A DNA stretch of 32,000 nt from Candidatus Helarchaeota ASGARD archaeon Hel_GB_B (lineage in GTDB: Archaea; Asgardarchaeota; Lokiarchaeia; Helarchaeales; HEL-GB-B). The stretch is from positions 1 to 32,000 of the forward strand of contig SUPR01000015.1 in assembly GCA_005191425.1 (NCBI GenBank), in the 5' to 3' direction. Under the pieces are notes generated by a model. The model was not told the DNA's origin, did not search any database, and saw only the letters and a program-made list of their open reading frames with translations. How positions within the stretch are numbered: position 1 is the first letter of the stretch; every line of letters begins with the position of its first letter. Shown piece by piece: positions 1 to 32,000 of this stretch. The position numbers were made by a program, and so were the translations under genes.

Positions 1-141
1 AATACATGCCCAAAATGTGGTGCTGGAGACGAATATATAGAATGGTGGAGCAGAGTGACCGGTTATTATTCCCGCGTGAAAAGGTTTAACAATGGAAAAA
101 TCCAGGAATGGAGAGACAGAAAACGTTATTCTATAAAATAA
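1..141 (+). CDS. nrdD: C-terminal end of anaerobic (class III) ribonucleoside-triphosphate reductase, 5'-truncated by the window edge
   Basis: Frame 1 reads NTCPKCGAGDEYIEWWSRVTGYYSRVKRFNNGKIQEWRDRKRYSIK*. This contains the CxxC Zn site, the SRVTGY glycyl-radical motif and the N-GK--E--DR tail typical of NrdD. Not in the ORF track. Confidence 0.9.
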   Translation, partial: NTCPKCGAGDEYIEWWSRVTGYYSRVKRFNNGKIQEWRDRKRYSIK

Positions 142-501
142 TTTTTTTAAAAAAATAAAATATAACTAATTTTTTTTTATTATCGACTATTTTAAAAGAA
201 ATTTCTAAAAATACTCCTTTGTTTTTATATTATTTCGTGTATTTTGTTTCAATTAAAATTAAGCAAATTATTATTATTGAAGATACGTATTTTAAAAGAA
301 TAAAAAGAGAAGTATTTAACAGTAAAATAAAAAATTTGAAAGTATTTTCAAAATAAAAGAAAAGGAGAAAAATTAAGATTTGTTTGATTCATTTTGAAAA
401 TTATTAAATATTTATAATTAAGAATTGATTTTTAATATGATATAGAATCGCACAATTATTTTTAAATAAAGAATAATATAATTTAAATAGAAGCATTAAA
501 G

Positions 502-1398
502 GTGGTTATTATTTATAATGTGACAATTACGAGAAACGCAATATTAAATATTGTGGGTTCATGTTCTCGATTTGCAAATTTTGAGATAAAATTAGAAGAG
601 TGGAAGGAAGTTTTTGGTATTTTGATAGGGGCATTAGAGGGAGCAGAAATACATATTTTAAGTGCGATTCCTTTAGAGCATGATTTTGATAAGGAAAATT
701 CAATGAGAATATCAGATGAACTATCATATATTGATACAATTTCAAAGAGTATAAATAAAAATGAGATAGTAGGGTGGTTTAGTTCAAGATATTTGGGGAA
801 TAATAAAGATAAAATTGAGATTAAAAATGAGGATTATAAATTTCATAAGAAATTTAAGAATATATTTCCAAATTCAATATTTTTATTGTTTAACCAATTA
901 AGGATTGAATATATATTAAAAAAAGTTATGGTGTCAGATCAAATTTTTGGATTTAATATGTTTGATGTAAAAGATAGTGAATTAATAGAAATAAGTTGGA
1001 AATGTCATGATGATGCACTACTTATAAGAGTTTTAATTGATGAATTAATGTTAAGAGTTGCAGAATTGTTGCCTAGATATAATTTAAAGGAGAATTATAA
1101 GGATTTGATTAAAAAAAATTGGTCTAATTTGTTGATGCAATTTGAGAATTTTAAGACTTTTTGTATTAATAAAAATAATAAAGGAGATTTACAGATTACT
1201 AAATTAATGAAAAGTTCACAGTCAATGGACCTAAAAAATTTATGTAAATCAATTAAAAAAGATATAGATCAAAGGTTAGATATGCTTGAATTAGTGGAAT
1301 TTAAGGAAAAAGAACTTGCTAACGACTTGAAGAATGAATTAATAGATTTATGTATTCGAGTAGATGACTTACAAAGTAGTTTAGAAGATTATTTATAA
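502..1398 (+). CDS. MPN/Mov34-domain protein with degenerate JAMM motif (MPN-, predicted pseudo-isopeptidase) and C-terminal helical region
   Basis: SRFAN..EEWKEVFGILIG and IVGWF match the MPN core. The expected GWYHSH..S..D reads GWFSSRYLG..., so both Zn-binding His are absent. Aligns over its full length to 4181..5113. Confidence 0.8.
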   Translation: MVIIYNVTITRNAILNIVGSCSRFANFEIKLEEWKEVFGILIGALEGAEIHILSAIPLEHDFDKENSMRISDELSYIDTISKSINKNEIVGWFSSRYLGNNKDKIEIKNEDYKFHKKFKNIFPNSIFLLFNQLRIEYILKKVMVSDQIFGFNMFDVKDSELIEISWKCHDDALLIRVLIDELMLRVAELLPRYNLKENYKDLIKKNWSNLLMQFENFKTFCINKNNKGDLQITKLMKSSQSMDLKNLCKSIKKDIDQRLDMLELVEFKEKELANDLKNELIDLCIRVDDLQSSLEDYL

Positions 1399-1526
1399 AC
1401 AGTACGGATTCCAAACCTTGAATTAAATTCAAAAATTAATGTTTTAAATGTTCTATTTTTATTTTAAGACAAAAATATAGTATATCTCATTAAAAATAAA
1501 TTTTTAAATTTATATAAATATAAATC

Positions 1527-2420
1527 ATGAAAAAGTTGAATTTAAACGGAATTATTCCAGCATGTATAACTACATTTAGTCAAGAAGGAAAAATAGACAT
1601 CATATCAATGAAAAATCACATAAAATACTTAATAAAAAATGGAATTAAATCTGTTTTAATATTAGGTTCAACAGGGGAATTTGCATACATAAATTTTGAT
1701 GAGAAAGTTAAATTAATTCAAGAAATTGGAAAATTTTTGTCCTCTAGTTATCCAGATGTACAATATATTGTAGGTGTTTCTTCTACAAATTTAAAAGAAT
1801 CAATTGAATTGGGAGAAATTGCTTATAAAAGCAGCGCTAATGCTGTAATAGCCATATTAGAGACATATTTTCCTTTGGAGAAAGACCAAATTATATCATA
1901 CTATGTAGAACTTTCAAATAATTTAAAAATACCATTGATAGCATACAATTTTCCGCTTGTTTCAGGAGTGGATTTATTACCAAAAATTTTAGTCGAATTG
2001 GCTGAGACAGGAGCAATTATTGGAGTTAAAGAAACGGCGGTACCAATTAATATAATAAAAGAATTATTAGAAGAAGCGCCCGAAGATTTTACTACAATAA
2101 TTGGTACAGATATGATGCTGAAAGGTTCAATTGAAATTGGGATAAGATCGGCAATATTAGGCTCAGGAAATTATATACCTAGAAATTTAGTGCAATATTT
2201 TAGTGCAGTAGAACAAAATGACATAAATGAGCAATTAAAAATCTGGAAGATTATATCAAAAAAAATATCAATATTGACATATGGACTCAATTTATTACCA
2301 TCAATAATAAAAGAAGCGGTAATTTTATCAGGTAGTCCAATCCCACCTTATGTTAGAAGACCATTACCCATGGTTTCTGAAAAACTTAGGAATAAAATTA
2401 AAAGGGTCTTGTTAAAATAA
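1527..2420 (+). CDS. DHDPS/NAL-family class I aldolase (DapA-like)
   Basis: GSTGEF motif, catalytic Tyr in YNFP, Schiff-base Lys in GVKET. YNFPLVSG lacks the DapA Arg (YNVPSRTG), so the substrate is uncertain. Confidence 0.85.
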   Translation: MKKLNLNGIIPACITTFSQEGKIDIISMKNHIKYLIKNGIKSVLILGSTGEFAYINFDEKVKLIQEIGKFLSSSYPDVQYIVGVSSTNLKESIELGEIAYKSSANAVIAILETYFPLEKDQIISYYVELSNNLKIPLIAYNFPLVSGVDLLPKILVELAETGAIIGVKETAVPINIIKELLEEAPEDFTTIIGTDMMLKGSIEIGIRSAILGSGNYIPRNLVQYFSAVEQNDINEQLKIWKIISKKISILTYGLNLLPSIIKEAVILSGSPIPPYVRRPLPMVSEKLRNKIKRVLLK

Positions 2421-2556
2421 GAAAGATAAACAGTATCAATTTAATTATCTTCAGTTTAAAAAGTTTGATTTAATTTTAAATAAATTATTAAAAGACATTA
2501 TACTTATACAATATGATTTTTGCAAAAGTTAATTAATATTAGGATAATAATAGTAA

Positions 2557-2820
2557 TTGAAGGTCAAACAAATGTTGAAATCGTTGACAATTATTGGATT
2601 AGTTTCTTTGATTTTAGGAATTATTTTATCAATTTATTTAAATATTTACTGGTCAATGGCGGCTATATTTGGATTTCCAATTTTTATTCTGGGACTAGTA
2701 ATAACGGTAGGGGACAAGAAGAAGAAAAAAGAGGGGCCTGAGACAATCTATTGTTCAAATTGTGGTTCTGTATTGACCAAAGGTACTCAATATTGCCCAT
2801 ATTGTGGAAAAAAATTGTAA
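2557..2820 (+). CDS. Small membrane protein with two TM helices and a C-terminal zinc ribbon (ATG start possibly 2572)
   Basis: Two hydrophobic stretches, a lysine run, then CSNCG...CPYCGKKL. Confidence 0.8.
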   Translation: MKVKQMLKSLTIIGLVSLILGIILSIYLNIYWSMAAIFGFPIFILGLVITVGDKKKKKEGPETIYCSNCGSVLTKGTQYCPYCGKKL

Positions 2821-2823
2821 ATC

Positions 2824-2832
2824 TTTTTTTTT
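2824..2832 (+). terminator. Possible archaeal oligo-T terminator
   Basis: T9 tract 3 nt after the stop of 2557..2820. Weak evidence in such an AT-rich genome. Confidence 0.3.
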
Positions 2833-2923
2833 AATATTATGATTTAATTTAATAAAATAAAATTAATATTTCAAGTGATAAATTTGAGAATTAGAAGTTG
2901 AGTAAATATTTATTTAAAATATT

Positions 2924-4180
2924 TTGTGGTCAAAAATTTGTGAAATAAAAATGATACCAAATAATAGCAATTCAAATTTTGCAGTATTTTCTATTTTAGG
3001 AAAGGACAGGCCGGGATTAGTTTCAATTATAACAGAAAAATTGGTCAATAATAAAATCAATATAGTAGATATTGAAGCTCGTTCAATGAGAGGACTTTTT
3101 GCGATGTTTATAATAATTGATCTAAATGATGAAAAAATATCGATCAACGAGTTAAGAGAAATTTATGCCGATTTAGGTAAAAAATATGATTTAAAGATTT
3201 CAATTGAAAAATATAAAAAAGGAAGGAGGAAATCTGATAAAAAGCTTATTTTATTAACTGCATTAGGTCCAGATAGACCAGGAATAGTTTTTAATTTGTC
3301 GAAGCTTTTTGAAAAATATAAAGTCAATATAGAACATATAAGAATGACGAGTAGAGGAGAATTATTTGCAATGGAAATGTTAATTGATATTAGCGACTTA
3401 TTAATAAGTTCTAATGATTTTAGGATGGAAATTCAGGCAGTTTGTGAAGATATTGGCTTAAGTTCAGTAATTCAAAAAGAAGATATCTATAATAAAACGA
3501 AAAAACTGATTGTTTTTGATATGGACAGTACATTAATAACGCAAGAAATTATTGATGAGATTGCTATTGCAGCTGGAGCAGGGGAAGAAGTTAAGGAAAT
3601 AACATTAAAAGCTATGGAAGGAAAAATAAGTTATATAGAAGCAATAAAGCAAAGAGTTAAACTTTTAGAAGGTGTTAATGTTAGTGTATTGGAAACTATT
3701 GCAAAAAATATGATATTAACACCTGGCGCTGAAGAGTTAATTAATTTATTAAAGATGATGGGGTTTAAAATTGCGATTATAAGTGGTGGATTTGATTATT
3801 TTACAAATATTTTAAAACAAAAGTTAGGGATCGATTATGTTTTTTCCAATAAATTAATAATAAAAGATGGGAAATTGACAGGGGAATTAGAAGAGCCGAT
3901 AATTGACGGTAAAAAAAAGGGTGAATTGATTTCATGGATAGCTGAGTTAGAAGGTATTTCTAAAGATGAAATAGTAGCTGTGGGAGATGGAGCAACAGAT
4001 AAATTTATGTTGAATGAATCAGGCCTTGGAATTGCGTTTAACCCAAAACCAGTATTAAAAAAATTTGCAGATGGCGTGATTACACAAAAAAATTTAATTG
4101 GTCTATTATATGTTTTAGGAATTTCAGATAAAAAATTAAATGAAATGTTATTAAAAATAAAAAATGATAAAGAAAAATAA
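2924..4180 (+). CDS. serB: Phosphoserine phosphatase with two N-terminal ACT domains (ATG start probably 2951)
   Basis: ACT motifs GKDRPGLV and GPDRPGIV. HAD motifs FDMDSTLI, ISGGF, K and GDGATD. Confidence 0.95.
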   Translation: MWSKICEIKMIPNNSNSNFAVFSILGKDRPGLVSIITEKLVNNKINIVDIEARSMRGLFAMFIIIDLNDEKISINELREIYADLGKKYDLKISIEKYKKGRRKSDKKLILLTALGPDRPGIVFNLSKLFEKYKVNIEHIRMTSRGELFAMEMLIDISDLLISSNDFRMEIQAVCEDIGLSSVIQKEDIYNKTKKLIVFDMDSTLITQEIIDEIAIAAGAGEEVKEITLKAMEGKISYIEAIKQRVKLLEGVNVSVLETIAKNMILTPGAEELINLLKMMGFKIAIISGGFDYFTNILKQKLGIDYVFSNKLIIKDGKLTGELEEPIIDGKKKGELISWIAELEGISKDEIVAVGDGATDKFMLNESGLGIAFNPKPVLKKFADGVITQKNLIGLLYVLGISDKKLNEMLLKIKNDKEK

Positions 4181-5113
4181 TCAAATTTCATTTTTTAATT
4201 TTTCTAGTTTATTGTTAATTTCAATAACATAACTTAACAAATCATTTAATCGCTGAATAAATTCATCTCTTATATTATATTCTTTATATTCAACAAAATC
4301 CAGAAAATATATTCTAGTTTTAATTATCTCAATTAATTTATCGTTAAACTTTTTAATATCAGGGTATTGCTTTTCAAAAACTTCTTGCCTTTTTTTTCTA
4401 TCCTTTTTTTTAATTTGATTAATATAATCTGACAGGGAATAAAATTGTTTTTTGACTTTTTCATTATTTAATTCAATAAATTTTTCAAGGCGGGCTTTTA
4501 AATTTTGAGCTGGTAGAAATTGAGGTATTTTATCAATTAACGAATTTATTTTTTCTCTTGTACTTCCGATATCTCCTTGAAATTGCCATTTTACTTCATA
4601 GAATTTTGATTCTAAATTAATTTCAGGACCTTCAAGTCGAAAAATTTTAAACCCAAAAGTTTTCTCATTATTAAATTCAAGGCTATTTATATCTAAATCC
4701 AGATTTTTAATGATCAGAAATGGGTCAATAACTAAAGCTATTGCATCAGGATTTTGATTTTGATAGCCTAGTTGAGTTTCATTATCAAAATCAGATAAAA
4801 ATAAATCGATATTGGGGTGTGAATGATACCAACCTACAAAAAACTCTGGTGCAATTTTTTCAGATAACTCAGCTGCTGCTACGTAGTCTTCAGGACCAAA
4901 CCCAACCTTCAGAAATAATTCAGATTCATCTTTTTTTGTATGAGTAAATGGAATTGCATCAGTGACAATAACATTCTCACCTTCAATTTTACCTTGTAGC
5001 AACCCATACACTTCGCCCCAATCCTCTTTTAAAAGACCAAAATTTGCGAATCTAGTGGCACTTATTACAATTTTTATTATTGGTTTCTCAGACAATAAAA
5101 CGTCTTTATTCAT
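4181..5113 (-). CDS. JAMM/MPN+ metallo-isopeptidase (Rpn11/CSN5-like) with C-terminal helical region
   Basis: EVYGLL followed by GWYHSHPNIDLFLSDFD gives an intact E...HxH-x7-S-x2-D motif, then LVIDP. GTGAGGT SD upstream of the ATG. Confidence 0.93.
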   Translation of the reverse strand: MNKDVLLSEKPIIKIVISATRFANFGLLKEDWGEVYGLLQGKIEGENVIVTDAIPFTHTKKDESELFLKVGFGPEDYVAAAELSEKIAPEFFVGWYHSHPNIDLFLSDFDNETQLGYQNQNPDAIALVIDPFLIIKNLDLDINSLEFNNEKTFGFKIFRLEGPEINLESKFYEVKWQFQGDIGSTREKINSLIDKIPQFLPAQNLKARLEKFIELNNEKVKKQFYSLSDYINQIKKKDRKKRQEVFEKQYPDIKKFNDKLIEIIKTRIYFLDFVEYKEYNIRDEFIQRLNDLLSYVIEINNKLEKLKNEI

Positions 5114-5464
5114 ATTACCTCACTAAAAATAAAACATTTAATTTTAATTTAGCAATAAGTATTATTTAAATTCTATTTCAAATTAATGTTAGATATTTTG
5201 CAGATTAGAGTCTTGAATAACGTAAAAAATAGATAAGTTTAAAAAAAATGTTTACATTTTTAATCAATTTATAATGTGAAAATAGTCTAAAAAAAATAGT
5301 TCAATAATCCTTCAGTGAATAAAAAAAAGAAATTTAATAAATTAAAGCGTTTGTATTTAATCCTTGAAAAATAAAAGGCATAAAATTATATCAGTAAATT
5401 ACAAAAAAAACATTATAATTAAAAAAATTAGAGGTTATAAGTTATATATTCTATAAATATAGAA

Positions 5465-5992
5465 TTAAATAATGTGTACTATATTATTAGCTATGTAAGC
5501 ATTAATTTGTTTTTCTTTAATTAACTGCTTGACCCAGTCTAATGCCTCTTCAAAATTTATTTCCAAAATTTCTGCAATATCATTAATCGATATTTCATCT
5601 TTATTTTTTATTATTTTATTAAAATCATTTATGGTGAGATATAGACATTTTTCATGTTCTGGTTTCCAATTTAATTTATTTATTAATTCTCGCGCTCGTT
5701 CATATATTGTTTGGTTCTGTGAACGGGATAACCAGACTAAATCTTGTTTAAATTCGAATAAATATTTGGGATTATTTTTAATTATTTTCAATAAAGCTTG
5801 ATAAGAGCTCCATTGTTTAAAATACAGTTTTTTTTCTTCTTTTTGTTTTTTAGGTATTTCTTTTTTAAAAAAATCAATTAATTTGGAGATTTCTTTAATT
5901 ACCCCTGAAAAATCATGGATTTGATGCAATTTGTTGATTGTATCTGAAATCTTTTTCACATCATTATGCCAAATATCTTCAATCTCTATCAT
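5465..5992 (-). CDS. Helical protein with C-terminal PCI-like winged-helix
   Basis: C-terminus EISINDIAEILEINFEEALDWVKQLIKEKQINAYIANNIVHI follows the PCI/PINT winged-helix pattern (ISL..LA..L.....EVE..L..LI..G.I.A.ID). The N-terminal part looks alpha-helical/HEAT-like. The CDS is likely real; the PCI call is by eye. Confidence 0.6.
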   Translation of the reverse strand: MIEIEDIWHNDVKKISDTINKLHQIHDFSGVIKEISKLIDFFKKEIPKKQKEEKKLYFKQWSSYQALLKIIKNNPKYLFEFKQDLVWLSRSQNQTIYERARELINKLNWKPEHEKCLYLTINDFNKIIKNKDEISINDIAEILEINFEEALDWVKQLIKEKQINAYIANNIVHII

Positions 5993-6121
5993 TAATAAAT
6001 ACTAAAATTATAATTTATAAAAATCTATGGTAGATCTTATTAAAAAGAGGGAAAAGTATAAATAAAAAAATAGAGTTTTTAGGAATTATTTCTAATTACA
6101 GATATATACTATTTAATAATA

Positions 6122-6334
6122 TTACATATTTTTAATCGCTAAAAGGATATCAGCTTTATTTACCTTTTTTCGGCCTGCATGCTTAGCTAATATCATTGCT
6201 CGTTGAGTTATTTCAATGCAAATATCTGTAAAATAAGAAACCAAGTAATCTACAGCTTCCCTAGCTACGATTTTGGCTCCATTTTCAGCCATAAGTGCCC
6301 TTATCGGGGACCATGCGATATATTTTCTAGCCAT
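6122..6334 (-). CDS. Archaeal histone (HMf-like fold, no long tail)
   Basis: IAWSPIRALMAENGAKIVAREAV...AKHAGRKKVNKADILLA matches the histone fold, with AxHAGRK-x-V-x-x-x-D loop 2/helix 3. GAGGT SD upstream. Confidence 0.95.
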   Translation of the reverse strand: MARKYIAWSPIRALMAENGAKIVAREAVDYLVSYFTDICIEITQRAMILAKHAGRKKVNKADILLAIKNM

Positions 6335-6413
6335 ATTTCAAACCTCAAAGTTAATTTATTAATAGACATATAATTGGGAATATTGTCTAATTTTAACCTA
6401 GTTAAGATAAGAA

Positions 6414-6428
6414 TATATAAATATTTTG
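6414..6428 (-). promoter_or_regulatory. Putative BRE/TATA promoter of the histone gene
   Basis: Minus strand reads CAAAATA-TTTATATA about 80 nt upstream of the ATG. The AT-rich background makes this uncertain. Confidence 0.35.
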
Positions 6429-6906
6429 GTTTAATATCATCATCATCACTTCTTAATAAAAAATATGAAAAATTGAAATATTAATGAAAATTAATTTTTA
6501 TCAACAAAATTTTATATTTTTTTATTTTTATTACGATGATAGTATATATATGCAAAATAATTTTTTTAACATCAAATTAGGTTTTTTTCGGTATAATCTT
6601 GAAATTAAACCATGATAATTGTACATTTAACTTTTTAGTTCAATTTTAAGGGTAGTATTAATATTTATTTTTTTAGAGAAATATGAAAAATAAAAAATTA
6701 AAATTGAAAAAATCAAGGAGGAATAAACGTGCACCATGACTAAATATTTATTTAGTTAAGCAATTCACTTTTGTCGAACCAATTGCAAATATTATGAAAT
6801 AACAGTGTAAATATTATTGATTAGAATTAAAAATAACTAATTGTTTCTTAGATAATTTAAAATATAACAAAAATTTATTTATTGAAATTAAATATAAGTA
6901 TTTAAA

Positions 6907-7914
6907 ATGAAATTGAAAAATTTAATAATAATTTTTTTGATTTTTAACGTAATTCCATATTATACAGAGATAAAGTCTAATGATAATTATTTGAACATAA
7001 TTTACGAAATTAATAACAATATTAATAAAAATAATATTATCAATACAGTATCAAAATTATGTGAAAATAATTCTAGAATTACTGGAACTCTTAATTGTAA
7101 TTATTCTGCATTTTATATTAGAAATGCATTAGAAAAAAATAATATATCAAATGTGTTTTTTCAATATTTTCCGTTTAATAATACAAAAGCAATAAATGTG
7201 ATAGGTAAATTAAAAAATCAAACTAAATTAAATTCAAATATATTGTTAATGGCGCATTATGACTCTATTTCAGTGGACAATATCGCGCCAGGGGCTAATG
7301 ATAATGCAGCCTCTGTAGCATGTATTATTGAAATAGCTAGATTACTTCAAATTATTTTAAAAGGAATTATTCCCCAGAGAAATTTGATTGTTTTATTAAC
7401 ATCCGGAGAAGAGGAAAGTCTATGTGGATCGAATTCTTGGATTATTAATAATCCACAAACAATTTCGACCTTACTTTGTGTAATAAATTTTGATATGATT
7501 GGATACGGCGAATATCATACAGTAATTTCCAATGAAGATTCAAATTGGTTGGCAAGGTATATTATTGAGTGTGGGACTACTATGAATTTACACATCTCTA
7601 AATCATATGCAATATATCCAGCTACTGCAAGGTCAGATCATGCTAATTTTATGTATATGAATATACCCACAGCTTGGATTTTTGAACAAGACGATTATTA
7701 TGTTTGGATGCATACGGCACAAGATACTATTGACAAAATAAATTTTTCATTAGTGAGTAATTGTGCAAAATTATTCACGTTTATTTTGTACAAACTTATG
7801 ATAGAAAAAAGAGGAACAAATTATTCAATAATTGGCTTGATTTTTTTGAATCTACTAATTTTATTACCAATTAGATTTTATTTTATTAGAAAAATTAATA
7901 TTAACAAAAAATAA
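6907..7914 (+). CDS. Exported, membrane-anchored M28-family Zn aminopeptidase
   Basis: Signal-like N-terminus. AHYDS, GANDNAAS, GEEE, NFDMIG, RSDH and HTAQD ligand motifs. C-terminal TM helix followed by basic residues. Confidence 0.92.
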   Translation: MKLKNLIIIFLIFNVIPYYTEIKSNDNYLNIIYEINNNINKNNIINTVSKLCENNSRITGTLNCNYSAFYIRNALEKNNISNVFFQYFPFNNTKAINVIGKLKNQTKLNSNILLMAHYDSISVDNIAPGANDNAASVACIIEIARLLQIILKGIIPQRNLIVLLTSGEEESLCGSNSWIINNPQTISTLLCVINFDMIGYGEYHTVISNEDSNWLARYIIECGTTMNLHISKSYAIYPATARSDHANFMYMNIPTAWIFEQDDYYVWMHTAQDTIDKINFSLVSNCAKLFTFILYKLMIEKRGTNYSIIGLIFLNLLILLPIRFYFIRKININKK

Positions 7915-7923
7915 ATGATAGTT

Positions 7924-8811
7924 TCAATGATTTTTGACAATAAAATTATAAATATATTCAATATCTTCTTTATCAAATTCATCTAATAGATTTGCAATGA
8001 TTTTTTCCTTGTCCATAATATATTGGCATTTTCTTATACCTTGAATATGGTCTAAAATTGTAAGCAATTTATGATTTTTATTAATTTGGTCATTATTATT
8101 AAGCAAATCATAATTTACTTCCCAAATAATTTGAGATTTGACCCATAAAGTTCTAAGTGCATCTAGAATTTTAGGACTGATTTTTGTCCCCCAAGATTTT
8201 TCACCTGGAAAATGTGCGCAACGTCCTACCCAACATTTAAGGTTTTTATCCCATTTATTGACCGCGTTTATAATGGGGTATTTTGCACATGTAGAGGGTT
8301 TATATTTATGGATTAAACATTCCCTCGTGCCGTCTTTCAAGGCAGTGCATGTAACCTCGTTTTGATAAATTTTAGTTTTCAAAATAATTTTTCTATTCGT
8401 TTTAATAAATTGAGATGGTGAGAGTAATTTTTCATTTAAAATCCTGTAATAATCCAATTTACTAACCGTATAACTTGAATGACAACATCCATGGGGGTCA
8501 GGACAATCTTCTAGGCAATTTGGCGAAAATAATGCAATTTTATATAAAAAAGCCTCCCGAATAGAGTCATGAATTTTCACGCTGTTTATAATTATACTTT
8601 TTGAAAGAATATCACTAAAAATTGAATAAATTGGATGATTCATAAGATTACTATTATTATTACAGACTTTTCTTATTTTTTCATCCCAATTTTCCCTTTT
8701 TAGGTCTACTTCCAATACCTTTAGATATTTAATAATTTCAGAAAATGTATCTAGAAGAAATTCAAATTGCGAGCCTTTTAAAGGACTTAATATCTCGATT
8801 AAAGGAATCAA
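7924..8811 (-). CDS. YkgJ-family cysteine-cluster (putative Fe-S/Zn) protein
   Basis: CLEDCPDPHGCC ... CTAL...ECLIHKYKPSTCAKYP. TTG start with GGAGA SD. Confidence 0.75.
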   Translation of the reverse strand: MIPLIEILSPLKGSQFEFLLDTFSEIIKYLKVLEVDLKRENWDEKIRKVCNNNSNLMNHPIYSIFSDILSKSIIINSVKIHDSIREAFLYKIALFSPNCLEDCPDPHGCCHSSYTVSKLDYYRILNEKLLSPSQFIKTNRKIILKTKIYQNEVTCTALKDGTRECLIHKYKPSTCAKYPIINAVNKWDKNLKCWVGRCAHFPGEKSWGTKISPKILDALRTLWVKSQIIWEVNYDLLNNNDQINKNHKLLTILDHIQGIRKCQYIMDKEKIIANLLDEFDKEDIEYIYNFIVKNH

Positions 8812-9002
8812 ACTATCTCCTTTATTAAGTATTTCATTTTTTTTGAATCAAATAATTATTTAACTGAAAAAATTTTATTATTGTGGTAAATATAATTTTT
8901 AACTAAAATTTAAATAAATTAAATGGCAAATTTTTATATAGATATGTTTTTTAAAGAAATGTTGCTCATATAAAATAATTAAAATTAGGAAATCTAAAAA
9001 AA

Positions 9003-10451
9003 GTGGTTTTAATGTCATATATCGAGAAATCTTTAAGCTGGATAATAAATAGAATGATTTTAAGTGGAATAAAAACATTATCTAAAGGAATTAATTTATT
9101 TTTTACAAGTATTGTATTAGTAATGATCGTATCTAGTTCTCTTGCAGGGTCTCTAATTCCAATAATTGGTATTATTCCGTTTCAATATATAATGGCTATT
9201 CAATTTAGTGTTATGATTGGGTTTTTAATTTCTAGTGTAATTTTTTTAAAGATCAAATCAAGTATACTAAGGATATTAATTTCATTAGGGTTAATCAGTA
9301 TTATTTCTGTTTATATTATTATGAATAATTCATTCTTAGCTTTATGTTATGATTTAACTGGATTTATTATTTTAATTAGTCTGATCTTAATGGTATTAAA
9401 TATAGTAATTTTTATAAAAAATACCCAAAATTCCTGGTATTTACAATTATTAATGTTGGGCAAATCTCCAAGGCATTTCTTTTTTGAAAAAGTATTTAAA
9501 TTTCTAACAATAGCAAGTTTCTTTTTATTTATTTATCCAATATATGAATATTTAATTTCTTGGAATCCATATCATATTATTTTAGCGATTTTTGGTATTA
9601 CGGCAGGTATTTTAAGTTCAATCTCCATATTTAAAACACTAAAATTTGAGTTTAATGATATTTATAAAAGTATTATTTCTATATTGTATCTAATTTCATT
9701 TATATTCTTGTATTTTTATTATGAGAATACTTTTTTAATTATTACAATCGACCTATTAATTTTTAGTATGACATTTTTAAGTATGGTCCAACATGTAAAA
9801 TATTGGAAGACAGAAGGAGGGATTTCAAGCGTAAAAATAGATGCGCCAAGAAATATAGAGGATAAAAGCAGAAATAGAACCGAGGAAGAAGTTATTTTTG
9901 ATGAATCAGATGATTCAGTAATTATAATTGATAATATCAGTGATAAACAAATAGATAATGAAGTAGAAATTCCAATAACAGAAGAAAAGCCGGGAGTAAC
10001 AGATAAATTAAGTTATTATTTAATTATTATGGTATTAATATTAAGCATTCAGTTGCTGTTTTTAAGATATTTCAGTTTGTTTTTTGGAATGAATTTATTT
10101 TCATTAATATTGTTTCAAGATTTCTCGTTAACAAATTATATTCTAACTTTGGGAATATATATATCAATAATTATTATTTTTGTATTATATTTTATGTCTG
10201 ATAGGTTCCGAAATTATTTTACATTCCCGCCAGGCATCCGAAAATCATTTTTAGAATTCCTTTCTTTGATGGACAGAAAAGAGCGAACAAAACTATTGAG
10301 AGCAATAAGTAGGACAGTCCAACAAATAATAGTAGAAGGGTTAATTGAATTAATTGAATCGGAAAAAGGAAATATCATTGATACAATTAGTGAAGGTATA
10401 AAAAGAGGAGCAAAGTTTTTTAGAAGTATTTTTGGAGATAGAGAAGATTAA
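9003..10451 (+). CDS. Uncharacterised polytopic membrane protein (roughly 11-13 TM) with an acidic internal loop and a soluble helical C-tail
   Basis: Many hydrophobic segments. Acidic loop EEEVIFDESDDSV...EEK at about aa 270-335. No recognisable motif. Confidence 0.75.
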   Translation: MVLMSYIEKSLSWIINRMILSGIKTLSKGINLFFTSIVLVMIVSSSLAGSLIPIIGIIPFQYIMAIQFSVMIGFLISSVIFLKIKSSILRILISLGLISIISVYIIMNNSFLALCYDLTGFIILISLILMVLNIVIFIKNTQNSWYLQLLMLGKSPRHFFFEKVFKFLTIASFFLFIYPIYEYLISWNPYHIILAIFGITAGILSSISIFKTLKFEFNDIYKSIISILYLISFIFLYFYYENTFLIITIDLLIFSMTFLSMVQHVKYWKTEGGISSVKIDAPRNIEDKSRNRTEEEVIFDESDDSVIIIDNISDKQIDNEVEIPITEEKPGVTDKLSYYLIIMVLILSIQLLFLRYFSLFFGMNLFSLILFQDFSLTNYILTLGIYISIIIIFVLYFMSDRFRNYFTFPPGIRKSFLEFLSLMDRKERTKLLRAISRTVQQIIVEGLIELIESEKGNIIDTISEGIKRGAKFFRSIFGDRED

Positions 10452-10478
10452 GATTCAAATTAATTTATAATAATTTTT

Positions 10479-10865
10479 TTATTGTAAATTCTCTAACAAT
10501 CTGTCTATTAATTCCATACAGTCGTTAATCATTTCTTTATTATAATCGCCTATATTTACTATTGAGATTACAGGTAGATTTGTTTTATGAGAGATTTTTT
10601 CGCCGAATGCTTTAGATATTAATTCATCTTTACCACCGAAAGCTAGTGGAATAGTAGTTGAACTTATTCTACTATCACCAACTTGAAATTTAGATGGTAT
10701 TGAAATAGTTAATAACCCTAATTTAAAACTATTTTTTGAGAGAATGAATATGAGTGCATTTTCCAATTTGGTAATTGCTGCATTTAATGAATAATTTTCT
10801 TTTTTAATAGAATCCGAGGTCCATTTTAATGATTGTAAATTAAAATCTTTCATCTTTAATTTCAC
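10479..10865 (-). CDS. Hypothetical protein, possibly proteasome assembly chaperone 4 (PAC4)-like
   Basis: 128 aa with KLENALIFILS...KLGLLTISIP...SKAFGEKISHKTNLPVISIVN. This resembles from memory the archaeal PAC3/PAC4-like pattern (beta-strands, LG-L-++-P, helix-K-T---V-+S). Not verified by search. Confidence 0.45.
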   Translation of the reverse strand: MKLKMKDFNLQSLKWTSDSIKKENYSLNAAITKLENALIFILSKNSFKLGLLTISIPSKFQVGDSRISSTTIPLAFGGKDELISKAFGEKISHKTNLPVISIVNIGDYNKEMINDCMELIDRLLENLQ

Positions 10866-10913
10866 ATCATATTATAGAAAACTTTTTTAAATATTGTTTC
10901 CATTATAAAAATC

Positions 10914-11013
10914 AAGGGGCGGTACCCTAAAGAAATTCTCTTTAGGAACCCCTTTTGACGAGCAAATATGCGATGAGGATGAAAAGATGATTTGCAGATT
11001 TTTTTAATCTGCA
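10914..11013. ncRNA. Candidate structured RNA / cis-element of three stem-loops
   Basis: AAGGGG(10914-19)/CCCCTT(10949-54) enclosing CCTAAAGA(10926-33)/TCTTTAGG(10939-46). GCAAAT(10962-67)/ATTTGC(10990-95). TGCAGATT(10993-11000)/AATCTGCA(11006-13). Visibly GC-richer than its flanks. Confidence 0.4.
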
Positions 11014-11200
11014 TTTCAACCACTGCATTATTAAAATTTAAAAAAGTAAATTTCCAATTCTTTTTTTTATTAAGTCTTATTTTCAATTGTTTTAATCCGT
11101 AAGATTTTAAAAAATATGACATTTTTTAATGTCATTTTAAACATATAAGTCTTTTGAATGGAATATTTTAAGAAAATCTAATTGTAATTAATTGTCTGAA

Positions 11201-14011
11201 TTAGAAAATACTATATTTTACTATTGGACACCAATAATTACATTTTAAGCAATGAATACATTTGTTACTATTTATAAGTGGGGGTAGTTCAGAAGATATT
11301 TGATAAATAGCGCCTTGATCACATATAGAAAGACAATTTAAACAACCAATACAATATTGGAGTCTTAATAAAGTTGATTTCAAATTTTTAATAAGTTCAT
11401 TTGCTATATCTTTATTATCTGCTGTTATTTCAAAATTACCATCAGAGAATATTTTCAAATTTCCATTTTTTATATTGATATTAAGGGAATTTTCTGTAGT
11501 ATTTATATATGGCTTTCCAATGATATTTATAATATTCAAAATGTTGTTTATATTAGAGAAGTTTTCGATCATTCCATTTATTTTAAATATATTTTTTGAT
11601 TTAGTTTCGTTATTAATATGCAATATCTTTTTTTCATTTTGTTTAATATTTTTTAAAGGAATTAACGCAATTTTTTTAGATTTTGCCCAATTTTTCACTT
11701 TTTGAGGAGGTTCAATCCACCGCCATAACCCATAAATAATAAAATCATCGGAAATTTGGTAATGACCAATATACTGTTTAAGTATTTGTTTTAAATATTT
11801 CCACAAATTTTCATGGTCTTCCCGAAGTAAATGGAAATTTGAAGGATCTTGGAATGGACAGATCCAGCACCCAACTCGTTCGCGCCCATAATGTTCATAA
11901 ATAGGGTTAATAGGCAAATTATTTTTAAAGATGTAAAGCCAAATTAATAGTGCATTCCAATCATAAATTGGATGGACGCTATAGGCATTTGGTAGCCAAG
12001 GATTTATATTTAATCTATAATTAAGTGTTCGACTATTACTTTCATAAGACCTTAAACCTACAAACGATAAACACCCATCTGGAAATTGTTTTCGATAGAG
12101 TTTATTAGTAGGTCCAAATTTATAAATTTTACAACACCATCTGTTGTCTAATTGAGGTGGACCTAAGAGTTCAGAAATGGTTTTCAAATCTCTGGGCTCA
12201 TCTATTTGGATATATTTATTTAGTAATCCCAATTTTTTAATACAATCAACGACATATTTATTAGTTTCTGGAAATTCTATTTCAGATTTGACATAATTTA
12301 CAGTAAAATCATCTAACGCCTTCATAGTAAGTGCAACAGTAACTAAACTATCTTTACCTCCTGAAAATGGGACAGTAACTTTTAATTCTTTATAGAGATC
12401 TTTTATTTTTTTAATGAATAAAATGGACTCTTCTTCATATTTATTTAAAATTTTATTATTTGCTTTAATGACTTGAGACCAACTTTGACCCCCAGGAAGT
12501 TCATTATTCTTGAATTTGGGTTGTAAATTAAGTATTTGAACAAATTTTTTATCGGATTTAAATTTTTTTGACGTAGGTTTTCCAATTCCTATGACATGAT
12601 TTTTTCGGACAATAAAAACTAAATCGTTAGGTTGTAGGCTGGTCAAATTTGAATCAATAATATCTTCTTTATCCAAAAATTGAAATGTTTTGAAATTTTT
12701 ATTAGGGGCAATCTTTATCCAATTTCCTTTACCTGCAGCATATAACCTTTTTGCACCTTCTATAGAAGGGATAAAGATAAATTTAAGAATTTCTTCATTA
12801 TATTTAACTTTTCCGATAATTTGACCGTCTATAATAACTTCCATTTGACGCGATTTTACTCTAGGAACCCTATTTAGTAATATAATTTTGTTATTTGGTA
12901 TTAAAATCTGTCCACTTGGAGTTCCATACTGGGAATTAATAATATTCCGTATTCGTTCAATATTTATTTTAAAAGCAGGACGTACATCTCCAACTCCAGA
13001 TAAATGGACCAAAAATGTAGGATATGAACATACTGGACATTTTTTCATTTCGATTATTGGAATATTACAATTTTTACACCATCTAATTTTATTTTCAAGC
13101 CAAACATATGGTTCTAAATCATTCAAACTGATTTCTTTTGGTCTTGAAACTAATTTAGCTGTATTTCTAAGTATTAAAAAGCAACCTATATCTGATGGAA
13201 CTAATTTTATATCACCTTTATTATATGGACCAATTGATATGCTATTAAAATTAATTTCAGGGACATCTTTTATGAAAAATAATTTGAGATTAAAGGAATT
13301 ATTTAACTGAAATGATCGGTCAATTGTAAAATTTTTTAATTCATTTTCAGTGCCAAGTAAAATTGACTGGAGACCAGTACTTCCATGTAAAGTATTGGGG
13401 AGTCTTATAATTCTTTTTAAATCAAGAAGGACATTAAAGTCAATGGGAAAATTTTCTTCTTGTATGATTTTATTAATAAATTCTCTATTTAATATCTCGA
13501 CATTATTAATATCTTCAATTTCATTATTTGAATTTTCAATATTTTTAAAATAAAATTCACTATTATCATAATCTAATACATAAAGGTGAAATCCTTTATA
13601 GCCAGTCCATAAATAAGCGAATTTAGAAAATCCAAAATTATTTTTGAGATATTTTTTTAATCTTAATACTTCTTCTTTTCCTGATTCAAATTGATTTATG
13701 TCAAAAATATCATTTATTATATCAAAATCAAAAACTAAATTAGTACCTAAACATTTAATTAAATTGCTTTTTCGTCCCATTTTTTCAGGATTTAACCATT
13801 TGGAGAGAGAGTAATAAACATTTTTTGCTGGAAATTTTTTAACAATGAATGATTGAATGTTTCGTTTATTTAAGATTTTTTTCTTGGCTTTAATCCAATA
13901 TCCATTAAATAATTGTTTTCTAAAATGATAAAATTTAAGGTACTGGGGTACCCAAGGGGAATATTTATTTTCATAAAACTTTTTGAAGAAATAGCTTATA
14001 ATTGGTTCCAT
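11201..14011 (-). CDS. Fusion: PriS-like archaeo-eukaryotic primase domain (aa 1-~290) + Zn-finger/PUA-like/PAPS-reductase-family PP-loop domain + C-terminal 2x[4Fe-4S] ferredoxin
   Basis: AEP motifs VFDFD (aa 93-97), TGYKGFH (136-142) and ID-x5-D-x2-RIIRLPNTLHG (190-210). Then WCKNCNIP..CPVC, GDVRPAF, FSGGKDS, RWCCKIYKFGP, GLRSYES, RVGCWICP, CIGCLNCLSIC and CIHCLKCNYWCP. Confidence 0.88.
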   Translation of the reverse strand: MEPIISYFFKKFYENKYSPWVPQYLKFYHFRKQLFNGYWIKAKKKILNKRNIQSFIVKKFPAKNVYYSLSKWLNPEKMGRKSNLIKCLGTNLVFDFDIINDIFDINQFESGKEEVLRLKKYLKNNFGFSKFAYLWTGYKGFHLYVLDYDNSEFYFKNIENSNNEIEDINNVEILNREFINKIIQEENFPIDFNVLLDLKRIIRLPNTLHGSTGLQSILLGTENELKNFTIDRSFQLNNSFNLKLFFIKDVPEINFNSISIGPYNKGDIKLVPSDIGCFLILRNTAKLVSRPKEISLNDLEPYVWLENKIRWCKNCNIPIIEMKKCPVCSYPTFLVHLSGVGDVRPAFKINIERIRNIINSQYGTPSGQILIPNNKIILLNRVPRVKSRQMEVIIDGQIIGKVKYNEEILKFIFIPSIEGAKRLYAAGKGNWIKIAPNKNFKTFQFLDKEDIIDSNLTSLQPNDLVFIVRKNHVIGIGKPTSKKFKSDKKFVQILNLQPKFKNNELPGGQSWSQVIKANNKILNKYEEESILFIKKIKDLYKELKVTVPFSGGKDSLVTVALTMKALDDFTVNYVKSEIEFPETNKYVVDCIKKLGLLNKYIQIDEPRDLKTISELLGPPQLDNRWCCKIYKFGPTNKLYRKQFPDGCLSFVGLRSYESNSRTLNYRLNINPWLPNAYSVHPIYDWNALLIWLYIFKNNLPINPIYEHYGRERVGCWICPFQDPSNFHLLREDHENLWKYLKQILKQYIGHYQISDDFIIYGLWRWIEPPQKVKNWAKSKKIALIPLKNIKQNEKKILHINNETKSKNIFKINGMIENFSNINNILNIINIIGKPYINTTENSLNINIKNGNLKIFSDGNFEITADNKDIANELIKNLKSTLLRLQYCIGCLNCLSICDQGAIYQISSELPPLINSNKCIHCLKCNYWCPIVKYSIF

Positions 14012-14136
14012 TTTAATTCCTGTAAATCAATATAACTTTATTTTGAAAGAATTGTAGATAAATCTTAAGATTAATTTAATAATAAGATTTGTGAATAAAT
14101 ATATTTATCGAAATACTTTATTTTGAAAATAATGAG

Positions 14137-15495
14137 GTGGCTTTTCTGGATAACGAATTAGATAGAGAAATATTAGCTGTTGAAGCCTTATCGTTAATTG
14201 AAGAAGAGAAAGTGTCAGAGAGAGAAGCATTAAAAAGAATATCCAATTTACATAATATAACTGATTGGAAAATAAGGAGTACTTTACATGCTCTATTATT
14301 TGAAACGCTAAGATATAGAAATCTGATAGATTTCATTATTAATTCAGTTATGGAAAAAGGTACTATAGAAAAAATAAAAAGCGTTTTTTTAAGAAATATC
14401 CTAAGAATAGGAGTCTACCAAATTAAAATCATAAAAAAGCAAATAAATTTAATTTGTAACACATTGGTTGAGTTAGTGAAAAAAAAAAGTTCTAAAAGAG
14501 CTGCTAATTTTGTAAATGCCATTTTGAGGTCGGCTGAAAGATTTGATTTAGAGTCAGAATTGGACAAATTAAACAAAAAAGAATATTTAGCCCTCAAATA
14601 TTCGCATCCAAAATGGTTTATTGAATTATTAAGTCCTTATTTTTCAGACGAATTCATCGTTTCTTTAATGGAGCAAAATAATAAGCACCTTCCAATATGT
14701 ATTAGGGTTAATTTAACGATTAATGATATAAATGAAGTTATTGAGGAATTTGATGCAGAAAATTATGAGTATAAAATTTATCCAGAATTTCCAGATATGA
14801 TCGAGATTTATTCTAGTAGTAAACCCATTGTCCGGACAAATGCATTTAAAAGAAATGGTATTTATATCCAGAGTAAATCCAGCATATTAGTGTCTTATAT
14901 TTTAGACCCCAAGCCATCAGATTTAATCTATGATTTTACAGCAGCTCCTGGTTCTAAAACCTTGCATATTGCCCAACTTATGGGAAATAAGGGAAATATC
15001 ATAGCTTTTGATCGTTCTTTAAGACGATTAAAAGAATTACAAATAAAAAAGGGCCTTGTAAAAAGTGATCTAATTAATCTTATTAATTCAAATTCTACAT
15101 ATTTAAGAGACTGCCTACGATATAAAGCAGATAAAATTCTTGTGGACCCACCATGTAGTGGCTCAGGAACTTTTTCAAATAGGCCTTTTACAAAATATAA
15201 ATCATTAAGAGGCCAATTAAAAGCCCTTACATATCTACAATGGAAATTATTAGATACAGCAGTTAATTTAGTAAAACATGGAGGGGTCATAGTATATTCG
15301 ACGTGTTCTATCACTTTAGAAGAAAATGAAGTGATAATTAGAAAATTATTAGAAAAATATTCAGATATAATATTAGACAAACAATCCCCATTTATAGGAA
15401 TGAAAGGTTTTTTAGGATTAAATGAAACACAAAGATTATTTCCAAATCTACACAAAACTGAAGGATTTTTTATCGCAAAATTAAGAAAAAAGTAG
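14137..15495 (+). CDS. rsmB: RsmB/Fmu/NSUN-family RNA m5C methyltransferase with N-terminal NusB-like domain
   Basis: NusB-like LRIGVYQI...NFVNAILR. SAM motif DFTAAPGSKT, motif IV VDPPCSGSG, motif VI VYSTCS and EENE. Confidence 0.92.
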   Translation: MAFLDNELDREILAVEALSLIEEEKVSEREALKRISNLHNITDWKIRSTLHALLFETLRYRNLIDFIINSVMEKGTIEKIKSVFLRNILRIGVYQIKIIKKQINLICNTLVELVKKKSSKRAANFVNAILRSAERFDLESELDKLNKKEYLALKYSHPKWFIELLSPYFSDEFIVSLMEQNNKHLPICIRVNLTINDINEVIEEFDAENYEYKIYPEFPDMIEIYSSSKPIVRTNAFKRNGIYIQSKSSILVSYILDPKPSDLIYDFTAAPGSKTLHIAQLMGNKGNIIAFDRSLRRLKELQIKKGLVKSDLINLINSNSTYLRDCLRYKADKILVDPPCSGSGTFSNRPFTKYKSLRGQLKALTYLQWKLLDTAVNLVKHGGVIVYSTCSITLEENEVIIRKLLEKYSDIILDKQSPFIGMKGFLGLNETQRLFPNLHKTEGFFIAKLRKK

Positions 15496-15506
15496 ACCAA
15501 ATATAT

Positions 15507-15857
15507 TTATAAAACCTTTTTCTTGTATTTTATTCTATCAATATCTAATTTTACTGATGCATTGAACCCATTAGTAGATTTATTTATATTTAGAACTTTA
15601 AATTCCTTCTTTATATTATTACACATATTTTCTAAAATTTTATTAAGATTATCTAAATTTCTATCTTTATCAATTAGAGGCTGAGCTATTTGATAAAATT
15701 CATTTTCTTTTTTTAGGTTTATTTTTCCATTGGAATAAAAAGATATTTCTAATCCAGATCCTAATCTACAATGGATAGACCGCATATTATTTTCCCAAAT
15801 ATATTTAAATATATGGTGTAATTCTTCTTTTGTAAAATATTTTTCAAATTCGTTCAT
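15507..15857 (-). CDS. Hypothetical protein
   Basis: 116-aa ATG ORF filling the gap, with protein-like composition and no motif. Confidence 0.6.
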   Translation of the reverse strand: MNEFEKYFTKEELHHIFKYIWENNMRSIHCRLGSGLEISFYSNGKINLKKENEFYQIAQPLIDKDRNLDNLNKILENMCNNIKKEFKVLNINKSTNGFNASVKLDIDRIKYKKKVL

Positions 15858-16189
15858 TGATCAAATTCCACAAATTTTGTTTTGATTACAGCCTTAACTT
15901 TTTTAGGAAAAACATTTAAAAACTTAATTCAAAATTTTGTGAAATTTTTTACAAATTCAAAAATATATTTAGGAAAAAGCAAAATGTAGAAATTCTTGTT
16001 TAAATTGAAAAAATTAATTAAACGCGAATATAAGAAATTTAAATGTGATTTATTTTGAAGATAAATTAGTCGGAAAAAAATTCTAAAAATGTTTAAGAAG
16101 TTTCATTAAAAATCAAAATAAGGATATAGGATTAAGGAAATATAAAAAAATTTGATTAAATTTAAAATCAAGACCAAGTTAACAGAAAA

Positions 16190-16669
16190 ATGAAACTAGA
16201 ATTTCCATTAATAGGATATGGGACATTAATTTATAAAATGATAGACAAACAGGGAGATATACATACATATGGTGTCTGTATAATCTATGATTATATTAGA
16301 ATATTTCATAAAAAATTAGGATATTGGTACCCATTTGTATTACCAAAAATAGGACATAAATTTAAAGGAATATTATATGATATACGTTCAAAAGATTTTC
16401 TAAATGAATTAGATAGATATGAAGGTGTGCCAGAACTATATCATAGAGTTAAATGTAATGTAAATTATAAAGGTAAGAAAATAGAGTCGTGGATTTATCG
16501 ACCAACTGATCGAACTATTGAAAAATTAATTAAAGAAATAGAAAATTTAAAAGAAATAGACAGAAAATCTATTTTTAACGAAGATATATGGCTTAGATAT
16601 CTGGAATCAGAATTTCCGCATGTTGTTAAAAAATATCCGGAATTATTTATGCCAATAAAATCGTTCTAA
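16190..16669 (+). CDS. Gamma-glutamylcyclotransferase (AIG2-like) family protein
   Basis: GYGTL, KGILYD, LDRYEGVP.LY.R and SWIY motifs. Confidence 0.88.
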   Translation: MKLEFPLIGYGTLIYKMIDKQGDIHTYGVCIIYDYIRIFHKKLGYWYPFVLPKIGHKFKGILYDIRSKDFLNELDRYEGVPELYHRVKCNVNYKGKKIESWIYRPTDRTIEKLIKEIENLKEIDRKSIFNEDIWLRYLESEFPHVVKKYPELFMPIKSF

Positions 16670-18598
16670 TTCTTTTTTTAATTGATTGGGATCATTTTCC
16701 AGAATTATCATTTTTTCACTTATCCAATTAGCTAAGAATCGTCTAAAATATCTAGTTGCATACCTATAATCCATTAAAATAATGACACCTCGGTCATCTA
16801 AAGTCCTGATAGGTCTCCCTGCTGCTTGGTTTGCTCTTCGTAAAGCTGGTACATTATAAGATAAATCTTTTCCTTTTTCCTTACCCCAAATTTTATTATA
16901 ATAATCAATTGCGGCTTGGACTCTAACGCTGGGCCTTGCAAAAGGGATTCCGCAAACGATTACTGTATTCATATAATCTCCGGGAAAATCTTCACCTTCA
17001 GCATTTCTACCGCCACAAACACCTAATAATACTCCGCCCGCTTTTTTTGACTGATTTTTAAAATTTTTTATCATATTGTCGTTTTCTTTAGAAGTCATTG
17101 CAGGATTTTCAATATATATCTTTTTATTAGTTTTAATTTTTTCTATGCCTGCTTTTCTTAGACCTCTTAAAATATCATAAGATGCAGCAAATATTCCAAT
17201 ATTTTTCGGAGTATATTCTATCGCTATTTTTATGTGTTCAAGCATCTGTTTATACATGTCCAATGATCTGGATGTGCCTTTACTTGTGATACCTTTTAAA
17301 GCAAAGACTTTCATATTTTCACTACTCCAGAGAGATGGTAAGGTAAATTTTATTGTTGAATCTGGTAAACCAATTGAGTCTACATAAGCATCAGGGTTAA
17401 TTGTCCCGGACATGTGCAATGATCCTTCAATTTCGTTAAATATATTCTTTAAAATTTCTCTGGGGTCTAAAGACAATATTTCTAAGGCGACATACTTTTC
17501 ATTTTGTTTAGTCCTATATTTTGATGCAATAAAAAAATAACTGGGGTTATCTATCACATTATACCAGTTTATAAAGAAATTTCCAACCGAATAAATGTAA
17601 GAGTAAGGGGCTTTTCCTTCCTTAACTTTCAATTCTCTAATTTCTTTGCCTATTTCGATCATATTATTAAAAAAATTTTTATTTATTTTACATGATTTTT
17701 CCATTTTTTTTAAAATATACTTCGGAATAATTGCTAACTCTTCAAAATCCTTTTTCTTAAATTCATCGAAAATATTTTTTAATGAAATACTGAAATCGTA
17801 AAACATTTCCTTTTTATATGCCTCTATTTCCTTGATTAGACTTTTAACGCTAAATTCAGTTAGTCTAATCGACCCAATTTCTGTTGCAATATCAGGCAGA
17901 TTATGTGCTTCGTCAATTATTAAAATTAAGTCATTTAAAGAAACATTTAACATCTCAAGAAATCTTTTTCTAATAAAAGGATTGAATATCCATTGATAAT
18001 TACATGCAACTAAGTCTACTTTAGATAACGCAATTCTGCTAATCATATAAGGGCATAAATTATGGTCTTTACAAATTGCAACTAACTGAGCTCCGTCCAT
18101 AGGTTCTAAATGCAATATAGATAATAGAAAATCCACCCTTTCAGGTTTCCTAATGATATTAGTATAATATAGACATTTATTTCCCTTTCTTAATTCAGTA
18201 CACATTAATTGCGCTAAATTAGGGTCTTTTAGCTTTACTACTAAAGGATGAAAACACATGGTATTTCTTCCGCGTAGCCCGATCCCACTTAATTGTATAT
18301 CCAAGTTATTCTTTTTTAATTCTGAGTTTATTTTTATTAATTCATCAATAACTCTCTGGATTTGCGTATGAGTCCTACAAAGATAAATTACTTTTTTATT
18401 TTTATCTTTAATTAATGGTAATACTGACACCAAACTTAATATAGTCTTACCGTATCCATTTGGTGCTGAAATTACAATATGCCTTTTTGATTCTAGCAAT
18501 TCAGTATATATTTTATTAATTACATAATCCTGCTTTAAACGTACTTCTTTATATGGAAAATATGGCCTAATATTTTCTAATAATCTAGAAATCGACAT
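16643..18598 (-). CDS. xpd: XPD/Rad3-family Fe-S 5'-3' DNA helicase
   Basis: Q-motif (RLKQ), APNGYGKT, four Fe-S Cys (MCFHP, LMC, NKC, LCPY), IIDEAHN, MSGT, AEGEDFPG, QAAGRPIR and DYRY. Confidence 0.93.
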   Translation of the reverse strand: MSISRLLENIRPYFPYKEVRLKQDYVINKIYTELLESKRHIVISAPNGYGKTILSLVSVLPLIKDKNKKVIYLCRTHTQIQRVIDELIKINSELKKNNLDIQLSGIGLRGRNTMCFHPLVVKLKDPNLAQLMCTELRKGNKCLYYTNIIRKPERVDFLLSILHLEPMDGAQLVAICKDHNLCPYMISRIALSKVDLVACNYQWIFNPFIRKRFLEMLNVSLNDLILIIDEAHNLPDIATEIGSIRLTEFSVKSLIKEIEAYKKEMFYDFSISLKNIFDEFKKKDFEELAIIPKYILKKMEKSCKINKNFFNNMIEIGKEIRELKVKEGKAPYSYIYSVGNFFINWYNVIDNPSYFFIASKYRTKQNEKYVALEILSLDPREILKNIFNEIEGSLHMSGTINPDAYVDSIGLPDSTIKFTLPSLWSSENMKVFALKGITSKGTSRSLDMYKQMLEHIKIAIEYTPKNIGIFAASYDILRGLRKAGIEKIKTNKKIYIENPAMTSKENDNMIKNFKNQSKKAGGVLLGVCGGRNAEGEDFPGDYMNTVIVCGIPFARPSVRVQAAIDYYNKIWGKEKGKDLSYNVPALRRANQAAGRPIRTLDDRGVIILMDYRYATRYFRRFLANWISEKMIILENDPNQLKKELERFYWHK

Positions 18599-18810
18599 TA
18601 TTAATACTCTATTTTTAAGTTGGAAAATAAAAATTTTAAATTTTTTTCAAAAAAATAGAATCATTATTTACTAAAAATTATTCTTATTTTTGAAACAAAC
18701 TTTATCTAATTTGAAAAATAAAATAAAAAAAAGTAATAAGTGAATTAATAGGAAGATCCCAGAACTCTGTTTTCAATTTTTTGCTGAAATATATTTTTAA
18801 TCATTAAATT

Positions 18811-18828
18811 AATCCGAGGTAGATGAAA
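18811..18828 (+). repeat. Near-exact copy (AATCCGAGGT-AGATGAAA) of the SD/start region of the gene at 19398 (AATCCGAGGTTAGATGAAA, 19385..19403)
   Basis: 18/19 nt identity with a one-base indel, read directly from the sequence. Confidence 0.7.
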
Positions 18829-19397
18829 TTATTCTATATACAGGAAACATTGTAAATATTTTTTTGATAATCATGAATTTATGTTTCTTCCTTGGATTTT
18901 TAATTAAATTTGGTCAAACTTTTCTAATTGTATATTTAGAAGTTAAATTTTTAAACTACTCGAATTGGAAAATCGCATTAATGATAATAGAAAATCCGCA
19001 ATTGTTCCAGAACATTATTCAATAAACTTTTCATATTTTTTAAAAATTCGGTCGAATTTATGTTTTTTTAAAGAATACTTAAAATCCGACTCAAATTATC
19101 TTTTTCTTAAAAAAATAGCTTATTTATAAATAAAATTTTGCGCATCTTACCTTATACACTAAGAATTTAAAAAATTTGGTCATCAAAACTTAATATTGAA
19201 ACGGAACTAACTAAAATTTGCAAAAATATAATCTTTTCAGCAAATTATATATTAAATATTATTAGAAAATTTGAAAAAAACCTAAAAAATTCCTTTTTTT
19301 CCTTGTGTTGAAATTTTGTGGAGTTTTTATAGTTACCTTCTATTTAAAAAAATAGACTTTAAAGCCGAATTAAAATGAAAGTCGAATCCGAGGTTAG

Positions 19398-20066
19398 ATG
19401 AAAATGTTTGATGTTTTTTATATTTTAACAGCATTTTTTAAAATATTATGTTATTCGATTATCGGAATTTATTTACTAAAACAATGGATCAGATTGGAAA
19501 AGAAATATGCAAGTGATTTGCCTTTTTTAATGGGAATTGCTGTATTATTTTTGATTCCGGGTACTATTATAGATATTACAGTAATGACAAATTCAATTGG
19601 GCCATGTTTATTATACAACTTTAGGTATTCATTGGACTTAATTGGTTCACAATTAATTTTTGGGGCAATACTTTCTGTTTGGATGTCAGGTAAAGTAAAA
19701 TTACGGTATAGTATAGTAATAAGTACATCAATCTTGTTTACGATAATATTCTTACTAATGCCTACAGATATTTTACTTCTAGATATAACATCTGCGATGA
19801 TCACTTTACCAACTTTACTCAGTTTAATTATTACATTTATGTTTACATATTTCACTAAAAGATTGACCAATGTACACGGACTATTAATTAGTATAGCTAC
19901 ATTAACAGTAATAGCAGCCTCAATTATACGCCCATTTCTTAAAATTACTGCTGTTTCACCAATTATGCCCTATGGACTCTCTTGGATTACTAATCTGATA
20001 TTAATAAGCGGCTGGCTTATAATGTATTATGGATTGATATCAAAACCGGGCTATATAAACGCTTAA
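19398..20066 (+). CDS. Uncharacterised 7-TM membrane protein
   Basis: Seven hydrophobic segments with short loops and GAGGT SD. No Lys in the middle of TM7, so not a retinal-binding rhodopsin. Confidence 0.8.
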   Translation: MKMFDVFYILTAFFKILCYSIIGIYLLKQWIRLEKKYASDLPFLMGIAVLFLIPGTIIDITVMTNSIGPCLLYNFRYSLDLIGSQLIFGAILSVWMSGKVKLRYSIVISTSILFTIIFLLMPTDILLLDITSAMITLPTLLSLIITFMFTYFTKRLTNVHGLLISIATLTVIAASIIRPFLKITAVSPIMPYGLSWITNLILISGWLIMYYGLISKPGYINA

Positions 20067-20136
20067 TCAAAAATTCTTGAATTTTTTTTATTTTTCTATA
20101 AACATTTTTATTTATAGTAGTTTTAAATCTTGAATA

Positions 20137-21363
20137 ATGAAAACGTTTAAATTTTTAGGAAGTTGTGATACACTTGTAGCATTAGGAAGTGCAACAACTG
20201 ATGGGACAGTTATTTTTGGTAAAAATTCGGATCGCCCAGATGATGAAGCTCAGAATTTGGTACATGTCCCACGAAGATCAAATTTAAAAGACCAGAAGGT
20301 AAAATGTACATATATTACGATCCCACAAGTATCCGAGACATATGAGATATTAATTTGTCAGCCATCGTGGATATGGGGAGCAGAAATGGGAGTTAATGAG
20401 TGGGGAGTTTGTATTGGTAATGAAGCGGTTTGGACTATAGAGAACTACAATTCTTTGGGGCTACTTGGAATGGATTTACTTCGACTTGGGCTGGAAAGAG
20501 GAAAAAGTGCAAAGAATGCGTTAGAAGTTATAATTTCTTTGCTTGAGGAATTTGGGCAGGGGGGTTCTTGTTCTGAGGACGGTAATATGAACTATCACAA
20601 TTCGTTTCTAATTGCAGATGCAAAAGAGGCGTGGATTCTTGAGACGGCAGGAAAATGGTGGGTTGCAGAACAAATAAAAGACGGTATTAGGTCTATTTCG
20701 AACTCCTTATCTATAAGGAATAAAGGCACCTTACAAAAAAAAGGAATAATAGAATATGCAGTCTCGCGAAATTTAATTAAAGATGATGACGATTTTGATT
20801 TTGCAAAAATATTTTCTGAAGGGTATATATCTGATGAACCAGCGCCATACTCAAGAGAAGGAAGGGCTATTCAATTATTAAAACAAAATAAGGGAAATAT
20901 TGATGAAAAAATGATGATGAATTTTTTGCGGGATCATAAAGCAGGAATTTGCATGCATGGTGGATTTACTTCTACTGCCAGTCAAGTGTCTAAAATATAT
21001 GATGATGGTACCTCAGTTAATTGGTTTACAAATGCTTCGAACCCATGTTTAAACTTTTATAAACCATTTATCTTTCCTTATAATGGGAAAAATACGATTG
21101 ATTCAGGGCCTTATTCTAAAATTAATCCCAATTGGAATTGGTCAAGGTTCGAGAAATTCAAGCAAAATCTTTCAAGATTATCGGATAATACTAAGCAGAA
21201 ATATTATAATGAAATTAACCAAATAGAAAATAAACTAATAGCAGAAATGAACAATTTAAAAAATGAGATGAGAATAAGAAAAAACGAATATATCAAAAAA
21301 TCCTCTGAGGTTTCTGAAAAAGCATGGGAATTTATGGAGAAAATTTATCAATCCTATGGATAA
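20137..21363 (+). CDS. Secernin-like C69 family peptidase (Ntn hydrolase)
   Basis: S|CDTLVAL, FGKNSDRP.DEAQ, WIWGAEMGVNEWGVCIGNEAV, LLGMDLLRLGLER and YHNSFLIAD. Confidence 0.92.
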   Translation: MKTFKFLGSCDTLVALGSATTDGTVIFGKNSDRPDDEAQNLVHVPRRSNLKDQKVKCTYITIPQVSETYEILICQPSWIWGAEMGVNEWGVCIGNEAVWTIENYNSLGLLGMDLLRLGLERGKSAKNALEVIISLLEEFGQGGSCSEDGNMNYHNSFLIADAKEAWILETAGKWWVAEQIKDGIRSISNSLSIRNKGTLQKKGIIEYAVSRNLIKDDDDFDFAKIFSEGYISDEPAPYSREGRAIQLLKQNKGNIDEKMMMNFLRDHKAGICMHGGFTSTASQVSKIYDDGTSVNWFTNASNPCLNFYKPFIFPYNGKNTIDSGPYSKINPNWNWSRFEKFKQNLSRLSDNTKQKYYNEINQIENKLIAEMNNLKNEMRIRKNEYIKKSSEVSEKAWEFMEKIYQSYG

Positions 21364-21370
21364 AAGGGAC

Positions 21371-22825
21371 TTAATTTTCCAAGATTTTTTGAAATATTGA
21401 AAAATTTTTAAAATCTTTTATGATAAAACCAATTTCCTTAATTTTATCCCTAATTTTATCAGCTAGTTTATAATTCTTTTCATTTCTTGCTTGATATCTT
21501 ATTTCCATTAAAATACTAAGTAATTCAAATATCTTTTTATCTTCTTTTGTAGGATATTTGTAAGTTAAAAATAGACCAAGAATTTCTCCAAAGTCTAGGA
21601 TCAATTTATTTGCTTTACCAATAAATTCTTTACTGAAAAAAGTTATATTCGCCATATTTTTGTTTATGAATTTGACTAATTCTAATAATGCAATCATTGC
21701 ATTGTGGGTATTAAAGTCATTGTCCATCGCAATAATAAAATCTTTTTCAATTTTGTCTAATAATTCTTTTTCTTCTTTTTTTATGGGTAAGACTATTTCT
21801 TTATCATTAATATTGGTAATAATATTTTGATATTGATTTAAAAAATCTAATGTAAGATAAAATTTGTCCAATGTTCTTTTTGCCACGCGTACTTGGTCTT
21901 CATTAAAATTGATTGGATTTCTGTAATGAACAGATACCAGTAAAAAACGCAATAATTCGGGAGGATATTTTTTAAGTGCATCACGAATTGTTATGAAATT
22001 TCCAAGTGATTTGGACATTTTTTCACTATCAATATTTACAAATCCATTATGGAGCCAATATTTTACAAAAGGCTTTTTACCAGAATATGCTTCACTTTGT
22101 GCTATTTCGTTTTGATGATGTGGAAAGATTAAATCCTGTCCACCGCCGTGAATGTCTATATTTTCTCCTAGATATTTCATACACATGGTTGAACATTCAA
22201 TATGCCAGCCAGGTCTGCCTTCACCCCAAGGAGATTTCCAAGATGGTTCTCCCTCTTTTTTCTTTTTCCATAATGCAAAATCTTTTTTATGTCTTTTTTC
22301 GCCAATATAAATTTTACACATTGTACCTTTTGAATAATTATCGTCTTTCAGTGTAAATCCAGCTAATTTACCATATTCATCATATTTTGTTGTATCAAAA
22401 TAAATATTTCCATCAATATTATAAGCATAACCTTTTTCCAAAAGTACATTTATAACATCGATCATGTCAGGAATAATTGCAGTTGCCCTAGGATGGTAAA
22501 CTGCTTTTCTTATATTTAATGGGTGTGTATCCTCAAAATAAGCATCGATAAATTTTTCAGCCAGTTCATGAACAGCCACATTTTCTTCTTTAGCCCGATT
22601 TATCATTTTATCATCAATATCAGTAAAATTCTGGACATAAATTACTTTATAACCTTTAAATTCAAGGTATCTTCTTATCGTATCAAAAGAAATTAATGAT
22701 CTTGCATGTCCAATATGGCAATAATCATAGACAGTAGGCCCACAAACATACATTTTAACAATTTTATCTTCAATAGGTTTAAATTTTTCTTTTTTCTTAG
22801 TTAATGTATTATAAACTTTTAACAC
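21371..22825 (-). CDS. cysS: Cysteinyl-tRNA synthetase (class Ia)
   Basis: CGPTVYDYCHIGH, DFALWK, GRPGWHIECS, DIHGGG.DL.FPHH.NE and KMSKSLGN. Confidence 0.98.
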   Translation of the reverse strand: MLKVYNTLTKKKEKFKPIEDKIVKMYVCGPTVYDYCHIGHARSLISFDTIRRYLEFKGYKVIYVQNFTDIDDKMINRAKEENVAVHELAEKFIDAYFEDTHPLNIRKAVYHPRATAIIPDMIDVINVLLEKGYAYNIDGNIYFDTTKYDEYGKLAGFTLKDDNYSKGTMCKIYIGEKRHKKDFALWKKKKEGEPSWKSPWGEGRPGWHIECSTMCMKYLGENIDIHGGGQDLIFPHHQNEIAQSEAYSGKKPFVKYWLHNGFVNIDSEKMSKSLGNFITIRDALKKYPPELLRFLLVSVHYRNPINFNEDQVRVAKRTLDKFYLTLDFLNQYQNIITNINDKEIVLPIKKEEKELLDKIEKDFIIAMDNDFNTHNAMIALLELVKFINKNMANITFFSKEFIGKANKLILDFGEILGLFLTYKYPTKEDKKIFELLSILMEIRYQARNEKNYKLADKIRDKIKEIGFIIKDFKNFSIFQKILEN

Positions 22826-23100
22826 TTTTATTCACATAAGAATTTATCAAATTTTATTAACTTTATAAAGAACGCAGTAGATTGAATAACTTAAAAAATT
22901 GATTATATTTCGGTTTATTTTAATTGTTTAGTATAAGTTTAGTTTTTTCGTTGAAAATTCTAAATATAATTAGATTTTAAATTTATTTCAGATTGATTAT
23001 GAAAAAGACCATTACAATTAAATCTAGCGAGAATCTATAAAAAAAGGTAATATCAAAAGTTGGTTTTAAAAAAATCAATAATAATAGAAAATTTTCTCGA

Positions 23101-23400
23101 TTAAAACTTTTTTATCTCCATTTGTTTTTGAATTTCGTCCACTAAAGGTTTTAATTTTTCTGGGATATTTAATGTACTAAATGAAATCATGTGTGATTTG
23201 TCCTCTTGTTCAACTGTGATATAAATTTGCTCCACATCGGGCATGGGTTGTTCATCTTTGAGTTGTAGATTAAAAAAGTCCGCATTAGTTATAATATCCT
23301 GGAAAAAATCAGCTGTATCTTTAGGTATTTTATCAGTATCTATATTTGCTTCCTTAACTATGCCTGCAAAACCGCCACTTTGAATAAATTTAATTTTCAT
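23101..23400 (-). CDS. Emfourin (protealysin inhibitor, M4in)
   Basis: SGGFAG, ADFF and PD..Q..ITVE motifs. 99 aa, 12 nt downstream of a protealysin-like gene. Confidence 0.88.
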   Translation of the reverse strand: MKIKFIQSGGFAGIVKEANIDTDKIPKDTADFFQDIITNADFFNLQLKDEQPMPDVEQIYITVEQEDKSHMISFSTLNIPEKLKPLVDEIQKQMEIKKF

Positions 23401-23412
23401 TTATAAAACCCT

Positions 23413-24477
23413 TTAAATAACCATTACTTCCTTCCAACCTTTAATGACAGCCTCTCTTTCTTGTTCACCCATTTCTTCTGCTATTTCTATTGAGAGTTTG
23501 GCGGCACGTTCAAAATTTGCATTACTATCTAACTTCTGCAACAATTTATACCAAATTAGCCCCACTTTTTCCCATGCATAACCGCCCAATTCCATTGCAG
23601 CTACATAAAAAGCATGGTTCGGAATGCCACAATTTACATGGACACCACCGTTATCTTGATAAATTTCTAAATCTTTATATTTGTCCATTGTAGAAGGCTG
23701 AGGGTCGGTACCCAATTGAGGATGATTAACATAAGCGGTACCCGGACTTTTAAGTGATCTTATCGCATATTTTTCGCCTATCAATAAATTTGCACCTATT
23801 AACCAATCAGCTTGGTCTACAGTCTGATTAAGTTTAAACTGCTTGATCATTGACCCAAATATATCTGAAAAAGATTCATTTAAAGCACCACTTTGAAATC
23901 TATAGATTAGAGCGCATTCATGTTGTGTCACGCCATGTGTTAATTCATGCCCAACTACATCAAGGTCTAAAGTAAATCTATTAAAGATTTTACCATCCCC
24001 ATCACCAAAAACCATCTGCCAACCATTCCAAAATGCATTATTATAGTGATCACCATAATGTACAGAAGCATCTAATCTCATTCCTTTGTTATCAATTGAA
24101 TTTCTTTTAAATATAGTATTGTAGAAATCATATGTATCCCCCAAATATTCATAAGCTTCATCGACTTCTTTATCATTAGATAATTTATCACCTTCTTTTC
24201 TGACTAAAATACCAGGTAAATGTTGCGAGTTTTGTGAATCATAAATATGTCTGATCTTTTTCTTAACAATTTTAACAGGCTTGATTTTTAATTCTTCCAT
24301 TAAAAGGTCCCGTTCTTTTTTATGAATAAACCTGACAGATCTTATAAAGTTGTCAATTTTAAATGATAATAAAGCCATTTTACGAATTTTACTATCTTTA
24401 CTCTCTAAGAGTTTGTCTATCATATATGGAGGAATTATTCTACAAAAATCATCATGACAAAAATATTTTTCAATCAT
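23413..24477 (-). CDS. Protealysin-like M4 metalloprotease with short propeptide
   Basis: Propeptide CRIIPPYMIDKL (PPL motif), NNAFWNG, HELTH, GALNESFSD and DNGGVH. No signal peptide. Confidence 0.93.
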   Translation of the reverse strand: MIEKYFCHDDFCRIIPPYMIDKLLESKDSKIRKMALLSFKIDNFIRSVRFIHKKERDLLMEELKIKPVKIVKKKIRHIYDSQNSQHLPGILVRKEGDKLSNDKEVDEAYEYLGDTYDFYNTIFKRNSIDNKGMRLDASVHYGDHYNNAFWNGWQMVFGDGDGKIFNRFTLDLDVVGHELTHGVTQHECALIYRFQSGALNESFSDIFGSMIKQFKLNQTVDQADWLIGANLLIGEKYAIRSLKSPGTAYVNHPQLGTDPQPSTMDKYKDLEIYQDNGGVHVNCGIPNHAFYVAAMELGGYAWEKVGLIWYKLLQKLDSNANFERAAKLSIEIAEEMGEQEREAVIKGWKEVMVI

Positions 24478-24661
24478 TTTTTTCCCTTTTTTCTAAATTT
24501 TGTTAGTAATAAACATTTGTAAATTTATTTATCGATTTTGGATTAAAAAATGTTTATAAAAAGTTTTTAGAGAATTAATTTCTCAATAAATTATCTTGAG
24601 AAAAAAAGGATATTTTTTAAAGGTTCGGATAAAAATTAAAAAGGATTTAAGTGAAAAAGTA

Positions 24662-24766
24662 AGCTGGTGGTGAGATTCGCACTCACGTCCACGGCTATCT
24701 GAAAAACTGCAGGCCGCTACCTAGCTATAAGTCTACTTATTGAGAAGATTTCTCGGTTACACCAGC
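24662..24766 (-). tRNA. tRNA-Cys(GCA) with two predicted introns (D-loop about 24726..24749; anticodon 37/38, 24697..24706)
   Basis: Acceptor GCTGGTG/CACCAGC with U73. D stem ACCG/AGGT. Anticodon stem GCGGC/GCCGT, loop CT-GCA-G[10 nt]A. T arm GTGAG-TGCGAAT-CTCAC. Removing 24+10 nt gives a 71-nt cloverleaf. Confidence 0.85.
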
Positions 24767-24938
24767 ATATATTAGGAAGTTTGTGGAATTTTACTTAATT
24801 AAATTAATTACTATTTAATAATAATTAATACATTTATCTAATTAAAATTTTAAGGAAATTTAGATATAAATAAATTATTAATAGTTCTAATGTTAGATTG
24901 AATTAGAATTATTTATTTTTAAGATATAAAAATAGAGA

Positions 24939-27020
24939 ATGAAAATGTCAATAGATAATGATAACGAAATTAAATGGGAAGAACTAAAAAATTTAAGCGC
25001 TCGTGAAATAGAAAAAGAGTCTCGAAAAATTCTTTCAATTATGACGTTAGAGGAAAAAGTTAACCAAATGTCTGGAGATGCGACTATATTTCGTGAAGGG
25101 TTATCCATGTTAAAAAGATATAATGCGAAACCAATCACTGCTGGTACTGACAGGAAATTGGGAATTCCAGGAATTAAATTTACTGATGGACCAAGAGGAG
25201 TAGTTATGGGAAATTCTACATGTTTCCCGGTTTCTATGGCAAGAGGGGCAACGTGGGACATTGATTTAGAGCAGAAGGTCGGTGATATTATAGGAATTGA
25301 GGCTAAAGCTCAAGGAGCTAACTTTTTTGGTGGAGTATGTATAAATTTACTTAGACATCCGTTGTGGGGGAGAGCACAAGAAACATATGGAGAAGATCCA
25401 ATAATACTTGGAAAAATGGGAGTTGCTCTCTTGAAAGGAGTTCAAAAACATATAATGGCATGCGCGAAACATTATGCTGCAAATAGTATTGAAAATGCCA
25501 GATTTAAAATAGATGTTAGGATGGACGAACGGACTTTAAGAGAAGTGTATTTACCTCATTTTAAGAGGTGCGTTAAGGAAGGTGTTGCCTCAATAATGAG
25601 CGCATATAATAAAGTAAATGGTGAATATTGCGGACATAATAGTCATTTATTGAGAGAGATTTTAAAAAATGATTGGAAATTTGAAGGTTTTGTTATAACA
25701 GATTTTATCTGGGGAATTAGGAATGGAAAGAAGGCAGTGAACGCAGGTGTTGATATTGAAATGCCTTTTAGGTGGAAAATGAAACCTAATAAATTAATCA
25801 ATCTCGTAAAAAACAAAGAAATACCTGTAGAATATATTGATGATGCAGTCTTTAGAATTTTAAGACAAAAGCTCAGGTTCAATTATGACGAAGACCCAAA
25901 TTTTTATAATAAAAATAAAATCGCTTGTGAGGAACACGCTAAAATAGCTTTAGAAGTTGCGCGAAAAAGTATCGTTTTACTTAAGAATGAAAATAAATTA
26001 TTGCCTTTAAATAGAAATAAAATAAAAAAGATTGCAGTTATTGGAAAATTTGCTGATAGACCAAACATAGGAGATCACGGAAGTAGTAGAGTTTATCCAC
26101 CCTATGTAATAACACCATTGCAAGGTATTATAAAGGCAGCCGGAAATTCTATAGAAGTAATTTATTCAAATGGTAAAAATATAAACGGTATAAAAGAAAA
26201 TATAAAAGATGCAGATGCAGTAATAATTATTGCGGGTTATTCATATAAAGATGAAGGTGAAAATATTTTTTTAATAGGAGGAGATAGAAAATCTCTTGAA
26301 TTAAGACCTTATGACCAAGAGCTTATTATAAAAATATCTGAAATAAATAAAAACTGTATTGTTGCCCTTGAAGGCGGGAGTGCAATAATTATTGAATCTT
26401 GGAAAGAAAAAATTCCGGCAATTCTTATGATGTGGTATCCAGGAATGGAAGGAGGTACAGCTCTCGGAGAAATTATTTTTGGCGATATAAATCCAAGTGG
26501 AAAGCTTCCGATAGTATTTCCTAAATCACTTGAACAACTTCCATTTTTCAGTAATAAAGTAGACACGATAGAATATGGATATTTTCATGGTTATAAATTA
26601 ATTGAAAAAAACAACGATATACCAGCATTTCCCTTTGGATTTGGACTTAGTTATACTACATATTCTTATAATAACTTGAGATTAGACAAAACGCAAATCG
26701 ACGCAAATGGTGAAATCACCATTAAAGTAGATATCACCAATAAAGGACCAATGGACGGAGAAGAGATAGTCCAATTATATATTGGGTATAAAAATTCAAA
26801 AATAAACAGACCAGTTAAAGATTTGAAAGATTTTCAGAGAATAAAACTTGATAATGGAGAAACTAAAACAGTTGAATTTAAATTAAAAGCCAGTGATTTA
26901 GCATATTATGATATTAATACATCTTCTTGGAAAATTGAAGAAATACAATATATTGTATATGTAGGTCCATCATCAAGAAGTCAGGATCTCCTTACTGCCA
27001 AATTTAATTTATCGGTTTAA
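24939..27020 (+). CDS. GH3 beta-glucosidase/xylosidase (BglX-like) with C-terminal Fn3-like domain
   Basis: DGPRGV, RHPLWGRAQETYGEDP, KHYAAN, nucleophile in ITDF, PSGKLP, FPFGFGLSYT and GEEIVQLY. Confidence 0.95.
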   Translation: MKMSIDNDNEIKWEELKNLSAREIEKESRKILSIMTLEEKVNQMSGDATIFREGLSMLKRYNAKPITAGTDRKLGIPGIKFTDGPRGVVMGNSTCFPVSMARGATWDIDLEQKVGDIIGIEAKAQGANFFGGVCINLLRHPLWGRAQETYGEDPIILGKMGVALLKGVQKHIMACAKHYAANSIENARFKIDVRMDERTLREVYLPHFKRCVKEGVASIMSAYNKVNGEYCGHNSHLLREILKNDWKFEGFVITDFIWGIRNGKKAVNAGVDIEMPFRWKMKPNKLINLVKNKEIPVEYIDDAVFRILRQKLRFNYDEDPNFYNKNKIACEEHAKIALEVARKSIVLLKNENKLLPLNRNKIKKIAVIGKFADRPNIGDHGSSRVYPPYVITPLQGIIKAAGNSIEVIYSNGKNINGIKENIKDADAVIIIAGYSYKDEGENIFLIGGDRKSLELRPYDQELIIKISEINKNCIVALEGGSAIIIESWKEKIPAILMMWYPGMEGGTALGEIIFGDINPSGKLPIVFPKSLEQLPFFSNKVDTIEYGYFHGYKLIEKNNDIPAFPFGFGLSYTTYSYNNLRLDKTQIDANGEITIKVDITNKGPMDGEEIVQLYIGYKNSKINRPVKDLKDFQRIKLDNGETKTVEFKLKASDLAYYDINTSSWKIEEIQYIVYVGPSSRSQDLLTAKFNLSV

Positions 27021-27026
27021 TAGTAT

Positions 27027-28640
27027 GTGATATTAATGCCCCCAAAAAAGCTGCCAAATATAATTTTATTTGTTGCTGATGAAATGAGAGGAGATGTAAT
27101 TTCATTAAATGGCCAAAATAATCCATATATTAAAACGCCTAATATAGATAATTTGGCGAAAGATGGTATAGCATTCACGAAATGTTTCTCTGTTAATCCA
27201 GTATGTGTACCTTCAAGGTGTTGTACATTTACAGGTCAATATGTTCATTCAAATGCACATAGAAGCTTATATCAATTATTACGTCCACATGAAGACAATC
27301 TTTTCAAATTTTTAAAAATGAGCGGATATAAAGTAATTTGGATTGGAAGAAATGATCTTTTTTCCAAGGAGACAATTAAAGTAAGTGTATCTAAGCATTA
27401 TAGCCTATATAAACTTTTATTAAGAAAATTTATGCCTGAAATCTTAAGACTGAAATTTTTTAAAAGGCTATTTCGCATATCTACAATTAGGTCTCTTTTT
27501 AAGTTAATAAAAAACCGCAAAACAATATTAGAAGATTATCGATTTCTTAAATCGCCCCTCATTAAAAGCTTCTTAAGTGCTCAAATTAAATTAAATCCAT
27601 TTCCTAAAGGCAATCCATTAAGAAAATCATTTTATTTTGGAGAAAGGGATCTGAAGCAAGGAAATGATATAGATACATTAATAATCGAAAAAGTGTTAAA
27701 ATTTTTAAATTCTAAGCCTAAAGGGCCTTTTTGTCTATATATTGCGTTAAACTTTCCCCATCCACCATATACCGTAGAAGAGCCATTTTTTTCTATGTAT
27801 AATAGAAAAGAAATACCACCACCAATTCCACCAATTCTTGATGATAAGCCAGAATTTATGAAATTGATGTTTAAAAGATATGGACTTGAAAAATTAAGTG
27901 AAAAAGACTTTAGAGAAATAAAAGCTACATATTATGGTATGGTTTCCAGAGTAGATTATCAATTTGGTAGGATTATAAAAAAATTGAAAGATATCAATAA
28001 ATATGAGGATAGTGCTATTTTCTTTTTTGCAGATCATGGAGATTATACTGGTGATTATGGCATTACTGAAAAATGGCCCAATGCATTTCAAGATTGCTTA
28101 ATCAACGTGCCACTAGTAATAAAATTACCCAACTTAAAAATTAAAAAAAATATCAGCGAAGAATTAGTTGAATTAATAGATTTATTTCCTACTATCTTGG
28201 AATTGGCTAAATTAAAGACAACATATACGCATTTTGGGCGCTCTTTGATACCATTATTAACAGGAAAGACGGAATCTCATAGAGAGGCAGTATTTGCAGA
28301 GGGAGGGTATAATATTCAAGAGCCCCAGTGTTTTGAGCAACCAGTATTAAGTCCAGACATGGCTTTATTAGGAATTTATTATGATAAAACAAATATACCC
28401 CAAGAATTTCCTGCTACTGTTGCTAGATCAATTATGGTACGAACAAAAGAATGGAAATTAATTTTAAGAAATGAGATTAAAGGAGAACTTTATAATTTAA
28501 AAGATGATCCACATGAGCTTAATAATTTAATAGATAATGATGAGTATAAACAAATTAAATTAGAATTAAAAGATAAATTATTAAATTGGTTCTTAAATAC
28601 CAGCGATAGTCCTCATTGGTCAAAAGTTAGAAATATATAA
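27027..28640 (+). CDS. Formylglycine-dependent sulfatase (ATG start possibly 27036)
   Basis: ADEMRGD, CVPSRCCTFTG (CxPxR), FPHPPY, ADHGDY, ELIDLFPTI and ELYNLKDDPHEL.N. Starts 6 nt after the GH3 gene. Confidence 0.93.
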   Translation: MILMPPKKLPNIILFVADEMRGDVISLNGQNNPYIKTPNIDNLAKDGIAFTKCFSVNPVCVPSRCCTFTGQYVHSNAHRSLYQLLRPHEDNLFKFLKMSGYKVIWIGRNDLFSKETIKVSVSKHYSLYKLLLRKFMPEILRLKFFKRLFRISTIRSLFKLIKNRKTILEDYRFLKSPLIKSFLSAQIKLNPFPKGNPLRKSFYFGERDLKQGNDIDTLIIEKVLKFLNSKPKGPFCLYIALNFPHPPYTVEEPFFSMYNRKEIPPPIPPILDDKPEFMKLMFKRYGLEKLSEKDFREIKATYYGMVSRVDYQFGRIIKKLKDINKYEDSAIFFFADHGDYTGDYGITEKWPNAFQDCLINVPLVIKLPNLKIKKNISEELVELIDLFPTILELAKLKTTYTHFGRSLIPLLTGKTESHREAVFAEGGYNIQEPQCFEQPVLSPDMALLGIYYDKTNIPQEFPATVARSIMVRTKEWKLILRNEIKGELYNLKDDPHELNNLIDNDEYKQIKLELKDKLLNWFLNTSDSPHWSKVRNI

Positions 28641-28790
28641 ATTTGATCTAAAAATTCTTTAATTATCAAAATTTCTTAAAAATCTAAATGAAATGAATAC
28701 TTAAATTAAATAAATTTAACGATTTTCAAGTCAAAAATCATAAATATACAAACAATTCTTTAAAAGCTGGCTTAATTTAATATATATTTA

Positions 28791-29177
28791 GTGGCAGTTA
28801 TGAATGAGTGTAAAGAATGTGGTGCATGCACAAATGCATGCCCTTTAAATGAGTATGATGAAAATTATATTGTTTATAAAATATTTTTTGGTCCAGAAAA
28901 AGATTTTAAATTGTGGACTAGGTGCTGTTCATGCTTTTTATGTGAGGAAAACTGCCCTTATGGGCTAAATCCAAGAGAAGAAATTTTCAAAATCAGGAGA
29001 AACTCTGATAGATCTAATATTCCACCGCGAATTATTAAATACTATGAAAATATAAAAAGAACAGGGTTTGTTTTTAATATCGATGAATATGTCAATGAAG
29101 AAAGAATTGAATATGGACTGGTGAAACTCAATTTAGATCGGATAAAAAGTGAAGTTAATAAATTATTTAATATTTAA
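28791..29177 (+). CDS. HdrC-like 2x[4Fe-4S] protein
   Basis: CKECGACTNACP and CCSCFLCEENCP, upstream of an HdrB-like gene. Confidence 0.8.
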   Translation: MAVMNECKECGACTNACPLNEYDENYIVYKIFFGPEKDFKLWTRCCSCFLCEENCPYGLNPREEIFKIRRNSDRSNIPPRIIKYYENIKRTGFVFNIDEYVNEERIEYGLVKLNLDRIKSEVNKLFNI

Positions 29178-29199
29178 AGTAGATTAAAAGGCGTTTTAT

Positions 29200-30075
29200 G
29201 TGAAATATACAATTTTTCCAGGATGTCTCATATCTTACAGGTTTCCAGAATATGAAAAATCTGCAAAATTAATCTTACAAAAGTTAGAAGTTGAATTTAT
29301 CCCAGTAGATTCTTTTTCATGTTGCGGATCACAAGTATTAGAATCTATCGATGATGAAAAAATGGTTTTATTAAATGCTAGAAATTTAGCTATTGCTCAA
29401 GAATTAGATATTGGTTCAATAATTACATTATGTGGATCTTGCACGCATATATTAAAGAAATCATTAATAAAACTCCATGATAATAAAATATTAAAAAGAA
29501 TTAATAAGAAATTAAGGCTAATTGGACTAAAGTTTTTTCCTAAAAAAAAGATTGAAATTATTCATATTGCTGAGTTTCTAAACAAAAAAGAAATATTTCA
29601 AAAATTCCAAAATTTAGTAGTAAAAAAGTTGGAAATAAATATAGCGGTTCAAAATCCATGTATGGTATTAAGGCCAAGTTCAATTTCAAATTTAGAATTA
29701 AAAGACAGAAAAATAATCCGAAATTTATTAACATCTACAGGTATTACAGCATCATCATACAGATATATGAATAGGTGTTGTGGTGGGACAATGCTTGCCT
29801 TTGATGATTCTATTGCTAAGGATTTAGGAAAATTAAGATATAAGGAATTACAAAAAAGTGGCGCTAATATTTTAGCAGTTGGATGTCCAAATTGCCAATT
29901 AATGTATTCAATATATCAAAATATGTTAGTTGATGATGTAGTCCCATCTATTTTCTTTACTCAGCTCTTAGGTTTATCTATAGGATTCTCTCAAAAAGAT
30001 ATGGAAATCGATAAAAACATTAATACAGAAATTATTTCAAATATTTTAAATAATTCCATAAAAAATAATGGATAA
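29200..30075 (+). CDS. HdrB-like CCG-domain protein
   Basis: FPGC, SCCG, CGSC, NPC, CCGG and CPNC, i.e. two cysteine-rich CCG domains. Confidence 0.85.
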   Translation: MKYTIFPGCLISYRFPEYEKSAKLILQKLEVEFIPVDSFSCCGSQVLESIDDEKMVLLNARNLAIAQELDIGSIITLCGSCTHILKKSLIKLHDNKILKRINKKLRLIGLKFFPKKKIEIIHIAEFLNKKEIFQKFQNLVVKKLEINIAVQNPCMVLRPSSISNLELKDRKIIRNLLTSTGITASSYRYMNRCCGGTMLAFDDSIAKDLGKLRYKELQKSGANILAVGCPNCQLMYSIYQNMLVDDVVPSIFFTQLLGLSIGFSQKDMEIDKNINTEIISNILNNSIKNNG

Positions 30076-30433
30076 ATTATGTCTATCTCTAATTTGGAAA
30101 TATACCGGCTAAAAAGGCATAGTATATTTAGAGGAAGGTATACACTAGCATATTGAAGATAATAATAAATTGCGAAATATATGTATAAAGGTGAAAATTA
30201 AATAAAATATTATGTGGTGCTTTAAAATGAAATATCAGAATGGTGCTATATAAATGGACACAAATTATGGGTCAAAATTCAAGAATATTATAGAATTGCT
30301 AAAAAACCAGATAAAAGTTATCTGAAAAGTCCAGCCACAAATTTTATTAATTTAGTCGGTATATTTCCGAATTAAAGGTTAATTGTTTTAAAAAGTTAAT
30401 TTATTTTAAAAAAAAGAATTTCACTATAGATAT

Positions 30434-31525
30434 TTAATCCAATTTATCAAGATATTTAACTAACTCTTCAAAAATATCTAATATTTCTAAATTTACATCA
30501 AGTTCATTAGCTGCTTCTACAAAATTATTGATACAAAATGGACATAATGTAAATAATATGTCTGCTTTTTCTTTAGCTTCCTTTACTTTATCTTTACCAA
30601 TTTCTATTGCTAATTGTTTATCGATTATTCTCATTCCACCATCTGCACCACAGCATAGCCCATTTTTGCCTGATAAATTATATTCTTTTAATTTTTCATT
30701 ATCTCTACTATAACCAAGAAGATTTAAAATAGCTCGGGGTTGAGAAATGATATTAAATGGCCTAGATATATGACATGAATCATGAAATATTGCTACTTTT
30801 TTATCTGGATTTACAAATTCTAATTTTTTATTTTTTAATTTTTCATAGACAATTTCAATTACATGTCGAATATCTTTTTTTAGACCATAAAATTGTTTAA
30901 TAAAAATTGTACAGCCTGCACAAGCAGTGATAATATGGTCATATTTCTCCATATCTTTTTTATTTCTTTTTATAATTTCAAATGCTCGTTTATGATTACC
31001 GGTATTATAGACAAAATATCCGCAACACCGTTCATTGGGCGAAATTGTAAAATCGATATTTAATTTCTTTAGAGTTTTAATTATATTTTTCCCAATATCT
31101 GGATATCTATATGAAATCATGCACCCTAAATGTAATAGTGTTTTTGAATGCTTATTAATTGGCTCATCAAGCCACGCTAATCTTGGTTTGTCCTCTCCAA
31201 ATGGATTTCCTGTTCTAAAAATATTTTCAATTAATAAATCTTGACGGGGAAATTGAGTACCCCATTTTTCAACACAGATTTTTCTAGCTTCATCAATGAT
31301 TTTTGAAATTGGAATCTCTTCTGGGCACACAAATTCACAAGCTTCACATTTTGTGCAGAGAAAAATTGTTTTCCAATCTTCGGGTTTTTGTGATTCAGTT
31401 AAAACTTGTTTTGCGACAAATAATTTTTCATAAGGAGCATATTTTTTTGTACTTAGATAGATTGAGCAATAATCTTCACATAATTTACATAAACTGCATT
31501 TCTCTATTAACATAAGAAAATTCAT
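30434..31525 (-). CDS. HdrD/GlpC-like Fe-S oxidoreductase (ferredoxin + two CCG domains)
   Basis: CSLCKLCEDYCS, CTKCEACEFVCP, GC, CCG, CAGC, HDSCH, CCGADGG and CPFC. Confidence 0.88.
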   Translation of the reverse strand: MNFLMLIEKCSLCKLCEDYCSIYLSTKKYAPYEKLFVAKQVLTESQKPEDWKTIFLCTKCEACEFVCPEEIPISKIIDEARKICVEKWGTQFPRQDLLIENIFRTGNPFGEDKPRLAWLDEPINKHSKTLLHLGCMISYRYPDIGKNIIKTLKKLNIDFTISPNERCCGYFVYNTGNHKRAFEIIKRNKKDMEKYDHIITACAGCTIFIKQFYGLKKDIRHVIEIVYEKLKNKKLEFVNPDKKVAIFHDSCHISRPFNIISQPRAILNLLGYSRDNEKLKEYNLSGKNGLCCGADGGMRIIDKQLAIEIGKDKVKEAKEKADILFTLCPFCINNFVEAANELDVNLEILDIFEELVKYLDKLD

Positions 31526-31588
31526 AAATTCAAATTTTAACTATATATTTATAAAGTTATCAATAACTTTTTCATAATTTTTTATTTG

Positions 31589-32000
31589 ATGAAAAGGTGT
31601 ATAATTTTGAACGATGATTTCTTAAAAAATGCAGTTAACTTTCATGGACATTTAGGCCCTTTTTTGATTTTAGGATTAAAAATGGGAGAATTTGCAAAAA
31701 ATTATATTCAACCTGTTGATTATAAAGATATTTCAGCTTCGATATTGATTGAACCATTAGAAACGCCTTTGTCTTGTATATTAGATGGAATTCAAATTGC
31801 CAGTGGCTGTACCATAGGTAAAAGAAATATTGAAGTTAAACAGAGAGATTCAAAGGGTATTGAAGCAATATTTGAAGGAAATAACCATAAAATCTGGATT
31901 AAAGTGAATGATATAGCTTTAGGAGTAATATTACATAATCTAACGGACCATCATGGGTCTAATCACCACCATGGATCAATGGAAGATGTTGCTAAAGATA
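31589..32000 (+). CDS. FmdE-family protein, 3'-truncated by the window edge (start 31589 ATG or 31607 TTG)
   Basis: My translation gives FHGHLGPFLILG.KMG...SCILDGIQIASGCTIGKRN, the FmdE signature. Not in the ORF track. Confidence 0.85.
   Translation, partial: MKRCIILNDDFLKNAVNFHGHLGPFLILGLKMGEFAKNYIQPVDYKDISASILIEPLETPLSCILDGIQIASGCTIGKRNIEVKQRDSKGIEAIFEGNNHKIWIKVNDIALGVILHNLTDHHGSNHHHGSMEDVAKD

Follow-up and report, generated by a model that had tools for sequence, protein, structure and literature searches.

A miniature PCI-fold protein encoded beside a JAMM gene in a Helarchaeales genus, and its RING-bearing relatives

The 175-aa protein P0001 of Candidatus Helarchaeota archaeon Hel_GB_B (class Lokiarchaeia, order Helarchaeales) is a genuine miniature PCI-fold protein, built of a HEAT-like helical repeat and, C-terminal to it, a PCI-type winged helix (WH). 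Its gene lies in the window, the 32,000-nt stretch of contig SUPR01000015.1 (GCA_005191425.1) that was analyzed here, next to a gene for a JAMM protein (Table 1). The explanation that we favor, with about even confidence, is that P0001 is a lineage-restricted, stand-alone adaptor for protein docking within its genus's eukaryote-like ubiquitin system and not a subunit of the lid/CSN type. [quoted passage not shown] The PCI-fold gene is, however, a recent, genus-level novelty and not an ancestral partner of the JAMM enzyme, and therefore has no bearing on the origin of the lid.

Table 1. Features of the window discussed in the text
Feature	Coordinates	Strand	Description	Basis
Gene for MPN- paralogue P0003	502..1398	+	298 aa; 2.8 kb from the JAMM gene	Pfam JAB, 35 bits
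MPN+ JAMM gene (P0002)	4181..5113	-	310 aa; C-terminal helical extension	Pfam JAB, 47.2 bits
AT-rich PCI-JAMM intergenic spacer	5114..5464	-	351 nt	Sequence; alignment with five related spacers
TATA-like box TTTAAATA	5163..5170	-	Precedes the JAMM start codon by 57 nt; a GAGGT ribosome-binding motif lies downstream	
Gene for PCI-fold protein P0001	5465..5992	-	175 aa; ATG start; stop codon 5465-5467	ORF and translation, orthologues, dN/dS, Pfam PCI
PCI-type winged helix	5468..5638	-	About aa 119-175	Superposition, VIA, family profile, charge
HEAT-like helical-repeat half	5639..5971	-	About aa 8-118; holds the conserved PKKKKEEKKLYF loop	AF2 helices, VIA matches, charge
Archaeal histone gene	6122..6334	-	129 nt upstream of the PCI-fold gene	Pfam Histone/CBFD_NFYB_HMF

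Gene and fold of P0001

The open reading frame is a genuine gene that evolves under purifying selection. Its orthologues, one per genome, encode proteins of 176-177 aa that are 56-65% identical to P0001 and match it in their start and end points; dN/dS is 0.13 in the sole orthologue pair with unsaturated dS and 0.07-0.37 in the remaining defined pairs. No NCBIfam family was found for P0001 or for the MPN- protein P0003, and a single-sequence search of P0001 against PDB sequences yielded nothing significant. The best Pfam match is PF01399 (PCI), with 24.3 bits over aa 124-168 against a gathering score of 22 bits, and the orthologues score 25.1-26.8 bits; DDRGK ranks second. Given that an ordinary Lrp/AsnC regulator of the same genome, a genuine HTH protein, reaches 21.9 bits on the PCI model, the Pfam hit alone is weak evidence, and the PCI assignment is carried by the fold searches and the charge analysis.

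The AF2 model of P0001 (mean pLDDT 92.3, pTM 0.83) comprises five helices (aa 10-24, 28-40, 50-73, 75-89 and 94-106) and a WH (aa 114-175) with strands at 133-135, 165-168 and 171-174. The last of these strands forms the C-terminus, so that the post-WH bundle helix is absent, and all orthologues terminate within 0-2 residues of it. P0001, ending at aa 175, has no Cys/His finger, that is, no RING-type zinc finger. The first-pass annotation, which described a helical 175-aa ORF with a C-terminal PCI-type WH, is borne out by the Pfam match, the model and the fold searches, and its remark that the protein stops at the WH, short of the bundle helix, agrees with the model and with the orthologue ends.

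Nearly all of the top 50 Foldseek matches in the PDB are PCI subunits of the CSN, the lid, eIF3 or TREX-2, with probabilities of up to 0.99, the best E-value being merely 4e-3 and TM about 0.3. In the Atlas, the best match is a CSN2 cluster (TM 0.51 over 140 residues), followed by the Rpn6, CSN4 and eIF3e clusters, and the Atlas's own independent model of P0001 returned the same families. The PCI subunits that dominate both lists align across aa 8-175; whole-protein superposition on them is nevertheless poor (rmsd about 9 Å, Z about 8), and the fit is tight for the WH only. This domain superimposes on the WHs of CSN2, the lid and eIF3 with an rmsd of 1.2-1.9 Å over 56-60 residues (Z 7-8, identity 15-27%), its best single-domain match in VIA is UFL1/DDRGK1 (Z 7.8, rmsd 1.6 Å over 58 residues), and the family profile reaches the eIF3e WH at E 0.005. 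The helical half matches HEAT, adaptin and TOG repeats as well as designed repeats (VIA, Z 6-7.6). A family-profile match of aa 9-66 to bacteriohemerythrin (E 0.001) was rejected because the would-be metal ligands, H9 among them, vary among the orthologues.

Kinship with RING-bearing proteins

An exhaustive search of 1.84 billion representatives retrieved a single close representative of the family, a single short fragment and, as the one distant relative, P0009, a 262-aa helical-WH-RING protein that is 32% identical to P0001 over aa 2-140. P0009 contains both a PCI domain (25.8 bits) and a zf-RING_2 domain (31.9 bits; cut-off 27.3), and its gene adjoins a divergent HEAT-RING gene. In another family of the same order, the best match is the WH-RING end of an 835-aa HEAT-TPR-2xPCI-RING protein (genome G005) whose two PCI stretches score 52 bits and whose RING scores 31 bits; hhalign relates this protein to the P0001 family with a probability of 99.8%, a value driven in part by the RING row that P0009 contributes to the profile. 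Neither the divergent 197-aa neighbor of a distant JAMM orthologue nor either of the two long proteins with a JAMM fusion that are encoded in the genome of P0001 proved related to the P0001 family in hhalign (probability below 6%). By sequence, then, P0001 is related to a local family of E3-like proteins with the architecture 'helical repeat - PCI winged helix - RING' but lacks the RING.

The genome of P0001 contains a cluster of Ub, E2 and RING genes (contig C128), a JAB+E2 pair (C17), a TPR-JAMM-WH fusion (C34) and a separate 723-aa UFL1-like protein with tandem WHs (C160); the gene for P0001 lies outside the ubiquitin gene cluster. PCI-type WHs of Lokiarchaeia are also fused to Vps28-C (together with UFL1-like tandem WHs), a prenyltransferase-like toroid, a membrane anchor or a zinc ribbon, and the module is therefore promiscuous.

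The JAMM gene and the surrounding block

The JAMM motif of P0002 is invariant (E34, H97-x-H99, S107, D110), and P0003 has GWFSSRY in place of the JAMM histidines. As full-length paralogues, one with an intact motif and one without it, the two proteins make up an MPN+/MPN- pair and are candidates for a heterodimer. As the first-pass annotation had noted, the PCI-fold and MPN+ genes have the same orientation, with the PCI-fold gene 351 nt upstream, and the coordinates agree. In the five aligned relatives the spacer between the two genes measures 85-167 nt, about 230 nt of the window's spacer being absent there, and only weak AT-rich look-alikes of it occur elsewhere in the genome. Runs of seven and eight T residues (5421-5427 and 5403-5410) lie downstream of the PCI stop codon. 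The TATA-like box, which probably acts as the promoter of the JAMM gene, recurs as TTTAAATA or TTTATATA at the same position in the window, in G004/L035 and in L001, and the PCI-fold and JAMM genes appear to be separately promoted. A scan for promoters and terminators of the bacterial type gave no information on this archaeal spacer of 22% GC, with fewer sites than in shuffled sequences.

Of the 161 genomes of the class, 2 have a full-length member of the P0001 family, and both belong to the genus of the window; full-length matches to the JAMM protein, by contrast, are listed for over 120. Across lineages, the PCI-fold and MPN genes are thus not co-distributed. Full-length orthologues of P0003 occur in the same genus only. 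No JAMM orthologue outside the genus has a PCI neighbor, the flanking genes being those for zinc-ribbon, TBP or coiled-coil proteins. Within the genus-level clade, a block of 10 genes is wholly syntenic, and in six of the eight close lineages the PCI-fold and JAMM genes are adjacent in the same orientation. The adjacency is lost in L002/L003, where a methyltransferase gene takes the place of the JAMM gene, and in L062, where the PCI-fold and MPN- genes are kept and no JAMM gene intervenes between SerB and the PCI-fold gene. It persists through two upstream rearrangements (L001 and L063). Histone-PCI adjacency is likewise kept in six of the eight, and the PCI-JAMM linkage, no better conserved than this one or than JAMM-SerB, is at the background level of the block. 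The expectation of a conserved gene neighborhood thus held for six of the eight close lineages and failed class-wide; the position of the gene for P0001 beside the JAMM gene is a matter of genus-level synteny and does not demonstrate a complex.

Candidate roles and their evolutionary implications

Under the adaptor explanation, the WH of P0001 would dock onto a partner protein, as do the WHs of PCI proteins, UFL1 and DDRGK1, and the helical repeat would hold a client, for which the JAMM pair is the most obvious candidate. The docking role and the partners are putative, as is the link to ubiquitin, for which the evidence comes from two remote relatives, P0009 and the 835-aa protein. An adaptor of the same fold might instead serve membrane trafficking, ESCRT or another lineage-specific complex unrelated to ubiquitin, the RING relatives then being products of domain shuffling. 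The non-ubiquitin partners of PCI-type WHs in this class, among them Vps28-C with UFL1-like tandem WHs, the membrane anchor and the zinc ribbon, are consistent with this possibility, as are the HTH/PCI domains of Asgard ESCRT-associated proteins and kinases (PMC10936438). We nevertheless consider it unlikely: every remote homologue that has the N-terminal helical half or the specific WH sequence in common with P0001 bears a RING, and the block contains no trafficking genes. Structure-based work on Asgard ESPs, a review of ubiquitin evolution and a study of gene duplication do not mention archaeal PCI proteins. Another conceivable role is in chromatin or nucleic-acid binding, in which case P0001 would be either a wHTH regulator or a factor that binds histones and is expressed together with the histone gene upstream. 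The co-oriented histone gene is found upstream in L004, L035, L036, L002 and L062, a basic histone is a conceivable ligand of the acidic WH, the helical half is itself basic, with a net charge of +2 to +9, the WHs of the DNA-binding proteins BirA, NiaR and ScpB match that of P0001 (VIA, Z 6.1-6.2), and a real Lrp/AsnC HTH scores on the PCI model, as mentioned above. These DNA-binding domains, however, rank about 1.5 Z units below the WHs of PCI proteins, UFL1 and DDRGK1, no DNA-binding HTH family of Pfam matches P0001 or its orthologues better than E 0.01, and the histone linkage is gone in L001 and L063. Moreover, the WH has a net charge of -3 to -9 and a pI of 4.4-4.8 in all seven homologues, with a recognition helix and wing that are acidic or neutral in each and no basic residue at all in the wing of P0001; being acidic throughout, it is not a DNA-binding HTH. 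The comparison with DNA-binding families, proposed along with the initial description of the gene, thus came out in favor of PCI, and a chromatin role is very improbable.

There remains the reading with which the locus was originally annotated, namely that PCI, MPN+ and MPN- proteins form a reduced PCI-MPN complex. On this view, P0001 would bind an MPN+/MPN- heterodimer from its own block and scaffold or regulate the deubiquitinase, in the way that PCI subunits act on Rpn11-Rpn8 and CSN5-CSN6, and would be a lineage-specific, independently evolved analogue and not an ancestor of these systems. The PCI-JAMM adjacency is retained despite saturated synonymous sites and outlasts the two rearrangements; the MPN- and PCI-fold genes are confined to the same genus against a class-wide JAMM family, so that a single lineage and a single block gave rise to both novelties; the long C-terminal helices of the two MPN proteins have an (E/D)(Y/F)xE(Y/F)KE motif in common; and the TPR-JAMM-WH fusion joins comparable modules in a single polypeptide of the same genome. 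Against this stand the background level of the linkage, the absence of a JAMM gene from the L062 locus and the methyltransferase gene in its place in L002/L003, the class-wide JAMM orthologues without a PCI neighbor, and the location of the MPN- gene on the opposite strand, 2.8 kb away. The JAMM gene has a TATA-like box of its own, behind the T-runs that follow the PCI stop codon. P0001 lacks the helix that joins PCI to MPN subunits in the lid bundle and is a single PCI-fold protein compared with six paralogues; the other PF01399 matches of its genome, which are unrelated multidomain or membrane proteins and the one Lrp/AsnC regulator, are none of them near a JAB gene. A three-chain prediction with the MPN+, MPN- and PCI-fold proteins gave 0.00 in two runs (mark 0.32), which speaks neither for nor against binding. 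With linkage restricted to the genus, one PCI gene, no bundle helix and apparently separate promoters, the proposed complex is unsupported, and we regard binding of P0001 to the MPN pair as decidedly unlikely. A fuller scenario, in which one Helarchaeales genus built a mini PCI-MPN module by duplicating the JAMM gene into an active and a dead copy and recruiting a RING-less PCI scaffold from the PCI-RING family, a convergent and bundle-free solution, is more doubtful still.

In the lid and the CSN, six PCI subunits are arranged as a horseshoe, and their post-WH helices form a bundle with the MPN subunits. P0001 has the same order of domains as the PCI subunits of the lid, CSN and eIF3 (the best matches being CSN2, CSN4, Rpn6/PSMD11, PSMD3 and eIF3e), a helical repeat and then a three-stranded WH, but is less than half their size, lacks the post-WH helix and has a helical part of different curvature; a single archaeal gene found in one genus, it gives no support for a horseshoe or for MPN binding. 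Rpn12, CSN8 and eIF3k, short PCI proteins of eukaryotes that likewise combine a WH with a reduced helical part, are integral subunits of 6+2 complexes, and none of these three was among the top rows of the fold searches with P0001. The WH resembles those of UFL1 and DDRGK1 (UFBP1), which in the eukaryotic UFM1 E3 ligase serve as protein-docking units of a ubiquitin-like ligase, although in P0001 a single WH follows the helical repeat, in place of a tandem array. The true sequence relatives are the Asgard E3-like proteins that combine a helical repeat or WH with a RING, P0009 sharing both the helical half and the WH and the 835-aa protein the WH; in contrast to these, P0001 and its close orthologues stop at the WH and, having no RING, cannot themselves recruit E2.

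At 175 aa and without a bundle helix, P0001 is a very compact natural PCI fold. The trio of PCI-fold, JAMM and MPN- genes is a well-defined target for co-expression work, and a three-protein complex regulating deubiquitination would, if it exists, be a convergent archaeal analogue of the lid/CSN core. On the sequence evidence, the 'helical repeat plus PCI winged helix' module of Helarchaeales belongs to a family of RING E3-like proteins, a kinship in keeping with the emerging view that ubiquitin-type ligases of Asgard archaea use winged helices as docking scaffolds.

P0001, its gene and the spacer before the JAMM gene

The gene for P0001, a protein with a PCI-like fold, lies directly upstream of and in the same orientation as the gene for the MPN+ protein P0002, an arrangement read correctly in the first-pass annotation from the ORF positions. 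The JAMM motif of P0002 is intact (E34, H97-S-H99, S107, D110), and genes for DHDPS, a zinc-ribbon protein and an ACT-HAD (SerB-like) phosphatase separate the MPN+ gene from that of its MPN- paralogue, P0003. The window is AT-rich (21-35% GC) and belongs to contig C56 of a 94% complete, 3.5 Mb genome, the closest public relatives of which are labelled Candidatus Helarchaeota or Lokiarchaeota by NCBI. The orthologues of P0001 (176-177 aa, 56-65% identity) share its start and end positions, and the dN/dS of the family is 0.13 in the single unsaturated pair and 0.07-0.37 in the other defined pairs, synonymous sites being saturated between most lineages; the gene is real.

Runs of T7 and T8 are located 38-62 nt past the PCI stop codon. 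Right after this codon, the spacer contains ~230 extra nt (5190-5420) without a counterpart in five related loci, the spacers of which span 85-167 nt; elsewhere in the genome, this stretch has only weak AT-rich look-alikes (74-75% over ~75 nt). The JAMM-proximal ~100 nt align across relatives, and a TTTAAATA/TTTATATA box ~57 nt before the JAMM start codon in the window and the related loci L035 (genome G004) and L001 suggests that the JAMM gene has its own promoter.

Elsewhere in the window, a 128-aa ORF that is conserved in the related locus L002 yields weak, sub-threshold matches to two families of proteasome assembly chaperones, PAC4 (20.6 bits) and PAC_bac (18.4 bits).

Locations of the genes and loci discussed (G000, genome of the window; WH, winged helix)
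Feature	Location	Strand or orientation	Remarks
P0001 gene	window 5465..5992	(-)	175 aa
Archaeal histone gene	window 6122..6334	same as P0001 gene	129 nt upstream of P0001 gene
MPN+ gene (P0002)	window 4181..5113	same as P0001 gene	310 aa; 351 nt downstream of P0001 gene
MPN- gene (P0003)	window 502..1398	opposite to MPN+ gene	298 aa; GWFSSRY replaces histidines
128-aa ORF	window 10479-10865	(-)	
Ubiquitin genes	G000:C128:58800-65900		Ub, two E2s, small RING, second Ub-like domain within 434-aa ORF
JAB beside E2	G000:C17:80-1900		
TPR-JAMM-WH fusion	L019:970-2625 (G000:C34)		551 aa; TPR/SNAP-like repeats, JAB domain, WH with sub-threshold PCI match (17.9 bits)
Tandem PCI WH protein	L006:619-2790 (G000:C160)		723 aa; also matches E3_UFM1_ligase (UFL1) and DDRGK
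Tandem PCI WH protein	L059:1172-3565 (G043:C59)		797 aa; also matches E3_UFM1_ligase (UFL1) and DDRGK
WH-RING protein	L040:7265-9772 (G005:C3)		835 aa
Related locus L062	8632-10464 (GCA_004524165.1 contig)		MPN-, DHDPS, Zn-ribbon, SerB, PCI, histone
Divergently transcribed JAMM neighbours	L037:4195-4788; L043:581-1306; L045:619-1305; L046:415-1080; L049:2606-3151; L051:2565-3182		180-240 aa

The winged helix and RING-bearing relatives of P0001

Several independent lines of evidence (Pfam, profile and fold searches, and structural modeling and alignment) show that P0001 is PCI-like and bear out the PCI-type winged helix proposed at its C-terminus. Pfam PCI is the top match (24.3 bits against a curated cut-off of 22, aa 124-168) and exceeds the cut-off also in the orthologues and in the remote relative P0009, with the caution that a genuine Lrp/AsnC regulator from the same genome reaches 21.9 bits on this model. 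The family profile retrieves from the PDB the winged helix of eIF3e (E 0.005), followed by DDRGK1 and a lid subunit. The AF2 model (pLDDT 92.3, pTM 0.83), built on seven sequences, consists of five helices (aa 10-106) and a winged helix with a three-stranded sheet (aa 114-175). Nearly all of the top 50 Foldseek matches in the PDB are PCI subunits of CSN, the lid, eIF3 and TREX-2, with probabilities up to 0.99 but weak E-values (best 4e-3) and TM ~0.3; a shape search of the Atlas places a CSN2 cluster first (TM 0.51, 140 aligned residues), ahead of the Rpn6, CSN4 and eIF3e clusters, and the Atlas's own independent model leads to the same families. The modest global scores are explained by VIA-align, in which only the winged helix fits tightly to those of the lid and CSN (rmsd 1.2-1.9 A, 56-60 residues, 15-27% identity, Z 7-8), whereas whole chains superpose at ~9 A. 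The helical half resembles HEAT, adaptin and TOG-type repeats.

Without Foldseek pre-selection, the best VIA matches are the PCI-like winged helices of UFL1 and DDRGK1 (Z 7.8), followed by the DNA-binding ones of BirA, NiaR and ScpB (Z ~6). Charge decides against a better fit to a DNA-binding HTH family: the winged helix is acidic in 7/7 homologues (net charge -3 to -9, pI 4.4-4.8), and hence unlike a DNA-reading head and compatible with protein docking, and the wing of P0001 (INAYIANNIVHII) lacks basic residues.

P0009 (262 aa) is the only distant full relative and resembles P0001 in both the winged helix and the helical half, the latter with 32% identity over aa 2-140; its additional C-terminal finger has C4HC3 spacing and exceeds the Pfam cut-off for zf-RING_2 (31.9 against 27.3 bits), and its gene adjoins a divergent HEAT-RING gene. 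A second relative, from a different family of this order, is 835 aa long and consists of HEAT and TPR repeats, two PCI-type winged helices (52 bits) and a RING at the C-terminus (31 bits). Its WH-RING end gives the best match in that family (hhalign probability 99.8%, partly owed to the RING row of P0009) and is also homologous to P0009; the whole protein resembles a large E3-like ligase of the scaffold type. These two relatives make P0001 the RING-less member of a family built as 'helical repeat - PCI winged helix - RING'.

A eukaryote-like ubiquitin toolkit is also encoded in this genome, with the ubiquitin genes of C128 and C17 located away from the window, and there are ~8 eukaryote-type JAB genes. 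One of these encodes the 551-aa polypeptide on C34, which covalently joins helical repeat, JAMM and winged helix. Elsewhere in the class, PCI-type winged helices occur fused to Vps28-C and UFL1-like arrays, a prenyltransferase-like toroid or a membrane anchor, so the earlier caveat that such modules are widespread was justified; their promiscuity has been described for ESCRT-associated proteins (PMC10936438). The 797-aa tandem protein additionally contains a Vps28 C-terminal domain.

Linkage and distribution of the PCI and JAMM genes

Linkage was compared in eight close lineages. Besides the window, the PCI gene precedes the JAMM gene in L001, L004, L035, L036 and L063 (gaps of 105, 167, 123, 85 and 142 nt, respectively), with the gene upstream of PCI replaced in L001 and L063; in L002/L003, a convergent methyltransferase follows the PCI gene, and in the close relative L062, the JAMM gene is absent from the 58-nt SerB-PCI gap. 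The histone-PCI adjacency is kept in 6/8 lineages and that of JAMM and SerB in every lineage whose contig extends far enough; the PCI-JAMM link thus does not exceed the background synteny of the block, whose 10 genes are functionally unrelated. Outside the genus, the JAMM orthologues adjoin a divergent zinc-ribbon protein, TBP or coiled-coil proteins, never a PCI gene, and the other PF01399 and JAB matches in the window's genome never share a contig. In several Lokiarchaeia genomes, the divergently transcribed JAMM neighbours have a C-terminal zinc ribbon and otherwise match no Pfam family; they may be conserved partners of the class-wide JAMM protein.

The P0001 family has a very narrow distribution. 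A word-indexed search of 5.8 billion proteins identified five members, and an exhaustive search with HMMER, covering 1.84 billion representatives, yielded three matches (a close family representative, a short fragment and a distant relative). Among 161 genomes of the class, full-length members are present only in that of the window and one other of its genus. The metagenomic protein P0010 (103 aa) carries two copies of a motif resembling residues 104-143 of P0001 (W-x-PEH-x-KC-x-Y/F), and may be a fragment or repeat-derived pseudogene of this family. By contrast, the JAMM family is class-wide: among the matches listed, those from >120/161 genomes span the full length (about residues 3-308 of 310, E 1e-65 to 1e-109). 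Full-length copies of the MPN- paralogue are confined to the genus, and in other genomes its profile retrieves just the JAMM orthologue again. Given these distributions, the active/dead JAMM duplication and the PCI-fold gene are both recent, genus-level novelties added to an old JAMM gene.

Two proposed roles: docking adaptor or reduced PCI-MPN complex

The first-pass annotation proposed that P0001 and the MPN pair could form a reduced lid/CSN-like complex. The PCI fold stands, but three defining features of such assemblies were sought and not found: the bundle helix (as had been noticed, P0001 stops on the last strand of the winged helix, and the following helix is absent from all orthologues), a PCI paralogue set, and a distribution shared with the MPN component. 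According to PMC6043591, no PCI complex is known from archaea, and none is described in the papers that we searched. We consider this complex improbable, and grant it some credence because a single genus and a single block gave rise to both the MPN- duplicate and the PCI-fold gene. The best-supported reading, which we hold with middling confidence, is that P0001 serves the ubiquitin system as a docking adaptor that lacks a RING and is specific to this lineage, with the adjacent JAMM pair as its possible client.

Follow-up and report, generated by a model that had tools for sequence, protein, structure and literature searches.

Archaeal proteins of the MJ0066/MJ0973/PRK13795 family are widespread and carry the annotation "PAPS reductase". 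Within the family, biochemistry has been reported only for two M. jannaschii enzymes, which I take to be MJ0973 and MJ0066, and consists of the reduction of APS and PAPS. According to PMC3448663 and PMC10322725, this activity is thioredoxin-dependent, was obtained in vitro, and has a low kcat in MJ_0973. M. infernus carries homologues, but PMC10322725 states that "genetic potential is not enough" and treats the physiological role as unresolved. A second described system with a related core is BrxP (architecture in PMC12839542). For the primase PriS, a domain shared with GINS has been described (PMC2861644), as has a "YYS" motif of the archaeal proteins (PMC12770985). Two recent surveys of Asgard primases (PMC12770985, PMC12680538) do not mention the primase-like (AEP) domain examined here, and the literature searched contains no fusion of an AEP with a PAPS reductase, just as the original prediction had supposed.

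The locus lies in a window of 32,000 nucleotides (the whole stretch of DNA analysed) at the start of contig SUPR01000015.1 of the Helarchaeota archaeon Hel_GB_B. One unbroken frame of 936 amino acids, as originally claimed, opens with an ATG and joins an AEP domain to a PP-loop/Fe-S enzyme. Its features and two neighbours are as follows (aa, residues of the fusion protein).

11201..14011, minus strand: whole fusion ORF (P0001), 936 aa; ORF translation, orthologues P0003-P0007
13142..14011, minus strand: PriS-like AEP domain, aa 1-290, without the PriS Zn knuckle; profile, phmmer, alignment and fold matches
13721..13729, minus strand: AEP motif I, D95-F-D97, predicted metal ligands; invariant in alignment A1
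13586..13606, minus strand: AEP motif II, T136-GYKGF-H142; G137, G140, F141 and H142 invariant
13373..13441, minus strand: AEP motif III and nucleotide-binding stretch, D191...D197-LKRIIRLPNTLHGSTG; D191, D197, R200, R203, P205 and H209 invariant
13142..13294, minus strand: PriS C-terminal/GINS-B-like beta domain, aa ~240-290; BLASTP to the genome's own PriS, weak Gins51_C
13088..13141, minus strand: linker, aa 291-308, kept in fused orthologues (L.P..WLENK.RW); alignments A1 and A3
13010..13087, minus strand: Zn ribbon, C312/C315/C325/C328, corresponding to the N-terminus of stand-alone family members; invariant Cys columns
12512..12985, minus strand: pre-PUA (TGT_C2-like) and PUA fold, aa ~343-500, "GANLLxPG" degenerate; weak TGT_C2, fold matches
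11855..12379, minus strand: PP-loop PAPS_reduct domain, aa 545-719, with SGGKDS at 550-555 and Fe-S ligands C626, C627, C715 and C718; Pfam, alignment
11372..11854, minus strand: helical linker and alpha/beta domain, aa 720-880, common to BrxP; secondary structure, BrxP profile 512-926, PMC12839542
11219..11362, minus strand: 2x[4Fe-4S] ferredoxin domain, aa 884-931, eight Cys; Fer4 match 884-929, Cys columns
14137..15495, plus strand: NusB/RsmB-type RNA m5C methyltransferase, divergent neighbour; conserved synteny, context
10479..10865, minus strand: 128-aa weakly PAC4-like protein, co-oriented downstream neighbour in all orthologous loci; context

An AF2 model of the whole protein is confident (pLDDT 94, pTM 0.92) and forms a single body, which fits one integrated enzyme. 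The source genome is a fragmented MAG (182 contigs, 93.7% complete, 4.9% contamination), the kind of assembly in which a chimera or frameshift artefact might unite two separate genes. However, Logan contigs from two different studies, one of them possibly the source sample, cross the junction at 13100-13150 without an indel (X1 record 5, spanning 12688-14150, and X2 record 9, spanning 12770-13379), and the Logan runs compared differ within the ORF by three SNPs only. Near the junction there is one methionine only, and it belongs to the Zn ribbon. Five further fused clusters from other samples (P0003-P0007), 53-63% identical in both halves, share the architecture and the conserved linker, and a syntenic fusion is also present in the genome of a species of the same genus. 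The original prediction had reckoned with a fusion confined to this assembly; instead, it recurs in independent ones. Orthologous clusters, same-genus genome and bridging contigs in practice refute an assembly chimera, which I regard as vanishingly improbable. The gene is a real, lineage-specific fusion of two enzymes, and chance is untenable as an explanation.

The N-terminal ~290 residues had been said to hold three AEP motifs and a PriS-type beta domain, and both are there. Residues 4-287 match the NCBIfam PriS model PRK00419.1-3 (E 3e-15), and Swiss-Prot PriS models align structurally across the same stretch; the domain also finds Sulfolobus PriS 1zt2 by phmmer (2.7e-9) and the PriS folds 1zt2/5of3 by Foldseek (E 1e-13, TM by target 0.66). 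The motif III stretch aligns with DLHRLIRFPNSLHGKTG in the PriS of the same genome, fusion residues 190-288 align with residues 267-364 of that PriS (28% identity, E 3e-9 by BLASTP), and Gins51_C matches weakly at 246-288. The Cys/His ligands of a Zn knuckle are missing from residues 98-136, whereas the genome's own PriS carries a Cys/His-rich insert. Scores against the curated PriS models fall below their cut-offs: 17.9 bits for Pfam PF01896 (DNA_primase_S; cut-off 26.8) and 56 bits for NF001641 (cut-off 326). In the AEP tree, the fused clade (SH-aLRT 100) sits on a long stem inside a group (SH-aLRT 92) otherwise composed of stand-alone AEPs of ~220-324 aa, apart from canonical PriS. Judging from this placement, the domain descends from a rare ~290-aa stand-alone Asgard AEP family and not from canonical PriS.

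The lost Zn knuckle, the sub-threshold DNA_primase_S score, the long stem and the retained GINS-B-like domain, which is of a protein-interaction type, would all suit an AEP domain that has given up catalysis and serves only for nucleic-acid binding or for bringing the protein to a partner such as PriL or the replisome, with PP-loop/Fe-S chemistry as the only activity. A complex prediction of residues 1-300 with the genome's own PriL scored 0.00 in a run without controls and speaks neither for nor against binding. Against a mere scaffold, the residues listed above for motifs I, II and III are invariant in all 15 sequences of alignment A1 (six fused, nine stand-alone); these are only 23-61% identical to the window's protein, yet every catalytic and nucleotide-binding residue is kept. 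Such invariance is not expected of a scaffold, and I consider a non-catalytic AEP unlikely.

The remainder of the protein was described as an archaeal PAPS-reductase-family protein, and residues 308-934 are indeed colinear with PRK13795.1-3 (NF010368, model positions 11-633; E 9e-130), with SGGKDS and the Zn-ribbon, Fe-S and ferredoxin cysteines all present, at 434 bits against an equivalog cut-off of 588. PAPS_reduct matches at 545-719 (E 5e-31), and MJ0066 and MJ0973 are the best Swiss-Prot structural matches of the fusion protein; searched by sequence, the PDB gave no match to the C-terminal half at E <= 0.01. SGGKDS is invariant in six fused and 46 canonical sequences and, together with the AEP residues, bears out the claim that both catalytic centres are kept. 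C626, C715 and C718 are likewise invariant. R624 and C627 are conserved in the family but variable in the fused clade (C627 is replaced in three of the six orthologues), which has gained a new invariant cysteine, C590. In the tree, the fused copy has a long branch and falls outside the vertical copies of Helarchaeales/Lokiarchaeia. Because the genome also retains a vertical, unfused PRK13795-family copy, the fused one is a supernumerary, diverged paralogue, and I classify the C-terminal half, from its sequence, as a fast-evolving extra paralogue of the MJ0066/PRK13795 "PAPS reductase family".

The PUA-like region predicted within the C-terminal part stands as a fold but not as a motif. A domain model of this middle module (pLDDT 87) matches PH0734.1, MCT-1, eIF2D, Nip7 and ArcTGT (E 2e-5 to 2e-3), in agreement with a pre-PUA/PUA arrangement; PF01472 (PUA) has no match in P0001 or P0003, and the G-x-x-L-x-x-P-G loop, degenerate in the fused clade, has given way to "EDIIDSNL" with a deletion. 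The degenerate motif and the variable R624 and C627 may reflect a relaxation of function instead of a new one. No tRNA role for PUA-PAPS reductases turned up in the literature searched.

Outside its own family, the strongest profile match of the C-terminal half is BrxP (PDLC02510, E 2.4e-50, fusion 512-926 against profile positions 100-500 of 779), an HMM that also matches 12 control genomes, presumably because the PAPS_reduct domain is shared. SspD (1e-11), cysH (6e-11) and DndC (7e-7; the DndC and SspD profiles are from PADLOC and match partially) follow, and at the level of the DndC/SspD family TIGR03183 scores 28 bits (cut-off 290). These scores place the PP-loop half much closer to the BrxP/SspD/DndC group than to CysH, which bears out the suggested link to DNA phosphorothioation, and the core from PP-loop to ferredoxin is by profile the same module as in BrxP of type-4 (phosphorothioation-type) BREX. 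BrxC/PglY and BrxL are encoded in the loci of two homologues, P0218 and P0249; PglZ and a class-V aminotransferase accompany them at P0218, and a weak match to the ScoMcrA sulfur-binding domain at P0249. No BREX, Dnd or Ssp neighbours occur at the fusion loci, whose context is syntenic and of a housekeeping type.

Is the C-terminal half, then, a genuine assimilatory APS/PAPS reductase, with the AEP as an accessory or nucleotide-binding appendage in sulfur metabolism? It has the PAPS_reduct domain, the CC...CxxC motif and structural matches to MJ0066/MJ0973 and to CysH APS/PAPS reductases (PDB 2goy and 1sur, Foldseek E ~1e-6), and the genome is predicted to make PAPS, with sat and cysC on contig C118. 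The sequence similarity to CysH is weak (phmmer E 0.015). CysH-type (P)APS reductases are recognised by a C-terminal catalytic cysteine in an ECGLH-type tail. There is no cysteine between C718 and C887 of the ferredoxin domain, and therefore no such tail. The fusion's SGGKDS is a canonical ATP-pyrophosphatase PP-loop that aligns with the GKDS of CysD, unlike the IQAAVS of E. coli PAPS reductase; one of the paired cysteines, C627, is replaced in half of the orthologues; the gene is not close to sat and cysC; and no sulfite reductase (NIR_SIR, PF01077) was found in the roughly 94%-complete genome. The in vitro activity of the M. jannaschii enzymes (cited in PMC3448663 and PMC10322725) counts in favour of assimilation, whereas the M. 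infernus case and the role left unresolved there (PMC10322725) count against it. With the PP-loop half closer to BrxP, SspD and DndC and without the CysH-type cysteine, sulfate assimilation is distinctly unlikely.

A canonical priL-priS operon, followed by a 191-aa ORF, is present on a separate contig (C124), a point that the original prediction had wanted checked, and since this operon exists the fusion protein is, on genomic grounds, not the replicative primase. It might still be an alternative, self-contained primase in which the Zn ribbon and Fe-S clusters replace PriL or a UL52-type zinc finger and the PP-loop is secondary. The Zn ribbon does follow directly on the AEP core, Fe-S clusters are carried in cis, and fusions of PriS with partner domains are known (PMC3973330). 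However, what follows the AEP is an entire, conserved enzyme whose PP-loop is invariant, and no PriL-like helical Fe-S domain; canonical PriSL is at hand, and the distribution is very narrow, so I find a second primase very unlikely. The profile scores favouring BrxP over CysH, the missing cysteine and the separate priL-priS together uphold the view that neither sulfate assimilation nor ordinary priming is the task of this protein.

Of seven Helarchaeales species genomes searched, only those of a single genus carry the fusion. A HMMER scan of 1.84 billion representatives gave one fused representative among the best 150 matches, and no representative of the AFDB fold clusters covers both halves. 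Gene order is kept in the orthologous loci (XPD, GGACT, RsmB, fusion, PAC4-like gene, ~480-aa gene, M28 peptidase). The window gave no match when scanned with Rfam and for tRNAs, and no RNA data set was listed as containing the gene, a result that bears neither way on its expression. The suggested check whether the two halves neighbour each other in other genomes gave a negative answer: stand-alone small AEPs (L008, L009, L040-L045, L087, L088) have no PRK13795-type neighbour in the loci examined, and hence the halves are not linked independently of the fusion. An all-against-all BLAST of these loci revealed no small partner ORF in common. The stand-alone AEP family was also seen beside a pAgo gene and beside an XPF nuclease gene, which suggests that Asgard nucleic-acid systems can reuse this polymerase module as a "plug-in". 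Canonical PRK13795 neighbourhoods are heterogeneous and without a consistent theme; one contains ThiS/SAMP2, a TtuA-like gene and ThiI, and two have a divergent HD/HD_assoc_2 gene.

At this point, the best candidate function, held with moderate confidence from sequence and context, is that of a bifunctional nucleic-acid enzyme, neither replicative primase nor (P)APS reductase, in which nucleotidyl transfer would be coupled to ATP-dependent sulfur insertion. For the fusion, the substrate, the sulfur chemistry and any coupling between the sites are all inferred. The AEP domain would hold and/or extend a 3' end or primer-template, and the PP-loop domain, with ATP, would adenylate an oxygen of the same nucleic acid, either in the phosphate backbone or in the carbonyl of a base. 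Sulfur delivered at the [4Fe-4S] site next to the PP-loop would then displace the adenylate, with electrons from the ferredoxin domain. A bolder version, "write-while-you-synthesise", in which the AEP would make or lengthen a short stretch at a primer, nick or RNA 3' end, the tethered BrxP-like module would sulfurate this stretch (to a phosphorothioate or thio-base) and the family at large would modify nucleic acids, is unlikely. If true, it would be the first enzyme directly coupling polymerisation to sulfur modification, and by Rosetta-stone logic the whole archaeal MJ0066/MJ0973/PRK13795 "PAPS reductase" family would modify nucleic acids.

Even apart from this, the fusion provides a second PriS-like polymerase domain, predicted to be catalytically intact, outside the replisome in an Asgard lineage. 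Its AEP hints that the PRK13795-type family works on nucleic acids; the union with a polymerase, the RNA-binding PUA fold and the core that BrxP has as well make this a concrete, testable hypothesis. Should the two activities be coupled, the sulfur modification of DNA or RNA would follow a novel enzymatic logic.

How does the fusion compare with known systems? With MJ0066/MJ0973/PRK13795 it shares the order Zn ribbon, pre-PUA/PUA, SGGKDS, CC...CxxC, alpha/beta and ferredoxin, but is only ~30% identical and has the AEP domain in addition. With CysH (2goy, 1sur) it has the PAPS_reduct fold in common, and CC...CxxC as in APS reductases, and differs in its canonical PP-loop, its extra domains and the absent catalytic cysteine at the C-terminus. 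Like BrxP of type-4 BREX, it combines PP-loop, alpha/beta and a ferredoxin-type Cys-rich region; unlike BrxP, it lacks the C-terminal DUF4007 domain (nothing matched past profile position 500) and begins with AEP and Zn ribbon/PUA in place of the BrxP N-terminal region. It resembles PriS (PF01896; S. solfataricus 1zt2/5of3) in the AEP fold, the three motifs, the GINS-B-like beta domain and an archaeal-type "YYS" motif ~27 residues ahead of motif I. The AEP domain departs from PriS in lacking a Zn knuckle between motifs I and II, in its length (~290 aa; the genome's own PriS has 364), in its separate clade, in a gene that is not beside priL and in being joined to a 630-aa enzyme. Finally, PolpTN2 (PriS plus a PriL-like part) and the fused primase of N. 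equitans likewise pair a PriS-type AEP core with a C-terminal partner (PMC3973330, PMC12680538), but the partner in the Helarchaeales fusion is a complete PP-loop/Fe-S enzyme rather than one derived from PriL.

The fusion of an AEP domain to a PAPS-reductase-family protein in P0001 is real. The original prediction of one uninterrupted frame of 936 aa is borne out by a single ORF running from its ATG, and a check of the junction (13100-13150) found it crossed without an indel by Logan contigs from runs of two studies.

11201-14011, minus strand: fusion ORF encoding P0001, 936 aa, single frame with ATG start
12688-14150: junction-bridging Logan contig (contig set X1, record 5)
12770-13379: junction-bridging Logan contig (contig set X2, record 9)
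9003-10451, plus strand: 482-aa protein without a Pfam match, syntenic in all fusion-bearing loci

Because one of these two contigs possibly comes from the source sample, fused orthologues are the stronger argument. A word-indexed search, in which only residues 1-300 were scored, returned five clusters of 889-945 aa besides the window's own; those bearing a source name are labelled as Helarchaeota or Lokiarchaeota MAG proteins. Compared with P0001, identity is 53-59% in the N-terminal domain and 54-63% in the C-terminal part of the same six fused clusters. In the alignment, the linker L.P..WLENK.RW is kept across fused orthologues and runs directly into the Zn ribbon with which unfused family members begin. 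Gene order is also shared with P0003 (234-kb contig), P0006 (52- and 13-kb contigs) and G305, the species representative from the same genus: XPD helicase, GGACT, a small ORF, a divergent NusB/RsmB methyltransferase and the fusion, followed by a ~125-aa PAC4-like gene, a ~480-aa unknown (E 9e-148 between the window's 482-aa protein and its G305 counterpart), a ~300-aa protein and an M28 peptidase. I therefore give an artefactual fusion practically no chance. Between the fusion and PAC4-like genes lies an 86-aa ORF (10862-11122, minus strand) that is probably not a gene, since the orthologous loci carry no counterpart. It overlaps a GC-rich hairpin element noted in the original prediction (10914-11013), and this region has no Rfam match.

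The N-terminal half is a PriS-type AEP domain. Residues 4-287 cover almost the entire NCBIfam PriS model PRK00419.1-3 (E 3e-15), Pfam gives sub-threshold matches to DNA_primase_S (113-151) and Gins51_C (246-288), and a phmmer search recovers S. solfataricus PriS (1zt2, E 2.7e-9) in an alignment that takes in all three motif regions. The whole-protein AF2 model reaches a pLDDT of 94.1 and a pTM of 0.92; the best PDB structural match is Sulfolobus PriS (E 1e-13, TM by target 0.66), followed by Pyrococcus and human PriS, and Swiss-Prot PriS models align structurally over residues 4-287. All three predicted catalytic motifs are kept. Across six fused and nine stand-alone relatives (23-61% overall identity to P0001), D95 and D97 of motif I, G137, G140, F141 and H142 of motif II, and D191, D197, R200, R203, P205 and H209 of motif III and the nucleotide-binding stretch are invariant. 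The alternative that the AEP domain is a non-catalytic scaffold is unlikely. The predicted C-terminal beta domain can be aligned (28% identity, E 3e-9) to the PriS that this genome encodes elsewhere; PriS has this domain in common with GINS (PMC2861644). Between its motifs I and II, the genome's canonical PriS carries an insert rich in Cys and His, whereas inspection of the P0001 sequence found no zinc-knuckle ligands at that position.

In the window's genome, which is 93.7% complete at 3.54 Mb in 182 contigs, the canonical genes priL (399 aa) and priS (364 aa) lie together on contig C124, with an unassigned 191-aa ORF after them. The fused AEP domain is thus a supernumerary paralogue, which rules out its being the only priS in the genome, and that P0001 acts as a self-contained alternative primase is very improbable. 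Searching 1.84 billion representatives exhaustively with HMMER returned 506 relatives. Among the matches listed, the fused representative is followed by stand-alone proteins of ~284-295 aa, aligned end to end at 32-39% identity, and then by a ~400-440-aa class and a ~240-aa class covering residues ~10-225; for canonical PriS proteins the match is split over several stretches. A maximum-likelihood tree places the fused AEP sequences in a clade of their own (SH-aLRT 100, long stem of 1.04), nested in a 16-row group (SH-aLRT 92) that otherwise contains stand-alone AEPs ~220-324 aa long, and canonical PriS, including the genome's own, forms a separate clade of 31 rows (support 99).

Across 301 genomes of the phylum, small AEPs of this kind are patchily distributed and turn up in several families, and among the order's seven species representatives the fusion occurs only in the window's genus (its own genome and G305). 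The AEP fusion is a narrow, lineage-specific innovation: the best 150 of the 506 matches hold no fused architecture outside this clade, the combination was not found among AFDB fold-cluster representatives, and the claim that no such fusion had been described agrees with the literature searched. The two halves were not found side by side elsewhere, with a PRK13795-type neighbour at 0 of the stand-alone AEP genes examined. Other neighbours were seen. At one locus, a 293-aa stand-alone AEP of the same family as the fused domain (P0011, L088:7841-8722, plus strand) shares 13 nt with the 3' end of a 765-aa prokaryotic Argonaute gene (5556-7853, plus strand; PADLOC pAgo E 1.7e-47), with a ThiF/BilD-like gene upstream; the arrangement may represent a polymerase module associated with pAgo, within an island of defence type. 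In the Asgard genome G265 (locus L041), a co-oriented XPF-type nuclease (ERCC4 and HhH; 2149-2799), 100-aa ORF (2897-3199) and small AEP (3209-4153), all on the plus strand, hint at a repair-type operon. The large ~400-440-aa Asgard class (P0017, P0020, P0024 and others) has a Zn-knuckle-less AEP in its first ~225 residues and no Pfam match in its C-terminal half; it also occurs in the sister family of Helarchaeales (G294:C109:14201-14803, G301:C258:2742-3350).

Turning to the C-terminal half, residues 308-934 match PRK13795.1-3, an NCBIfam equivalog for an archaeal 'hypothetical protein', end to end (E 9e-130; 434 bits, under the 588-bit cut-off), so the predicted complete PAPS-reductase-family protein is present. 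The two halves can each be assigned to a known superfamily, and both fall short of the curated threshold for the named family nearest to them.

P0001 residues 545-719: PAPS_reduct domain (Pfam E 4.6e-31)
P0001 residues 884-929: 4Fe-4S dicluster domain (Pfam)

By structure, the reviewed proteins nearest to this half are MJ0066 (TM by hit 0.88, over residues 306-770) and MJ0973 (342-780) of M. jannaschii, both entered in Swiss-Prot as 'uncharacterized'. When folded alone (pLDDT 87), the middle module matches pre-PUA/PUA proteins, namely PH0734.1, MCT-1, eIF2D, Nip7 and the archaeosine TGT C2/C3 domains, with a sub-threshold Pfam TGT_C2 match at 352-425. Two-domain proteins of this kind bind tRNA or rRNA. 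The predicted PUA-like region therefore stands as a fold, but its signature loop is degenerate: unfused relatives have a clear Pfam PUA, and in the fused clade 'GANLLxPG' is replaced and shortened. The SGGKDS PP-loop, C626, C715 and C718 are invariant in 52/52 sequences compared. C627 is kept in 44/46 canonical proteins but is Cys in only 3/6 fused ones, R624 likewise varies in the fused proteins, and a new C590 is invariant there; these changes, with a fused stem of 0.99 in the PRK13795-type family tree, indicate accelerated evolution. Besides the fusion, the window's genome and G305 each have an unfused copy, which is the vertical one since it groups with other Helarchaeales and Lokiarchaeia sequences; the fused lineage branches apart. 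In two Lokiarchaeia families the unfused gene has a divergent HD + HD_assoc_2 partner (L070:3399-4676 and L076:9797-11065, both plus strand), of a dNTP-triphosphohydrolase-like family. A PRK13795-like protein, P0172, lies among a TtuA/NcsA-type PP-loop gene, a ThiS/SAMP2 sulfur carrier and ThiI (L079:2618-8345), a single case that looks like a tRNA-thiolation neighbourhood.

The degenerate PUA loop and the gain of the AEP domain suggest that the substrate has changed from that of the parental family. That P0001 is a bifunctional nucleic-acid enzyme I consider an even bet. The AEP domain would bind and/or extend a 3' end or primer-template, an oxygen of this same nucleic acid would be adenylated by the PP-loop domain, the adenylate would then give way to sulfur carried at the Fe-S site, and the ferredoxin domain would relay electrons; the very confident single-body prediction (pTM 0.92) is in keeping with one integrated enzyme. 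The fusion is valuable mainly for the functional hint that it offers on the widespread archaeal PRK13795/MJ0066 family and for a new link that may exist between polymerisation and sulfur modification.

The family name suggests instead sulfate assimilation, and two M. jannaschii enzymes that I take to be MJ0973 and MJ0066 bear on this. They are reported to reduce APS/PAPS in vitro, MJ_0973 with a low kcat, and their physiological role is called unresolved (PMC3448663; PMC10322725). Several features of P0001 argue against such a role. Its SGGKDS is a canonical ATP-pyrophosphatase PP-loop with which the GKDS of CysD aligns, whereas E. coli PAPS reductase has IQAAVS at this position. No Cys lies between C718 and the ferredoxin, so P0001 has no CysH-type catalytic tail, and a profile search of the 93.7% complete genome did not find the sulfite reductase domain NIR_SIR. 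The sat (ATP sulfurylase) and cysC (APS kinase) genes are clustered on another contig (G000:C118:47291-49802), and PAPS may be made in this organism for sulfation, not assimilation. A true (P)APS reductase is thus quite unlikely.

By contrast, the PADLOC BrxP profile matches residues 512-926 of P0001 (E 2.4e-50) and an unfused orthologue (7e-44), and also 12 control genomes, presumably through the common PAPS_reduct domain; SspD (1e-11), DndC (7e-7) and the TIGR cysH profile (6e-11) match P0001 more weakly. Homologues of 780-830 aa sit in BREX-type loci: those of P0218 and P0249 both contain BrxC/PglY and BrxL, the former with PglZ and a class-V aminotransferase in addition, the latter with a weak ScoMcrA sulfur-binding-domain match. 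BrxP comprises a PAPS reductase, an alpha+beta domain, a ferredoxin-type Cys-rich region and DUF4007 (PMC12839542). Except for DUF4007, which is missing from P0001, the two proteins share the same domain order.
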